DNA of 64,000 nt from Candidatus Obscuribacteraceae bacterium (GCA_044229845.1 JBGASG010000004.1:160001-224000), one strand, 5' to 3'; counted from the stretch's first letter, positions 1-64,000 are shown. The notes: generated from the sequence alone by a model not told the origin. Translations and numbers: made by a program.

Positions 1-909
1 ATCAACAACTTCATGTCTCCGGTCGCCGAAAACATGAACAACCTGACGGTGCACGCGTTCACCGCCAGTAAGGCTTATAGCTTGCTGACAAAGCAAGACT
101 GGGGCGGGTTGGCTAACTTGTGTTATCAGGCGACATTCGATCACATGACAGGCTTCCTGTTCATGATCAACCTCTCTTTCATGTATATCTTCGGGTCCTG
201 GCTCGAGAAAAAGCTCTGGGGCTGGCGTTACTTGTCCTTTCTACTCCTGGCGGTTTTCGTGCCCTGGGCGATTTTGTTTTACGACGTGAAGAGTGCGCCG
301 TCGCTCGTCGAAAAAATGTTTGTCAGCCCCATGCTGATGCTTCTGTTCATGGCCGGCGGCTATGCTGCCGTGAAGCCGGAAAAACCGTTCGTCCCGGCAG
401 ACTGGGTGCGCCCGAGCTGGAAAATCTTCCGCCAGGAGCGCAAAGTCCCGCTGATGGAGATGTACTGGGTTTCTCCATGGGTGTTCGTAATCGTCTTGAT
501 TGTCTATGCCAGCCTCATCAACGTGGGAATGGGCATCAACCGCCGTATGGTCCTGGATCTGCCGGGCGGCAGCCCGATGATGGCTCAAGCACACCGCTGG
601 ATGATCGGTCGCATCGACCAGGCCGACCAGATAGCCGCCTTCTCATGGCTGGCAGCAATCGGAACGCTGGCAGCCGGCGCCATTAGCGCCCCGACACTGC
701 TCATGATTCGCATGACGACCCAAGCGAAGCGGTCCGGCGGCGTACTGCAGCAGCGCGCATTACAGCACTATAAAGAATTGCGTTCGCTGGACATGACCCA
801 CGACCAGGCGCTGGAAGGCACTTCCAAATTCCTGGCCGTGCCTCTGGACATCTGCCGAGACTGGATCGCCAAAGGGCAGGCAGCGCTCAAGCAAGAGAAG
901 AAGAACTAA
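1..909 (+). CDS. Rhomboid-like intramembrane protein, probably 5'-truncated by the window edge; catalytic residues not evident
   Basis: Frame is open from base 1. Multiple TM segments. DHMTGFLFMINLSFMYIFGSWLEKKLWGWRYL resembles the rhomboid H..N...L..FG..LE..G..RF motif. Confidence 0.55.
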   Translation: MNNFMSPVAENMNNLTVHAFTASKAYSLLTKQDWGGLANLCYQATFDHMTGFLFMINLSFMYIFGSWLEKKLWGWRYLSFLLLAVFVPWAILFYDVKSAPSLVEKMFVSPMLMLLFMAGGYAAVKPEKPFVPADWVRPSWKIFRQERKVPLMEMYWVSPWVFVIVLIVYASLINVGMGINRRMVLDLPGGSPMMAQAHRWMIGRIDQADQIAAFSWLAAIGTLAAGAISAPTLLMIRMTTQAKRSGGVLQQRALQHYKELRSLDMTHDQALEGTSKFLAVPLDICRDWIAKGQAALKQEKKN

Positions 910-1034
910 GTTCAAGCCTGTCCCATGCCATTACAACCAATTAATCGCTTTTTGGCTTAAAAGCGCACAACGGTTGCGGTTTTCGGACCATGTTAAGATA
1001 GGCACCTTCATCTTGGCAGGCGCCCGAGAATTTG

Positions 1035-3008
1035 ATGCCTTCTCTAGGAAACATTTCCAGCGAATCCGTGACTGATACAGCCCCCCGCTCACCCGGAAAG
1101 ACGCTGACCCCCCTCGACCGTGCGGACCAGCCCGATAGCGTGCCGCACCACTGGTGGCGGCGTGTCGCCTGGTTGCGCATCCTGCAAGTGGTGCTGGATG
1201 CCCTGCTGGTCGCGGCGGCCCTGTCCGGCGCTTTCCTGATTAGATTTGATGGCTCGCTGCATACCGCCTACACGCGCCAGCTCCTGTATTTCCTGCCGGC
1301 ATTCGTGGCGCTGCGCCTGATTACCAATTATTTCTGCGGTGTGTACCGCCGCCTCTGGCGCTACACCGGACTGGCGGAGACTGTCGAACTGGCAGTCTCG
1401 GTTTTGATCGTCACCACTTTGTTTGTCATCGCTCGCGCCCTGGGCTGGCTCAATTTCGACGGACGACAATTATCCTGGGGCATCTTGCTGACTGAACCGG
1501 GCGTCACGTTTCTTCTCCTGTCGGGCGCCCGCGTCTTGCGCCGCCTGCAGACCGAACACAATCAGCGCCGGCACTGGCGCCAGCCGGTACGCAGCCGCGC
1601 ATTGATCGTCGGCGCCGGGGACGCCGGACAGATGGTGGCGCGCGAAATCATGCAGCGCCCCGATGTCGGCATCGATGTCGTGGGCTTGATCGACGATGAT
1701 CCGCAAAAGACCCAGAAACGCATCGGGCACCTCACCGTATTCGGTACCACGAAAGAACTGGCAAAACTGTCCGAAGACTTCTTCATCGATCAGGTGATCA
1801 TCGCCATGCCGTCGGCACCGCCGGCGGAAATTCGCCGCATCCTGGATATTTGCCGCATCTGCGAAGTGCAAGCTCGCATCTTGCCGGGGCTGTTCGAATT
1901 GATCGACGGACGCGTCAGCGTCAACCAGCTGCGCGAAGTATCGCTCGCCGACTTGCTCGGCCGTGAAGCGGTAGACATGGACAGCGCTTCCATTGCCGGC
2001 TACGTTGAGAAACGGACAGTGCTGATCACCGGCGCCGGCGGCTCGATCGGCAGCGAACTGTGCCGCCAGATTATGCGCTTTCAGCCGCACGAATTGATTT
2101 TGCTCGGTCGCGGCGAAAACAGCATCTTCACGATCATGGAAGAGCTGAAACGCAGCGTCGAACCGGTAAAGCTGACACCAGTCATTGCCGATGTGCGCGA
2201 CTACGATCGGTTGTTGTATTTGTTTGAAAAACACAAACCGCAAGTCGTCTTCCATGCCGCAGCACACAAGCATGTCCCCCTGATGGAAGCCAATCCCAGT
2301 GAGGCTGTCAGCAACAACATCGGCGGCACACAGAACATCGCCAACCTGGCTGATCAATTTGGTGTAGAGACTTTCGTTCTCGTCTCCAGCGATAAGGCCG
2401 TCAATCCCACCTCGGTCATGGGCGCCACCAAGCGCATTGCGGAACTGGTGATTCAAGATCTGGCGAAACGCTCGCGCACCAAATTCGTAGCAGTGCGCTT
2501 CGGAAATGTGCTGGACAGCCGAGGTTCCGTGCTGCCAATCTGGCGCCAGCAGATCGCTGCCGGCGGACCGGTGACCGTCACCCACCCAGACGTCACCCGC
2601 TACTTCATGATCATTCCGGAAGCGGTACAACTGATTATCCAGGCCGGCGCCACCGGCATGAGCGGCAACATCTTCGTACTGGATATGGGCAAACCGATTC
2701 GCATCGTCGACCTGGCTCATGACCTGATCAAACTGTCGGGGCTGACGCCTGGCGAAGACATTGAAGTGGAATTCGTCGGTCTGCGTCCAGGCGAGAAACT
2801 GCACGAAGAGCTGCTCACCGCCGAGGAAGGTCTGACCAAGACTACATACAAAAAAATCTTCGTGGGCGCCCCGCAATCGATAGATTCGGCGTGGCTGACC
2901 AGCGAGTTGCGCGGGTTGTTTACAGCCGCCGATAACGAAGATGAGAAGAGCGTCCGCACCTGCCTGGGCAGTATGGTGGGCGGAAACCTGGCAAAGAAGC
3001 TAACATAA
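1035..3008 (+). CDS. Polysaccharide biosynthesis nucleoside-diphosphate sugar dehydratase (CapD/PglF/WbpM family)
   Basis: N-terminal TM helices, GAGDAG, TGAGGSIGSEL, FHAAAHKHVP, SSDKAVNPTSVMGATKR, VRFGNVLDSRGSV, GLRPGEKLHEEL. Confidence 0.92.
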   Translation: MPSLGNISSESVTDTAPRSPGKTLTPLDRADQPDSVPHHWWRRVAWLRILQVVLDALLVAAALSGAFLIRFDGSLHTAYTRQLLYFLPAFVALRLITNYFCGVYRRLWRYTGLAETVELAVSVLIVTTLFVIARALGWLNFDGRQLSWGILLTEPGVTFLLLSGARVLRRLQTEHNQRRHWRQPVRSRALIVGAGDAGQMVAREIMQRPDVGIDVVGLIDDDPQKTQKRIGHLTVFGTTKELAKLSEDFFIDQVIIAMPSAPPAEIRRILDICRICEVQARILPGLFELIDGRVSVNQLREVSLADLLGREAVDMDSASIAGYVEKRTVLITGAGGSIGSELCRQIMRFQPHELILLGRGENSIFTIMEELKRSVEPVKLTPVIADVRDYDRLLYLFEKHKPQVVFHAAAHKHVPLMEANPSEAVSNNIGGTQNIANLADQFGVETFVLVSSDKAVNPTSVMGATKRIAELVIQDLAKRSRTKFVAVRFGNVLDSRGSVLPIWRQQIAAGGPVTVTHPDVTRYFMIIPEAVQLIIQAGATGMSGNIFVLDMGKPIRIVDLAHDLIKLSGLTPGEDIEVEFVGLRPGEKLHEELLTAEEGLTKTTYKKIFVGAPQSIDSAWLTSELRGLFTAADNEDEKSVRTCLGSMVGGNLAKKLT

Positions 3009-3064
3009 TTGATTGCGCAAGTGCAGAGGGGGTCCTCGAATCTCCTTAGGGCAAATCAACAGAA

Positions 3065-3931
3065 GTGTTGAAATCAAGAGGAGCGCTGGATTTGATTTCC
3101 GCTCAGTTGTCTCAGAAAGAAGAGTCGTTGGTCGCGCGCCTGAAAGCGCTCGACAGCGTTATTGTTGCTTACTCCGGTGGTGTCGATAGTTCGCTTCTGG
3201 CATATTACGCGCGGCGCGTTTTGCAGGATGCCGCCTTGATTGTCATCGCTGTGTCTCCCAGCCTCGCGCAAGACGAGCTGTCGGCGGCGCGCGCGCAAGC
3301 CGAGGCGTTCTCCTTCAATCTTCTGGAGATAGAAACCAACGAACTCGACAAAGACGAATACGCCCGCAACGATGCCATGCGCTGCTACGTATGCAAAGGA
3401 ACTCTTTTTGAATCTCTGCAGAAACTGGCGGCCGAGCGCGGAATGCGTCACATCGCCTACGGAGCCAACGTGAATGACTTGTCGGATTTTCGCCCCGGTC
3501 AAAAAGCCGCCCGCGAGTTTTCCGTCGTCAGCCCTCTCTTAGATGCCGGACTGGGCAAGGAAGAGATTCGTCAATTAGCTTATCAAGCCGGTCTGCCGTC
3601 ATGGGACCGTCCGCAGGCAGCTTGTCTTTCTTCGCGTTTCCCGACATTTGAAAAAGTCACCATCGAAGGATTGTCGCAAGTAGATCGCGCGGAGGCGTTT
3701 CTTCACTCGCTTGGCTTCAAGCAAATACGCGTGCGCCACCACGGCGACATCGCCCGCATCGAGATTGATGAGCCTGAGCTGGAGGCATTTTTGAGCGACA
3801 CAGCGCTTTTGTCACGCATCTCGGCGCGACTCAAAGAATTTGGCTATCGCTACGTGACGGTCGACCTGGAACCTTATCGACAGGGTTCTTCCAATCGCCT
3901 CACGGCTGCGGTTGCGGAAGCGGAGAGCTGA
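3065..3931 (+). CDS. larE: ATP-dependent sacrificial sulfur transferase LarE
   Basis: PP-loop AYSGGVDS, RCYVCK, D.RPG, ACLSSRFP, RVRHHG. Adjacent to larB. Start uncertain. Confidence 0.88.
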   Translation: MLKSRGALDLISAQLSQKEESLVARLKALDSVIVAYSGGVDSSLLAYYARRVLQDAALIVIAVSPSLAQDELSAARAQAEAFSFNLLEIETNELDKDEYARNDAMRCYVCKGTLFESLQKLAAERGMRHIAYGANVNDLSDFRPGQKAAREFSVVSPLLDAGLGKEEIRQLAYQAGLPSWDRPQAACLSSRFPTFEKVTIEGLSQVDRAEAFLHSLGFKQIRVRHHGDIARIEIDEPELEAFLSDTALLSRISARLKEFGYRYVTVDLEPYRQGSSNRLTAAVAEAES

Positions 3932-3938
3932 GCGAAAG

Positions 3939-4715
3939 ATGGATGCAGAGCGACTGGCAGCGATACTGAATGCGGTGGCACGAGGAGAAGCCACCGTCGA
4001 AGCCGCCATGGAGCAGCTAAAGTCATTGCCCTTCGAAAATCTTGGGTTCGCAAACATAGATCTGCATCGCACATTGCGCCAGGGAATGCCTGAGGTGATC
4101 TTTTGCCCCGGCAAACAGATCGAACAAATCATCGCCATCGCCAATCAGTTGCGCAAGCATCACGCGCTGGTGATCGCCACTCGCGCCGATCAAGAAGTGG
4201 CGGAGCGAATACTGGAGCTGGACCAGGCAGCGGAATATGATGCCTCGGCGCGCGTATTATACTGGGGCACCATCCCCGGTGCCGACCCGCAGTTACCGAC
4301 CGTGGCAGTTGTCACCGCCGGTACTGCCGACCTGCCCGTCGCCGATGAAGCGGCATTTGTGCTCTCCACCCTGCGGGTGCCGGTGGTGCGTCTGAATGAT
4401 GTGGGCGTGGCGGGTATCCACAGACTGCTGAACCAGTTCGACCGGATACGTCACGCGCAAGTGACGATCGTGGTCGCCGGCATGGATGGCGCTTTGCCTA
4501 GCGTCGTCGCAGGAATGGCTGCCGGGCCGGTGATTGCCGTACCGACTTCAGTTGGTTATGGCGCCGCCTTTGAAGGACTGGCAGCCCTGCTCACCATGTT
4601 GAACTCGTGCGCGGCCGGCGTCACTGTGGTCAACATCGATAACGGATTCGGGGCCGCCGTTGCAGCCCATCGACTGATCAGCACCTTGCCGATTGTTGGC
4701 TATCGAGTACAATAG
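3939..4715 (+). CDS. larB: Nickel pincer cofactor biosynthesis protein LarB (AIR carboxylase-like)
   Basis: DLHRTLRQGMPEVIF, AGTADLPVA.EA, DVGVAGIHRL, AGMDGALPSVV, PTSVGYG, VVNIDNGFGA. Confidence 0.92.
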   Translation: MDAERLAAILNAVARGEATVEAAMEQLKSLPFENLGFANIDLHRTLRQGMPEVIFCPGKQIEQIIAIANQLRKHHALVIATRADQEVAERILELDQAAEYDASARVLYWGTIPGADPQLPTVAVVTAGTADLPVADEAAFVLSTLRVPVVRLNDVGVAGIHRLLNQFDRIRHAQVTIVVAGMDGALPSVVAGMAAGPVIAVPTSVGYGAAFEGLAALLTMLNSCAAGVTVVNIDNGFGAAVAAHRLISTLPIVGYRVQ

Positions 4716-4719
4716 CCCA

Positions 4720-5289
4720 ATGAATGTTGTTACCGGCTTCGTGATTGGTATTGCCATCCTGGCTTTGGTCATCGCCTTCGTCATCTCACGAATGCTCAAA
4801 CAATATGATGTCCTGCTCGGCGCCGAGAATATCGCTGACATGTCGAGGGCGCTGATTGAGTTAAAGCGTCTGTCCAACGGCGATCAATTGCTTTCCGAAA
4901 CACCCACCGACGTGCCCACGACACTGCGCGCGCTGACCGGTGTCGGCATGCGAGTGATCTATACAGTGGTGGCAAATCAGAGAATCTATCATCATCACAT
5001 CTCACTGTCCTATTCCGGACAGCCGATTGCACACAGCGCCGGCATGACGCTCGCTTCGTGGATCGCCTATACCCTCGATGTGCCGACTGAAAAAGTCTCC
5101 GTACCGGTCAACATGGGCAACGGGTCAGTGCGGCATATTCAGTTTCAGCTCGACGAAGCAGCACAAAGTACATTTGTTGCACGCCCCGTGAAAGTCGTGA
5201 AGAAACCCGACGTCACGCCAGACCTGTGGAAACAAGTCATGTCCAATCGCAAAGCGATCGAAACAAATTCACTCGCGGTCGGGAATTGA
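4720..5289 (+). CDS. Hypothetical protein with N-terminal membrane anchor
   Basis: ATG 4 nt after the larB stop; hydrophobic N-terminal helix; ~189 aa. Confidence 0.6.
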   Translation: MNVVTGFVIGIAILALVIAFVISRMLKQYDVLLGAENIADMSRALIELKRLSNGDQLLSETPTDVPTTLRALTGVGMRVIYTVVANQRIYHHHISLSYSGQPIAHSAGMTLASWIAYTLDVPTEKVSVPVNMGNGSVRHIQFQLDEAAQSTFVARPVKVVKKPDVTPDLWKQVMSNRKAIETNSLAVGN

Positions 5290-5344
5290 GTAGCCGCGCT
5301 GCCATAGGTTGGCGAAGCGACATCCGAACCCGGTACCAAGGAAG

Positions 5345-8300
5345 TTACTGCGGCAAGGCTGCCGCTCGACGGGTCAACTCTTCATCCAGACGATCTACTG
5401 TTTTCTGAGTCAACCAAGGTCGGACTATCTTGGCAAATTTTTGCGCGTCGCTGGTTGAAAGATCGCGAATGTAGTACGCGATGAAATCTTCATGATCGAT
5501 CTGCTTTCCCCCGGCTCTCAGAAATTCATTCTGATACGCCAGTGCTCGATCGAGGGGATCTTTGGACCTCAGAAGTCCAAAGAGAGTTTCGCTTAGGGGC
5601 TTTCCTTGAGACAGACTCTCTCTAACAGACGCGGCATATGTGGATAGCAGCTTTTGGAAATGAGCATCGACAGCCTGCGATTGGGCTGGATGTGACCAAC
5701 GCAATTGTTGGATCAGGTCGGCCAGACTGGTCAATACTTTGTCGTTAGCTTCCCCGCCAGCCTTAACACCAGCTTGAAATAACAGGAAAGCGCGTTCCTT
5801 GTCCGCGGCGTTCAATGCAGCCTCGAAAAATGCCTGCCCCTGTCCCTGAAATCCTTTATGCTGCAAGGCGTGCTGCAACACCTGGTCAGCTTGTGGCGTC
5901 GACAGCCCTCGCAGCGCGTCTTGGAGGGACTGCCCATTAATTGCCCCTCGCGAAGCCACAAAGTCGAGCAGCGCTATTCGCGCTTCCGGTGTAGGAATCT
6001 GCGCGAACCAGGATCTGACGACGCGAACGTCGGACGCATCTTTAACGATTGTCGGATTGAGGCTGACTTCCCGCAACAGATTCAATGTCGCCGCGCTTTG
6101 ATCTTGCTTGACCAGATAAGACAGCGCTTCCAGGGCAACTTTCTGATCACCGGTCTTAACACTTGATTCGACCAATTGGCGCGTGCGATCGGCAGGCAAG
6201 ATGCTATCAGCCACGGCCCGCCCCGATGGTGTCTCGCGCAGTTGTTGTAAGAATCTCAAGTGATTGACGATCTGCTCTTGCTGAGAGCCTGATGCGATGT
6301 CTTTCTCAAGTTGACGCCTGTAGACAGGCAAAATTTCCTTCTCCACGTAGGCGATTCGCTGTCGCAGTACTTCGGCAGTTACTCCCAACTTTGCAGGATC
6401 GGCTGTGTCCAGAACGCGCTTGAGGAAGGCGGCCGCCGCAATCGAGCGAGCCGGCGCATTGTGCACAAGCAGAGAAAATTCCTCGGCGCTACCACGCAAG
6501 AACTGCTCTCCGAAGTGCACGGCCCAGTTCTCGCCCACATCTTTGGTTGCGTACTCGCGAGCATAGAATCCGTTTCGTTCGACCCTTGCCGCCTGCTCGA
6601 AGGCAGCAAATTCTTCGGTAAATTTGAATTGCAGTGTATGGGCATTCTCGTGTTGCAAAACAAAGAGTAGCTGATCTGCTTTCGTGCCTCCGAAAAAGCG
6701 AATTTCAAATTGGGTGGACGCGTCAGCCAATACTCCATATGAGCCCTGCGGCTTGATTTTTTCCTCGGTTAGCTGAATGCGTTTTATTGCAGAGTCGCGG
6801 CTGGGTAGAAACGGCAGCGACTGCAAGACTTGTTCCGGCAATACAGCGTCACGCAATGGGTGTTTGCTGAGCGTCTCTTGAGCGATTCGAGCGGCCTGCG
6901 CCTTGACCGGATCCGTTGCATTGACTTCGGCCGCAGCCAAGCGCAGTTGCCTAATCTCATCCAGCTTAGCAGCGTAAGCCTTGTCGATCACAAACTCAAG
7001 ATCCGAGCCGCGCACCTTGTAAATCAGAACATCGCGCTCTTCAGTTGGAATTCGCTCGTTCTCTTTAAGCGGCGGGCGGCGAGCGTCAGAAATGGGTAAC
7101 TGAGCTTTGTCGGCGCGCGGTGGCTCTAGCAGCCTGTCCAGTTCAGGTTGATTGAGAGCGTTGCGCGGGCGAGTTTCATCAAATCCGAAGCGCCGCAAAA
7201 ACTCCTCTCCTTTTTGCCGCGCCACATTTGGGTCTAACCCCGCCTTCCTGACTATGCTATCGAGCGTTGTCCCTTCCAGATCACCAGGTACTTTCGATCG
7301 CAGAAACGGCAACGCGCCAGCTGTAAAGACGCCACCAAGAATAAAGGCGGTCAGGGCTCGTGAGAGTGTCTCGGCTGTGGGCTTGCCATCCAGTACTGAC
7401 TCCAATGCCTGAATCAAACTGTTGGACCCTCCGCCTATCAACGAGGAAGGTAAGAGTTCGTTCTTGATGAAATCGCGCACCAATCGGCTGCCGTGCTCTG
7501 CCAGTCCTTTTTCGACTGCCGACTTTAACGCGGCTTCCTGACCCGGCTTTGCGAAGGCCGCAACAAAACGCTCGAACTCCGCCTGATGGATTTTGCCACC
7601 ATTCTCGAATGAGTTTCTGACCAGCCTCGAAAGCTCAACCGCGAAAGCTCCCTGCCGCTCTTCAGGAACCAGACTCTTAGCCAGTTTTGCTGTGGTAAGG
7701 GCTGTCTGATCGCCGAGCTGCAGCAGCCTGGTCAGGTGCTCAGGTCTGAGGAAGTTGAGAGCCGCGAGCGACCCGCCCAGAAGCGCATCTCGCAATATAC
7801 GCTGATCGTAGTCCTGCCCCAGGAGCAGCGCCTTACCAATTGGACGAGCCTCGGCTGCCGCCAGAATGGCAATGGCTCTGAAGGCCAGGTGCACTCCCGG
7901 ACTGCCGGCGGGCAGGGTGGCCAGAGTAATTGCCAGGTCTACAACCAGGTCGGCTGTGGCAGTCTTGGAGTCGATAAATAATCTTAGAGCGTTCTGAGTA
8001 TTCTCTATGAGCCGCTGCTGTTCTTGAAGAGGCAACTCGGCAAAACGCTTTGATGCTTCTGCCAAACGAGCGGCGTGTTCTTGATGCGCATTATCAGCAA
8101 GCACACCCGTGCCGGTAAACAGAGCAGCGAATTCAGCAAACCAACCTCCTCGACTCTGATAATACTCGCGCAAACTTTGATCGAAAGCCTGTCTTTGATC
8201 GCGCGGTATTTCTTTGCCCAGGCGCCCAAGCTCAAAAGCATCTCCCTTGGAGAAAGTCGATTCTAGTGAGTGCTCAAATGAGCCGTAGTTTCTCTCGTAT

Positions 8301-10501
8301 CGATCTTTGAGAGCCGGGCGCAGCCCCGGTGGTAATTCGTCGAAAGCAGCTTTTACAGAAGCTTTGTCCTTCGCCGCGATCGCCAGGCGCAAACGATCAG
8401 CAGGGTCTAAAAAACCATTTTCAGCCGTCCGCAGTGCAATGGTTCTCTCTTCGGGGGACCAATAGCCTATGATGCGCTTTTGCAAGTCGCCGTCGCCAAG
8501 AAACTTTTGCCGTTCTTCGGGACTAGCATTAGCAATCTGCCTGGCAAAAGCAATGCGATCATAAGTGCCAAGACTTGCCTGCTGCGCAAGCGGCAAGCTG
8601 CCTTTCTCCAGAAGCGGCTTGACGTAAGCCTCAAATAAGTCAACTTTGCCATCGACCGCTTTTATTGGCTGCGGTCGATCGATTTGATTGAACAAATCTT
8701 TTGAAACCTTAGGAAAAGCCTGGCTTAGAGCCTCTTGCAGCCGACTATCTTCCGGACGCGGATTGAGTATGCGATCCTTCAGGTTCGGATCTTTTCTGAT
8801 TGCCTCTTGAATGTCTTGCAACAGTTGTCTGACTCGTTGCGGGTCGGTAGCAAACGTGCGAGACTCGGCCGCGAGAAGCAGTTTATCCGTCAAAGGAAGT
8901 TCAGGTTTACGCCCTTCGGCAGCCTGCTGCAAAAGGCTGCGCGCCGCGTCTTTGCCCACATCGCTGCGTACGAGAGAGAGTATGGTTTCATCTACTTCTT
9001 TTCTGTATTTCTCGTCGCGGGCATGTCTTTCCAGCGAACCTTTATCTATGCCCTCCAGCAGCCGCAAAACTCGCTCGTCGTCAGGAATACCGCGTTGTCC
9101 TTCTTGCTTCAAGTTGAACAAGAATCTACCTGAGGCAACAATCGACTGTTCGAAACTTCTCACCTCGGGAGCAAATTTTTGGTCCAGGATTCTCTCACTG
9201 CGGGACAGCGCATCACCAGATTGCAAAGTGCGCAGAAGCTCGCGCACGCGCTCCAAGTAGGAGGGATCTGATTTTGCTCTTTCCCAATCAGCGCGACTGA
9301 TGTTTTGTAGATCGCTTTGGATAGCCGTCTCGCTGCCGTTGCGAAAAACACCGCGCTGCTGAGCCAGCTTGGCGATCAACTCGCTGCCACCATCATTGAT
9401 GTAGTCAAGCCACTTGATCGCTTCCGTAGGGTTGGTGGCATCGGTCAGGACTTTTTTGGCGTCGTCGTATTCTTTCAAAGACTGCAGTTGGCTGGGATTC
9501 AGTTCGCCAGGATTGCCGCCCTTGTCGAGCCATTGCCTGAGCCTCTCTCCTTCCCCGATAGCCAGCCTGCGATCGGCTGGCAGTTGATCGATGGTCTGCT
9601 TTATCGCAGCTTCGCCGGTGGAGACAAGACCAATTTGCTCCTTGAGGAGCGTTTTAAAGGACAAGCGTCCGGTTTGCAGCAACTCTTGAGCCAGGCGCGA
9701 CTCGCGCGTCGGATCGTAAGAGACCTCGCCTGTGATTCTGTCCACAGACGGCTGCCCGAAAGTCTTGGTAATCTCGGCCGGACTGAGCTCCTTTTGCAAG
9801 CGCTGGCGTCCCGCTTCACTCGCCGTGCGTAACGCCCGCTCGAAAAGATGGAAGTTTCGCTCCGTCAGGGCAGCGCGAGCCAGATCTATATCATCTTGAG
9901 GAGTCCGCTGATCGGTGCCCTTCAGAAAGATGCCCAGCGCCTTTTGCTCCGCCTCTGACAGGCGCCCATGTTTGGCGAGCCGATCGAGAAGATTGGTGCC
10001 ATCGGTTTGCTGTGTTAGTAACTTGAGTTCGCGGATTTGATCGGAGTTGAGCGTCGACAGCGTATCGGTCAATTCCTTGAATGTGGTGCCCGGCTTCAAG
10101 AGACTCTCATTCAGTTCACGCAATAGACGCTCCACCCGATGCGCGTCGAATCTCAGATCTGCACTTCTGGGTTGTCTATCGGGAGCAGGCACCTCCGAAT
10201 TAGAGCCGCTGATTGCGTTTCGTTCTCCAACCAGGGTGACCGGCAGCGTCGGCAGGCGCTCGCCCGCCCTCAACAGATCTGGCTGGCCAAGAAACGCTAC
10301 CTGCGGCAGTGCGTCGCCACTGTCGCGAAGTGTCAGGGAGGGAAAGCCATGTCTGATTGGTTCCGCAGCGGCCAATGCCACCGCCGGCGGCGGCGCCTCG
10401 ACTCGCATATCTACTAAAGGAAAGACTAGTGCGGCTTCTGGCGCCGGTTCCGGCGCGTCCGTCCGCAGGGCGAGTTTAGACTCGGAATCCGATGAATCCA
10501 T
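5345..10501 (-). CDS. Large hypothetical protein (1718 aa): annexin-like helical repeats, central hydrophobic helices, C-terminal HExxH zinc-metallopeptidase-like region
   Basis: Uninterrupted 5.1-kb ORF. LQHENAH at 6638-6652, followed by YAREYATKDVGENWA. Hydrophobic Gly/Ala helices mid-protein. Confidence 0.75.
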   Translation of the reverse strand: MDSSDSESKLALRTDAPEPAPEAALVFPLVDMRVEAPPPAVALAAAEPIRHGFPSLTLRDSGDALPQVAFLGQPDLLRAGERLPTLPVTLVGERNAISGSNSEVPAPDRQPRSADLRFDAHRVERLLRELNESLLKPGTTFKELTDTLSTLNSDQIRELKLLTQQTDGTNLLDRLAKHGRLSEAEQKALGIFLKGTDQRTPQDDIDLARAALTERNFHLFERALRTASEAGRQRLQKELSPAEITKTFGQPSVDRITGEVSYDPTRESRLAQELLQTGRLSFKTLLKEQIGLVSTGEAAIKQTIDQLPADRRLAIGEGERLRQWLDKGGNPGELNPSQLQSLKEYDDAKKVLTDATNPTEAIKWLDYINDGGSELIAKLAQQRGVFRNGSETAIQSDLQNISRADWERAKSDPSYLERVRELLRTLQSGDALSRSERILDQKFAPEVRSFEQSIVASGRFLFNLKQEGQRGIPDDERVLRLLEGIDKGSLERHARDEKYRKEVDETILSLVRSDVGKDAARSLLQQAAEGRKPELPLTDKLLLAAESRTFATDPQRVRQLLQDIQEAIRKDPNLKDRILNPRPEDSRLQEALSQAFPKVSKDLFNQIDRPQPIKAVDGKVDLFEAYVKPLLEKGSLPLAQQASLGTYDRIAFARQIANASPEERQKFLGDGDLQKRIIGYWSPEERTIALRTAENGFLDPADRLRLAIAAKDKASVKAAFDELPPGLRPALKDRYERNYGSFEHSLESTFSKGDAFELGRLGKEIPRDQRQAFDQSLREYYQSRGGWFAEFAALFTGTGVLADNAHQEHAARLAEASKRFAELPLQEQQRLIENTQNALRLFIDSKTATADLVVDLAITLATLPAGSPGVHLAFRAIAILAAAEARPIGKALLLGQDYDQRILRDALLGGSLAALNFLRPEHLTRLLQLGDQTALTTAKLAKSLVPEERQGAFAVELSRLVRNSFENGGKIHQAEFERFVAAFAKPGQEAALKSAVEKGLAEHGSRLVRDFIKNELLPSSLIGGGSNSLIQALESVLDGKPTAETLSRALTAFILGGVFTAGALPFLRSKVPGDLEGTTLDSIVRKAGLDPNVARQKGEEFLRRFGFDETRPRNALNQPELDRLLEPPRADKAQLPISDARRPPLKENERIPTEERDVLIYKVRGSDLEFVIDKAYAAKLDEIRQLRLAAAEVNATDPVKAQAARIAQETLSKHPLRDAVLPEQVLQSLPFLPSRDSAIKRIQLTEEKIKPQGSYGVLADASTQFEIRFFGGTKADQLLFVLQHENAHTLQFKFTEEFAAFEQAARVERNGFYAREYATKDVGENWAVHFGEQFLRGSAEEFSLLVHNAPARSIAAAAFLKRVLDTADPAKLGVTAEVLRQRIAYVEKEILPVYRRQLEKDIASGSQQEQIVNHLRFLQQLRETPSGRAVADSILPADRTRQLVESSVKTGDQKVALEALSYLVKQDQSAATLNLLREVSLNPTIVKDASDVRVVRSWFAQIPTPEARIALLDFVASRGAINGQSLQDALRGLSTPQADQVLQHALQHKGFQGQGQAFFEAALNAADKERAFLLFQAGVKAGGEANDKVLTSLADLIQQLRWSHPAQSQAVDAHFQKLLSTYAASVRESLSQGKPLSETLFGLLRSKDPLDRALAYQNEFLRAGGKQIDHEDFIAYYIRDLSTSDAQKFAKIVRPWLTQKTVDRLDEELTRRAAALPQ

Positions 10502-10628
10502 GCCTGTTTCACCTGCTCATGCAATTGTTGGGGGCTGAGCATACGGTAGCGAAAACTCCTGGGATTCCCATGGAGCATTCGTGGCAGATTCGTGAAACGT
10601 CAGAGTCTTGGGGACAAGGGTGCGGAAT

Positions 10629-11000
10629 CTATGAACGTTGTTTTTTCTTCAAGAAGACTTCCACTTTCTCGATCGGTCGCCCGAGAATCGCTTTGTCGCC
10701 GCATTCTACGATCGGTCGTTGCATCAAATCAGGATGCTTCACCATCAGCTTGATCAGCTGGTCTTCAGTATGCTTGCCGCTGCCCAGATCCAGTTCTTTG
10801 TAGAGAGCATCTTTGCTGCGCAGCAAATCGCGCGCCGGTAGTTTCATCTTCGCCAGCAGCTCGCGTAGTTTCTTCTCACCGACAGGCTCTACGTAGTAGT
10901 TGATCTTGTCGTAGTCAACGCCACTCTCACGCAGCAATTTATCCATGTTGCGGCAAGTGGAGCAGGTCGGTTTTTCGTAGACAGTGATTCGCTCTGTCAT
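10629..11000 (-). CDS. ArsC/Spx/YffB-family thioredoxin-fold protein
   Basis: YEKPTCSTCR N-terminus; HPDLMQRPIV; ILGRP. Confidence 0.85.
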   Translation of the reverse strand: MTERITVYEKPTCSTCRNMDKLLRESGVDYDKINYYVEPVGEKKLRELLAKMKLPARDLLRSKDALYKELDLGSGKHTEDQLIKLMVKHPDLMQRPIVECGDKAILGRPIEKVEVFLKKKQRS

Positions 11001-11020
11001 GGTGTTGCTGGCATTCCTGG

Positions 11021-12322
11021 CTATTTGCTTTCGTCTTCCTTGGGCGGCGGCTCGTTGGGATTGAAGTCGGGATAAGTGCCGACATTGACAGCCAGAGTTG
11101 TGGCCGCTTTGTCACGCAATACCAGGATATTCAACGTGTCGCTGACCTTGCGGCTGAGCACGTAATCCTTCACTTCCTTCGGGCTGTGCACTTCCTTGCC
11201 GTCGATTTTTTGAATTACATCTCCGGTTTGCAGACCGGCGGCTTTACCGGGGCTGTGCGGGACGAATCCGGCGATCAAGACACCTTTGGTGGTGGCAGGC
11301 AATCCGATACTCTTCAAAGATGTTTCATCCAGGTCACGCATTTGAATGCCCAACCACGGTCGCTTCATGGTGCCGTGCGCGATCAGCTCGGTGACGACAT
11401 TTTTTGCCACGTCGACCGGTATCGAGAATCCGATGTTTTGCGCTCTGGCATAAATCGCCGTGTTGACACCCACCACTTCGCCTTTCAAATTCAGCAGCGG
11501 ACCGCCGGAGTTGCCGGGGTTGATGGCGGCGTCTGTTTGCAGGAAATTGATATTACCGTTGACGTCCATCAGCGTTCTGCCGATGGCAGAGATGATGCCG
11601 AGCGTGACGGTGTGGTCGAAGTTGAGCGGGCTGCCGATGGCGATCACAAACTCGCCGGGACGCAGTCCGGTTGACGTGCCCATGGGCAACACCGGCAGGT
11701 TGGTGGCGTCGACTTTAACCACCGCCAGATCCGAAAACTGATCGATTCCGACGACTTTACCGGTCATCACGCGCTTGTCGTTGAGGGTGATCTTGATCTG
11801 GTTGGTTTCTTTGCCGGTTCCGACCACGTGTGCGTTGGTGACGATGTAGCCGTCTGGGCGCACAATGAAACCAGATCCGGTATCACGCTTTTCCCAGAAT
11901 TCTTTGGGCGGCGCTTGTGCTTCCTTGGTGCCGTCCGGCGCCGGCGGCGCACCATCGAGCTGATTGGGCGACATCCGCTGCCCACCGAAAAACAACTGCA
12001 ACATGCCGAGGATGTCCTGGGAGGAAGTGCCCTCAGGAAGCCGGAGTCCGTTCAGCGATTCGGGAAGCTTCATGCCGTTCAAAGACCCGATGTTCGGCAT
12101 GGTCACTTTGTTCATGATCTCGATGTTGACGACGGCCGGTGCGGCTTTTTCAGCAACATCCGCGACCGTGTTGGCGCCGAAGATAAAAGCACCCGCCTGA
12201 CTGCTGGCCGAGCGCGAAGCCGTGCCGCCGTCATTTTCTTGCGCGAAAGCAGGCGCATAAGCGGAGCTGCCGAAGAGAACGAGCGATGCGGCGGCCAGCA
12301 GTTTCTTCTTTGTCACTAGCAT
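11021..12322 (-). CDS. htrA: HtrA/DegP-family periplasmic serine protease (trypsin domain + one PDZ)
   Basis: Signal peptide; GSGFI, TNAHVV, DLAVVKV, QTDAAINPGNSGGPL; C-terminal PDZ (PWLGI). Confidence 0.92.
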   Translation of the reverse strand: MLVTKKKLLAAASLVLFGSSAYAPAFAQENDGGTASRSASSQAGAFIFGANTVADVAEKAAPAVVNIEIMNKVTMPNIGSLNGMKLPESLNGLRLPEGTSSQDILGMLQLFFGGQRMSPNQLDGAPPAPDGTKEAQAPPKEFWEKRDTGSGFIVRPDGYIVTNAHVVGTGKETNQIKITLNDKRVMTGKVVGIDQFSDLAVVKVDATNLPVLPMGTSTGLRPGEFVIAIGSPLNFDHTVTLGIISAIGRTLMDVNGNINFLQTDAAINPGNSGGPLLNLKGEVVGVNTAIYARAQNIGFSIPVDVAKNVVTELIAHGTMKRPWLGIQMRDLDETSLKSIGLPATTKGVLIAGFVPHSPGKAAGLQTGDVIQKIDGKEVHSPKEVKDYVLSRKVSDTLNILVLRDKAATTLAVNVGTYPDFNPNEPPPKEDESK

Positions 12323-12337
12323 AATGTGGTTCCGTCC

Positions 12338-13537
12338 TTAACGTCTGCCCATTCCGAGCTGCTGCGCACTCTGGAAAACCTTTCCTTCCGTGAGAATCGA
12401 CGGCGCGATAATCACTTCCACTTCCTGCATTTCCTTCAGGTTGGAAGCCCCGAGCGTGGACATGCTGGTTTTCAGCGCTCCGACCAGGTTTTGCGAACCA
12501 TCATCGACTGTCGCCGGTCCCATCAGAATCTGTTGCAGCGTAGCGCCGCTGCCGACTTTGATGCGAGTGCCGCGCGGCAGAACCGGACTGGGAGTCGCCA
12601 TTCCCCAGTGAAATCCATTGCCCGGCGCTTCGGTCGCGCGCGCGAAGGGCGAACCGATCATGACGGCGTCGGCACCACAGGCGATGGCTTTGCAGATATC
12701 ACCGCCCACCACCATGCCGCCATCGGCTATCAATGTCACTGGCCGTCCGCTCTCCGCTTCATAGTCGCGCTTAGCGGCGGCGCAATCGGCGATGGCGGTC
12801 GCCATCGGTACACCAATACCGAGCACGCTGCGCGATGTGCAAGCCGCTCCGGGACCGACGCCGACGAGAATGCCGGCGACGCCGGTTTGCAACAAAGCCA
12901 GCGCGGCATCATAAGTAACGCAATTGCCGACAATCACCGGCACTCCGATCTCTTTGCAAAACGACTGCAAGTCGAGTTGCGTGTTGCCTTCGGCAGTGCG
13001 GTGTTCGATGCCGGTGACGGTCGATTGCACAACCAGAATATCCAGTCCGGCTTTGACAGCGGCCGGTCCATATTTGCGCGCCATGTTCGGCGTCACCGAT
13101 GCTGCAGCCAGGACGCCCTGCGCCTTGATTTCTTTGACGCGTTTTTCAATCAACTCTTCACGCACAGGCTCGGCGTACAGCTTTTGCATAACTTCGACGA
13201 ACTCGCGGTTATCGCAATGCGTCACGGTCTGGTAGGACTCGAAAGTGCTTTCGTAGCGTGTCTGCAATCCTTGCAGATTCAAAACACCAAGCGCGCCCAT
13301 CTTTCCGAGCGCGCCTGCTACTTTTACATCTACGACACTGTCCATCGCCGACGCGAGAATCGGCACCGCCAGCTTATGCCCCGCGATGTTGACTGATACA
13401 TCGCATATATCTATGTCCAGGGTCAGCGAGCCCGGGACCAGCGCGATTTCATCGAACCCGTAGGCGCGCCGCGTCGGCTTGCCTCGCCCGATGAACATTC
13501 CGCCTGCCGTCAGCTCTTCTTTGGTAACCGTCTGCAT
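12338..13537 (-). CDS. guaB: GuaB3-family IMP dehydrogenase-related protein
   Basis: RRAYGFDEIALVP, ASAMD, GVGPGAACTSR (catalytic Cys), IADGG, HWGMA; no CBS pair. Confidence 0.88.
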   Translation of the reverse strand: MQTVTKEELTAGGMFIGRGKPTRRAYGFDEIALVPGSLTLDIDICDVSVNIAGHKLAVPILASAMDSVVDVKVAGALGKMGALGVLNLQGLQTRYESTFESYQTVTHCDNREFVEVMQKLYAEPVREELIEKRVKEIKAQGVLAAASVTPNMARKYGPAAVKAGLDILVVQSTVTGIEHRTAEGNTQLDLQSFCKEIGVPVIVGNCVTYDAALALLQTGVAGILVGVGPGAACTSRSVLGIGVPMATAIADCAAAKRDYEAESGRPVTLIADGGMVVGGDICKAIACGADAVMIGSPFARATEAPGNGFHWGMATPSPVLPRGTRIKVGSGATLQQILMGPATVDDGSQNLVGALKTSMSTLGASNLKEMQEVEVIIAPSILTEGKVFQSAQQLGMGRR

Positions 13538-13652
13538 TTAGGTCTCCCTGAAAATCGGAAAGTGGGCATCTACAGCGCCTCACCGCGCGCTTTGAAGCAC
13601 ATATTAGCACCAGTTATAGTTGTGCTGATGTAAAGAACCGATGATTTGATAC

Positions 13653-14858
13653 ATGCGTCCCTTAAAACCGCTCACAGTCATTGGTCTCAACAGCGGCACA
13701 TCGATGGATGGAGTCGATGCTGCCATGTTCCGAATTATTCCAGTGCGCCGCACCGGCGGGGGCAATGGTTCGGCCGCCACGTTACGCCTGGAAATCGAGA
13801 TGCAGGACAGCTTGTTGCATGGGTTCGAGCCGGCATTCAAGCGCAAGATGCAGTCTTTGATCGCAGGGGGCAGCGTATCTCTGGAAGAGCTCTCCCGGCT
13901 GAATGTGGCGTTGGGCGAAGTTTTTGCACAGGCGACACTGGCGCTACTCCGGCGCACTGGCATGACTCGCCACGAAGTCGATCTGATCGGGTCGCACGGG
14001 CAGACCATCTGGCATGCACCGGCAATCAAGAGTTTTGCCGGCATCCCGACGCGCAGCACGCTGCAACTGGGAGAACCGGCAATTATCGCCCAGCGCACCG
14101 GCATTCCTGTAGTTGCTGATTTCCGTGTTCAAGACATGGCGGCCGGCGGTCAGGGCGCTCCGCTTGTGGCTTTCGCCGACGAGGTTATCTTTGGTGGCAC
14201 GGGCACGCCTGTCGGTGTTTTGAATATCGGCGGCATCGCCAACATCACCGTGCTCAACGAGCATGGCGACGCAGTTATGGCGTTCGACACCGGTCCAGGC
14301 AACATGCTCATGGACCACGCGATGAGCAAGCTCTTCGGCGAAGAATTCGATGAAGGCGGCGCCATCGCCGACTCTGCGCAACCGGATGAGAAGTGGCTGA
14401 CAGAACTGCTGGCTCAGCCCTACTTCCAGGTGAAGCCGCCCAAGACCACCGGACGCGAGCTCTTCGGCACGCAGTATTGCAACAAATTGATCGATGAAGG
14501 GCGCAAGCGCGGCTTGAGCAACGAAGCAATCGTGTCGACTTTCACCTCTTTGACGGCTCGTTCGATTGCCGACGCCTACGAGCGTTTTGTGCTGCCCGTC
14601 GAGAAACTCACCATGGTCGTCCTTGGCGGCGGTGGCGCCGACAATGCCACTTTGTGCAAGCGCCTGCAGAAAGCGTGGCCGCATAAACTCGCAGCCGGTT
14701 GGAAGCGCCATGAAGATTTCGGCATGTCGACGAAGTACAAAGAAGCACTGCTGTTTGCACTTCTGGCTTACACGACGCATTTCGGAATTCCCAACAACGT
14801 GCCGCAATGCACAGGTGCCGGAGGGCGGGTCTGCCTGGGGAAAATAGTCCGCCCGTAA
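13653..14858 (+). CDS. anmK: Anhydro-N-acetylmuramic acid kinase
   Basis: GLNSGTSMDGVD, GSHGQT, DFRVQDMAAGGQGAPL, NIGGIAN, FDTGPGN, PPKTTGRE, KEA. Confidence 0.93.
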   Translation: MRPLKPLTVIGLNSGTSMDGVDAAMFRIIPVRRTGGGNGSAATLRLEIEMQDSLLHGFEPAFKRKMQSLIAGGSVSLEELSRLNVALGEVFAQATLALLRRTGMTRHEVDLIGSHGQTIWHAPAIKSFAGIPTRSTLQLGEPAIIAQRTGIPVVADFRVQDMAAGGQGAPLVAFADEVIFGGTGTPVGVLNIGGIANITVLNEHGDAVMAFDTGPGNMLMDHAMSKLFGEEFDEGGAIADSAQPDEKWLTELLAQPYFQVKPPKTTGRELFGTQYCNKLIDEGRKRGLSNEAIVSTFTSLTARSIADAYERFVLPVEKLTMVVLGGGGADNATLCKRLQKAWPHKLAAGWKRHEDFGMSTKYKEALLFALLAYTTHFGIPNNVPQCTGAGGRVCLGKIVRP

Positions 14859-14892
14859 CTGAACCGGCGCGCTGATAAGTGGGTACATAGGC

Positions 14893-14928
14893 ATCGGAAT
14901 CGCAATAGCAATCGCAATCGAAATCGAG
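14893..14928. repeat. Six tandem degenerate hexamers (ATCGCA-like) in the intergenic region
   Basis: ATCGGA ATCGCA ATAGCA ATCGCA ATCGAA ATCGAG. Confidence 0.6.
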
Positions 14929-14935
14929 AAATCAC

Positions 14936-16168
14936 GTGGCTACTGAAATCGAAGGTATGGTGTCGTCCGACCTGCACATACCGCCTGGTATCAACTATGA
15001 ATGCACCAGTTGCGGCAAGTGCTGCGGAGGCTGGGCCGTGCCCCTGACACCGGAAGACTACGACCGCATCGTCGAAGTCGACTGGGCGGCGCACCATGCC
15101 AGTTTCCACGCCAAGACCCTGTTTCGCGATCTGAACAAACACGAAAAGGTCGACACGCCCTACTCTCACAAGATAGTCTCGGAAACCGGCGTTTGTCCGT
15201 TTCTTGCCGACAATTTGTGTTTCATGCACAGCAAGTTCGGTTCGGAATTCAAGCCGACGATTTGCCAGCTGTTTCCTTATGCTTTCAGTGTCACTCCCAG
15301 TGGTGTCTATGCCACTGTCAGTTTCGTCAGCATGGGCAGCCTCTACAACTCAGGCCGGCCGCTTGCCGAGCAGCGAGAAGTGCTGGAGAAAAAGTATTCC
15401 GAATTCAAGCGACTCTACACAAACTACAAACCCGACTGGTCGAAGATCGAGCTGACCAAGGGACAGCCGCTCACGTGGGATGAATACCTGTCCATCGAAA
15501 AGGAGATGCTGGCGATTCTCGATGACACCACTTTGACGATCGAAAAACGCCTGCTCAAAATGTCATCGTATCTGGTATCACAGGTAAAAGCCGGGGGCAG
15601 CGCCGCCTCCGCCACCGCGGCCGCAGAATCGGCTCAGGACGCGGATGCGCTGACCAAGCTGGACCGGCACATTCTGGTCAACTTCCACCGCATGTACTAC
15701 CCGACCAAAACACTCAAACGCGGGCAAGCAGATTTCAGCATCGCCCGCCTCTTCGCTCAATATCACTTAGGAAGCGATAAGATTCTGGTTCCCGGCGAGA
15801 AATACAAAATTGCCGATCTCAAAGACTACCCGTGGCCGGATGATGATCCGGAAATGGATAGTCTCTTATATAGGTATATCTACTCTTTCATTTTCGGGAA
15901 GAAGTTTTTCGGAGCAGGTTTCGGGCACGTAAGCGTGATCGCTGGCTTCCATCACTTACTGATGCTCTACTGTCTGATTAAACTACAGTGCAAGGCCACT
16001 GCTAAATTCAGGGGAGCCATCCTACCTAATATGTTGGACCTGGCGCTGACTGTCCGCCAAACCGAACGCCAGGTCGGGGAGACGAAACTGGGCGGTTATG
16101 CCGCCGCCGCCTTCGAGATGCTGCTCTTCAGCCCCGGGCGGGCGCGGCGTTTCATCGCCAATACCTGA
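14936..16168 (+). CDS. YkgJ-family cysteine-cluster protein (FliB flagellin-methylase-like)
   Basis: YECTSCGKCC, CPFL...C.MH, KPTICQLFPY; ~410 aa with a helical C-terminal extension. Confidence 0.75.
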   Translation: MATEIEGMVSSDLHIPPGINYECTSCGKCCGGWAVPLTPEDYDRIVEVDWAAHHASFHAKTLFRDLNKHEKVDTPYSHKIVSETGVCPFLADNLCFMHSKFGSEFKPTICQLFPYAFSVTPSGVYATVSFVSMGSLYNSGRPLAEQREVLEKKYSEFKRLYTNYKPDWSKIELTKGQPLTWDEYLSIEKEMLAILDDTTLTIEKRLLKMSSYLVSQVKAGGSAASATAAAESAQDADALTKLDRHILVNFHRMYYPTKTLKRGQADFSIARLFAQYHLGSDKILVPGEKYKIADLKDYPWPDDDPEMDSLLYRYIYSFIFGKKFFGAGFGHVSVIAGFHHLLMLYCLIKLQCKATAKFRGAILPNMLDLALTVRQTERQVGETKLGGYAAAAFEMLLFSPGRARRFIANT

Positions 16169-16170
16169 CC

Positions 16171-16281
16171 TGTGCTGGATCCGCACATTTTCGAGCTCTG
16201 CGTGCGCACTTTTCGCATGTCGAGCCCCGTTTTAATGTCGAGGTGAGCACAGGAATGCAGAAAATGTGCGGATCCGGCACA
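16171..16281. repeat. 22-bp inverted repeat (21/22 match) flanking a 67-nt spacer
   Basis: TGTGCTGGATCCGCACATTTTC (16171-16192) and GAAAATGTGCGGATCCGGCACA (16260-16281). Confidence 0.8.
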
Positions 16282-16426
16282 CCCCAGCAGGGCGGACTCG
16301 CCGCCTCAGCCTGGGCCGATGGAGGCTAACTGTGCGAAAAGTCCAGGTTTATCGCATATTTGGTCCACCGCAGGTGCTTAGATTTGCCGCCAGTTGGGCA
16401 TTTAACCTTTACGGGGAACCGAACTC

Positions 16427-16498
16427 TGCACTATTTTTCGAAAATGTAGTGCAGATAACAACAGGGATGTTGACTACTGCTCAGTTCTAAGTTAGTCT
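16427..16498 (+). promoter_or_regulatory. Palindromic operator plus sigma70-like promoter of pilin-like copy 1
   Basis: TGCACTATTTTTCGAAAATGTAGTGCA (16427-16453), 16-nt gap, then TTGACT (16470)-17 nt-TAGTCT (16493). Confidence 0.7.
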
Positions 16499-16584
16499 TG
16501 CCAGACAGATTGCTTTCGGCAACCCTCGGTCCTCTTTTACTAAACAATCGAGCTTCTTTTCACCGCGTCAGGGAGATGCTTCCT

Positions 16585-17088
16585 ATGAAAACATTGTCCA
16601 AACTTACTATGGCCGCCGCTATGTCCCTCGCCCTCACCGCCCCAGCAATGGCGCAAGATGTGTTCGGAACAGCTGATACCGGAGCTACCGGTGCCACCAA
16701 CAGCAGCGGCAACACCACGTTGACCCAAACCCAAATGAACGGCGTACAACAAGCCCCAGAACTGCAAGGTGCCACCAACGGTACCGTCGGTCCGCAAGGC
16801 GATGATGCCACCGTCATTATGGGCGTCAACACAGCCGGTACGGTTCGCGTGAACAACCTCGCCAACTTGGAAGCGTTGCTCAACATCATCGCGAACGGTA
16901 TGGAAATTCTTGGTATCGCCTGGGGCGGACCGACAATGATCATGGGCTTCATGCACATGGCTGCCGGTACGCAAGATGCTATGAAGCGCGTCCTTTGGGG
17001 CGGCGCTGGTGTGACAGGCGGTCTCGCGACCCCTGGCTGCATCAACTGGCTCGTTGCATCGGCTCGCGACGCCAACCTGTTCAGCTAA
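16585..17088 (+). CDS. Secreted pilin-like protein, copy 1 (VirB2/TrbC-like hydrophobic hairpin)
   Basis: GGGAG RBS; signal peptide ending PAMA; polar T/G/N/Q-rich segment; two hydrophobic helices with a short loop. Mature 144 aa identical to copy 2. Confidence 0.8.
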   Translation: MKTLSKLTMAAAMSLALTAPAMAQDVFGTADTGATGATNSSGNTTLTQTQMNGVQQAPELQGATNGTVGPQGDDATVIMGVNTAGTVRVNNLANLEALLNIIANGMEILGIAWGGPTMIMGFMHMAAGTQDAMKRVLWGGAGVTGGLATPGCINWLVASARDANLFS

Positions 17089-17110
17089 TCGCTGTACGGA
17101 TCTAGATATA

Positions 17111-17141
17111 GGAAGGGGCGGGCAACCGCCCCTTCCGCTTT
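17111..17141 (+). terminator. Hairpin terminator after copy 1
   Basis: GGAAGGGGCGG-GCAA-CCGCCCCTTCC, 11-bp perfect stem; weak U tract. Confidence 0.7.
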
Positions 17142-17260
17142 GTCAGTCACTCCTCGACTTCATCGACTCCCATGGATAACCCTGTCACCGGCACTCCTTC
17201 AAAGTGCTACTTTGAATAAAGGATCACCCAGAGCATCTCCAACCACGTGGGTACGAGACC

Positions 17261-17557
17261 ATGAAACTGCCATTCTCCAGCCTAGTCTTGCGCGCTTCCG
17301 GCTTGCTGCCGGCGGTCTTTATGTATGCGAGCGAAGCGGCTCATGCCTGTGGTGGTAGTGGTGGTCCAAATCTCTTTCAGGTGGGTCTTCTGACTTTGGC
17401 TACCGCCTGCTGCCTGTTCGGCACACCCTTTATCGCCTTCGGGTTCATCAACTTTCTGTCCGGCGACACCAGAGGGGGCGCTCTGCGCGTCCTTACCTTT
17501 ATAGGTGCGATGGGCATAGTTGTGACCTCGATAGTCGTGCTCGAACACACCCACTAA
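17261..17557 (+). CDS. Small membrane protein, divergent paralogue of the pilin-like proteins
   Basis: FGTPFIAFGFINFLSGDTRGGALRVL aligns with WGGPTMIMGFMHMAAGTQDAMKRVL (G-x-P, GF, G, RVL). Signal-like N-terminus ending AHA. Confidence 0.55.
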   Translation: MKLPFSSLVLRASGLLPAVFMYASEAAHACGGSGGPNLFQVGLLTLATACCLFGTPFIAFGFINFLSGDTRGGALRVLTFIGAMGIVVTSIVVLEHTH

Positions 17558-17608
17558 GGGCATCCAGGCGCCTTTGCGCCGGCCGCCCAAACAAGTCCCC
17601 GAAAAATC

Positions 17609-17681
17609 TGCATTTTCTTCCGGAAAATGTAATGCATTTAACAAAATAACGGTTGACTTGTAAGGGGGTTGCACTTAATCT
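17609..17681 (+). promoter_or_regulatory. Palindromic operator plus sigma70-like promoter of pilin-like copy 2
   Basis: TGCATTTTCTTCCGGAAAATGTAATGCA (17609-17636), 16-nt gap, then TTGACT (17653)-17 nt-TAATCT (17676). Confidence 0.7.
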
Positions 17682-17773
17682 ATTGCCTACGGTTGCGTTG
17701 CAACTATTTTCTGCCCGAACCTTACTAACTATTCGAATACCAATTTCTCTCTCGCCTCGAGGAGGTTTCTTTT

Positions 17774-18280
17774 ATGCGTATTAACCTTACCAACCTCGCC
17801 CTCGCCGCCTCTACCGCCCTCGTACTCGGCGCTCCAGCAATGGCGCAAGACGTGTTCGGTACCGCTGACACCGGAGCTACTGGTGCCACCAACAGCAGCG
17901 GCAACACCACTCTTACCCAAACCCAAATGAACGGCGTTCAACAAGCCCCGGAACTGCAAGGTGCCACCAACGGTACAGTCGGTCCGCAAGGCGATGATGC
18001 CACCGTCATTATGGGCGTCAACACTGCTGGTACAGTTCGCGTCAACAACCTGGCCAACTTGGAAGCGTTGCTCAACATCATCGCCAACGGTATGGAAATT
18101 CTGGGTATTGCGTGGGGCGGACCTACAATGATCATGGGCTTCATGCACATGGCCGCCGGCACCCAAGATGCCATGAAGAGAGTGCTGTGGGGCGGCGCCG
18201 GTGTAACCGGTGGTCTCGCAACCCCAGGCTGCATCAACTGGCTAGTCGCATCGGCTCGCGACGCCAACCTGTTCAGCTAA
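17774..18280 (+). CDS. Secreted pilin-like protein, copy 2
   Basis: AGGAGG RBS; signal peptide ending PAMA; mature region identical to copy 1. Confidence 0.8.
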   Translation: MRINLTNLALAASTALVLGAPAMAQDVFGTADTGATGATNSSGNTTLTQTQMNGVQQAPELQGATNGTVGPQGDDATVIMGVNTAGTVRVNNLANLEALLNIIANGMEILGIAWGGPTMIMGFMHMAAGTQDAMKRVLWGGAGVTGGLATPGCINWLVASARDANLFS

Positions 18281-18308
18281 GTTTTTCCCCCGCCAACGCC
18301 AACCAGGG

Positions 18309-18330
18309 ACCTCCCGAAAGGGAGGTTTTT
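18309..18330 (+). terminator. Intrinsic terminator after copy 2
   Basis: ACCTCCC-GAAA-GGGAGGT-TTTT. Confidence 0.8.
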
Positions 18331-18360
18331 GGTATTTTCAAATCGTTTTGAAGACTCTCA

Positions 18361-18441
18361 AATCCCGCTCATAGAGCGGGATTCTGCTTTGCGCGAGCTA
18401 GGGTAAAGCGCCTTGAGTGCAAGAAACAATCGTCGTAAGCT
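18361..18441 (+). promoter_or_regulatory. Perfect palindrome plus sigma70-like promoter of pilin-like copy 3
   Basis: AATCCCGCTC-ATA-GAGCGGGATT (18361-18383); TTGAGT (18413)-17 nt-TAAGCT (18436). Confidence 0.6.
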
Positions 18442-18528
18442 CAGCTTATGGGTTGCGTTGTAACCCAGTCCACAGTACTTACTTACTACTTGTTTCACCA
18501 TTCATCTCCACAGGGAGGTCGTTTTACT

Positions 18529-19038
18529 ATGGGTAATTTTCTGACCAAACTCACACTGGGAGCGGGCGTCGGCTTGATGCTCGCTGCACCAGGCGCGATG
18601 GCACAAGACGTTTTCGGCACTGCCGACACCGGAGCGAGCGGGCTCCAGCACTCGAGCGGCAACACAACACTCACACAAACCACCATGAACGGAGTACAAC
18701 AAGCACCGGAATTACAAGGCTCGACTTTCGGCACCATTGGTCCACAACAGGAAGACGCCACAGTGATCATGGGCGTCAACACTGCCGGCACGGTTCGCGT
18801 GAACAACCTCGCCAATTTAGAAGCTCTGCTCAACATCATCGCCAACGGCATGGAAATTCTCGGCATCGCCTGGGGTGGTCCGACCATGATCATGGGCTTC
18901 ATGCACATGGCCGCCGGAACGCAAGATGCGATGAAGCGAGTCTTGTGGGGCGGTGCCGGAGTCACCGGTGGTCTGGCTACGCCAGGTTGCATCAACTGGT
19001 TGGTGGCATCAGCCCGCGACGCCAACCTGTTTAGTTAA
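18529..19038 (+). CDS. Secreted pilin-like protein, copy 3 (variant N-terminal segment)
   Basis: GGGAGG RBS; signal peptide ending GAMA; 10 substitutions in the first 50 mature residues, last 94 identical to copies 1 and 2. Confidence 0.8.
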   Translation: MGNFLTKLTLGAGVGLMLAAPGAMAQDVFGTADTGASGLQHSSGNTTLTQTTMNGVQQAPELQGSTFGTIGPQQEDATVIMGVNTAGTVRVNNLANLEALLNIIANGMEILGIAWGGPTMIMGFMHMAAGTQDAMKRVLWGGAGVTGGLATPGCINWLVASARDANLFS

Positions 19039-19086
19039 TAGATAGAACAAAGCATTTCATCCCTCGAAATGAGGAAAGGACCAATG

Positions 19087-19108
19087 ACCTCCCGCAAGGG
19101 AGGTTTTT
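19087..19108 (+). terminator. Intrinsic terminator after copy 3
   Basis: ACCTCCC-GCAA-GGGAGGT-TTTT, same stem as the copy 2 terminator. Confidence 0.8.
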
Positions 19109-19282
19109 GGTTTGTGAGCCCGTGGGAGCGCAGGGGGTCTTAATCGCCACCCGGGAAAAGGCACCGAACAACGGGATTGTCATGAAGCTCGAGCGAGTTA
19201 CGTTATACCGGGATTTTTTTCCACGACACGGTTGAGACCTCTCCTCAGCTCTAAAATTGTTGAAAGCGGGAGACACTGTGAC

Positions 19283-20029
19283 GTGACTGACACATCGGAC
19301 AAAACGAGCAGAGCTACACCGGGACGAGATCGTCTTGCGAAAGCTCGGGTTGCGGTCGTTGGAATTGAAGAGCATACGTTGATCGCGTTGGCGCAGCTGG
19401 CCGACGCCGGCATTGGTTTCATCAAAGTCATCGATGACCGCCAGGTCACCGCTGAAGACATTTCACGCGCATTCTTCTTTTTCCAGAACGACGAAGAGAA
19501 CCAGCCGCGGACTAGCGCCGCTCGCAATCTGATTTACAGAGAGAACAAGACAACGAAAGTCGAAGTAATCGACCAGAAATTCGACGCTCATAATGCTGAG
19601 CAAGTACTTGGCGGAGTTGACGTAGTCATTGACGGACTGAGCAATTGGCAGGACAAACTTCTGGCATCCGATGTTTGCATGCAATTGAAAACACCATTGG
19701 TGCATGCCGGATTGAGCGGTCTCGACATTCAGGTGTTTTGCATGATTCCCACAAGGTCGGCATGCCTCAGATGCGTGTTCGCCAAGTTGGGTATGGAGGA
19801 TTTTGCCGCCACCACCAGTGCCACCAATAATGGACATCCGCGACTCGGTCCTCTGGCTGCAATCGCCGGATCCCTGCAGGCGCTTGAATGCATCAAATTG
19901 CTCGGGGACATTGGCACAGTTTCGCCAACCCGTTTAATGAAGATCGACGGTCTACGCGGCGACATGTTGGACTTCCGCGAACTCACGCCACGCAGCGACT
20001 GTCCCGATTGCGGTCCCTCTCGTCTCTAA
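19283..20029 (+). CDS. ThiF/MoeB/HesA-family E1-like protein with a degenerate glycine loop
   Basis: RLAKARVAVVG, LADAGIG.IKVIDD, DVVIDG, ACLRC, LQALECIKLL, C-terminal CPDC. GTG at 19283 with a GGGAG RBS (ORF open from 19232). Confidence 0.8.
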   Translation: MTDTSDKTSRATPGRDRLAKARVAVVGIEEHTLIALAQLADAGIGFIKVIDDRQVTAEDISRAFFFFQNDEENQPRTSAARNLIYRENKTTKVEVIDQKFDAHNAEQVLGGVDVVIDGLSNWQDKLLASDVCMQLKTPLVHAGLSGLDIQVFCMIPTRSACLRCVFAKLGMEDFAATTSATNNGHPRLGPLAAIAGSLQALECIKLLGDIGTVSPTRLMKIDGLRGDMLDFRELTPRSDCPDCGPSRL

Positions 20030-20041
20030 CCGGCGGCGGGT

Positions 20042-20800
20042 TTAGTCTTGCGAGGAAACTTTGACGTCAGGCGACGCTTGCTTCAAAGCCGCAATTATTT
20101 TCGGAGCGCGATCGCCGCAACGATTGCGGATCAATGTTTCGAACAGAGCCCATTGACGCTGAGTTTCTCGAATAGCCAGTTCGCGGGCGATGTTGTAGTA
20201 AGTCGTCTTGCCTGCGACTTTCTTTCCTTGATCCGTGGTCGGATTGTCTTTGCTGAAGTTCACTGCGTTGTCCAACGAATCCGCGGCATTCGCAACCAGT
20301 CCTTCATATCCACCAGGAACCCGGGACCAGTCCACCAGTGGAATCTGCAAGGGGTCGCCTCTGAATTGCGGTCCCTTGAGCGAAAGCTCCACATAATTTG
20401 ATTGGCTGTAAAAGTCCTGCGCGCTATGCAACAACATCCCGAAGTGACGTAACGCATTGGCGCGGCTTTCCTGATCGGTGTCCGCTTCGCATGCATAATT
20501 CAAGGCGCTCTTCTTCTCTCGATCGATATACGAGAGAGCCGACTCCACCGTTTTAGCCGCAAAGTGTCGGCGGCTATCTTTCGCGCCTTCACTTTCTTTT
20601 TTGTCCTGAGCCTCGTTGGCGTCGATGATCAACTTCAGATTCGAGCTGCCGATGGTCCCCCGCAGTCCTTCTTCGGTGATCTCCGCGTGCACCTTGCCGC
20701 CCTGTCCGTCCGAAGAGCTGAATGCCAAGCCTGGTGAGGGCTGCATCGAAATGAGCGTCACTGCCAACCCCTTTACAAGGAGATCCGAGTTTAATTTCAT
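20042..20800 (-). CDS. Secreted protein with Het-C/VWA7/Zn-phospholipase-C-like motif
   Basis: Signal peptide; HAEIT, RRHF, FGMLLHSAQDFYSQSNYVE resembling G..LH..QDFY.HSN.VE. Confidence 0.6.
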   Translation of the reverse strand: MKLNSDLLVKGLAVTLISMQPSPGLAFSSSDGQGGKVHAEITEEGLRGTIGSSNLKLIIDANEAQDKKESEGAKDSRRHFAAKTVESALSYIDREKKSALNYACEADTDQESRANALRHFGMLLHSAQDFYSQSNYVELSLKGPQFRGDPLQIPLVDWSRVPGGYEGLVANAADSLDNAVNFSKDNPTTDQGKKVAGKTTYYNIARELAIRETQRQWALFETLIRNRCGDRAPKIIAALKQASPDVKVSSQD

Positions 20801-21003
20801 GCGAGCCGCCCCAAATGGACATTAGGCCATTATTCTATCCTGCCAATCCGCGCCTGCAAGCCAATCGGCCGGATCCGCACCCCCTTGCGGGCATCTTTTC
20901 CATATCCCCGCGAGCTTTTCCGCCGACGCCAAGTGATTGGGTTCTAATTCAGAATCATCTGATTTTTAGCCATAATGAGACGGATCAAACGCGAAAGGAA
21001 GGC

Positions 21004-21942
21004 ATGGAAACGCCCACCACCGCCGGTGCATACGCACTGAATATGCATTCGGCGCAAGCAGAGCCCACACAATCGAATTTTCTTTCCAAAGAACTGAACG
21101 ACTGTGTTTTCGTGGCTTTCGATACGGAAACTACCGGGCTCAGCCCAATGGCTTCCAGATTGGTGGAACTATCCGGCGTCAAGTTTCGTGGTTCTGGCGA
21201 GGAGATTGACACCTTCTCGTCCTTGATCGATCCTGAAGTCCCAATCCCAGCACGCACCACAGAGGTACACGGCATTACGGACGATATGGTGAAAGGCGCG
21301 CCCACTTTCGAGGAAGTGGTACCGCAATTCTTCAACTGGCTGAACGCTCGCGGTCCAGCCGGTATCAAAATGCGTCCAGTTCTCCTTGCCCATAATGCCT
21401 CGTTCGACATCAACTTCCTCGATATAGCCATTGCCAAACTTGGTTTGCCGATTCCGGAAAACCAGGTTGTCTGCACATTAGCCCTTTCCCGCAAAGTGCT
21501 CACCGACGCGCCCAACCATCAGCTGCGCACGTTGACCGAACACCTTGGAGTCCCCAGCACCACGTATCACCGCGCACTGGCCGACAGTCATCACGTACGA
21601 CACGTCTTCCTGAAATTGCTCCAGCGCATCCAGAATTGCACCCTGGACAAAGTAATGTCCCTGGGCGGCAAACTTGGATTCAGCCAGGGAGCATCTACTC
21701 AAGATCGTCGCGCGCTCTTCGAGCGTCCGGTGTTTCAGTGCATTCAGGAAGCGATGGACAACCAGCGCAGCGTGATGATGCAGTACGCCAGCACCCGCAC
21801 ATCAATCAGGTGTGTGAAACCACTGACGGTGCTCTTCTCTCGCGGCATCTACTACCTGCAAGCCTACTGTCACCAGACGGGAAGCGAGCGCACCTTCCGT
21901 CTCGACAAAATCATCCGCATGGAAATCATGAGCGAAGAATGA
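21004..21942 (+). CDS. DEDDh 3'-5' exonuclease (DnaQ-like) fused to a C-terminal WYL domain
   Basis: FDTETTG, HGIT, AHNASFD, HRALAD; C-terminal R.VKPL...YYLQAYC...ERTFRLDKI. AGGAAGG RBS before the ATG at 21004. Confidence 0.85.
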   Translation: METPTTAGAYALNMHSAQAEPTQSNFLSKELNDCVFVAFDTETTGLSPMASRLVELSGVKFRGSGEEIDTFSSLIDPEVPIPARTTEVHGITDDMVKGAPTFEEVVPQFFNWLNARGPAGIKMRPVLLAHNASFDINFLDIAIAKLGLPIPENQVVCTLALSRKVLTDAPNHQLRTLTEHLGVPSTTYHRALADSHHVRHVFLKLLQRIQNCTLDKVMSLGGKLGFSQGASTQDRRALFERPVFQCIQEAMDNQRSVMMQYASTRTSIRCVKPLTVLFSRGIYYLQAYCHQTGSERTFRLDKIIRMEIMSEE

Positions 21943-21943
21943 T

Positions 21944-24043
21944 ATGGACACGCCTATGAAACGAATGCATTACCGAATACTGCCCGCCCTTTTGGCAGTT
22001 TCACTGAGCGTCGGCGTCAATGCCGGCGCTTTCGCCGATGAAGAGGAGGATGCGGCAGCCAGTCTTGGCGACCTCACTCGCATCAACGGCAAGCTACCCA
22101 TGGCCACCGACACGGTCGAAATGCAAGTGCGCATCAACGGCCCTTTGCCTGTTCAGCAAAAGATAAAACCACCCAAGGCGGCTAAGCCCCCCAAGGTGAA
22201 ACAGGCGCGCCAACAGCCGCAGCCGGCTGCGCAACCAGTGGTGCAGCAGCCCGATCAATCAGTGCAGGTCATGCAGTTCGGCGAAGCGCCGGCGGTGCAG
22301 CAGTCAGACTCGCAGTCGCAGCAGCAACCGGCGGTAAAACCTGAGCGCAAGAAACTCAATCCGTTTGCTATCGGCAAAACTGCCGTCGCCAAACCCAAGG
22401 CGCCAAAAGCCGGCGAACAGACCGCTGCCGTCTTCCAGGAAGTGCAGCCCAAGGTCAAGAAACAAAAGAACAAGCCTGCCAAACCTGTCAAAGTAGCGAA
22501 GAAACAAAAAGACGAAGCGCTGCCGACCGAAGCGGTAGAAGCACCGCCACTCACTCCGGAAACAGCACCGCTGGTGCTGCCGGTGTCGCAAGAAGAAACC
22601 GCAATTACTCCGGAACCGGCTCTGCCACCACTGTCCGATGAAGAGACCACGCCGAGCGAGGAGCCGCCAGCCAAGCCAGTCAACAAAACACGTGTTGAAG
22701 TAGAGGTTGCCGACGATCCCGAAGATGGCGTCTCCCAGCCGAAAGGCGGATTATTCAACGGCATCAAAAACTTCGGCGGCTACAAGAAGTCTTCAGCCCG
22801 CAAACAAGCCTCGCGCGAAAAGGCTGAAGCGGCAGCAAAACCACAAGCGCCTGCAAAACCAGCCGCCAAGGCAGCTGCACCAGCGCAGAAGCCCGTCAAA
22901 CAAGCAAAAGCGGAGCCCAAACAACCCAAGCAACCCGCACCGGTTAAAACCGCCGGTAAGGGCTGGGGGCTGTTCGGCGGCGGCAACAAATCCAAGACCG
23001 CAGCCGACGTCAACATCACCGCCGACGCAAGCGACACCGCGCTGCAAGGCGACCAGGCAAAGGCAGTGCTGAAGCACACCTTGATGGGTGACTCGTTCTT
23101 CAATCGCAAGGACTACACCAATTCTTTGATCGAGTACCAGATGGTGCTCAAAGAAGATCCGGAAAACTACAAAGCTCACTTCATGCTGGGCAAAGTTTTG
23201 ATTGCGATGAACGATTACAAAGAAGCGCTGCGCGAATTCGACAAAGTGGTGGCACTGCGCCCGCGCGCCAGCGATGCACACTTCATGCGCGGAGAATCCC
23301 TGCGCCTCATGGACGACTCAGAGGCGGCGTTTGAAGAATACAAACGAGCCATCAAACTGGACAAGAAAAATGCCATGGCTTACACCTACCTTGGTGAATG
23401 CTACCGGCAAAAAACCTGGTACCGCCCCGCACTCCACAATTGCCATCGCGCCCTGGCAATTGATCCGAAGCTGGTCGCACCACACTTAATCGCAGCCCAG
23501 TGCTACGCAGTGCTCTTGCAACCGGAGAACGCTTTAGACGAATACGCCAAGGCGATCGAGAAGTCACCGCAAGATCCATCCGTGCGCACCCGCTACGGTC
23601 AGGCACTCGGCAAAATGGAGAAATGGGACAAAGCAGTCGCCGAGTTCGGCACGGCGATCGAAGTTGACCCGAAGTTCTCCGAGGCTTATGTCGGCCGCGC
23701 CTGGGCACTGGGCAACACCGGTCACCTGCCGGAAGCATTGATGGACGCCAAACAAGCGGTTTCGCTGGCACCGAACAATGCCGATTCCCACTCGATTTTG
23801 GCTTGGGTCTATTCGAAGAAACGTGAACACAACGCCGCCGTCACGCATTACCGCCTGGCGCTCAAACTCGATCCCAAAAATCCGCGCCGGCACAAAGCCC
23901 TGGCTATCGCGCTCGGCGATGCGGGCGACTTGAACGGTGCCATTGCGGAAATGCTCTACACGACCCAGATGCTGCCCAAAGACTACGAAGCCAAATTGCA
24001 TCTGCAAGCGTTCATGGACAAACGAGCCGCCGCGCCGCAGTAA
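21944..24043 (+). CDS. Secreted TPR-repeat protein with a long K/P/A/Q low-complexity linker
   Basis: Signal peptide; low-complexity middle region; tandem TPR-like repeats in the C-terminal half. Confidence 0.8.
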   Translation: MDTPMKRMHYRILPALLAVSLSVGVNAGAFADEEEDAAASLGDLTRINGKLPMATDTVEMQVRINGPLPVQQKIKPPKAAKPPKVKQARQQPQPAAQPVVQQPDQSVQVMQFGEAPAVQQSDSQSQQQPAVKPERKKLNPFAIGKTAVAKPKAPKAGEQTAAVFQEVQPKVKKQKNKPAKPVKVAKKQKDEALPTEAVEAPPLTPETAPLVLPVSQEETAITPEPALPPLSDEETTPSEEPPAKPVNKTRVEVEVADDPEDGVSQPKGGLFNGIKNFGGYKKSSARKQASREKAEAAAKPQAPAKPAAKAAAPAQKPVKQAKAEPKQPKQPAPVKTAGKGWGLFGGGNKSKTAADVNITADASDTALQGDQAKAVLKHTLMGDSFFNRKDYTNSLIEYQMVLKEDPENYKAHFMLGKVLIAMNDYKEALREFDKVVALRPRASDAHFMRGESLRLMDDSEAAFEEYKRAIKLDKKNAMAYTYLGECYRQKTWYRPALHNCHRALAIDPKLVAPHLIAAQCYAVLLQPENALDEYAKAIEKSPQDPSVRTRYGQALGKMEKWDKAVAEFGTAIEVDPKFSEAYVGRAWALGNTGHLPEALMDAKQAVSLAPNNADSHSILAWVYSKKREHNAAVTHYRLALKLDPKNPRRHKALAIALGDAGDLNGAIAEMLYTTQMLPKDYEAKLHLQAFMDKRAAAPQ

Positions 24044-24066
24044 TTAGCCTGCCTAGTCCACGCGCC

Positions 24067-24621
24067 TCACTTGTAATCATCCCCCGCCCTGGCGACCACA
24101 TGGGCAAGTATCGAAGCGGCGGTAGTTTTTAGCGGACCAAGTTTCGGCAAAAGAGCCATCGCGGCAAACGGAATCACTAAATCTGTGACATCGGTTATGT
24201 CTGTGGTTGCTTTGTTGTTGAACAACATCGCGTCCAGAGGTTGCCTGACAGCATACGGCACCATCAACACACCAAGTTTGCCGGAATACCCCTGAAAGGC
24301 TTTGGACAGCGGCATTCGTCCTGGTCCCGGCGCCGTCTTCAGTAGGGACAATGTTGTCTCCATCCCCAGAGCGAGCAGAGGCGCTGCTGTGGCATACAGA
24401 TGCAAGACATTTGCGCCTGCCGACAGCTGTCCAGGGACGGGTGCATCCGTTGGTTCCACTGCGTTGGGTGGGTCAAGTGCATGCGTGAGCTGGGTACTTG
24501 GCTGCTGCTCACTTCGAGCAGGAAGGATGTATGAGTTGAGGGTACCGCCTTCCGTATTGGGTTCGGGCGTTTCGGCTTCGTTCAGGGGCTCCCCTTCAGT
24601 CCCGAATCCAAATGTATCCAT
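24067..24621 (-). CDS. Hypothetical protein
   Basis: 184-aa ORF with a GAGAGG RBS; acidic N-terminus, hydrophobic C-terminus. Confidence 0.5.
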   Translation of the reverse strand: MDTFGFGTEGEPLNEAETPEPNTEGGTLNSYILPARSEQQPSTQLTHALDPPNAVEPTDAPVPGQLSAGANVLHLYATAAPLLALGMETTLSLLKTAPGPGRMPLSKAFQGYSGKLGVLMVPYAVRQPLDAMLFNNKATTDITDVTDLVIPFAAMALLPKLGPLKTTAASILAHVVARAGDDYK

Positions 24622-24732
24622 CGTTTTAGCCTCTCATAACTCCCTTCGCAATTGAGGGTAAGTCATGAGCCGTGAGCTAATCCGGAACAGCTTGAGAATA
24701 TTCTGTGAGCAAATCTTTTGCGCTGCAATCTT

Positions 24733-26754
24733 TTACACAGTGCGGACTGGGTTGGGGTCGGTGAGCAAAATCTCCGTCTGTGCGTCCAGTGCTTCGGCTT
24801 CGATGTGCCGGTTGGCACGGCGCAGCAGTTCTTTGTAATTGCGGAGGATCGTGTGCATAACCTCGCACAGTTCGTCGCTGGTCGCTACTGGAAGCGAGTT
24901 CCAGGCATCGAGAGCGCGCTTGAACTGCGCTTCGCCGTCTTGATATTTTGCTTGCTCGGCATACATTTGAGCGAGCGCATTGATCACTTGCAGTAGATCC
25001 GTAATCGCCGCTTCGCGCGCTTGTTCGTCCAGCAATCCGCTGCTGTTCAAGAAGGAGAGCTTGCGCACGTTCTTTTCGTGCAGCGAAATCGCTTCCTGGT
25101 AGAGCTTCGCAGCTTCCGAATAATTGCTGCGCTCATATTGAATCTTGCCCAGCCCCTGCAGGTTGACGGCGCACGTTTCATGGCTGCGCCCGTAGAAATG
25201 CTCGCGCAGCGACAGCGCACGCTCGTGAAGTTTTTCAGCTTGCTCGATAGCACGCTGTTCGTAAGCCAGTTTGGCGAGCGTGTCGATGTGCGGGATTAAG
25301 CGTGCGTCTTCCTCACCGCCGATCTTGCTGATCAACTTAATACTGGCATCAGCTAAAAAATGCTCCATCGAAGTCTTGAATTTGGTCGGCAGTCCGGCAT
25401 CGCGCGGTTTGACATAGTCGTCGCGCGTGCGCAGACGCTGCGGACGCACCGTCAAGTGCGCCTTAATCGTCGTCACCTGTTCTTCTTTACCTTGCGAACT
25501 CTGCCCGACGTCGATGCTCATCGCCGGCGGATTGGTGATCGGAGCCGCCTGACTCTTCGGGACCGAAGGCATAGTCTTGGCTTGCGCCGACGCCGAAGTT
25601 GAGAGGGGCGGCACATATGCAGGCTTGAATTCAACCGGATTGGCCAGCTTCGGAAGAGTCGAGACGGATTTCACCGCCGGTGGTGGCGCTTCAGTCTGGA
25701 TAGGTCCGCTGCGTTTGCCGATTGGAGTGGGTGAGAGACGGCGCCACATAACCAGCAGGTCGCCTGGCGATGCTTCGCGCTGCGCTGGTCGGCTTGTCTG
25801 TCCGGAACCGTCCGGATGCAAGTCGTAGCGAGTTCCATCTAAAAAGATGCGGCGAATGATGTCTTTCTTTTGAATGCACAGAGTGCCGTCCGGCTCAACG
25901 CTGACGCGCCCTTCCAGGCAGTATTCATTGTCTTTGTCGCGAGCCGTCCAGACATGTCCGTCATCAGTATCCCAGGCAAGCCGCGCATAAATAAACGCAC
26001 ACAACTCGCCCTGCTGGTTGTATCGATACTGAGCGGTGCTGCCGTTAGTAAAGCGAACTTTGGAAATGGGGCCGCTGTCTCGTCGCTCGATCGCGGCGCC
26101 TTCGGGAATAACAACTTCCGGCACCGGTGCGGACTCGGCTGGCTCCGCGTCGGAAGACGGCTCTTCCGTCAACTCGGGAGCAGATTTCAAAAATAGGGAT
26201 TCCGCCTCGGGCGCCGGCAAGATCGCCGTCGGAGCCGGATCTATAAATGCCTGTGGCGGCGGTGGCGGAATCGGCGCCGGTGACGGCCACGAGGGCACAG
26301 CGGAAAGGTCCGGCGCGCTAAGCACTGGAGTGGCGCTGCGGACCGTAGCTTGCTGAGCCTGGGCTTGCAGCTCTTGTTCAATGGCCGCCAGACTGGTTTC
26401 ATCAGAGATGGTCTTAGCCGAAGCCAGCGGCAACGTGTCTTTGCGAATTGGCTGGTCGTATCGCACGTTGTCGGTGACGCCGTCCGAAGAAGCAAAGGCT
26501 GCTTCCAGAGCTGCCTCGATGGCAGCCTTGGTCGAATCATCAAATTTAGGCTTGGACTTTTCGTCTGCTGGCATGACCAGTGGCCTCAGATCTACCCATC
26601 GTCCATCGGCGTCCCGGCGTGGTGCACCACCTGTGGTGGTATGCAAATCATTAATATGTCGCGCAGAACTAGCCGTTTTTTCAGGCTTAGTAAGCATATG
26701 AGCCTCGTGTAATGTTCGTAGTTGGTCTGCAGGGCCAGACCAAACAGAGGTCAC
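24733..26754 (-). CDS. Hypothetical Pro-rich protein with C-terminal TPR repeats
   Basis: Kinesin-light-chain-type TPRs (AEKLHERALSLRE..YG..H). Start uncertain. Confidence 0.7.
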   Translation of the reverse strand: MTSVWSGPADQLRTLHEAHMLTKPEKTASSARHINDLHTTTGGAPRRDADGRWVDLRPLVMPADEKSKPKFDDSTKAAIEAALEAAFASSDGVTDNVRYDQPIRKDTLPLASAKTISDETSLAAIEQELQAQAQQATVRSATPVLSAPDLSAVPSWPSPAPIPPPPPQAFIDPAPTAILPAPEAESLFLKSAPELTEEPSSDAEPAESAPVPEVVIPEGAAIERRDSGPISKVRFTNGSTAQYRYNQQGELCAFIYARLAWDTDDGHVWTARDKDNEYCLEGRVSVEPDGTLCIQKKDIIRRIFLDGTRYDLHPDGSGQTSRPAQREASPGDLLVMWRRLSPTPIGKRSGPIQTEAPPPAVKSVSTLPKLANPVEFKPAYVPPLSTSASAQAKTMPSVPKSQAAPITNPPAMSIDVGQSSQGKEEQVTTIKAHLTVRPQRLRTRDDYVKPRDAGLPTKFKTSMEHFLADASIKLISKIGGEEDARLIPHIDTLAKLAYEQRAIEQAEKLHERALSLREHFYGRSHETCAVNLQGLGKIQYERSNYSEAAKLYQEAISLHEKNVRKLSFLNSSGLLDEQAREAAITDLLQVINALAQMYAEQAKYQDGEAQFKRALDAWNSLPVATSDELCEVMHTILRNYKELLRRANRHIEAEALDAQTEILLTDPNPVRTV

Positions 26755-26944
26755 CCAGGGGCACGAGATAAGCTAAAAATACCAGTAATAGCCTGGATTT
26801 CAAGCGGCAACCCGCGCCCTCAATGGGAATTCTACGTATGAGAGCGGAGCCGATTTAACGCAATAATCCGCACCAGCGGACCTTCGACCGGTGTTTTTAA
26901 ATGTCTTCAATGTGCACGAATCGCGCAACAAACAGCAACACGCG

Positions 26945-27559
26945 TTATGCCTTGTGCTTGGTGGTGCCGGGCTTCGTAACCGGTTTTCCGTCGCGGCACA
27001 TCACGCATTCGTCCGGCTGGTAGTTGGACAGCTTCAGAGTCAAAAGCTTGATGAACGGCACATCAAAACTGACGCTGCCGCCGCTGCGATCGATGATGGC
27101 ACCCACGCATACAGGCTTGCCGCCGAGCTTGCGTACAAGTTCTACGACCTTGCGTGCGGAGCCACCAGTGGTGGTGACATCCTCGACAACCAGAATCTCT
27201 TCATCCGGCTGAATTTCAATGCCCCGACGGATTTCGAATTCACCATCGGGACGTTCGGCAAAGATTCCACGCACGGGCTCGCCAGGCGGCAATGCCTTAT
27301 CCAGTGCCATCGCCACCAGCAGCTCCCAGTGAACAGCGCCCAGCGCGGGTCCTGCCACGGTCCGCGGTTGCAAACCCGCATCCAGGACCTTCTCCACTAA
27401 AAGCTCGGCCACCGCCAGCCCATGCCGGGGATACTGCAAGAGCCTCTGGCACTGCATGTACTGGTCGCTGTGCATTCCGCTGCTCAGCAAAAAGTGTCCT
27501 GTGTGCCAGGCGCCTACATCCCGCATCACACTTTCGATGTCGAGCACTTTTGTCTCCAT
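26945..27559 (-). CDS. pyrE: Orotate phosphoribosyltransferase
   Basis: GHFLLSSG.HS..Y, VVEDVTTTGGS PRPP motif, IIDRS. Confidence 0.92.
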   Translation of the reverse strand: METKVLDIESVMRDVGAWHTGHFLLSSGMHSDQYMQCQRLLQYPRHGLAVAELLVEKVLDAGLQPRTVAGPALGAVHWELLVAMALDKALPPGEPVRGIFAERPDGEFEIRRGIEIQPDEEILVVEDVTTTGGSARKVVELVRKLGGKPVCVGAIIDRSGGSVSFDVPFIKLLTLKLSNYQPDECVMCRDGKPVTKPGTTKHKA

Positions 27560-27651
27560 TGTTTAGTCCTCAAGCAGGTCTTCAAGTATACTCCAGCCTC
27601 GATCTGGTATATTCAGCAGCGGTAGCTCGCGCATTCAATAGGAATCCTGTC

Positions 27652-28362
27652 ATGAAACCCTTGATCGGCATCGGTCCGGACATCGAAGGCGATAAACCAC
27701 GCAAGGTGGTTATTCAATGTCATTACGTTGAAGCAATTCAACGCGCCGGCGGCATTCCCATCATCATTCCGCCGATGAGCGATCAAGATTTGAAAGTGAT
27801 TCTGCACAAGCTGAACGGCATCATGCTGACGGGCGGCAGAGACTACAATCCGAGTCTCTACAACGAAACTGCCTGCTCACAAGTGGAACTCTGCGACGAA
27901 ACCCGCAACGAGTTCGATGTGCGACTCATGCAGGCCGCTATCGAAGAAACCAAGCTGCCGGTGCTCGGCATCTGCGCCGGACTGCAGCTCCTCAACATCA
28001 GTCTGGGCGGCTCACTGATACAGGATATTCCATCTGAAAAGCCCGAGTCGCCTGTCGTCCATACCAGTCACAATGGCTGGAATGAAGGCTTCACCCATCA
28101 TGCAGTGCGCATTCAGCCACAGTCCATGTTGGCTAAAATCTACTCCGAAGAAGAGCTGAGTGTTCCCACTTCTCATCACCAGGCGATCAAAAATCTTGGC
28201 AAAGGCCTGAAACCCACAGCTTATGCCGATGACGGTATCATTGAAGCGGTCGAACTGGAAGGTCGGCCGTTCACCATCGGCGTCCAGTGGCATCCGGAAC
28301 GCGATTTCGAAGGCAACCGCGCCCTGTTCGAAACATTCGTCAAGCACGCCGCCCAAGCATAA
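27652..28362 (+). CDS. Gamma-glutamyl-gamma-aminobutyrate hydrolase family (peptidase C26)
   Basis: LTGG.D, PVLGICAGLQ, SHHQA, GVQWHPE. Confidence 0.88.
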   Translation: MKPLIGIGPDIEGDKPRKVVIQCHYVEAIQRAGGIPIIIPPMSDQDLKVILHKLNGIMLTGGRDYNPSLYNETACSQVELCDETRNEFDVRLMQAAIEETKLPVLGICAGLQLLNISLGGSLIQDIPSEKPESPVVHTSHNGWNEGFTHHAVRIQPQSMLAKIYSEEELSVPTSHHQAIKNLGKGLKPTAYADDGIIEAVELEGRPFTIGVQWHPERDFEGNRALFETFVKHAAQA

Positions 28363-28377
28363 AGAGCACCACAGGTA

Positions 28378-29388
28378 ATGACACAAGGAAAACCGCGTCG
28401 CATTCTGGTCACAGGTGGAGGCGGCTTCATCGGCAGTCACGTGGTGGATGCGCTTCTGGCACGCGGAGACCGGGTGACCAGCCTGGACAATTTCAATCCT
28501 TTCTACGATCCGGCCATCAAGCGACTCAACATCGAAGAGCAAACGCACAACCCCGACTTCACCCTGGTGGAGGGAGACATCCGCGACGGCAGCAAGTTAG
28601 CGCTCGCTTTTGAAAACGGTCCGTTTGACGTCGTCGTACACCTGGCTGCTATGGCGGGCGTGCGCCCATCTCTTGCCGATCCTGAACTGTACATGGACGT
28701 GAATGTGCTGGGCACGCAAAGACTGATCGACTTCATCAACCTCAAGCAAACTAAATTGCCCCGATTTGTGCTCGGCTCATCGAGCTCCGTCTATGGCGAG
28801 CGTCCGCATGGTGCATTCAGCGAAGAAGATCGCGTCGACCGTCCCGTTTCACCTTATGCAGCATCAAAGGCTGCGGCAGAACTGGTCTGCCATGCAGCGC
28901 ACAAAATAAATGGATTGGACGTCGCCGTACTGCGCTTCTTCACAGTGTACGGACCGCGCCAGCGCCCCGACCTGGCAATTCATAAGTTCTGCCAGTTGAT
29001 CGAAGCCGACCAGCCGGTCGAGATGTTCGGCAACGGCAAGACGGCACGCGACTACACTTATGTGCATGATATCGTATCTGGTGTTACAGCGACGATCGAC
29101 AAACGCTTGCCTTCGGGCTTCGAGATCATCAATCTCGGGCGCGGCGAGCCCGTCACTCTCGATGACATGGTGAAAGCGCTGGAGAAGGCGCTCGACAAAC
29201 ACGCCATCATCGAGAAGACGCCTCCGCAAAAGGGCGATGTGCCATACACGCACGCCAACATTGATAAGGCGAAAAAACTGCTCAGTTACGACCCGCAAAC
29301 AACTCTCGATGAAGGCGTACGCTTCTTTGTGGAATGGCAGCGCTCCGTCAAAGAAAAACTGGGCAGCAGCACTTTCACGCACGCCTGA
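28378..29388 (+). CDS. NAD-dependent nucleotide-sugar epimerase (UDP-glucuronate 4-epimerase-like)
   Basis: TGGGGFIGSH, HLAAMAGVRPS, SSSSVYG, YAASK, RFFTVYGPRQRPDLA. Confidence 0.9.
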   Translation: MTQGKPRRILVTGGGGFIGSHVVDALLARGDRVTSLDNFNPFYDPAIKRLNIEEQTHNPDFTLVEGDIRDGSKLALAFENGPFDVVVHLAAMAGVRPSLADPELYMDVNVLGTQRLIDFINLKQTKLPRFVLGSSSSVYGERPHGAFSEEDRVDRPVSPYAASKAAAELVCHAAHKINGLDVAVLRFFTVYGPRQRPDLAIHKFCQLIEADQPVEMFGNGKTARDYTYVHDIVSGVTATIDKRLPSGFEIINLGRGEPVTLDDMVKALEKALDKHAIIEKTPPQKGDVPYTHANIDKAKKLLSYDPQTTLDEGVRFFVEWQRSVKEKLGSSTFTHA

Positions 29389-29390
29389 AG

Positions 29391-29416
29391 CGCCGGACCC
29401 GCCGGACCCGCCGGAC
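29391..29416. repeat. 9-bp tandem repeat CGCCGGACC x~3
   Basis: CGCCGGACC CGCCGGACC CGCCGGAC, directly after the epimerase stop. Confidence 0.7.
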
Positions 29417-29462
29417 TGATCATATAATTACTTATATAGGCTCCCGGGAGTCCCAGATCTGG

Positions 29463-30155
29463 ATGCAGCCACAGGCGCACGACGCCATCCGCAAGCTTCC
29501 CTTTCCTGACCTGGTCAAGTCGGTTCTCTGCCTGGCGATCATCTTTTTGTGCGGACAGCTGGCCCTGGTTTTCCCTTACGGTCGCACCGATTCGGGGACT
29601 GCAGGTCAGATAGTCGTGCTGGGATTTTTGCCCTGGCTGTACCTTTTCTATACCGCCATGCGACTCTTCAAATGGGCCAACAATGGACAGATTGACACCC
29701 GGACGATCAGATGGATCTGGCTGCATCTGCTCGCCGTGGTAGCCACGCTGGCAGGCGAAGTGCTGCTTTCCTGGGCGCTGATCGACAGCCGTTACATGCT
29801 CGGCGCGCCCTTCGGCAAAATTACCGAGTTGCATACGGCACCGACGCTGGCACTTTGTTTTGGTGCGCCATTTCTACTCGGCTTGCCCGCCTGCTTCTCG
29901 TTCAGCTTTGCCATGGCGCGCCTTGCCGGAGCGCCGCGCGCAGGTTTCATGCCGGGACTGCTCCTGTCCGTCGGCTTGCTCCATCCATTCACATTACTGG
30001 GCGCCACCACCAGCGGCATCGTGCTCTTCGGCGGACCCGCAGCTCTGGCAGCAGTGAGTTCCGAGTGCGTCTGGATATTCGCGGCTACCATCGGACTTTT
30101 GCTGGGAACGCTGGCGCTCGAGTCGTTAAGGGTCAGGCTTGCGGGGCTGTTTTGA
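29463..30155 (+). CDS. Hypothetical multi-pass membrane protein
   Basis: About six hydrophobic segments. Confidence 0.6.
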   Translation: MQPQAHDAIRKLPFPDLVKSVLCLAIIFLCGQLALVFPYGRTDSGTAGQIVVLGFLPWLYLFYTAMRLFKWANNGQIDTRTIRWIWLHLLAVVATLAGEVLLSWALIDSRYMLGAPFGKITELHTAPTLALCFGAPFLLGLPACFSFSFAMARLAGAPRAGFMPGLLLSVGLLHPFTLLGATTSGIVLFGGPAALAAVSSECVWIFAATIGLLLGTLALESLRVRLAGLF

Positions 30156-30173
30156 CGTTCGAGATCATCGCAA

Positions 30174-31046
30174 TCACTTGTTGCCGGACGACGGCAGATT
30201 TCCGCCTGGAATCAGAATATTCGAGCCGTGCGGAACATAAATTACTTCCGCATTCGGATTCAGTTTGCGTATAGCTTCCAGCCGCACATACTCGGGGCTT
30301 GAACCAAGCGCTTTGTTGGTGGCGAGAATCTTGTATGCTTCGGCATCAGCTGCGGTGCGCGTAATGTCGGCTTCTACTTTCGCCTTCTGCAATTCGTTGC
30401 GCTTCGCTTCCGCTTGCTGCAGCGCCACTTGTTTCATCTCCACCGCGTTTTGATACTCTTGCGAGAAACGCAAGTTGGTCAGCGAGATCAATTCCATCTC
30501 GATGTGACGCTCGGCAAGTTTCTTCTCGACGTACGCGCGAATAGCGGCTGAAACTTCCTCACGATTGGCCAGCAATTTATCGACCGGTTGTTTTGCAATC
30601 TCCGCCTTCAGCGCTTCGCGCACCACCGGTGTCACCACCTTGGTGTCGTAATCGAAACCGACGCTCTGATAAAGCGCGCCTAAAAATTCCGGCACGGGAT
30701 GGAAGTTGACGGTGATGTCGGTGTGAATCACTTGCTGGTCGGCGGAAACCGCTTCCTCACCAGTGAAAGTCATGTTCTGCGTGCGTATGTCGTGCGTGTA
30801 AACGGTTTGCAAAAACGGAATGATCAGATGAAACCCGGTCGGCAACACAGTCTTCTGCACACCTTCCATGCGGTTGAACACGACGCCGGCATACCCCGGC
30901 GGGATGACAATGGCAAAGGAGGTGCAGACGAAGATACCGCCGAACAGAATGAAACCCAGGATGCCGCCCAGCTTAGCCATTTGGTTTTTCGTGGCGGCAA
31001 AGACCACGATGCTGGCAATGGTCAAAAGAAATAGAATCGATTCCAT
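30174..31046 (-). CDS. SPFH/prohibitin (Band 7) family protein
   Basis: N-terminal TMs, GVVFN..G, GFHLIIPF, FS.EY..AVE.KQVA.Q. Confidence 0.9.
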   Translation of the reverse strand: MESILFLLTIASIVVFAATKNQMAKLGGILGFILFGGIFVCTSFAIVIPPGYAGVVFNRMEGVQKTVLPTGFHLIIPFLQTVYTHDIRTQNMTFTGEEAVSADQQVIHTDITVNFHPVPEFLGALYQSVGFDYDTKVVTPVVREALKAEIAKQPVDKLLANREEVSAAIRAYVEKKLAERHIEMELISLTNLRFSQEYQNAVEMKQVALQQAEAKRNELQKAKVEADITRTAADAEAYKILATNKALGSSPEYVRLEAIRKLNPNAEVIYVPHGSNILIPGGNLPSSGNK

Positions 31047-31056
31047 TTAGCAGTCC

Positions 31057-31407
31057 TCAAGGCTGGTCTTGTTTTTTCGGCATCTTTAGAAGTTTGGGCT
31101 CTGTAGAGCCCCGCTTTTCCCGCTCCACTTTGAGCGTCTCGGTATCCAGTCCGCTCATCTTCAAGTGATTGAGCAAGAACTCGTTCGTGAACTTTAAATC
31201 GGCAATCTCGTCCTTCAGCTCCAGAAGCTGCATTTCTTGCGCCTCGATACGCTCGCGCAAGTGCTCTTCGGCTGCCGGCAACATCAGCCGGTAGCGCTGT
31301 TTCATTTTTTCTGAGTAAGCCTCTGCCAGGGGGCGACCGATAGCCGCAATTGTGACAACCGACACAACGCCCAGAAACATGAGAAATGCCACTTCAAAGG
31401 CGATCAA
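31057..31407 (-). CDS. Small membrane-anchored coiled-coil protein
   Basis: TM helix then a heptad-like region; directly upstream of the SPFH gene. Confidence 0.55.
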   Translation of the reverse strand: MIAFEVAFLMFLGVVSVVTIAAIGRPLAEAYSEKMKQRYRLMLPAAEEHLRERIEAQEMQLLELKDEIADLKFTNEFLLNHLKMSGLDTETLKVEREKRGSTEPKLLKMPKKQDQP

Positions 31408-31457
31408 GAACCCACCCAGCCCCTAAATGACGACAATATACACCTTGCGACAAAAAG

Positions 31458-31487
31458 TTGACACAAAATCGGGATCACAGGCATAAT
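31458..31487 (+). promoter_or_regulatory. sigma70-like promoter of the tRNA(CAT)
   Basis: TTGACA-18 nt-CATAAT, 10 nt upstream of the tRNA. Confidence 0.65.
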
Positions 31488-31497
31488 CAGAAATTGC

Positions 31498-31571
31498 GTC
31501 ACGGTAGCTCAGATGGTTAGAGCGAGGCACTCATAACGCCTAGGTCGGCAGTTCAATTCTGCCCCGTGACA
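31498..31571 (+). tRNA. tRNA with CAT anticodon (elongator Met most likely; Ile2 not excluded)
   Basis: Acceptor stem GTCACGG/CCGTGAC; D-arm AGCTCAGATGGTTAGAGC; loop CTCATAA; T-loop TTCAATT. Paired G1-C72, so not the initiator. CCA not encoded. Confidence 0.9.
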
Positions 31572-31698
31572 GATTTTTCGCCGCCCAGTGCGGATTCCCC
31601 AGCAAGCAAAAAGCCGAGCACCAGATTTAGTGCGCGGCTATCACCATATGCAGTGGCGTGAAGAAACGCTGCGGCGCGGCGCGCGCAGCGCGTTTCTT

Positions 31699-32028
31699 TT
31701 ATGAACCCTCTTCGGGTCCGCCTTCTTCGTCGGTGTCCATTTCGCTTGCCAGTTCTTTGACAAAGGCGATGACACGCTCAAATTCTTCGTCGCTTTCGAT
31801 GGTGCGGAAAATTGCCTGATCGTCCTTTTGAATCAACTGCATGATGACGGTGGAAGCTTCTTCCTTGTCTTCATCCTTGTTTTCACCGGCTTCGCCCATA
31901 TTGAGCAACAGCGCATATTCTTTGCCTTCGAATTCGAAGACGCCCAGAATGCGGCAGTCATAAGAGCGACCATCTTCTCCCTCGAGAGTGATGATTTGTT
32001 CGTCCAGGTTATTCGCTGCTTGACTCAT
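31699..32028 (-). CDS. DUF1292-like acidic protein
   Basis: IITLEGEDG...FEFEGKEYALL...IESDEEFERV. Confidence 0.75.
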   Translation of the reverse strand: MSQAANNLDEQIITLEGEDGRSYDCRILGVFEFEGKEYALLLNMGEAGENKDEDKEEASTVIMQLIQKDDQAIFRTIESDEEFERVIAFVKELASEMDTDEEGGPEEGS

Positions 32029-32038
32029 GTTCTTCCTT

Positions 32039-34716
<2,678 letters not shown>

Positions 34717-34718
34717 CT

Positions 34719-35534
34719 ATGAGCTACAGAAGCAACCGCACTGAAGATCGCGAAGACGAAGAAAACGAGAAGGACAACGGCTCGGAATCTTCCGAATCCG
34801 GCTCTGATAAAGAACAGGAAGATGAGGACAAAGACTCAGGCGGCAAACGCCGCGTCTTCCTTTTCGGGCGGCTGGAAAACGAAGTTGCACTGCCGGTGAT
34901 CAAGCGCTTGCTGCGCTTGAATGACAAGGATCCGAAAACCCCGATCGATCTGATTATCAACTCGGCCGGCGGAAATGGTTATAACGCCGATGCGATCATT
35001 GCCACCATTCACAGCTTGAGCGCTCCGGTCAACACGATCTGCTTCGGACATGCACTCTCCGGAGCCTGCGAGATTCTCGCTTCCGGCACCGGCATGCGCA
35101 AAGCTTACGAGTTCGCTACTTTGATGTTTCACCAGACCCTCTGGGAAGCGGACGGCGACATCACCAACCTGGAGATTCAAGCCAAGCAAGGACTGAAATT
35201 CCGTGATGCGCAAATTGATCTGCTGGCCCGTTGCAGCGGCCAAGACAAGAAGATCATTCGTCAGGACATCGAACGAGACCACTACATGACCTCCAAGGAA
35301 GCGCTGGCATACGGGCTGATCGACGAGATCGTTCACCACCGTCACGTGCGCATGCCTGAGCGCAGACGGGCAGCAGCTGCTTCGGCAGCAGCAGCCGCCG
35401 CTGAGCAAGCCGCACAGGCAGCCCAAGCCGCGCCTGCAAAGGTGCGCGCCGCCGCCCGCGCCGTCAAGAAAACCACAGCCTCTCGCACCAAGAGTCAGAG
35501 CCGTCGCGGCAAGCGCGGCACCAAAGCCGGTTAA
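34719..35534 (+). CDS. clpP: ClpP-family protease subunit with an acidic N-terminal and an Ala/Arg/Lys-rich C-terminal extension
   Basis: IINSAGG, GHALSGA (Ser), MFHQ (His), ERDHYM (Asp), EALAYGLIDEI. Confidence 0.8.
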   Translation: MSYRSNRTEDREDEENEKDNGSESSESGSDKEQEDEDKDSGGKRRVFLFGRLENEVALPVIKRLLRLNDKDPKTPIDLIINSAGGNGYNADAIIATIHSLSAPVNTICFGHALSGACEILASGTGMRKAYEFATLMFHQTLWEADGDITNLEIQAKQGLKFRDAQIDLLARCSGQDKKIIRQDIERDHYMTSKEALAYGLIDEIVHHRHVRMPERRRAAAASAAAAAAEQAAQAAQAAPAKVRAAARAVKKTTASRTKSQSRRGKRGTKAG

Positions 35535-35564
35535 ACCGGATAAAAATAGAAGGATCGAGCTCAA

Positions 35565-35993
35565 ATGCCAGCAACAATCAAACTCAATTTGATCACCCCC
35601 GAACGCATCGTCTTCCAAGACATGGTGTCTCAAGTGGTGGCAATGTCCACTGAGGGCGAGCTGGCGATTTTGCCGGGACACGAACCGCTGGTGACGCCGC
35701 TGGCAATTGACGTCGTGCGTTTCACGCGCGCCAACGGAGAAGAAGACCATGCCGCGGTGATGGGCGGCGTCCTGGAAGTACGCGAGAACGACGTCACGGT
35801 GCTCAGCGATGTCGCTGAACTCGGTGATGAAATCGAAGAAGCTCGCGCCAAGGCGGCGAAAGAAAGATCGGAAGCCGAGAAGACAACCAAGACCGACAAG
35901 CTCGATGTGTACGCCAGCGAAATGGCCATCTCCCGCGCCATCACCCGCCTGAAAGCCGTCGAACTGCGCAACCGCAAACGTCGCTCGCTCTAA
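35565..35993 (+). CDS. atpC: F0F1 ATP synthase subunit epsilon
   Basis: LITPER, GELAILPGHEPL, AVMGGVLEV; C-terminal helical hairpin. Confidence 0.92.
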   Translation: MPATIKLNLITPERIVFQDMVSQVVAMSTEGELAILPGHEPLVTPLAIDVVRFTRANGEEDHAAVMGGVLEVRENDVTVLSDVAELGDEIEEARAKAAKERSEAEKTTKTDKLDVYASEMAISRAITRLKAVELRNRKRRSL

Positions 35994-36009
35994 GCCAAGC
36001 ATCAGCACA

Positions 36010-37221
36010 ATGCCCAATCCAGCCGAGCACGCAACGCGGTCCGCGTTCCAACTAAATGCGCGGCTGCAGAGCATGAACTGCATCCGCTGCCGGAAGGCGT
36101 TCGCGCTCACCGACAAGATCGTCGACCAGTTGCTGGGCTGCCCGCAATGCTTGTCGACCGGGTATCCGGCTGCTTTGCGCTGCCACTACGCTGACGAAGG
36201 ACAGTTTCACATCGATGAAACCGGGCAACGTCTGGCGCGCTACCGGCAGATGCTGCCGTTTCTCATTTTTCCGACATTGGGCGAAGGAGCAACCGCGCTG
36301 ATTTGCCGCGACGACCTGTCCAGCCAACTGGGCGTGCGCTCCGTCTGGCTAAAGTACGAAGGATTGAACCCGACCGGCTCGCACAAAGATCGCATGAGCC
36401 CTTTCATCGCCGCTCGCGCCGCCTCTCTCGGTTTCACAACTCTGGTGGCGGCGTCCTCCGGCAATGCCGGAGTTTCTCTTTCCGCCTATGCGGCGGCGGC
36501 CGGCCTGTCCGCTTGCATTGCCGCCACCAATGAAGTGAGCGACGCCTTCTACACAGCGATGCTGGCGACCGGCGCTACAGTCGAACGCATGGACGAGGAC
36601 GCTCGCTGGCCCTTTGTGCGCCGGATGGTCGAAGAGAAAGGCTACTACCCGGCGACGAATTATCTGGAGCCGCCCGTCTCCAGCAATCCATTTGGGGTGG
36701 ACGGATACAAGACAGTCGCCTATGAGCTTTTCGAACAGCTGCAATCGCCGGTATCCGAATCATTGCCCACTAAGATACTGATTCCCACTTGCCGCGGCGA
36801 TGTGCTGGCGGGCATTGCCTACGGCTTCGAAGAACTTTGCCGCGCCGGACTGCTGGCGCCCGCACCGCAACTGGTGGCAGTGGAGCCAGCCCGCCGCCTG
36901 GAATTGGTTCTGTCAGGCTCCGACTACCGGCAGTCATTCGCCACCGAGTCGCACGGCATGCACTCAATCGGTGGTGACACCGCCACCTTCCAATCGAAAA
37001 ATGCGCTGACAGCCTCGCAGGGCTCAGCCGTTACAGTTTCCAATGCGAACGCGCTGAAGGCGCAACGCGACCTGGCGGCCGGCGGCATGCACGTCGAACT
37101 GTCATCCGCTGCCGCCCTCGCCGGCGCCCGGGACATGCAGGCGCGCGGCCAATTATCACCGGACGATGTTCTCGTCTTGCTGATCACCGCCAGCGGTGCC
37201 AGAGAAGAACACGTCCCGTAA
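36010..37221 (+). CDS. Threonine-synthase-like PLP-dependent enzyme with an N-terminal Cys pair
   Basis: [41 protein letters not shown]. Confidence 0.8.
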   Translation: MPNPAEHATRSAFQLNARLQSMNCIRCRKAFALTDKIVDQLLGCPQCLSTGYPAALRCHYADEGQFHIDETGQRLARYRQMLPFLIFPTLGEGATALICRDDLSSQLGVRSVWLKYEGLNPTGSHKDRMSPFIAARAASLGFTTLVAASSGNAGVSLSAYAAAAGLSACIAATNEVSDAFYTAMLATGATVERMDEDARWPFVRRMVEEKGYYPATNYLEPPVSSNPFGVDGYKTVAYELFEQLQSPVSESLPTKILIPTCRGDVLAGIAYGFEELCRAGLLAPAPQLVAVEPARRLELVLSGSDYRQSFATESHGMHSIGGDTATFQSKNALTASQGSAVTVSNANALKAQRDLAAGGMHVELSSAAALAGARDMQARGQLSPDDVLVLLITASGAREEHVP

Positions 37222-37536
37222 CTACTCAATACTTCAACTGGTAATTCAAGGTAGGCAATTCCTTGTCTTCAACCCACACCTTGACCCAATACTTGCCGTT
37301 TTCAAATCCATCCAGGTGCCAGCATGCATAAATCTCGCCATCGTGGCACCGCTCACTGCAGAGCGGCGCTTTGACAATGGGGATTCCGACTCGAAAGTAT
37401 ATCGGTCGGAGGCATAATCATTTGCACTTCCTTCTGATTTAATCTGTGACAGCTTGCCTACAGTGCCAGGTAGACGCGGATTTCAGCCGTAGTTTCCTCA
37501 TTGACCATGGGTCCATTTTGCAACGAGAATGGAACT

Positions 37537-37719
37537 ATGAAATTGTTCAGGGGCTACTACTTCCTGCTTTATCCTCTAGTAGGCGCCGCGCTGGGGTGCT
37601 ACCTCGGCTATCAGATGGAAGACCTTCAAACTGGTTGTATAGACGGTTTCATACTCGGTTCTTTGGCTGCAATTTGGTACTGGATAAGGCGAGCCGGCAG
37701 ATATGGACTTTGGCTCTGA
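37537..37719 (+). CDS. Small two-TM membrane protein
   Basis: 60 aa; two Gly-rich hydrophobic helices. Confidence 0.45.
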   Translation: MKLFRGYYFLLYPLVGAALGCYLGYQMEDLQTGCIDGFILGSLAAIWYWIRRAGRYGLWL

Positions 37720-37780
37720 GAATTTTCCTTGCGACAACATGACCGAAAATATGCGTACTCGGCTGCAGTGAGATCGTAGA

Positions 37781-38209
37781 TTGTTGTACTACACACTAGG
37801 GGTTCAATGCGTCGGCAGTTTTGATACTGTTGAAGACGACGACACAGGCGCGATCATAGGAAAGGAATTGGTTCTGGAACATTGGCCTGAGGACGACATT
37901 CTATGCGGCATTAGCGGCGGGAATTTTGTGACTCGTTCCTTGGCGAACGCTTTGCAAACCTCTGGGTTGACCGGTTTTGCGATCAGGTCTGTGAAAGTCG
38001 TCGACGGCGATCAATTCTTTGTTTGTCGAAAGAGTCGGCGAGGACAGAGGCGTCCGCAGATATTTGAGATTCAGATAACAGGCACTGCTGGCAAAGACGA
38101 TTTCGGCCGAGACAAGCATTTAGTCGTATCTGAAAAGGCCATGGAACTATTGAAGAAATTCACACTGAAGTACCGCACCCTCAACAAATATCGAGGAGCC
38201 GATGAGTAG
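37781..38209 (+). CDS. Hypothetical protein, resembling orphan polymorphic-toxin immunity proteins
   Basis: W.EDDIL, FVT..LA.AL..SGLTGF, G..GKDDFG, LVVSEKA pattern; family call from memory. Confidence 0.5.
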   Translation: MLYYTLGVQCVGSFDTVEDDDTGAIIGKELVLEHWPEDDILCGISGGNFVTRSLANALQTSGLTGFAIRSVKVVDGDQFFVCRKSRRGQRRPQIFEIQITGTAGKDDFGRDKHLVVSEKAMELLKKFTLKYRTLNKYRGADE

Positions 38210-38220
38210 ACGAAATCCGC

Positions 38221-38673
38221 GTGCGCACTCTTCCGAAAATGTGCGCTAACAGCAGTGTCGCGGATGGCATGACGTATGCGGCAGCGGCGAGGCAACTGGG
38301 AATCACGCCAGCAAAACTGCGCAGCTGGGTCCACAAATGGAAGCGCGAGTCGCAGCTAGCGCAGGAAAACCACAAAGATTCCTTTCTGCAGGAGCGGGTC
38401 GGACATGTTTTCGACCAGTCCGGCGAGCTTCTTCATCTCGGACACATCAACGCTGTGGAACGGGCTGTAGAGAGTTTCTTGAAAGGCATCCGCAGCTGCA
38501 GCCGAGATTTCTTCATCGCGCAAGATTATGGAGAAACGGGCTTGATGGGCAGTCTCAGGATGAAACTCGAGAATGCGCCGCCCGGCAAAGCGCGATTCAC
38601 CCGCGGCGATCCAGCCGGGGGAAAACTGAATAGAACGGATCACACCGCAATCAGATATGGTGGCACCGGCTGA
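38221..38673 (+). CDS. Hypothetical protein with a transposase-like HTH; possible remnant
   Basis: AAAARQLGITPAKLRSWVHKW HTH; no DDE domain or IRs seen. Confidence 0.35.
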   Translation: MRTLPKMCANSSVADGMTYAAAARQLGITPAKLRSWVHKWKRESQLAQENHKDSFLQERVGHVFDQSGELLHLGHINAVERAVESFLKGIRSCSRDFFIAQDYGETGLMGSLRMKLENAPPGKARFTRGDPAGGKLNRTDHTAIRYGGTG

Positions 38674-38678
38674 TGGCA

Positions 38679-39470
38679 CTAAAATGCCTGATCGGTAGGA
38701 CGGATGAGGATTTCGTTGACACTCACCGAACGCGGTTGGGTGACTGCATAGACGATCGAATTAGCAATGTCCTCGGCCGTCAGTGGTGTCATCTTCGCCA
38801 CCCACTCCTTGACGGTCGATTTGGTTTTGTCGTCGGCGATGTGATCGGTGAGTTCGGTTGCCACCGCCCCTGGTTCAATCAAAGTGATGCGGATGCCCTT
38901 CGTCTGCACTTCCTGACGCAATCCTTCAGCGAAAGCGTTGACGGCAAATTTGGTGGCACTGTAAACCGCGCTGCGGGCCGACACCAGACGTCCGGAAACC
39001 GACGAGATGTTGATGACGTCGCCTGCACCCTGCTTGAGCATGGTCGGCAACACTGCGTGCGTGCAGTACATCAGCCCGAGCACGTTGATATCGATCATCT
39101 TCTTCCAGTCGTCGGGATTGGCGCCTTCCACCGGTCCGACATACATGACGCCGGCGTTGTTGATCAACACATCGATGCGTCCCAGTTTGTCGGCGGTTTC
39201 TTTGACGGCATGCGCCACTTGCTTCGGATCTGAAACGTCGGTAACGAAGTGGAGCGGTCGCTTCAATCCTTCCTTCTCGATGCTCTCGGCCAGCGCCGTC
39301 ATGCGATCTTCGCGCCGAGCGATCAAGACCACCTGGGCACCGGCGCGAGCCAGCGCTGCAGCCGTCGCTTCGCCGATGCCGGACGAGGCACCAGTGACGA
39401 TGGCAACCTTGTCCTTGAGTTTCAGTTCCGTGTTAGCTGAAGAAGCAGGTGCCGTCGAGGTTTTAGACAT
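38679..39470 (-). CDS. SDR-family oxidoreductase
   Basis: TGASSGIG, NNAG, YSATK, IEPG, EILIRP. Confidence 0.92.
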   Translation of the reverse strand: MSKTSTAPASSANTELKLKDKVAIVTGASSGIGEATAAALARAGAQVVLIARREDRMTALAESIEKEGLKRPLHFVTDVSDPKQVAHAVKETADKLGRIDVLINNAGVMYVGPVEGANPDDWKKMIDINVLGLMYCTHAVLPTMLKQGAGDVINISSVSGRLVSARSAVYSATKFAVNAFAEGLRQEVQTKGIRITLIEPGAVATELTDHIADDKTKSTVKEWVAKMTPLTAEDIANSIVYAVTQPRSVSVNEILIRPTDQAF

Positions 39471-39471
39471 T

Positions 39472-41784
39472 TTAGGGTTTCTCTTTTTCTTGGCGGGCGG
39501 TCAGGGTCTTGGTGGCGTTGGAGGCAACGAAAACGTTCTCGTCTTCCACCAGGGTCTTGAGCAGATACTCGGGAATATGAGGATTGGCCGACAGCCCCAG
39601 ACGCACATCTTCGCTGGGATCTTGAGCCAGCATTTCCAGAACCGAGGGTGGTGCATTCGGGTTTTCGCTGACACTCAAACGTACTTCCGTGCTGGCATCG
39701 CGAGCCAGTTTCAATAATAGTTCAGACGGGGCTTGCGAGTTTTCAGCGACGCGGCAACGGACGCGCTCGTTGGTGTCGTCTGCCAACTTGGCGAGAGCCA
39801 TCGGGGATGTGTGCGGATTGCTGGCGAGAATCAGACGCACGTGCGTTTCTTCATCGGTGCGATCGGACGCTTCAGGCGTTTCGTGCGTATGGACTTCGTA
39901 AATCGACTTGATGAGAGCAGATAATTTTTGCGACGTCACCGGCTTGGCAACGTAATAGTTCATCTTCAGCTTCAAGGCTTCCATGACGTCTTCGTCACGC
40001 TCGGAGACTGTCAGCAAGATGACCGGTATCTGGCGCAGTTCGGTGTCTGCCTTAATCTCTTCGAGCACCTCGTGCCCGTTTTTGCGCGGCATATTGAGGT
40101 CGAGCAGTATCACGTCCGGCATCTGCGTCGTCGCCGAGGCTTTCAAGCGATGCAAATAGTCCATCGCTTCGACGCCGTCATTGACCACTGCCAGGTCATA
40201 CTTGAAGTCGCATCTTTTCAAGGCTTCTTGAGTTAGTCGGACATCCGAGGGGGTGTCTTCGACCAGAAGTATCTCGATGCCTTCCTGCATGTTCGCTCTC
40301 CTTACTTTCCTCACTGCGGGCAGAGTGAAGAAGAATATTGACCCCTGTCCAACTTCTGACTCAACCCAGATTTTGCCGCCATGGGACTCGACTATCTTCT
40401 TACAAATGGCCAGTCCCATTCCAGTACCTGAGTATTGTCCCTTACCGTGCAGGCGAGAGAACATGTCAAACACCTTTTCTGCATATATTGGTGCAATCCC
40501 AATACAGTTGTCACGCACCGAGAACATGCACTGCTGGCGGTCGGTTTCGGCGCGAATATGAATCACGGGCGGTTCTTCGCCTCGATATTTAATGGCGTTG
40601 CTGATTAAGTTCTGGAAAAGCTGGACCATCTGGGTGTACTCGACATCGACATCGGGCAGCCGGTCGACTTCCAGGCGCGCTCCGGTTTCTTTGATAGAGG
40701 CATTCATGGCTGTCAGGACTTCTTCAATAACCTGGTTGCAATTAGTGACGAACTTCTCGCCTGAGTCATGTTCTGGAATGTGCGAGTGAACCAGAACCGA
40801 GCTGATCAGATTTTGCATGCGCCGGGTGCCGTCCAGAATGTACTCGAAAAATTCCTCAGAATCAGGGTCCAGCTTTCCCTTCAGATTGTCGGCCAGCAGA
40901 TGCACGAAGCCCTGAACCGTCTTCAACGGCTCCTGCAAATCATGTGAGGCAATCTTGGCGAATTGGCGCAATTCTTCGTTGCTCTGCTGCAGCTTCTCGG
41001 TGCGTTCTTGCACCAGGCGCTCCAGTTCTTCCGCCGAACGGCGGCGTTCGCTGATATCGCGCGCGAATGCGCAGTAGGTGTAGTCGAGGTCTTCCTTAAT
41101 GCGGAAGATGCCCATCTCGATTGGAAACTCGTGACCATCTTTGCGCACCGCGAAGACTTCGCGAGAGGTCCTGAGAATGCGCCCCTCGTTGGTCCCGAAG
41201 TACTGGGCGATGCCGCGCAAATACTGCCGGCGCAGGTGTACCGGCAAAATAATCGTCAGGCTCTGTCCCAGCACCTCATCACTGCGCCAGCCGAAAGTCT
41301 GCTCGGCCTGCGTATTCCAGTCGGTGATCCGCCATTCGGTATCCATGGAGACGAACGCATCATATGAGTTTTCGACGATGGCGCGCATGCGGTCTTGCTC
41401 TTTGCGCAGCGCCAGTTCAACCCGGTGGCGTTCCACCGCATACTGCAAACAACGCAGCACGGAAGCATCACCGGCGATACCTTTAATGACGTAATCCTGG
41501 GCACCGTTGCGGACCGCTTCCAGCGCCTGCCGATGGTTATCTTCCGATGTGAACACGACGATCGGGATGCCGGTTTCCATCTGCCGGACGCGATAGAACG
41601 TCTCGATGCCCATACTGTCGGGCAGCGACAGGTCCAGCAAGATGACGTCGATACCCGGTTCTTTCAAGCGCTCGATAGCCTTGGCGAGCGTATCCACGCA
41701 ATCTACGTCATTGCCGCGGCGCTCAAGGCTTATGCGGATCGACATCGATTGTGTCGGACTGTCTTCGACTACCAGAATGCGCAT
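39472..41784 (-). CDS. Hybrid sensor histidine kinase: REC-PAS-HisKA-HATPase-REC plus LRV-like repeats
   Basis: ILVVED, SHDLQEPL, FQNLISNAIKY, GTGMGLAIC; second REC (ILLVED..LLDLNMP); C-terminal VR..VAEN...P...L..LA.D repeats. Confidence 0.88.
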   Translation of the reverse strand: MRILVVEDSPTQSMSIRISLERRGNDVDCVDTLAKAIERLKEPGIDVILLDLSLPDSMGIETFYRVRQMETGIPIVVFTSEDNHRQALEAVRNGAQDYVIKGIAGDASVLRCLQYAVERHRVELALRKEQDRMRAIVENSYDAFVSMDTEWRITDWNTQAEQTFGWRSDEVLGQSLTIILPVHLRRQYLRGIAQYFGTNEGRILRTSREVFAVRKDGHEFPIEMGIFRIKEDLDYTYCAFARDISERRRSAEELERLVQERTEKLQQSNEELRQFAKIASHDLQEPLKTVQGFVHLLADNLKGKLDPDSEEFFEYILDGTRRMQNLISSVLVHSHIPEHDSGEKFVTNCNQVIEEVLTAMNASIKETGARLEVDRLPDVDVEYTQMVQLFQNLISNAIKYRGEEPPVIHIRAETDRQQCMFSVRDNCIGIAPIYAEKVFDMFSRLHGKGQYSGTGMGLAICKKIVESHGGKIWVESEVGQGSIFFFTLPAVRKVRRANMQEGIEILLVEDTPSDVRLTQEALKRCDFKYDLAVVNDGVEAMDYLHRLKASATTQMPDVILLDLNMPRKNGHEVLEEIKADTELRQIPVILLTVSERDEDVMEALKLKMNYYVAKPVTSQKLSALIKSIYEVHTHETPEASDRTDEETHVRLILASNPHTSPMALAKLADDTNERVRCRVAENSQAPSELLLKLARDASTEVRLSVSENPNAPPSVLEMLAQDPSEDVRLGLSANPHIPEYLLKTLVEDENVFVASNATKTLTARQEKEKP

Positions 41785-41877
41785 GCCCAATGGATTTTCC
41801 TCTGGAGACCGGAAAACCAGATAGATTGTACCACCGGACAGCAACTCAGCAGGAAACACCAGCAACGCCCGAAAGGC

Positions 41878-42807
41878 TCACCGGCGCTTGCTTGGCACCA
41901 AAAGCAAAGCGGACTTGACCAGGGTTTCGGGCGTTTTGCCGCATAGGACCCGTCCAGTGGGTGGCGGCTGACCGGCGTCGCAGTGTCCCGGCTCGCAGAG
42001 CTTTGCGTAAAGAGTGGACGAGGCGCCGCCGTCGAAGTTGATTGCGGCAGTGCAGCCCAGTTCTTTCATGAAGACTGCCAGTTGGTCTAATGTCACACCA
42101 CTAGACTCAGGGTCTTGCCCCTTGCCCGCCACCGTCACCATGAACGCTCGTCCATCGGAGGTGGTACCAAGTGCGGTGCGGGCTGCCGGGCGCAGCACGC
42201 CAATCGAATCGGCTTCTTTGCCGTCTGGCTCGGTGCGCAGAAACGCTTCCTGCCTCGCCGTCACCTCCGGCACCAATCGCGGACCGGCCTGGATGGACTG
42301 CATAAGGGTTAGTGCTTCCGGCACCGGCGCATTATGCGCAGCGATGGCAATCGTTTTGTTGCCCTTCTTGTCCTGATAAAATCGCACCTCTGTGCGGTCA
42401 AAAATCTTCTCCAGGTGCGGCTTCAATCTGGGATTTTCGACCAGCGCTCGATTGAGGTGCGGATCTGCAACCTGCTTGCCGTCCACAGTAATGTAGCTGG
42501 CGCTGACGCCGTCGGTCATATTGAAATAACCGGCATTGATACCGGCGCTGGCACCATTTTTCTCGGACAGCCGCGACGTGGGTTCAGTCTTCTCGCCGAC
42601 TGCCACTTTGAATTGCCACTGGCTGTTTTTGTCTATTTCGATGACGTAGGCTTTGCTGCCGTTGGTCATTTCGCGAGTATAAAACTTGGCGCCGTCGCGC
42701 GGATAAAGCGAAATTTTGCCGGAAGACGTAGCTGACCCCAGTTGCGCGGAGAGCAGCGCAACCGCTGCAGCCACGACAGATAAACCGACGATGTGAAACT
42801 TTTGCAT
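41878..42807 (-). CDS. Phosphodiester glycosidase (NAGPA-like) family secreted protein
   Basis: Signal peptide, INAGYF, AGPRLV, ARTALG, AINFDGGASS. Confidence 0.82.
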   Translation of the reverse strand: MQKFHIVGLSVVAAAVALLSAQLGSATSSGKISLYPRDGAKFYTREMTNGSKAYVIEIDKNSQWQFKVAVGEKTEPTSRLSEKNGASAGINAGYFNMTDGVSASYITVDGKQVADPHLNRALVENPRLKPHLEKIFDRTEVRFYQDKKGNKTIAIAAHNAPVPEALTLMQSIQAGPRLVPEVTARQEAFLRTEPDGKEADSIGVLRPAARTALGTTSDGRAFMVTVAGKGQDPESSGVTLDQLAVFMKELGCTAAINFDGGASSTLYAKLCEPGHCDAGQPPPTGRVLCGKTPETLVKSALLLVPSKRR

Positions 42808-42958
42808 AAAGCCTCGCAATACCGGCACTATAGCAGATCGCTCACCACCACCGCCGGTATCATCGCGATGTTTACAACTATAGATTAAACCGACTGCGCT
42901 CAGTGATTGCGTGGTAGAACGGATCAGCGGGGTTCTCTCAAACCGAGAGGTTATGTTC

Positions 42959-43546
42959 ATGACACAACAAGTTGCCTGGCCAGTCACAGTAGATATGGGA
43001 CTGATTCGCAAACGCGTGCATGCAATTATGTCCAAACTGAGCACTGAATTTCCGGAGACGGAGCGATATCTAAACAGTGTCTGCTATCGAGATGAAGTCC
43101 CATCCGAAGAAGTGCAGGATCGCATTCGCGCCCGCGTATTCGAACTGGTGGAATCGGACGGGCATCTCGAAGAATTTCCCGATTTCCAAAATCGAACCAG
43201 CGCCGGCATTCTCACGCAGTATTTGCTCGATGAGATATTCGGCTTTGGTCCGCTGGGACCGGTTCTGCGTGACCCGACCGTATGCGACATTCTGGTTGAT
43301 GGACCCGACTCGGTTTATGTTTTGCGCGATGGCGGCTATGAGAAGGCAGCGGTATTCTTTGAAAACACCGAGCACCTGCTTTTGACGATGTCGAAAATAC
43401 TCAGGCCGCTGGGGTGTGAGCTGACGGAAGAAACACCGACCGTGCAGACGCTGTTGCCGAATGGCTCCTGGGTAGTAGCGGCACTGCCGCCAAAGTCCAC
43501 GCCTCAGCACAACCCCACTTTCTTCATTCGCGCCGCGCGCAAGTAA
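42959..43546 (+). CDS. Stand-alone N-terminal domain of a CpaF/TadA-like pilus ATPase (no P-loop domain)
   Basis: DEIFGFGPLGPVLRDPTVCDILVDGP, PTVQTLLPNGS.V...LPP. Stop at the domain boundary; no Walker A. Confidence 0.7.
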   Translation: MTQQVAWPVTVDMGLIRKRVHAIMSKLSTEFPETERYLNSVCYRDEVPSEEVQDRIRARVFELVESDGHLEEFPDFQNRTSAGILTQYLLDEIFGFGPLGPVLRDPTVCDILVDGPDSVYVLRDGGYEKAAVFFENTEHLLLTMSKILRPLGCELTEETPTVQTLLPNGSWVVAALPPKSTPQHNPTFFIRAARK

Positions 43547-43767
43547 CCAGCACCCGTTCGCCAGGCACCGAATATGGTGCGCAGCGGATCAGTCGCGTAG
43601 CGAGCCCGGCTTCTACAAGAAACCACTGTAGATTAAATCGAGCACTCCGCTCCACATTGCGAGGCGGGTGAGTGGGAATTACCGTATTCCCTCTCACGAA
43701 GGGCGGTCTTAGTATGAAGGCTGCTCCCCGCACCCGCAGCTCCTTTGGCAGGAGAGGATCTCTATTG

Positions 43768-44682
43768 ATGCCTAATAACTCACATCACCAGGACAAGCCG
43801 CTATGGAATGATTCCTGGGCACGCACCTTCCCGCTGGAAGGCAACCAGGAATTTGCACAGCTATTGCAATGGCTGAAACAAGCCACGCCAGAGCAGATGT
43901 ATGATCGGCTAAAAGACGTAAAAGACCTGCAACCAGCCCTGACCATCTGCGATCACATTTTGTTCGCAACAGAGCGCCAGGGGCAGTTCGCCGCTTTAGC
44001 GTGCTTTGCCAAAGCGAAGCTGAGCAAAGGGCAACGCAACCTGAAGGACTATTATCTGAGCCTCCTCGAGGATGGCGTGCGCATCGGCAAGACTTGTTTG
44101 CCCGCCGATCATCCCAAGATGGTGAGCGCCCAAAGGATAATCAAAGAGAACATCAAGCTAGATCCCGACTTGGAATTGCACACCAGGCATTGGGAACGCC
44201 TTTCAAATCACATGAACGCGGCAATCAAACTGAAGGAAATGTCCCACGATAAGGTCGTAAGCCGCCTGGTATCTAGAGAGCTGGACGGCTGGACAGTTTT
44301 CTACCTGACGACGATGTTGGTTTCAGAGGTCTTCAACGGCGGATTCGAGCAATACTTCGGAAACAAGCAAGGCCGGCATGCCGAACAGGTGATTGCTTCA
44401 TTCGATGAGCTGGATTCTTTTATGGCGGAAACAGTCAGAGCCGCTTTCGCAATATTCTTCGAGCACCGCCACCGCCATTCGCTGTCGGCATCGCAACGCA
44501 CATCTCTCAAAGCTGGAGACATCGTACAAGCAAGCGCCGCACCGGGTCGATTCCAGGGCGATCATGAGCTCTACGCAAGTGTAGACCGGCAGTTCTCGTC
44601 GTGGGACTCGGAGTTCGTCGAAACCGTTGCCGACTACATTCGCGACAACGAGCATGAATTCGAGACTCTGCCAGAGTTGTAA
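43768..44682 (+). CDS. Protein with a C-terminal DUF4375/DMP19-like domain
   Basis: EVFNGGFEQYFGN; C-terminal YIRDN..EF; GGAGAGG RBS. Confidence 0.65.
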   Translation: MPNNSHHQDKPLWNDSWARTFPLEGNQEFAQLLQWLKQATPEQMYDRLKDVKDLQPALTICDHILFATERQGQFAALACFAKAKLSKGQRNLKDYYLSLLEDGVRIGKTCLPADHPKMVSAQRIIKENIKLDPDLELHTRHWERLSNHMNAAIKLKEMSHDKVVSRLVSRELDGWTVFYLTTMLVSEVFNGGFEQYFGNKQGRHAEQVIASFDELDSFMAETVRAAFAIFFEHRHRHSLSASQRTSLKAGDIVQASAAPGRFQGDHELYASVDRQFSSWDSEFVETVADYIRDNEHEFETLPEL

Positions 44683-44716
44683 AAACAGAAGGTCCGGGCA
44701 TAAAGCCCGGACCTTC
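44682..44716 (-). terminator. Intrinsic terminator between convergent genes
   Basis: GAAGGTCCGGGC-ATAAA-GCCCGGACCTTC, 12-bp stem; U tract on the minus strand. Confidence 0.8.
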
Positions 44717-44757
44717 ACTTCGCTTAGCACCATATCTGGTGCAGAGCTTTCAAACCA

Positions 44758-46263
44758 CTATTCGGCGAGGTTCATCCAAACACTCTTGATGTTGGAATAC
44801 AGCTCGATGGAGTGCTTGCCGAGCTCACGCCCGTAGCCGCTCATCTTGTATCCGCCGAACGGCATTTGTGGGTCGAACATGTTGTAGCAGTTGACCCAGA
44901 CTGTGCCGGCTTTGATCATCGAAGCAAACTTGTGGGCTTTCTTGACGTTGTTGGTCCAGACAGCACCGGACAAGCCGAAGGTGGTCTTGTTGGCTTGTTC
45001 CGCAACTTCTTCGACTGAGGTGAAAGGAATCACGGACAACACTGGTCCAAAGATTTCTTCCTGAGCAATCTTCATGTCGTTGTTGACGCCGGTGAAGATT
45101 GTCGGTTGGACGAAGTAGCCTTTGGCTAGCTCGCCTTGCGGACGGGCGCCGCCGCAAGCCAGTTTGGCGCCTTCTTTTTGACCGGCTTCGATGTATCCCA
45201 TGATCCGGTCCACTTGCTCTTTCGAGATTTGCGGACCGATCTGAGTTTTCTCATCGAGACCAGGGCCCTGGCGCATCTTGCCGACGCGCTCGAGCAGCTT
45301 GGTCATGAATTCGTCGTGGATGCCTTTCTCGAGGAAGAGGCGGCTGCCTGCGCAGCAGACTTGTCCCTGGTTGAAGAAGATGCCCATGATGGCGCCTTTG
45401 ACGGCGGCATCGATATCGGCATCGGCAAACACGATGTTGGGGGCTTTGCCGCCCAACTCGAGCGAGACACGCTTCAAGTTGCCGGTCGAGGCTTTGACGA
45501 TCTCTTTGCCGGTCTTGTCTTCGCCGGTGAAGGCGATTTTGTCGACATCCATATGGTTGGCGAGGAATTCGCCGGCGGAGTCTTTGCCGAAGCCCGGAAC
45601 GATGTTGATCACGCCTTCGGGGAAGCCCACTTCCATTGCCAGTTCACCGATACGAAGAGCGGTGAGCGGGGTTTGTTCGGCTGGCTTCAAGATCAGCGCG
45701 TTGCCGCAAGCCAGAGCCGGTCCCAGTTTCCACGCTGCCATCAGCATCGGGAAGTTCCAGGGAATGATCTGACCGACCACGCCCACCGGCTCGCGGAGGG
45801 TGTAGGTGTGGAACATCGGGTTGACGCTTGTGGTTTCGCCTTCCAGTTTGGTCACCCAACCGGCGTAATAGCGGAACGTTTCAACAGTCTGTACGACGTC
45901 TACCCAGCGGGATTCTTTGATGGGCTTGCCGTTGTCCAGTGTTTCCAGCTGAGCCATTTCATCGGCATGATCTTCGATGGCGTCCGCGAGTTTGTAGATC
46001 AAACGAGCGCGCTCGGCAGCTGAAAGTTTCTTGCGCCAGGCGCCTTCTTCAACCGCCTTGCGAGCGGCTTTGACAGCCTTGTCGATGTCGCCCTTGCCAC
46101 CTTCGGGAACCTTGGCGATAACTTCATCGGTTGCTGGGTTGTAGACTTCGAAAGTCTTGCCCGATTCGGCATCAACCCATTTGCCGTCGATGAGCATCTT
46201 CTTCGGCTTCTTCAGCCATTCTGTGACTGAAGGAGACACCAATTTTTCTTGCACTACGGCCAC
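44758..46263 (-). CDS. Aldehyde dehydrogenase
   Basis: IIPWNFP, LKPAEQT, LELGGK, FNQGQVCCAG, EEIFGP; GTG start with a GGAGGG RBS. Confidence 0.94.
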   Translation of the reverse strand: MAVVQEKLVSPSVTEWLKKPKKMLIDGKWVDAESGKTFEVYNPATDEVIAKVPEGGKGDIDKAVKAARKAVEEGAWRKKLSAAERARLIYKLADAIEDHADEMAQLETLDNGKPIKESRWVDVVQTVETFRYYAGWVTKLEGETTSVNPMFHTYTLREPVGVVGQIIPWNFPMLMAAWKLGPALACGNALILKPAEQTPLTALRIGELAMEVGFPEGVINIVPGFGKDSAGEFLANHMDVDKIAFTGEDKTGKEIVKASTGNLKRVSLELGGKAPNIVFADADIDAAVKGAIMGIFFNQGQVCCAGSRLFLEKGIHDEFMTKLLERVGKMRQGPGLDEKTQIGPQISKEQVDRIMGYIEAGQKEGAKLACGGARPQGELAKGYFVQPTIFTGVNNDMKIAQEEIFGPVLSVIPFTSVEEVAEQANKTTFGLSGAVWTNNVKKAHKFASMIKAGTVWVNCYNMFDPQMPFGGYKMSGYGRELGKHSIELYSNIKSVWMNLAE

Positions 46264-46492
46264 GTTTCGACCCTCCAGGAAATCTGTTTCAATTTCGGCT
46301 TTAGTTTTTAGATCCTTTCGCCTATGCATCAGCCTGAATCGGCTCCTGATGCGACTTCTAAAGATTAGCACGTTCGCATTGTTAAGATATATCCAAGAAA
46401 GGTAAGGTTGATCTAATCTCGGAGATGCCTAAACCCTGCTACTGGAGCTATTCTCAGTCCTCGCACCTCACCGATTGAGATATCCCGTGTAT

Positions 46493-47392
46493 ATGACGAC
46501 GCGACGAACCTATGCTGTCTCTGCTGTTTCTACGGCTTCCGCGGTGCTCACAGCCGCTATCCTCGCCCTGACCTCGACGACCAGTGTCGCGCTCGGTGCC
46601 GGCAAGATGAACTACATGCAGAAGATGAAGCTGGCTGAATCCATGTATTTCAACGGCAATATCGAAGGCGCCATCAGAGCCTTTCAGGGCGCCTGCGAAC
46701 TGAATCCCAAGGCATTCGAGCCTCACCTGGGTCTGGTCAACCTGCACGTCAGCAACACCGACCTGCCGGCAGCCATCGAAGAATGCCATGTCTGTCTGAA
46801 AATGAAACCCGACCATCGCGATGCCCACTTGATTCTGGGCAACCTTTTGCGAGCCCAGGCTTCCAACGAAGAAGACACCGAGAAGCAAAATGCGATGTTC
46901 AAGGAAGCCAAAGAAACCATCAGCAACGCTCTGGAACTGGGCGCCAACAAAGCCATGTGCGAGATGCAAAAAAACACCAAAGCCGACATCATGATGGGTC
47001 TGGGCAAGGCCGACGAAGCCGTCGAGCTCTACGAAGACGCGCTGGAAGACGATCCACATTACTTCCAGGAATGCATCGCCCTGGGCAACTATTACGCATC
47101 AAATGATGACTTCAAGAAAGGACTCGACTTCTTCCAGCGCGCCCATGACATAAAGCCGGCCAACCGCGATGCTATGTACGGACTGGCTTTGATGTTGGAG
47201 AAAAAAGGTGACACCACCGCCGCCATCACCGCCTTCAACGATGCGTTGATGACCGAAACCGACGCCACACTGAAAGCGACAATTTCGATGCACGTCAATC
47301 AACTGCGCGGCATCGGCAACACCGGTAAGAGCGAAACATCCAGCTTGCTGAAAATCAAACGCCCGCCGGGCGGCGAATCAGCCTCAGAATAA
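46493..47392 (+). CDS. Secreted TPR-repeat protein
   Basis: Signal-like N-terminus; TPR-like repeats. Confidence 0.75.
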   Translation: MTTRRTYAVSAVSTASAVLTAAILALTSTTSVALGAGKMNYMQKMKLAESMYFNGNIEGAIRAFQGACELNPKAFEPHLGLVNLHVSNTDLPAAIEECHVCLKMKPDHRDAHLILGNLLRAQASNEEDTEKQNAMFKEAKETISNALELGANKAMCEMQKNTKADIMMGLGKADEAVELYEDALEDDPHYFQECIALGNYYASNDDFKKGLDFFQRAHDIKPANRDAMYGLALMLEKKGDTTAAITAFNDALMTETDATLKATISMHVNQLRGIGNTGKSETSSLLKIKRPPGGESASE

Positions 47393-47398
47393 GTAAAG

Positions 47399-48745
47399 TT
47401 AGACCTGATCGAGCATTTCCAGAATCAGGATATTCCAACTCATGAAATTAGGCGCCCAGAGCGGGGCGCCTGTCTCGGCATTGTAGTTTTCGAATAACCC
47501 GGCGTGGTCGATAATGCTGTTAATGGCGGTGTTGATCGCGCGGTGTGCGACTTGCTGCGCCTCGCGTTTCAAGCCATGCCGGGCTAAGGCCCGAACAGCC
47601 AGTCCATTCGGCAATATCCACATCGGTCCCTGCCAATTTGAAACACGGGCTCGTCCGTATAATCCGCGCTTAGCCTGATTATAGAGATTCTCGGAAACCG
47701 CAACGGAAGCGACTCCTGCCGGACGCAAGAACTGCTGCTCGCTCAATATGTTCGATCTAAAAACCTGCTCGATACGCTCGGGCTTCACTGCATCGAAAAG
47801 CGCCGGCATCAGACCGCTGCAAGCCCGAAATGAAACTTGCTCACCATTTGAGGGATCGACATTGCAGTACATCTGCAATTTTTCGTTCCACATGCGTTCA
47901 TCAATGGCGATTGAGAGATCGGTGGCGCGCTTCGACCATTTGGCCGCCAGCTCTTTGTTGGCGGCTGCCGTGGCGATCGCTGCCACCGCTTTGAACTCAG
48001 CAAACAAATAAGCGCACAGATCAGTCGCCAGCAATCTGCCATCGGGATAAGCGACAGATTCGTTTTGATCTTTGGCGGCTTCAATCGGAGCCAGCAATGC
48101 GAGATTGTCGTCGATGCCGCTTTCAAGCACGTTGCGCCAATGAAAGAGTCCTTCCTTTTGTCGCGTGCGCACATAGTATTCGAGATAGCAATCCAGATCG
48201 GAAAGCAGGTTGGTCGGCAACGGCTCGTGAAAAGTTTCGTGCACGAAGAGCAGCGTTTGGGCAAGAAACGGTTTGCACATGTCGCCCGCATCCCAGATGC
48301 GTCCCGGCGAGACGGTACGCGGAATGTAGCCGTCCCCATGATTCAGACTGAGAAAGTTTGAGACGACGTCGGTTGCCAGATTTTTGATATCGATGCGCGG
48401 CGCTACCTGGCTGAAAAAACAAGAATCCCAGTCGTACATCTGCGGATAGTGTCCGACGGTAGAACGCTCCGCTACTGCGTCCGAGTCGTCAGATCCACCT
48501 TTGATACCATAGCTTGGAATGACATATCGATACTTGAGCTGCCCTTCCGCCGGCTGCACACACGTCAGAGCATTTTTGCGGAAGAACCGGTAGAAGAGCC
48601 GGTCGATCTCTCCCCTCGCCATCCCGCGGCGCCGATCCATCATGACGTACATGATATCGCTTTGATTGTCTGTCAAAGAGCCTCCTCTCCAGCCAAAATG
48701 TTGAAGCTCCCAGGCGCGGGAATTGAACAATACCTGCTGGCGCAC
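47399..48745 (-). CDS. GH63/trehalase-like (alpha/alpha)6 glycoside hydrolase
   Basis: YDWDSCF, KPFLAQ, ESGIDD, WQGPMW, ENYNAETG, FMSW. Confidence 0.8.
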   Translation of the reverse strand: MRQQVLFNSRAWELQHFGWRGGSLTDNQSDIMYVMMDRRRGMARGEIDRLFYRFFRKNALTCVQPAEGQLKYRYVIPSYGIKGGSDDSDAVAERSTVGHYPQMYDWDSCFFSQVAPRIDIKNLATDVVSNFLSLNHGDGYIPRTVSPGRIWDAGDMCKPFLAQTLLFVHETFHEPLPTNLLSDLDCYLEYYVRTRQKEGLFHWRNVLESGIDDNLALLAPIEAAKDQNESVAYPDGRLLATDLCAYLFAEFKAVAAIATAAANKELAAKWSKRATDLSIAIDERMWNEKLQMYCNVDPSNGEQVSFRACSGLMPALFDAVKPERIEQVFRSNILSEQQFLRPAGVASVAVSENLYNQAKRGLYGRARVSNWQGPMWILPNGLAVRALARHGLKREAQQVAHRAINTAINSIIDHAGLFENYNAETGAPLWAPNFMSWNILILEMLDQV

Positions 48746-48878
48746 CCAGATTCAAGAGCGTGACTGCGCCGGAACAGCTACTACCAAATTCGCGGCCGCC
48801 ATGATGGCCACTGGCGCCACAAGCCGACGGACAGCGTCGCAACCGCTTTGCGGTAAACAGATGGCGAGTTGGTGCGCG

Positions 48879-50855
48879 CTACGCGAACGATGGCGACCAG
48901 CCACCTTGCGGCGGTCGATCTTTGTCGTCTTTCTCGTCGGTTTTGGTTTGAATCACAGCACCGCCGTCCAGCGCCATCTCGGGCGGTGGCGTCAGTTCGT
49001 CATCGTCGTCTTTGTTAGTTTCTTCCACGATGCCCAACTGGCGATTGACGTCAGCGAGAATCGCATCGAACTCGGCGGCATCGAGAGTTTCTTTCTCAAG
49101 CAGCACTTTGACGATGGCGTCCATGTGCGGACGGTGTTTCTTCATCAGTTCGGTGACGCGGTTGTACTGACTGCGAATCATGCCCGAGACTTCTTCGTCG
49201 ATGAGGGCCGCAATGCCTTCGCCGTAGTCGCGCTCGTGACCGAAGTCGCGTCCGAGGAATACATGATCGTTGCGCTTGCCGAAAGTCATCGGTCCGAGCT
49301 TGTCGCTCATACCAAATTCGGTGACCATGCGGCGCGCCAGTTTGGTGGCTTTCTCCAGGTCGTCCTGGGCACCGGTGGTGATTTCGCTGAAGACGATTTC
49401 TTCCGCGATGCGCCCGCCGAGGCTGACACCAATCTGATCAATCAGTTGCGAACGCGTGTGGCTCAAGATGTCTTCTTCCGGGAAGAACATCGTCAGACCC
49501 AGCGCGAAACCACGCGGAATGATCGTCACTTTGTGCAGCGGATGCGCATGCTTGAGCAACTTGCACATGATGGCGTGACCGACTTCGTGATACGCGGTCA
49601 GCTCTTTCTCCTTAGGAGAAATGATGCGCGTCTTCTTCTCCGGTCCGGCGATTACTTTATCAATCGCGGCTTCCAGATCTTTCATTTCGATCTCGCGCTT
49701 GTCTTTGCGAGCCGCAATCAGCGCTGCTTCGTTGATCAAGTTGGACAGATCGGCGCCGGTAAATCCGGGTGTGCGACGAGCCAATATTTTGATCTCGACG
49801 TCCTTGGCCAGCGGTTTGCCACGCGAGTGCACGGAGAGAATTTGTTCGCGACCGAGCACGTCGGGACGATCTAGAACGACCTGACGGTCGAAGCGGCCCG
49901 GACGCAGCAGTGCTGAGTCGAGAATGTCGGGACGGTTGGTGGCGGCTACGACAATGATGCCGGTAGTGCCTTCGAATCCATCCATTTCCACCAGCAACTG
50001 GTTGAGAGTTTGTTCGCGCTCGTCATGACCGCCGCCCAGTCCGGCGCCACGCTGGCGGCCGACCGCGTCGATTTCGTCGACGAACACGATACAGGGTGCA
50101 TGTTTTTTCGCTTGATCGAACAGGTCGCGGACGCGCGATGCGCCGACGCCTACGAACATCTCAACGAAGTCGGAGCCGGAGATGCTGAAGAAAGGCACGC
50201 CGGCTTCACCTGCTACTGCTTTAGCAAGCAGAGTCTTACCGGTACCTGGTGCGCCGACCAGCAGCACTCCGCGAGGAATGCGGGCGCCCAGCGCCTGGAA
50301 TTTTTCCGGGCTTTTGAGAAAGTCGACGATCTCTTGCAGTTCTTGCTTGGCTTCGTCGATTCCAGCGACATCAGCAAATGTCACTTTGACTTTGCTGTCG
50401 AGCATCAGCTTGGCACGGCTGCGTCCGAAGCTCATCGCCTGGTTGCCACCAGCTTGCGCGTTGCGGAACATGAACAGAAATCCGACGAGCAACAAGATCG
50501 GCAGGAAGAACGAACTCAACATGCTGAACCAGAAACTCGACTTGTCCGGATCTTTCACATCAAAGGGAATCTTGTTGTCGGTCAGCAATTTGAGCATCGA
50601 CTCTTTTGCTTCAGCCGGAACAATCACCGCCTTCTCGCGCTCGGCGCCGGGCAGTTTCACCTGAATGACGTTGTCACCATTGGTGATCGAAACTTTGTCG
50701 ATTTCCTTATTGGCATCACCCTTGAGCAGCATCGCTTGCAGCTGCGAATAGGTGAGGGGCTCTTCTTTGCGCGTGATGCTGGTCAGCGTGAAAACGAAGA
50801 AAACCAACACCAATAGTAAGAAGAAAACGGCGCCTGTCGTCCCGTACTTCCTCAT
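48879..50855 (-). CDS. ftsH: ATP-dependent zinc metalloprotease FtsH
   Basis: Two TMs, [28 protein letters not shown]. Confidence 0.96.
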
Positions 50856-50997
50856 TTCAATCTCCAAATAACCGTGCCAATAAGTATCTTAGAATTATAA
50901 CATGGTGAAAACGCATACTAAGGATGAGCCAGAAGCAAGCCCCATGAGCTTTTCAGGGCTTGGTCGCATTCACCGCCCGCGGGCTGAGACCTAAGCC

Positions 50998-52437
50998 TCA
51001 TGAGAGTTTCACGTCGTCGGCGGCGATTTTCATCAACCTCAGCACATGCGTTGGACGTGAATGAACTCGTAATCTATCGCTCAGTCCGACGCCGGGCACC
51101 CACAGCACTTCCTGCTCATTTGCCAGGACAATCAGGTTACCTCCCGCTGACCATGCGGCATTCGACCGTTCGTGCGTGTGCAGAAACTTTTTCAGGCGCA
51201 CGCACTCCTGCATCCCGAAGGGCTTCATGACATCTCCGTCGCGCCGCACACGAAATGCCAAATGGTCGTCACATTCCGAAAGATCCACCAGCGCTTCCCA
51301 TGAGTTACTTTGTGGATACCTCAATTCGGCATCCGGTCCAGCAAACTCTTCGATGCGCAATGCAAATCCCAGATCGAGCGCCATGGTTTGACCGGGCACG
51401 CGAACTTTGTGGGCAACATGCGACTCATCGCGGTGCGTGTCACCAATCGACTTGTCCAGAAAAACCAGTTGTCCGTCTTTGATCACAGCATCCCACCGTT
51501 CACTAAGCGATACCGATCCATAACCGTCATTCAAGCATCCTAACAAAGTTTCGACGCGCTCATAGTTGACTTCAATGTCGCGTTCTCGCAAGACGCGCAC
51601 GAGCACCCGCCGAGCCAGCGCTGGATTCGGCTTTAATTGCTCGAACAGCTCTGCTTCCGCGGGAGCATTTCCGCCCCGCTCCATCATTTTCCATCCGTGC
51701 ATCGTGGCAGTGGCGAGATGCTCCATGAACGTATCTTCGATTTGCAGGGTCGAGCGCAGTTGGTCCATGCGTTCGACAAACCCGGGAAAGCGGCTCTCAA
51801 TGCGGGGCACCAGTTCGTTGCGAATATAGTTTCTTGCATAGTCATTGCTCAGATTCGACGCGTCGGTGCGTGCCACCACATCGTTCTCCTGAAGGAAACT
51901 TTCAATGTCGCTGCGCCGCACGGTAAGCAAGGGACGCACGATCGCCATGCCGCTGTGCGACGAGCGTCTCGCTGGAATGCCCGTCAGACCGGCGACGGCT
52001 GTGCCGCGAAACAAGCGAAACAACATGGTTTCGATTTGATCATCGAGAGTGTGCGCCATCAGGATTGCATCCGCTCCATGCGCCATGGCAGTCGCTTCCA
52101 GAAAGTCATACCGCAGTGTTCGCAACGTCTTCTCAGACGCATCGGCGGGCTCGATTCTCTTCACTATCAATGGAATTGCCTGCGCTTCACAGACGGCTCG
52201 GCAGAAATCTTCGTCGGCGTCGGAATCGGCACCGCGCAAACCGTAATTGACATGCCCGGCTAGAAGTTCACAGCCGAGTTCGTTTGCCCGAACCAACTGC
52301 GCCGCCAGAAGCAGCAATGCCGTCGAATCCGGACCGCCCGAAAATGCCAGCACGAACTTGCCGGGACGGTCTTTCCGCGGCACGAGCGACGTCAGGCAAT
52401 CGCGAACCGTGTCTTTGAGGCTGAGGACGCTTTTCAT
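50998..52437 (-). CDS. tilS: tRNA(Ile)-lysidine synthetase
   Basis: SGGPDS, AHTLDDQIET.L.RL.RG, RPLL, RNYIR; canonical position upstream of ftsH. Confidence 0.9.
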   Translation of the reverse strand: MKSVLSLKDTVRDCLTSLVPRKDRPGKFVLAFSGGPDSTALLLLAAQLVRANELGCELLAGHVNYGLRGADSDADEDFCRAVCEAQAIPLIVKRIEPADASEKTLRTLRYDFLEATAMAHGADAILMAHTLDDQIETMLFRLFRGTAVAGLTGIPARRSSHSGMAIVRPLLTVRRSDIESFLQENDVVARTDASNLSNDYARNYIRNELVPRIESRFPGFVERMDQLRSTLQIEDTFMEHLATATMHGWKMMERGGNAPAEAELFEQLKPNPALARRVLVRVLRERDIEVNYERVETLLGCLNDGYGSVSLSERWDAVIKDGQLVFLDKSIGDTHRDESHVAHKVRVPGQTMALDLGFALRIEEFAGPDAELRYPQSNSWEALVDLSECDDHLAFRVRRDGDVMKPFGMQECVRLKKFLHTHERSNAAWSAGGNLIVLANEQEVLWVPGVGLSDRLRVHSRPTHVLRLMKIAADDVKLS

Positions 52438-52514
52438 AGCGCTAATTCTACGGGTTGCCCGGCGCCTTTGCAGGGTTTCAGCGCACACAGGCGGCTTCGC
52501 GCTAAACTGGAGAA

Positions 52515-53318
52515 ATGCTGAAACAACATGCCGCCATTTTTGCCACGTTGTCATTAACCTTCTTTATGTCGTTGCCGGTCATGGCAGACGACGAGCCGGC
52601 ACCCTTGCAAGGGCAGGTTGAGGAAACCGGCATCGCGCCGGTCACTGCGCCTCCGCAGACCTTAAGCGAACCGATTCCGGTGCCGGTCACCGCCACTCCA
52701 GACCTGCAGTCGCAACCGGCCCAGTCCGATTCCAGCATGCTGCAAGGCAGCGCCGAGCAAAACGACCTGGCAGGCAGCGCCGAACAAGGTGGATTGCAAA
52801 AGCAAATGCCGCGCGGCGACAAGCAGCCGACACTGAGGGGATTCGCCTCCACCGAGACCGGCGGTCTATCAAACGATGACCCCGATGTCGAAGATCAGGA
52901 GATGCAAGTCGAATGGGACAAGTGGCGCAACCGCTTCTTGCGCACGGTGCTGATGAGCGTCAACGAGAAGATAAACAATCCAGATCCGGAAGAATATGTG
53001 CGTCCGCGCATCGATCCGCGCACAGGCGTGCTGATGCCTCGTTATCCACTGGGCACGATTGCCTGGTTCACAGTACAGGTCACCAGGGATGGTGCCATCA
53101 AGAATCTGTCGATTATAGAAACATCTGGTCATCCTTCTTATGACCGAGCGGTGATGAAAGCGATCAAAGAGCTGGAATTCTCCTCCTTGTTGCGCTACCC
53201 GAAAGGTTCAAGGCGTGTCCTCGTCCAGCAAGAAGGCGGCATCAAAACCGCGACTCAAGGTGGTTACACCGACCAGAAATTCGGCGACGTGGAGAAGTAC
53301 AGAGAGCCGGCCTGGTAA
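52515..53318 (+). CDS. Secreted protein with a TonB C-terminal-like domain
   Basis: Signal peptide; VTRDGAI..L.I..TSG...YDRAVM.AI. Confidence 0.65.
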   Translation: MLKQHAAIFATLSLTFFMSLPVMADDEPAPLQGQVEETGIAPVTAPPQTLSEPIPVPVTATPDLQSQPAQSDSSMLQGSAEQNDLAGSAEQGGLQKQMPRGDKQPTLRGFASTETGGLSNDDPDVEDQEMQVEWDKWRNRFLRTVLMSVNEKINNPDPEEYVRPRIDPRTGVLMPRYPLGTIAWFTVQVTRDGAIKNLSIIETSGHPSYDRAVMKAIKELEFSSLLRYPKGSRRVLVQQEGGIKTATQGGYTDQKFGDVEKYREPAW

Positions 53319-53374
53319 ACAGACCGACTCCCTATATCTAAATGCTTCCGTTGTGGCTTTTCGCGGTGCGCTGG

Positions 53375-54076
53375 TTAGCGACGCTTGCTTTTCGCCTTGC
53401 CGCCCGGTTTTTTGGCGGCAGACTTTTTGCTGGTGGCTTTTTTAGCCGTCGACTTTTTAGCGGTCGACTTCTTCGCGGCAGTTTTCTTGGCACCAGCCTT
53501 TTTGGCGCCCGCTTTTTTGGCGGTCGACTTTTTGGCGGTCGTTTTTTTCGCGCCCGGCTTGGCTTTGGTTGTCGCCTTGCGCTGGGCGGCTTTGCCGGCT
53601 TTCTTCACAGTGCGCTTGCCTTTGGCAGCTTTCTTGCCGGCGGCAACGGCCAGATTGGCTCTCTTGATTAGCGGAATCGCTTTGTCGGCATCACGCTCAC
53701 TGTCAAAGCCCATGATGCTGACATACTTTTTGCCGGCCACCAGTGTCATCACGAAGCAGATGTTGATGCCGGCTTCAGCCAGCGCTTGCGAGATGCGGGC
53801 GCCGATGCCCGGACGATCGTCACCGGAGACGAGCAAGCAGCTCACATCGCCAAACGGCATCAGTCCACCCTTGCGGGCGGCATCTTCGGCTTTCTTGCCT
53901 TCCACCGGAAATACTTCTACGGCAGCGTGATCGTCGTCGCCTGGAAATCTATAGCCCATGACGGTGGTCAGATTTACTCCAGCCGCTGCCAGCGGCTGCA
54001 ATGCCTTCGACAAGGTGCCCGGACGATTGTCCAGTTCTTTGCGCCACAATCTAGCTTTCTTGACGGTAACAGCCAT
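53375..54076 (-). CDS. Tandem ACT-domain protein with a histone-H1-like Lys/Ala C-terminal tail
   Basis: DNRPGTL..AL..LA.AGVN and DDRPGIG..IS..LA.AGIN; AKK(S/T/A)x pentapeptide repeats; GGAGGGG RBS. Confidence 0.8.
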   Translation of the reverse strand: MAVTVKKARLWRKELDNRPGTLSKALQPLAAAGVNLTTVMGYRFPGDDDHAAVEVFPVEGKKAEDAARKGGLMPFGDVSCLLVSGDDRPGIGARISQALAEAGINICFVMTLVAGKKYVSIMGFDSERDADKAIPLIKRANLAVAAGKKAAKGKRTVKKAGKAAQRKATTKAKPGAKKTTAKKSTAKKAGAKKAGAKKTAAKKSTAKKSTAKKATSKKSAAKKPGGKAKSKRR

Positions 54077-54280
54077 TATTCCCCCTCCCAATATTGAGGC
54101 GGACAATATTAGCAAATTAGCCTGCTGAATTGTGAAATTGTTTCGCGCACCATATTTGGTGGCACCGCGTCCACCCCGGCGCCCTGCCGATCTGCGGTTA
54201 GGAAGAAACAGTACCGAGCCCGTGGCGCCACTCAACTAAAAACGCCGACAGCACGAAAGTGCCGCCGACGTCTTAAAATT

Positions 54281-54353
54281 TACCCCCAGGGGAATTCGAA
54301 TCCCCGTTACCTCCGTGAAAGGGAGGTGTCCTAGGCCTCTAGACGATGGGGGC
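54281..54353 (-). tRNA. trnE: tRNA-Glu (TTC)
   Basis: GCCCCCATCGTCTAGAGGCCTAGGACACCTCCCTTTCACGGAGGTAACGGGGATTCGAATTCCCCTGGGGGTA. Confidence 0.96.
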
Positions 54354-54476
54354 ATCGCTTACTTGAGTACCGCAGACTTAGGAGAATAACAAACACAAAT
54401 CATGAGTGTCAACTTGCACCCCGTTGCAACCGCCAATTCGTAGTAATATGAAAAATTCCAGGCGCAAAGACGACAC

Positions 54477-55415
54477 ATGACTGAACTGTACAAAACGTTT
54501 AATGCCTTCCTGCGCGAGCGTTTCGGCACGCGTGTCTTCCGCGTGCCGCTGGATGCCGGCTTCGACTGCCCGAATCGGGACGGCACACGGGCGTTCGGAG
54601 GTTGCACCTTTTGCGATGAGCGCGGCTCCGGTGCGCCGACCATCAAGACCGGACTCGACGTTCGCAAACAGCTGGACGCCGGCATCAATCGGGTAGCACG
54701 CCGTTACAAAGCCACTAAGTTTCTGGCTTACTTTCAAGCTTTTACCAATACCTATGCGCCTGAAGGCGCCCTCAAGATGCTTTACGATGCCGGTTTATCT
54801 CATCCCGACGTAGTCGGGCTCTGCATCGGCACACGACCGGACTGCGTGCCCGACAACGTCCTCGACCTGTTGTCCGACTACAGTGAGAAAACTTTCGTCT
54901 GGCTGGAAATCGGGTTGCAATCAGCATTTGATCGAACCCTCGACCTGATCAACAGAGCTCACACGGCGGGCGAGTTTTTCGACGCAGTGAAACGCTCTAA
55001 ACAACGCGGGCTGTTGGTTGCCACGCACTTGATATTTGGTTTGCCCGGCGAGAGCCGCGAAGAAATGCTGGAAACCGTCAGACAAGTGGCTTTGTCAGGA
55101 GTGGACGGCGTCAAGATTCACCAGTTATGCATCTATAAAGGAACGCCCATGGAGGCCGACTACCGAAGCGGGCAACTGGCGACTCTAGAAGAAGACGATT
55201 ACATACAGCTGGTTTGCGATGCGCTGGAGATGCTGCCGCCCGACATGGTTATCATGCGCCTGGTGGCGGAAGGCAGCCAGGAAGAAATTATCGCCCCCAG
55301 CTGGTCTTTCGAGAAATTCCGCATCATGGAAAAGATCGATGCCGAACTGCACCGCCGCGGCACCAAACAGGGCAGCCGGTGCACCGCACCACAGGCAGTG
55401 GCAGCCACTCAGTAG
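54477..55415 (+). CDS. TIGR01212-family radical SAM protein (YhcC/YtqA-like)
   Basis: GFDCPNRDG...GGCTFC, YFQAFTNTY, GTRPDC, H.IFGLPGE, GVKIHQL. Confidence 0.9.
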   Translation: MTELYKTFNAFLRERFGTRVFRVPLDAGFDCPNRDGTRAFGGCTFCDERGSGAPTIKTGLDVRKQLDAGINRVARRYKATKFLAYFQAFTNTYAPEGALKMLYDAGLSHPDVVGLCIGTRPDCVPDNVLDLLSDYSEKTFVWLEIGLQSAFDRTLDLINRAHTAGEFFDAVKRSKQRGLLVATHLIFGLPGESREEMLETVRQVALSGVDGVKIHQLCIYKGTPMEADYRSGQLATLEEDDYIQLVCDALEMLPPDMVIMRLVAEGSQEEIIAPSWSFEKFRIMEKIDAELHRRGTKQGSRCTAPQAVAATQ

Positions 55416-55430
55416 CCGCAGGCGCGCCGA

Positions 55431-56489
55431 CTAAAACGGCGACGAACCGATATGCAAAGCCGCATAGAGGTTCTTGATGCTCTGCTCCAGGGCTGAACGC
55501 TGCCTGGTGGCAGCGTACTGCTCCATGGCAACAAAGTACTTCTTGTATTGATTGATATCATAGCCCTTCATCTTCAAGACGAAGAGTTGGTGGGCAATGG
55601 CGCCGCGCTGCTGGCGGTAGGGTCCCTCCGCCGGATAACACCACGGATGGCTGACACGAAAGTCCTGCGCCCCGTACATCATGCCGGTGAACAGCTCTTC
55701 CAGCGAATTGGGTGTGCTGCCGGCGTGTCCCGGCGTACCACCGCCCGTGACACCGGCATGCGTGAGAACATTGTGCACCGCGGCCGGCAGAGCCGCAGCC
55801 GTCGCCACTTCCTGAGCGGCGACGTTGCGTTCGAGAGCTTCGTAGGCGGCTTTCAAATTTTCCTCGTCGTTGGCTTGCGCCATCTGCTCCAGCGCAGCAA
55901 ATCGATCCTTGAAGATACGCACTCCGACGCCTTTTGCTTGCAGTGCCTCAATGCGGGCAATCAAGTCGGCGCGCTCATCGAAAAGCGGTCCGGACACCAC
56001 CGCCACAGCGGCGCCGACGCCAGCCGGTGGTGCGGCAGGAGCGCCGCTTGCGGGAGTCGATGGTGCGGCCGCCGTGGCACCTTCAGTGGTGCGCAGCGAC
56101 GTCAGCAGATCGTCGGACGAGACCATGCCGCTTCCGAAGGCTTTTACCTCGGCAGACGTGACGTATACCTCGACGTAATGCCGCGGCTGTCGATCGTCGA
56201 AAAAGCGCATGGTGACAGCCAGGACGCTCGGCTCGACATCAAGCAGCGATTTAGCGGCCATCAAAGCTTCAATCTTCAAGTCTTTGTCGGTGGCGCCCTT
56301 GGCGCGCACCAGAGAGATGGAGACTTGCTCGCCGCTGGTCTGAACGTTCATTTTGCGGCCGTTGGCGAACGGTTTCAGCTTGCTGAGGGTATTGACCACT
56401 TTCTGCTCACTGAGAGCCGCGAATGCCCGTCCACCGCTTGTATTCAGCAGAATCGGCAGCATCACTAAAGCCAGCAGTCTTCTCTTCAT
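55431..56489 (-). CDS. Secreted hypothetical protein, paralogue of the adjacent gene
   Basis: Signal peptide; shares KDLKIEA, VTMRF, K.FGSG and GP...ER..L.ARI..L.A.GVG with 56500-57660. Confidence 0.75.
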   Translation of the reverse strand: MKRRLLALVMLPILLNTSGGRAFAALSEQKVVNTLSKLKPFANGRKMNVQTSGEQVSISLVRAKGATDKDLKIEALMAAKSLLDVEPSVLAVTMRFFDDRQPRHYVEVYVTSAEVKAFGSGMVSSDDLLTSLRTTEGATAAAPSTPASGAPAAPPAGVGAAVAVVSGPLFDERADLIARIEALQAKGVGVRIFKDRFAALEQMAQANDEENLKAAYEALERNVAAQEVATAAALPAAVHNVLTHAGVTGGGTPGHAGSTPNSLEELFTGMMYGAQDFRVSHPWCYPAEGPYRQQRGAIAHQLFVLKMKGYDINQYKKYFVAMEQYAATRQRSALEQSIKNLYAALHIGSSPF

Positions 56490-56499
56490 TTGAGCTGTA

Positions 56500-57660
56500 C
56501 TACTTGGGAATGTACGGCGGATCCGGTTTGATGTACCACCAGAAGTTTTTCAAGGACTGCTCGGCACGCGCCTGTTGTCCCAGCGCCGCACTTTCTTCCA
56601 TTTCTCTGAACAGACCCGCATATTTCTCGACCGGGTATCCACGGATCTTCAGAACGTACAGTCGCTCGGCGATCATGAAGCGATCGCTGGCGAGAAGCCC
56701 ATCCGGACTGGGAGTAAACCAGCCATATCGGGAGCGGGCCATGAGACTGAGGCCCGATACCGCCTCGGGCGGAGCCGCCACAATCGACGTCGGCGAACGA
56801 GGACCGCTATGCGGACCGCCACCGGGGCCGGTTGCAGTCGGGGCGGGCGAGGCGAGATTCCCGCTGGTGGCGGAGCTTTGCGCTGCCCGCTGCTTGTTTC
56901 GTTGATCGAGCGCCGACTCCTGCTGAGCAATGCTGCGGGTCAGGGACTGAATGGACATATCAAGCTGCGGCACCTGGTCGGCAGACGCCAGGTTTTCCAG
57001 CTGGTGAAAAGCGTTTATGAAGTTGGCGGTACCCACGCCTTGCGCCTCCAGCATCTTGATGCGGGCGTAAAGGGCTTGCCGCTCGGGTTTCTTTGGACCT
57101 TCCACCACCAGCATGCCTGGTGGTGTTTCCTCGCGAGTCGAGTCTTTGCTGCCACCGGGTTGAGCCTCAGTGACACCGGTGGTGATCGAATTGTTAGTAG
57201 CAGTGGCGGGTGGGGCAGCATCGGTGTTGCCCTCGGCGAAATTCAGACGGGCGAGAAACTCATCCGGCGTCACCGAGCCCGAGCCGAAAGTCTTGATCTC
57301 GGCGGCAGTGACGGTAATTTGGGCGTATTTCTTCGGCTGCAACGGCTCATAAAAACGCATAGTAACGCGCCTGATACCGCTGTCAGCTTCCATGAGAGCT
57401 TTGGCGCACATGACCGCCTCGATCTTCAAATCTTTCTGATTGTCGGACTTGTTACGGAATGACGACAGGGAGACCTCATCACCGCCGACTGCGGCGCTGA
57501 TCCGGGCATTCTGCGCCAGTGCTTGCGACTTCTGCACGATCTCGACCACCCGCTGGGAGGTCAATGCGGTAGCCGCAGCCGGCAAGGCACTCAGGATCGA
57601 GACGTTCGCCGCCAGAGATATGGATAGGACTGGAAAAAGTCGCGACAGAAACGATGTCAT
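56500..57660 (-). CDS. Secreted hypothetical protein, paralogue of the adjacent gene
   Basis: Same motifs as 55431-56489; GGAGGGG RBS before the ATG at 57660. Confidence 0.75.
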   Translation of the reverse strand: MTSFLSRLFPVLSISLAANVSILSALPAAATALTSQRVVEIVQKSQALAQNARISAAVGGDEVSLSSFRNKSDNQKDLKIEAVMCAKALMEADSGIRRVTMRFYEPLQPKKYAQITVTAAEIKTFGSGSVTPDEFLARLNFAEGNTDAAPPATATNNSITTGVTEAQPGGSKDSTREETPPGMLVVEGPKKPERQALYARIKMLEAQGVGTANFINAFHQLENLASADQVPQLDMSIQSLTRSIAQQESALDQRNKQRAAQSSATSGNLASPAPTATGPGGGPHSGPRSPTSIVAAPPEAVSGLSLMARSRYGWFTPSPDGLLASDRFMIAERLYVLKIRGYPVEKYAGLFREMEESAALGQQARAEQSLKNFWWYIKPDPPYIPK

Positions 57661-57709
57661 AAACCCCTCCGGCATTATTCTACATACCTCGCCGGAGGTG
57701 AAATTCCCT

Positions 57710-58666
57710 TCAACGCAGCAGCAAAGCAGCGCCAATCAGTCCGGCGAAATCGCCAAGTTCTGCCTTCACGACAGTCGTTTTGCGCTGCGCAATGCGCAGG
57801 GCGCGGACCTTAGCTTCGCGCGCGGCTGTCTGGTAATAACTGTCGACCGCCTCCACGAGCCCTCCGCCCAGGATAATGCGTTCGGGATTGAAGAAATTCA
57901 TCACGGTTGCCAGCCCCCAGCCCATGGCTTGCGCGGCGTCATTCACGGCCCGCGTCACCAACTCATCCCCGGCGTCCAGGGCCGTAGCGATGGCTTTCGA
58001 GCGCAAGATTCCCTTGGTCATATCAATCTTGTCGCGCACCAGTGAATCTTGTCCGCGCTGAATCTCCTGAACGATCACTTTCGCCAGCGCCGTGCGCGAT
58101 GCATATGCTTCCAGGCAGCCCTGACCGCCGCAGCCGCAGGCCCGCCCGCCAGGATAGAGCGGGATGTGCCCGATTTCGCCGGCCGTGCCGCTGGCGCCGT
58201 ACACCTGCTTGCCACCATATACGATACCAGATCCGATGCCGGTGCCGACAAAGATGCAGACAAAACTCTGACAGCCACGCCCGGCTCCGAAGTGCATCTC
58301 GCCCAGAGTAGCCACTTCCACGTCGTTACCCAGCTTGGCGGGCAACTGGTAGGCGTCCGAGATGGGATCGGTAAGCGGCAACTCTTGCAGCCCCAGATTG
58401 ACTGCGTTCAGCAGGATGCCCTTCTGGCGATTGACCATGCCGGCGGCGCCGATGCCGATACCCTCAAGTTTTTTCGCCTCCACACCCGCCTCGGCGAGCG
58501 CTTCGTCGACGACAGAACTGATGCGCTTAATCAGCTCGTCCTGTTCGTTTGGCTGGCGAGTTTTCTTCTTGCTCGTCCCGATTAGACGACCGGATTCCAA
58601 ATTGACAACGCCGGCTATGATTTTAGTGCCGCCGAAATCGATGCCCACCGCCAGACGATCTGCCAT
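57710..58666 (-). CDS. ROK-family sugar kinase (glucokinase-like)
   Basis: GIDFGGTK, GTGIGSG, GEIGH, CGCG..GCLE. Confidence 0.9.
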   Translation of the reverse strand: MADRLAVGIDFGGTKIIAGVVNLESGRLIGTSKKKTRQPNEQDELIKRISSVVDEALAEAGVEAKKLEGIGIGAAGMVNRQKGILLNAVNLGLQELPLTDPISDAYQLPAKLGNDVEVATLGEMHFGAGRGCQSFVCIFVGTGIGSGIVYGGKQVYGASGTAGEIGHIPLYPGGRACGCGGQGCLEAYASRTALAKVIVQEIQRGQDSLVRDKIDMTKGILRSKAIATALDAGDELVTRAVNDAAQAMGWGLATVMNFFNPERIILGGGLVEAVDSYYQTAAREAKVRALRIAQRKTTVVKAELGDFAGLIGAALLLR

Positions 58667-58807
58667 GAATGAAACCTGTACCTTGCACACTGGTGAAGGC
58701 TTCTATTTTAAAGAACATTGCCCGCAGAAGATCAGATGACAACCAGAGCGCCGACGGCAAACTCTGCGCACCACGGGCGATATCAAGCTCAGGTCAGGCA
58801 AGAAACT

Positions 58808-60388
58808 TTAGAAGCCGAGCTTCATCCAGCGCAAATACTTCTTGAAACCCTTCGGCTTCTCGTCGATCGCCATCTTGGTTTTCGACAAAGCTTTGACCGG
58901 CTCCACTTCCGGCGGTGCCGCCGGCACCGGCGCAGCGGCGACGCTGGTCGTCTCCGGTTGCGGGTCGTTGAGCAGTTCGTAGTTTTGCGGCAGCGCCTCG
59001 ACGGTCTGCACCGGCGACTGGACGCTGAAATCGACGAGGGTTTTACTGGCCGGGTGATAGAACTCTTCCGGACGATTAGCGGAAGCCACGACCTTGCCGG
59101 ACGGAATAATAGCCAGCGAACTGGCGACCCGTCTCTCGAAGGTGCTGCGATTGCGGGTGACGGTACTGCCGCCGATTACCATGGTGGTGGAACCGCCGCC
59201 ATCCAGGTTCATGGCATCGACCGCGCCCGCTTTTTGCAGAAACTTAGCCAGATCCCACAGGGTGTGCGGACCTTCGCAAGTAACCAGCAGTAGATGCTTG
59301 TCGGCCGTGACACCAAGCACGGTGCGCGCCTTGATGCCGGCTCCGCTCCAGCTCTTGCGGAAGTTTTCGCCTTTGAGGTCGACAAACAATTTGCCGTTTT
59401 TGATCAGGACCGGACCGCCGCTGACCGCCTGAGCAACATTGTTCCAGCCGCTCGGGTTGGGATGCCACTTCATCTGGACCTGGTCGCCGACGTTCAGGTG
59501 AGCAATCGGGCTTTCCTTGCTGTCGCTGAGGACGAATCCGCCATATGGGATGCCCATGGTGGTGGTCGTCTTGGCGATGACTTTACCGTCGGCATCGACA
59601 GCCACCAGGGTGCCGGCGTACGCCATGCGCACCATCTGCCCCCAGCGCCGGGTGTAGGCAATCAGCTTGGCGCCATGGCGGCGCGGCTGGTTGACGTTGT
59701 TGACCCAGATTTTGGGCACGTCCAGGTTGGATGTCTCAATGGTCCCGTGCAGCTGGAGCTTGTCCATCAGCACTTGACCGTCTTTGGTGATACCCATCGA
59801 AATGCGGTCGAAGATCGGCCCGGCGATCCATTCGCCGTCGATCACCAGCGTTCCGAGCGGCACGCCGTCTCGCTTGAAATAGTTGGCATTGACAGCCGCC
59901 AGAGCCTGCACTTTTTGAGCCTGATCTTTGACTTCGTCCAGCCGGTCGAAATGCTCGCCGGCCATGACCGGACGCACTTCGAAATCAGACGTGGTCAGAT
60001 CTATATCGATCATATTGATATAGAGTCCGCCGCGATAAACCTTGTGCACCACCCCCGGTGCCAGGGTGCGTTCAGCCATTTCTTCCAGGTATTCCTGGGG
60101 CTTGCGAGCCAAGGCCGGTCTGGGGGCCGGAGCTTTTTTCTTGAGCAGCACTGCGCTATAGCGTCCCTGCACCTTGCGTCCCGCCACTCCGACCCGCGCC
60201 CGAGCAGCAGGAGCAGCTTTAACTTTACGGACACCGGTCGCGGCCGGTCTGGAAGGAGCAACCGTCACCCCCGGCACCCCCACCCCGACAGCGAAAGCGC
60301 GATCGATACAGCTTGTAGATATCAAACTTTCGACACAAAGCGCTACTAAAAGGGGTAGAGCGTATTGCTTATGGCGGTCAATTGGCAT
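58808..60388 (-). CDS. Phosphodiester glycosidase (NAGPA-like) family secreted protein
   Basis: AAVNANYF, GGPVLI, ARTVLG, AMNLDGGGST. Start uncertain. Confidence 0.82.
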   Translation of the reverse strand: MPIDRHKQYALPLLVALCVESLISTSCIDRAFAVGVGVPGVTVAPSRPAATGVRKVKAAPAARARVGVAGRKVQGRYSAVLLKKKAPAPRPALARKPQEYLEEMAERTLAPGVVHKVYRGGLYINMIDIDLTTSDFEVRPVMAGEHFDRLDEVKDQAQKVQALAAVNANYFKRDGVPLGTLVIDGEWIAGPIFDRISMGITKDGQVLMDKLQLHGTIETSNLDVPKIWVNNVNQPRRHGAKLIAYTRRWGQMVRMAYAGTLVAVDADGKVIAKTTTTMGIPYGGFVLSDSKESPIAHLNVGDQVQMKWHPNPSGWNNVAQAVSGGPVLIKNGKLFVDLKGENFRKSWSGAGIKARTVLGVTADKHLLLVTCEGPHTLWDLAKFLQKAGAVDAMNLDGGGSTTMVIGGSTVTRNRSTFERRVASSLAIIPSGKVVASANRPEEFYHPASKTLVDFSVQSPVQTVEALPQNYELLNDPQPETTSVAAAPVPAAPPEVEPVKALSKTKMAIDEKPKGFKKYLRWMKLGF

Positions 60389-60748
60389 CCGGTGCGGTTT
60401 CCAGAGGGTTAGTAAGGTTGTACATAGAATGAGGCACCACCTGGCTGTTGTCAAATGAAACAAGCTCGGAAAGTGGCTCTCTGTCAGCGTTATTCCACGT
60501 TATCGGTCGTCTTTAACCGGCATGGCTTCAGCCGAGGGGCTTATCTCGCATCATAACAATCTTTTCCTCGCCGCGCTCGTCCTCAATCTCCTCATGAAAT
60601 CCAGTTCTGGCGCGGGTTCTCAGGATATAGATGAGCATAGCACTTTGCAACAATCCGGGTCGGCGCTTCGTAAAGCGAGCCGGGCGGATTTATTGCCTGA
60701 ACGCCACTTGGCCAGCCATAATCTGTCATCTCTTTCAGTGAAGTAAAC

Positions 60749-62026
60749 ATGGGTCGAGTTGTTTTAGGCATGCTCGGATTGGGCACCGTCGGCACCGGTG
60801 TCGCACATCTGCTCTCGCACCAGAAAAAACTGGTGCTCAAAAAAGTGGCCGTCAAGGACATCAATAAATCCAGGGAAGTCGCGCTCACGTGCCCGATCAC
60901 AGCCGACGCCCAGGAGGTCATTGACGACCCTGAAATCGAAATCGTCATCGAGGTTATGGGCGGCGAGGAGCCGGCTCTCAGCCTCTTGAAGCGAGCGCTG
61001 GAAAAGCGCAAACACGTGGTGACCGCCAACAAAGAAGTGCTGGCCAAGCACGGTCCGGAGCTGTTCGCTCTGGCTCGCAGCAAAGGAGTGGCCATCTTCT
61101 TCGAAGCATCGGTGGCCGGCGGCGTGCCGCTCATTTCCACCATACATAAAGGACTGGAAGCCAACGAAATAACGTCGGTTGTCGGCATTTTGAACGGCAC
61201 CACCAACTTCATACTTTCCTCCATGGAAGAGCAGGGCGCCGACTATGAGGGTGCCCTGGCCAAAGCTCAACAGTTAGGCTTTGCCGAAGCCGATCCGACC
61301 AATGACGTGGAAGGATTCGATGTCGCCTACAAACTTTCCATTCTTTGCGCCCTGGCTTTTGGACAGTTTCCCAAAACAGAGTCGATTCACCGGCAGGGCA
61401 TCACGCAAATCCGCGCCGAAGATCTGTCCAGCGCCAATGACTTCGGCTACCGCGTCAAGCTGATCGCCAGCGCCAGCCGCCACAACGGCAACCTCGACGT
61501 GCGCGTGCACCCGATGCTGGTGCCCCTCACACATCCGCTGTCCAACGTGTCCGGCTCCAACAACGGCATTCTGGTCACGGGAGACGTGGTCGGCGAACTG
61601 ATCATGGTCGGACCCGGCGCCGGTCAAATGCCCACAGCCTCTGCGATTGTCGGCGACACCATCAACCTGGCCAGCGCGCTGCAATTGCCTGACTTCGCCA
61701 GCTATTTCCATACCGCTGTGGAGAGCGACTGGGCCGATGTCTCGGACCCGGGAGCCTGGCGCTGTCCCTATTACATCAAACTGCTGGTCAAAGATCACCC
61801 CGGCGTGATCGGACAGATCGGCACCACATTCGGAGCACACGACATCAGCATGCGCTCGATCGTTCAACGCGATGTGGAAGACGGCGGTGCTTCGATCATC
61901 ATCATCACCCATGCCGTGCAAAACAGCGCCATGGATAAGGCGCTCTCCGAACTGAAAAGCAAAGAGTTCATGGACAAGGTGGAGAGTTGCCTGCGAATTT
62001 TCCAACCGGGAGTCAGACATGGGTAG
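60749..62026 (+). CDS. hom: Homoserine dehydrogenase with C-terminal ACT domain
   Basis: [38 protein letters not shown]. Confidence 0.95.
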
Positions 62027-63104
62027 TCCTGCATACGACAGAGCGCACAACACCGCACTCATAGACAAATACCGGCAATACCTGCCGGTCACGGCGGACA
62101 CACCGATCATCTCACTGCGCGAGGGTTTCACCCCTTTGATCGACGCGCGCAACCTGCCCCGCCATCTTGGTTTTCCCACCTTGAAGTTGTACTTCAAACT
62201 GGAGGGGCTCAACCCGACCGGGTCTTTCAAAGACCGCGGCATGACGCTGGCGATTTCGAAAGCCGTCGAAGAAGGCGCGCGAGCTGTCATTTGCGCCTCC
62301 ACCGGCAACACCTCCGCATCGGCGGCCGCCTATGCCGCCAAAGCCGGCCTCACCTGTTATGTGGTGTTGCCAGCCGGTCACGTGGCGCTCGGCAAGCTCG
62401 CCCAGGCGATTCTTTACGGTGCCACCATCGTCCCCATCGAAGGCAATTTCGATCACGCACTAAATCTGGTGCGGACGATGTCGGTCGACTTCAACTTGAC
62501 GGTCGTCAATTCGATCAACCCGTATCGGCTGGAAGGGCAGAAAACTGCAGCTTTCGAATGTGTGGAGATGCTGGGAGAAGCCCCCGACTACCTGTTCATT
62601 CCAGTCGGCAATGCCGGCAATATCAGCGCCTACTGGCGCGGCTTCAAACAGTTTCATGCCGAAGGCTTAGCAGGCAAAACCCCGAAGATGTGCGGATTCG
62701 AGGCGGAAGGGGCGGCTGCCATCGTGGCCGGAAAACCCTTTCCCGAACCGGAAACCGTGGCCACAGCCATTCGCATCGGCAATCCGGCCAGCTGGGAAGA
62801 GGCTGTGCGCGCCGCTAAAGAATCCGACGGCGTCATAGATAGTGTCACCGATGAAGAGATTCTCGCCGCCTACCAGCTGATCGCGCGCACCGAAGGCATC
62901 TTCTGCGAACCAGCCAGCGCCGCCAGTCTGGCGGGATTGATCAAGCATTTGCAAGCCGGCCGGGTCAACCCGGAAGGCACCGCGGTCTGCGTCTTGACCG
63001 GCAATGGACTGAAAGATCCAGATGCCGCATTGAAGGTCGGGCAGATCGAACTGAAACCCGTGGCAGCCGAACCTGAGCGCCTGCGCGAGGTCATGAAGTT
63101 GTGA
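62019..63104 (+). CDS. thrC: Threonine synthase
   Basis: [47 protein letters not shown]. Confidence 0.94.
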
Positions 63105-64000
63105 TTCAGAAGGTCGAGCGAGAGCCCAACGAGTCTCACGGACGAGGCGAGGTCCGCCGCCTGACGGTGAAGGTGCCAGGCAGCACCGCCAACATTGGAC
63201 CGGGTTTCGACTCCCTGGGACTGGCGTTCCAGCTTTATTGCACGCTCGACTTCGACTTGCTGCAGGAAAACGACCGCAACATCCCGCTCATTACACTGAA
63301 GGGAAAAGGTGTCGATCACGGCTTGCCCAAAGACCAGAGCAACTTGATCTACACGGTTTTGAGCAACTTATGGCAAAACGATCCGCACTTACTTTCGCGC
63401 ATCCGCATCACCATCGAATCCGACATTCCGCTGGGCAAAGGCTTGGGCAGCAGCGCCGCCGCCATTATGGGCGCCGTCTGGGCCGCGCACGCATTAGTTG
63501 AAGAGAGCATCCCGGACAACAGCGCCTTGCTGCAAAAGGCCACCGAACTGGAAGGTCACTCAGACAACGTTGCCGCCAGCCTCCTGGGCGGGCTGGTGAT
63601 CTGCGCCCGCTCCAACAACACCCGCAAAATCGTCACGCAAAAATTGACCTGGCCGCAGGAGTGGAAGACGCTGGTGGTTGTGCCTCACTATGTGCTTTCG
63701 ACGAAACGCGCCCGCGCCGTCTTGCCGAAGACGATTCAACGCGAAGACGCCATTCACAACGTCCAGCGAGTCGCCTTGTTGGCCGCGGCGGTGGTCAACA
63801 AAGATGAAGAGGCCATGCACGAAGCATTGCACGACCGGCTGCACGAGCCTTACCGGTTGCAGCTGTGTCCGGAGTTGTCCGCCGTGCGTCGGGTTGTTTC
63901 GGATCTGCCGGTGATCGGCACCACATTGAGTGGCGCCGGTTCGTCGGTGATGGTGACCGTGCACCAGCGTCACAAGGCAGCCGCCCTGGAGGCTCTGCAA
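63101..64000 (+). CDS. thrB: Homoserine kinase (runs off the window end; missing from the ORF track)
   Basis: GTG overlapping the thrC stop. Translation gives [47 protein letters not shown]. Confidence 0.92.

Follow-up and report, generated by a model that had tools for sequence, protein, structure and literature searches.

Three repeated genes in the 64,000-nucleotide stretch of Candidatus Obscuribacteraceae DNA analysed here (the window) encode a secreted hairpin protein that is probably the major VirB2-type subunit of a filament from a permanent chromosomal T4S-like machine common to the order Ca. Obscuribacterales, most likely the pilin-less VirB4 cluster A. The core of this protein also forms the C-terminal tail of large VIT-domain membrane proteins, and this sharing of tails with a filament suggests an as yet undescribed means of directing proteins to filaments.

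All genes of the locus lie on the + strand. Array copy 1 (16585..17088, 167 aa) encodes a signal peptide, a polar segment, a conserved motif segment, a Gly-rich helical hairpin, and a C-terminal DANLFS. Copy 2 (P0001; 17774..18280, 168 aa) has the same core protein as copy 1, and copy 3 (18529..19038, 169 aa) carries five core substitutions. The first-pass annotation had described a signal-peptide-like end, here of the AxA|Q type, a T/G/N/Q-rich segment, and a hairpin ending in WLVASARDANLFS in each copy, and the open reading frames, the codon pattern, and the AlphaFold model bear this out. Within the core (112 codons), 27 synonymous and 0 non-synonymous differences separate copy 1 from copy 2, and 46 and 5 separate it from copy 3, a synonymous excess that indicates selection at the protein level. 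RNA contigs from four studies match the unique 5' part of copy 1 with 0 differences, copy 2 is covered in four runs, and copy 3 is represented, among the contigs listed, by short ones in two of four runs. All three copies are genuine genes and are transcribed. Contig depth over copies 1 and 2 is far above that of the neighbouring genes, but such depth cannot rank genes, and the suggestion that the array is highly expressed stays a hint.

A terminator-like stem-loop follows each copy. Those at 17111..17142 (11-bp GC-rich stem, 4-nt loop, short T run) and 18309..18331 were read off the sequence, the former being absent from the terminator listing, and the one at about 19086..19115 is taken from that listing. 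Because of these hairpins, the FliB-like gene, the three copies, and the ThiF-like gene are probably not one transcript. A 98-aa membrane ORF between copies 1 and 2 (17261..17557) had been proposed as a divergent fourth member. It has no detectable family membership and is rejected as such, since its match to the family profile reaches only 2.1 bits (E 390), a search of the host genome gave no paralog, and its only counterpart among 41 neighbourhoods is in a same-genus genome that also carries a frameshifted second copy.

If the signal peptide is removed, the mature chain would be ~144 aa long. The AlphaFold model has two helices at model residues 61–102 and 108–139 (pLDDT about 89–96 there) and a low-confidence N-terminal part. 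The two helices of the hydrophobic hairpin proposed earlier are thus predicted, with a basic loop residue between them, but the hydrophobicity is only mild (Kyte-Doolittle maxima of 1.3 and 1.0, sampled in 19-residue windows). Among 120 short homologs, the AxA|Q-type signal motif is found by pattern in 112, the loop Lys in all 120, the D|ANLFS end in 116, and Asp-Ala at positions -6/-5 in 119. In 105 of 118 the mature chain has no Lys besides the one in the loop, and array copies are 88–100% identical across the core.

The host order, Ca. Obscuribacterales, comprises uncultured, non-photosynthetic cyanobacterial relatives from sludge and soil. All 35 genomes of this order encode the 112-residue core, compared with 0 of 115 other genomes of the class; a plasmid collection gave two chance-level matches and a phage collection none. 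Linkage of the array to its flanking genes holds in relatives, contrary to the outcome that the first-pass annotation had named as refuting the modification part of its model: an array gene lies at most three genes downstream of the FliB-like gene in 34 of 36 loci and at most three genes upstream of the ThiF-like gene in 33 of 34. As background, guaB3 lies upstream in 30 of 36 loci, 27 of 34 loci have an exonuclease or TPR gene on the downstream side, and the FliB-like, array, ThiF-like order is retained only slightly above this synteny. In locus G018 the FliB-like gene has been lost. The strength of the background and the terminator-like hairpins between the genes would suit flanking genes that are synteny bystanders, with the array encoding a subunit of another filament, either a second pilin of cluster B or a component of one of the two Tad loci in the host genome. 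We consider this improbable. Cluster B already has a pilin-like gene of its own (see below), the array proteins lack, by inspection, a type IV prepilin-type N-terminus, and a second family (L055, L059) retains the three-part unit although both of its flanks differ.

The genes directly upstream and downstream had been called YkgJ/FliB-like, with a Cys cluster, and ThiF/MoeB-like, and both assignments are confirmed by PF03692 and PF00899. The upstream CxxCxxCC (YkgJ-type) gene (14936..16168, 410 aa) matches PF03692 at 35.9 bits. Its CX2CX2CC motif and three further Cys/His sites are invariant in 37 alignment rows, and its structural model is confident (pLDDT 89.9) and has no PDB fold match at Z >= 5 or E <= 0.001. 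It resembles Salmonella FliB, a [4Fe-4S]- and SAM-dependent flagellin lysine methyltransferase, in its N-terminal Cys cluster, its weak full-length match to NF038110, and its place beside a filament-subunit-like gene. On the other hand, it scores 45.4 bits against NF038110, under the cut-off of 85, the Salmonella motif given in PMC8598068 is CX4CX3CC, and flagellin is encoded in 0 of 61 genomes of the order; on these grounds it was rejected as FliB proper. Since flagellin is absent from the order, the protein needs another substrate, which is possibly the conserved loop lysine. It is predicted to be a cytoplasmic Fe-S enzyme and a candidate modifier of the array products. That it does modify the subunit, with this single lysine as the obvious target, is a proposal to which we give rather less than even weight.

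The downstream gene (19232..20029, about 265 aa, start uncertain) matches PF00899 at 127 bits. Like ThiF/MoeB (PDB 1ZUD), its product has an E1 fold sequence and both CxxC zinc pairs, whose Cys residues are kept in 26, 26, 25, and 25 of 26 orthologs, and its C-terminal half is conserved. In contrast, the catalytic motifs are lost: compared with 1ZUD, GLGGLG has become GIEEHT and SNLQRQ has become EDISRA, and the ATP-binding Lys and the Mg-binding Asp are replaced. Among the orthologs, the second Gly of GxGxxG is present in 5 of 26, NLxRQ in 0 of 26 and its Arg in 5, the Lys in 3, and the Asp in 4. The host genome has a canonical MoeB gene at another place. The ATP-binding and adenylation residues being absent in nearly all 26 orthologs, the C-terminal adenylation suggested in the first-pass annotation is ruled out as a mechanism, and the protein, judged by its residues, is a pseudo-enzyme of the E1 fold that cannot adenylate. 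It might instead act as a binding or scaffold partner, a role we hold at just under an even chance.

Tandem precursors next to an Fe-S protein and an E1-fold protein could also be read as a RiPP or circular bacteriocin locus, in which the two flanking proteins mature the array products. Inactive E1-like scaffolds occur in TOMM systems, the ThiF-like protein matches TIGR03603 weakly (E 4e-5), and cyclisation could take place at the conserved D|ANLFS end. This reading is nevertheless very unlikely. The core is near-invariant across the order, unlike diversifying antimicrobial cores, its signal is of the Sec type, and it recurs as the membrane tail of proteins of 1000 aa. A protein that cannot adenylate also argues against it, as does the finding that no conserved transporter, protease, or immunity gene is shared near the array in 41 neighbourhoods, which were mapped by BLAST to the window genes and to each other, with inserted genes only partly annotated.

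The resemblance to VirB2 has been sought by sequence, profile, and fold. The array protein has no Pfam or NCBIfam match over cut-off; T4SS_pilin is touched by 1 of 31 members (E 0.061), PF04956 is over cut-off in 1 of 49 order genomes, and PF18895 was searched in 301 genomes of the phylum, of which the host is the sole member of the order. The core profile gave 0 matches in a PDB sequence search, and fold searches with Foldseek and VIA-align gave generic hairpins only among the matches listed (best Z 8.2, rmsd 4.4, 82 aligned). With hhalign, comparisons with TrbC (13 rows), T4SS_pilin (9 rows), and c16 (27 rows) gave probabilities of 0.2–4.8%, and reversed and unrelated-helix controls scored equally high. 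These comparisons are at noise level, but the positive control, TrbC against T4SS_pilin, failed as well at 2.4%. A four-copy complex prediction of the subunit gave no answer (score 0.02). As leads, 7 of the 8 ESM Atlas neighbours listed for the hairpin (0.81–0.85) are DUF2976, DUF4134, DUF3852, TrbC, DUF6750, or T4SS_pilin, and the DUFs are presumably VirB2-like.

Homology to VirB2 itself was not recovered, while the earlier pilin reading is supported by VirB4-family ATPases in 61 of 61 genomes of the order and by a parallel family, c16. Genome-wide searches are consistent with the earlier statement that VirB4 and VirD4 are missing from the window: PF19044 finds VirB4-type ATPases (805 and 941 aa) on other contigs only, the lack of a VirB4 match to PF03135 in the host genome being a false negative, and PF12696 (VirD4) has no match in the host genome, where cluster B stops at a contig edge just inside VirB4. 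Two paralogous VirB4-based clusters, A and B, are carried across the order. Cluster B encodes, in order, secreted proteins, c16, a VirB6-like protein, DUF2225, a small membrane protein, VirB4, c12, and a VirD4-like protein (PF02534). Cluster A has a paralogous layout with a PrgI-like gene, and no other small hairpin gene is shared among 10 loci, of which 5 cover cluster A from end to end. The PrgI-like match was obtained in relatives (E 0.005–0.07), and the VirB6-like call is based on architecture and a weak match (E 0.086). Cluster A of the host is not intact as assembled, lacking the PrgI-like gene, DUF2225, and the VirB4 5' end and having a frameshifted c15; the same-genus genome has the parts missing in the host assembly. 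The c16 proteins have an AxA|Q signal end and a Gly-rich hairpin, are 83–97% identical, occur in tandem copies, and are found in all 35 genomes of the order and in none of the 115 others. With c16, cluster B has its own pilin-like gene, parallel to the array; cluster A is without one. VirB4-A is 75–86% identical in 34 of 35 order genomes, with matches of only 21–27% in 13 of 115 others; the joint occurrence of VirB4-A and the array amounts to a single event at the level of the clade, and cluster B would account for it just as well. VirB4, VirB6-like, and, in relatives, PrgI-like proteins are encoded away from the array, which lies outside the T4SS clusters; of 56 neighbourhoods mapped around array or FliB-type genes, none has the array next to a VirB4 gene.

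The array core is also the C-terminal tail of VIT-domain membrane proteins of 900–1200 aa. It is C-terminal in 245 of 250 longer or divergent homologs, and 202 of the 250 have VIT-family bodies. VIT proteins of the PEP-CTERM, MSEP-CTERM, and exosortase N types (TIGR04477, TIGR04286, TIGR02921) have the same body of N-terminal membrane helices and VIT domain, whereas here the tail is a pilin-like hairpin from either of two unrelated families. A VIT paralog with a body 26–28% identical carries a PEP-CTERM-type tail beside an exosortase; among the tailed loci examined, no exosortase gene is adjacent, and the PEP-CTERM pattern of VPEP motif, single helix, and basic cluster is found in none of 120 short or 114 long carriers. 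These observations would also fit an envelope sorting or polymerisation tag independent of T4S, with the short proteins as an abundant scaffold of the inner membrane or surface layer to which the tail, taking the place of PEP-CTERM and exosortase, tethers the VIT proteins and further exported proteins. The tails keep the two flanking motifs while the helices vary and become more hydrophobic (mean maxima of 1.8 and 1.8 compared with 1.3 and 1.1), the N-motif alone occurs in five further host ORFs that all have, by inspection, an N-terminal signal-like or membrane segment (0 matches in five shuffles), and exosortase is patchy in the order (36 of 61 genomes) whereas the core is universal. We nonetheless regard a tag of this kind as unlikely. 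PEP-CTERM-type signals consist of one helix and a basic end rather than a hairpin, and the same grafting is seen with c16, which is unrelated in sequence to the array core and caps the same VIT body in 12 of 12 long ORFs fetched. As c16 is located in a VirB4–VirD4 cluster, such tails are tied to type IV pilins.

VIT tails track the major subunit of their own genome, matching it at 3.52 of 5 variable sites, as compared with 1.90 of 5 for the majors and 1.81 of 5 for the tails of other genomes. This was reached in 0 of 20000 permutations (23 tails, 15 genomes), a value that overstates the case since kin are not independent; a first version kept 14 of 27 tails, and the looser version used for these figures 23 of 28. 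Recent DNA-level conversion as the cause is unsupported by third-position identities, which are 0.45 for a tail and its own major, 0.38 for other majors, and 0.47 for majors within one genome; older conversion is possible.

The closest parallel is in the Patescibacteria, for which PMC12102498 describes chromosomal, relaxase-poor T4SS with VirB2 arrays. According to PMC12102498 and PMC12857230, these are, as here, chromosomal, lineage-wide VirB4 systems with PrgI/VirB3-, VirB6-, and VirB8-like parts and tandem arrays of secreted hairpins, at times interrupted by other genes. Those arrays average 25% identity and are mostly near virB4. The array described here, whose copies are 88–100% identical in the core, lies far from virB4 between a FliB-like and a ThiF-like gene, and VIT proteins carry its core as a tail. 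With VirB2, TrbC, and TrhA, the array protein shares a signal peptide, a helix-loop-helix with a basic loop, and an end (D|ANLFS) like that of TrhA, which loses five residues (D69|AGIPD) before it is cyclised (PMC12037004). It differs in lacking a significant sequence, profile, or fold match and in its longer N-terminal segment with a second conserved motif, its mature chain being about twice the 69–74 aa of H-pilin in that source. Furthermore, the array is not on a mobile element and has no TraF-like peptidase gene nearby; the host has only two LepB-type genes, in tandem.

For the favoured reading, a VirB2-type subunit of cluster A, we propose that removal of the signal peptide would leave the hairpin in the inner membrane, its Lys-Arg loop facing inward and its two conserved ends facing outward. 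Extraction and polymerisation of the subunit would then fall to VirB4-A and the VirB6-like and PrgI-like proteins. Their tails may bring the VIT proteins into the same pool of subunits or onto the same assembly platform, where they would be minor subunits or tethered partners. A fuller model, speculative and in its entirety rather unlikely, would have two domesticated T4S machines with a near-invariant pilin each. The pilin would serve as an address on VIT proteins, in place of PEP-CTERM, with fragments on kinases, vWA, TPR, and beta-propeller proteins, and the A pilin would be matured by the FliB-related enzyme at the cytoplasmic lysine with the dead E1-like protein as scaffold, perhaps being cyclised at the Asp five residues from the end.

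The array filament is likely to be the main structure on the surface of cells in this widespread uncultured order, and the array sequences give peptide targets for metaproteomics and cryo-ET. If the reading is true, a FliB relative without flagellin would add a new substrate to those of an Fe-S methyltransferase family that is poorly understood. The pilin-like tails offer a handle on the function of bacterial VIT-domain proteins, and if two unrelated pilin-like families do serve as interchangeable tails on one PEP-CTERM-type protein body, protein sorting and type IV pili would be connected in a new way.

Each of the three same-strand ORFs (16585, 17774, and 18529; +) codes for a protein with a signal-peptide-like start, followed by a polar segment and a core of 112 residues with the terminus WLVASARDANLFS; the repeated secreted hairpin genes described in the first-pass annotation are confirmed. 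Between the cores of copies 1 and 2 there are 27 synonymous codon differences and 0 non-synonymous ones, which shows that selection on the protein maintains their identity. Every copy is followed by a terminator-like hairpin. The AlphaFold model of the subunit is a two-helix hairpin whose N-terminal part has low confidence. Copies 1 and 2 are covered by RNA-library contigs from four studies, with 0 differences in the listed pieces, and short RNA pieces lie on copy 3, ORF 17261, the upstream FliB-like gene (YkgJ-type, 14936..16168), and the downstream ThiF-like gene (19232..20029); these contigs cannot rank expression. ORF 17261, located between copies 1 and 2, had been taken for a divergent fourth member but scores 2.1 bits against the family profile and is not detectable as one. 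The window corresponds to C19:160001-224000 of the genome under study, G000. Elsewhere in G000, a fourth short array-type gene is found near a transposase-like ORF (C14:119241-119765), and a Ser/Asp-rich secreted protein contains the hairpin part of the core only (C1:154971-155549). The spacers between array copies often contain inserted genes (loci L040, L047, L051, L109, L110, and L113-L116), with inserts of up to tens of kb in the relative G131, and the array has the appearance of a hot spot for insertions.

The copy 2 protein has 1033 near-length homologs, and the source names of the close ones are Ca. Obscuribacterales. It matches 38/39 other genomes of this order and 0/21 other genomes of the class Vampirovibrionia. 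A core profile of 31 rows matches 35/35 order genomes, 0/115 others, and 620 of 1.84 billion representatives. The array is real and order-defining. Pfam, NCBIfam, and PDB sequence searches give no match, and fold searches with the subunit model return generic hairpins; the Atlas neighbors of the hairpin are pilin-like families (0.81-0.85). The hhalign comparisons for VirB2 homology are underpowered. The VirB2/TrbC-pilin reading proposed earlier gains support from its context, namely the VirB4 clusters and the parallel pilin-like gene described below, while direct homology to VirB2 is unproven.

A search of the genome with the PF03135 profile had found no VirB4, a result overturned by PF19044, which identifies two full VirB4-family ATPases and has matches in 61/61 order genomes. 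Mapping of 21 regions around VirB4-family genes has revealed two paralogous clusters, both outside the window. Cluster B, the second chromosomal T4SS-like locus, is order-wide (L166-L167, L171, L174, L177, L180, L181, and L184) and in G000 sits at the edge of contig C13 (C13:1-12700). In order, it carries genes for secreted proteins, the near-invariant pilin-like c16 (138-148 aa, terminus GGLGGGL), a long gene of VirB6-like type, DUF2225, a gene for a small membrane protein, VirB4-B, c12, and a VirD4-like gene. In cluster A, genes for secreted proteins come first, then a gene showing weak hits to OEP and DUF4352, a pair of VirB6-like genes, and DUF2225; a PrgI-like gene, VirB4-A, and two genes for single-helix proteins follow. 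Position and architecture are the basis for the labels VirB6-like and VirB8-like, the family hits being not significant. VirB4-A is present at 75-86% identity in 34/35 order genomes, and other genomes of the class show only 21-27% matches, in 13/115. Across 10 cluster A loci, 5 of them spanning the whole cluster, the PrgI-like gene is the sole shared small two-helix ORF. The G000 assembly lacks the PrgI-like gene, the DUF2225 gene, and the 5' end of the VirB4 gene of cluster A, and its c15 is frameshifted; all of these genes are present in a same-genus genome. A stand-alone second VirB4-A copy (66% identity, no surrounding cluster) lies at G000:C13:100089-102914, and a VirB4-A match in G131 (C1:183274-185685) is interrupted by two internal TAA stops.

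The c16 sequence is unrelated to the array core and is found in 35/35 order genomes and 0/115 others, at 83-97% identity and in some cases in tandem. Both sequences also serve as tails. Among 250 longer or divergent array homologs, the core forms the C-terminal end in 245 and a VIT-family body is present in 202; a vWA domain is annotated on 5/120 among the array-homolog matches listed. In all 12 long ORFs fetched, c16 is grafted onto the same VIT body, and the resulting membrane proteins have 939-1063 aa (L219-L230). The two array-tailed VIT proteins of G000 (C18:13456-16896 and C19:81986-84796) have bodies with 26-27% identity to a paralog whose tail is of the PEP-CTERM type (C18:138458-142425, L098) and which adjoins an exosortase (best matches XrtQ/XrtT, with scores under the cut-offs). 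In the relative G036 (L121), the equivalent VIT protein combines the N-motif of the array with a tail that is PEP-CTERM-like.

The array-type tails have variable helices and retain both hairpin-flanking motifs, and c16-type tails likewise combine conserved end motifs with variable helices. At five variable sites, tails score 3.52 with the majors (the short array proteins) of their own genome, 1.90 with the majors of other genomes, and 1.81 with the tails of other genomes; the expected direction is seen in 19/23, the test covering the 23/28 usable tails from 15 genomes. Proteins of 212-244 aa with a Cys-rich N-terminal part and a divergent c16-type tail have also been observed (L231-L234, L237, and G000:C11:28859-29503), and a Pfam search of two of them gives no match. 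The N-motif alone occurs in 5 other ORFs of G000, with 0 matches in 5 shuffles, and in vWA, TPR, and VIT proteins of relatives. Array motifs also lie in the membrane-proximal regions of a neighboring pair of membrane Ser/Thr kinases (G000:C3:136440-141634, L036), one having an N-motif variant and the other two C-motif copies. In the window, a 1718-aa ORF (5345-10501, -) looks like a polymorphic secreted protein.

The neighborhood survey bears on the proposed link to the two flanking genes. An array gene lies within three genes downstream of the FliB-like gene in 34/36 ortholog loci (one per genome, three paralog loci excluded), the remaining two stopping at a contig edge, and within three genes upstream of the ThiF-like gene in 33/34; the loci were picked around array, FliB, or ThiF hits, and the sample is therefore not blind. 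The linkage is kept but is only slightly stronger than the background synteny: anmK (23/36) and guaB3 (30/36) are found upstream, and a vwa7-like gene (23/34) and an exonuclease or TPR gene (27/34) downstream. In the window, the product of the vwa7-like gene (20042-20800, -) is secreted and contains a VWA7 N-terminal / Het-C-like domain. The best sign of a real three-part unit is a second family (L055 and L059), in which the three parts stay together although both flanks differ. One G018 locus has no FliB-like gene.

The FliB-like protein scores 45 bits against the FliB model (cut-off 85) and keeps CX2CX2CC together with further Cys and His residues. By comparison, FliB uses SAM and binds a [4Fe-4S] cluster through CX4CX3CC (PMC8598068). 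Flagellin was not found in any of the 61 order genomes. Further FliB-like paralogs at 33-43% identity (G000:C1:486222-487448; L068, L069, and L072) have no array neighbors, and most order genomes have 2-4. In the ThiF-like protein, alignment to E. coli ThiF shows GLGGLG replaced by GIEEHT, SNLQRQ by EDISRA, RPK by QPR, and CTDN by GLSN, whereas the zinc Cys are retained. Of its 26 orthologs, none has NLxRQ, 3 have the Lys, and 4 have the Asp; each of the four zinc Cys occurs in 25-26, and conservation is good across the C-terminal half. Judging from these residues, the protein is a conserved pseudo-enzyme that has lost its adenylation site, and the adenylating role suggested for it has to be abandoned.

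The array product is probably a T4SS-type pilin. Since c16 occupies the expected pilin position in a VirB4-VirD4 cluster and is grafted likewise, the simplest reading of the array is that it provides the pilin that cluster A lacks. On balance, we favor a mechanism in which the subunit would be exported by Sec and reside in the inner membrane as a hairpin, its two motifs lying outside and its Lys-Arg loop inside; cluster A would then extract and polymerize it, and the tailed proteins would be recruited via their tails. The loop Lys is present in 120/120 short homologs, and we suggest tentatively that it might face a cytoplasmic FliB-like enzyme. Asp-Ala at positions -6/-5 (the D|ANLFS end) is found in 119/120 short homologs and 94/114 long carriers, against a background of 29/4517. 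This end resembles that of the H-pilin, which, as described in PMC12037004, loses AGIPD behind Asp69 and is then cyclized. Cyclization behind the corresponding Asp is a lead only, because the T-pilin is non-cyclic in cryo-EM (PMC9905601) and no TraF-like gene was found beside the array.

No published description of this array or pilin-tail system in the order was found in the literature searched, and subscription papers and supplements may tabulate the genes. The Vampirovibrio T4SS is described as T-type (PMC4451040). The closest known case comes from Patescibacteria, whose T4SS has VirB2 arrays (PMC12102498 and PMC12857230). What appears undescribed is the use of pilin-like sequences as tails on other proteins.
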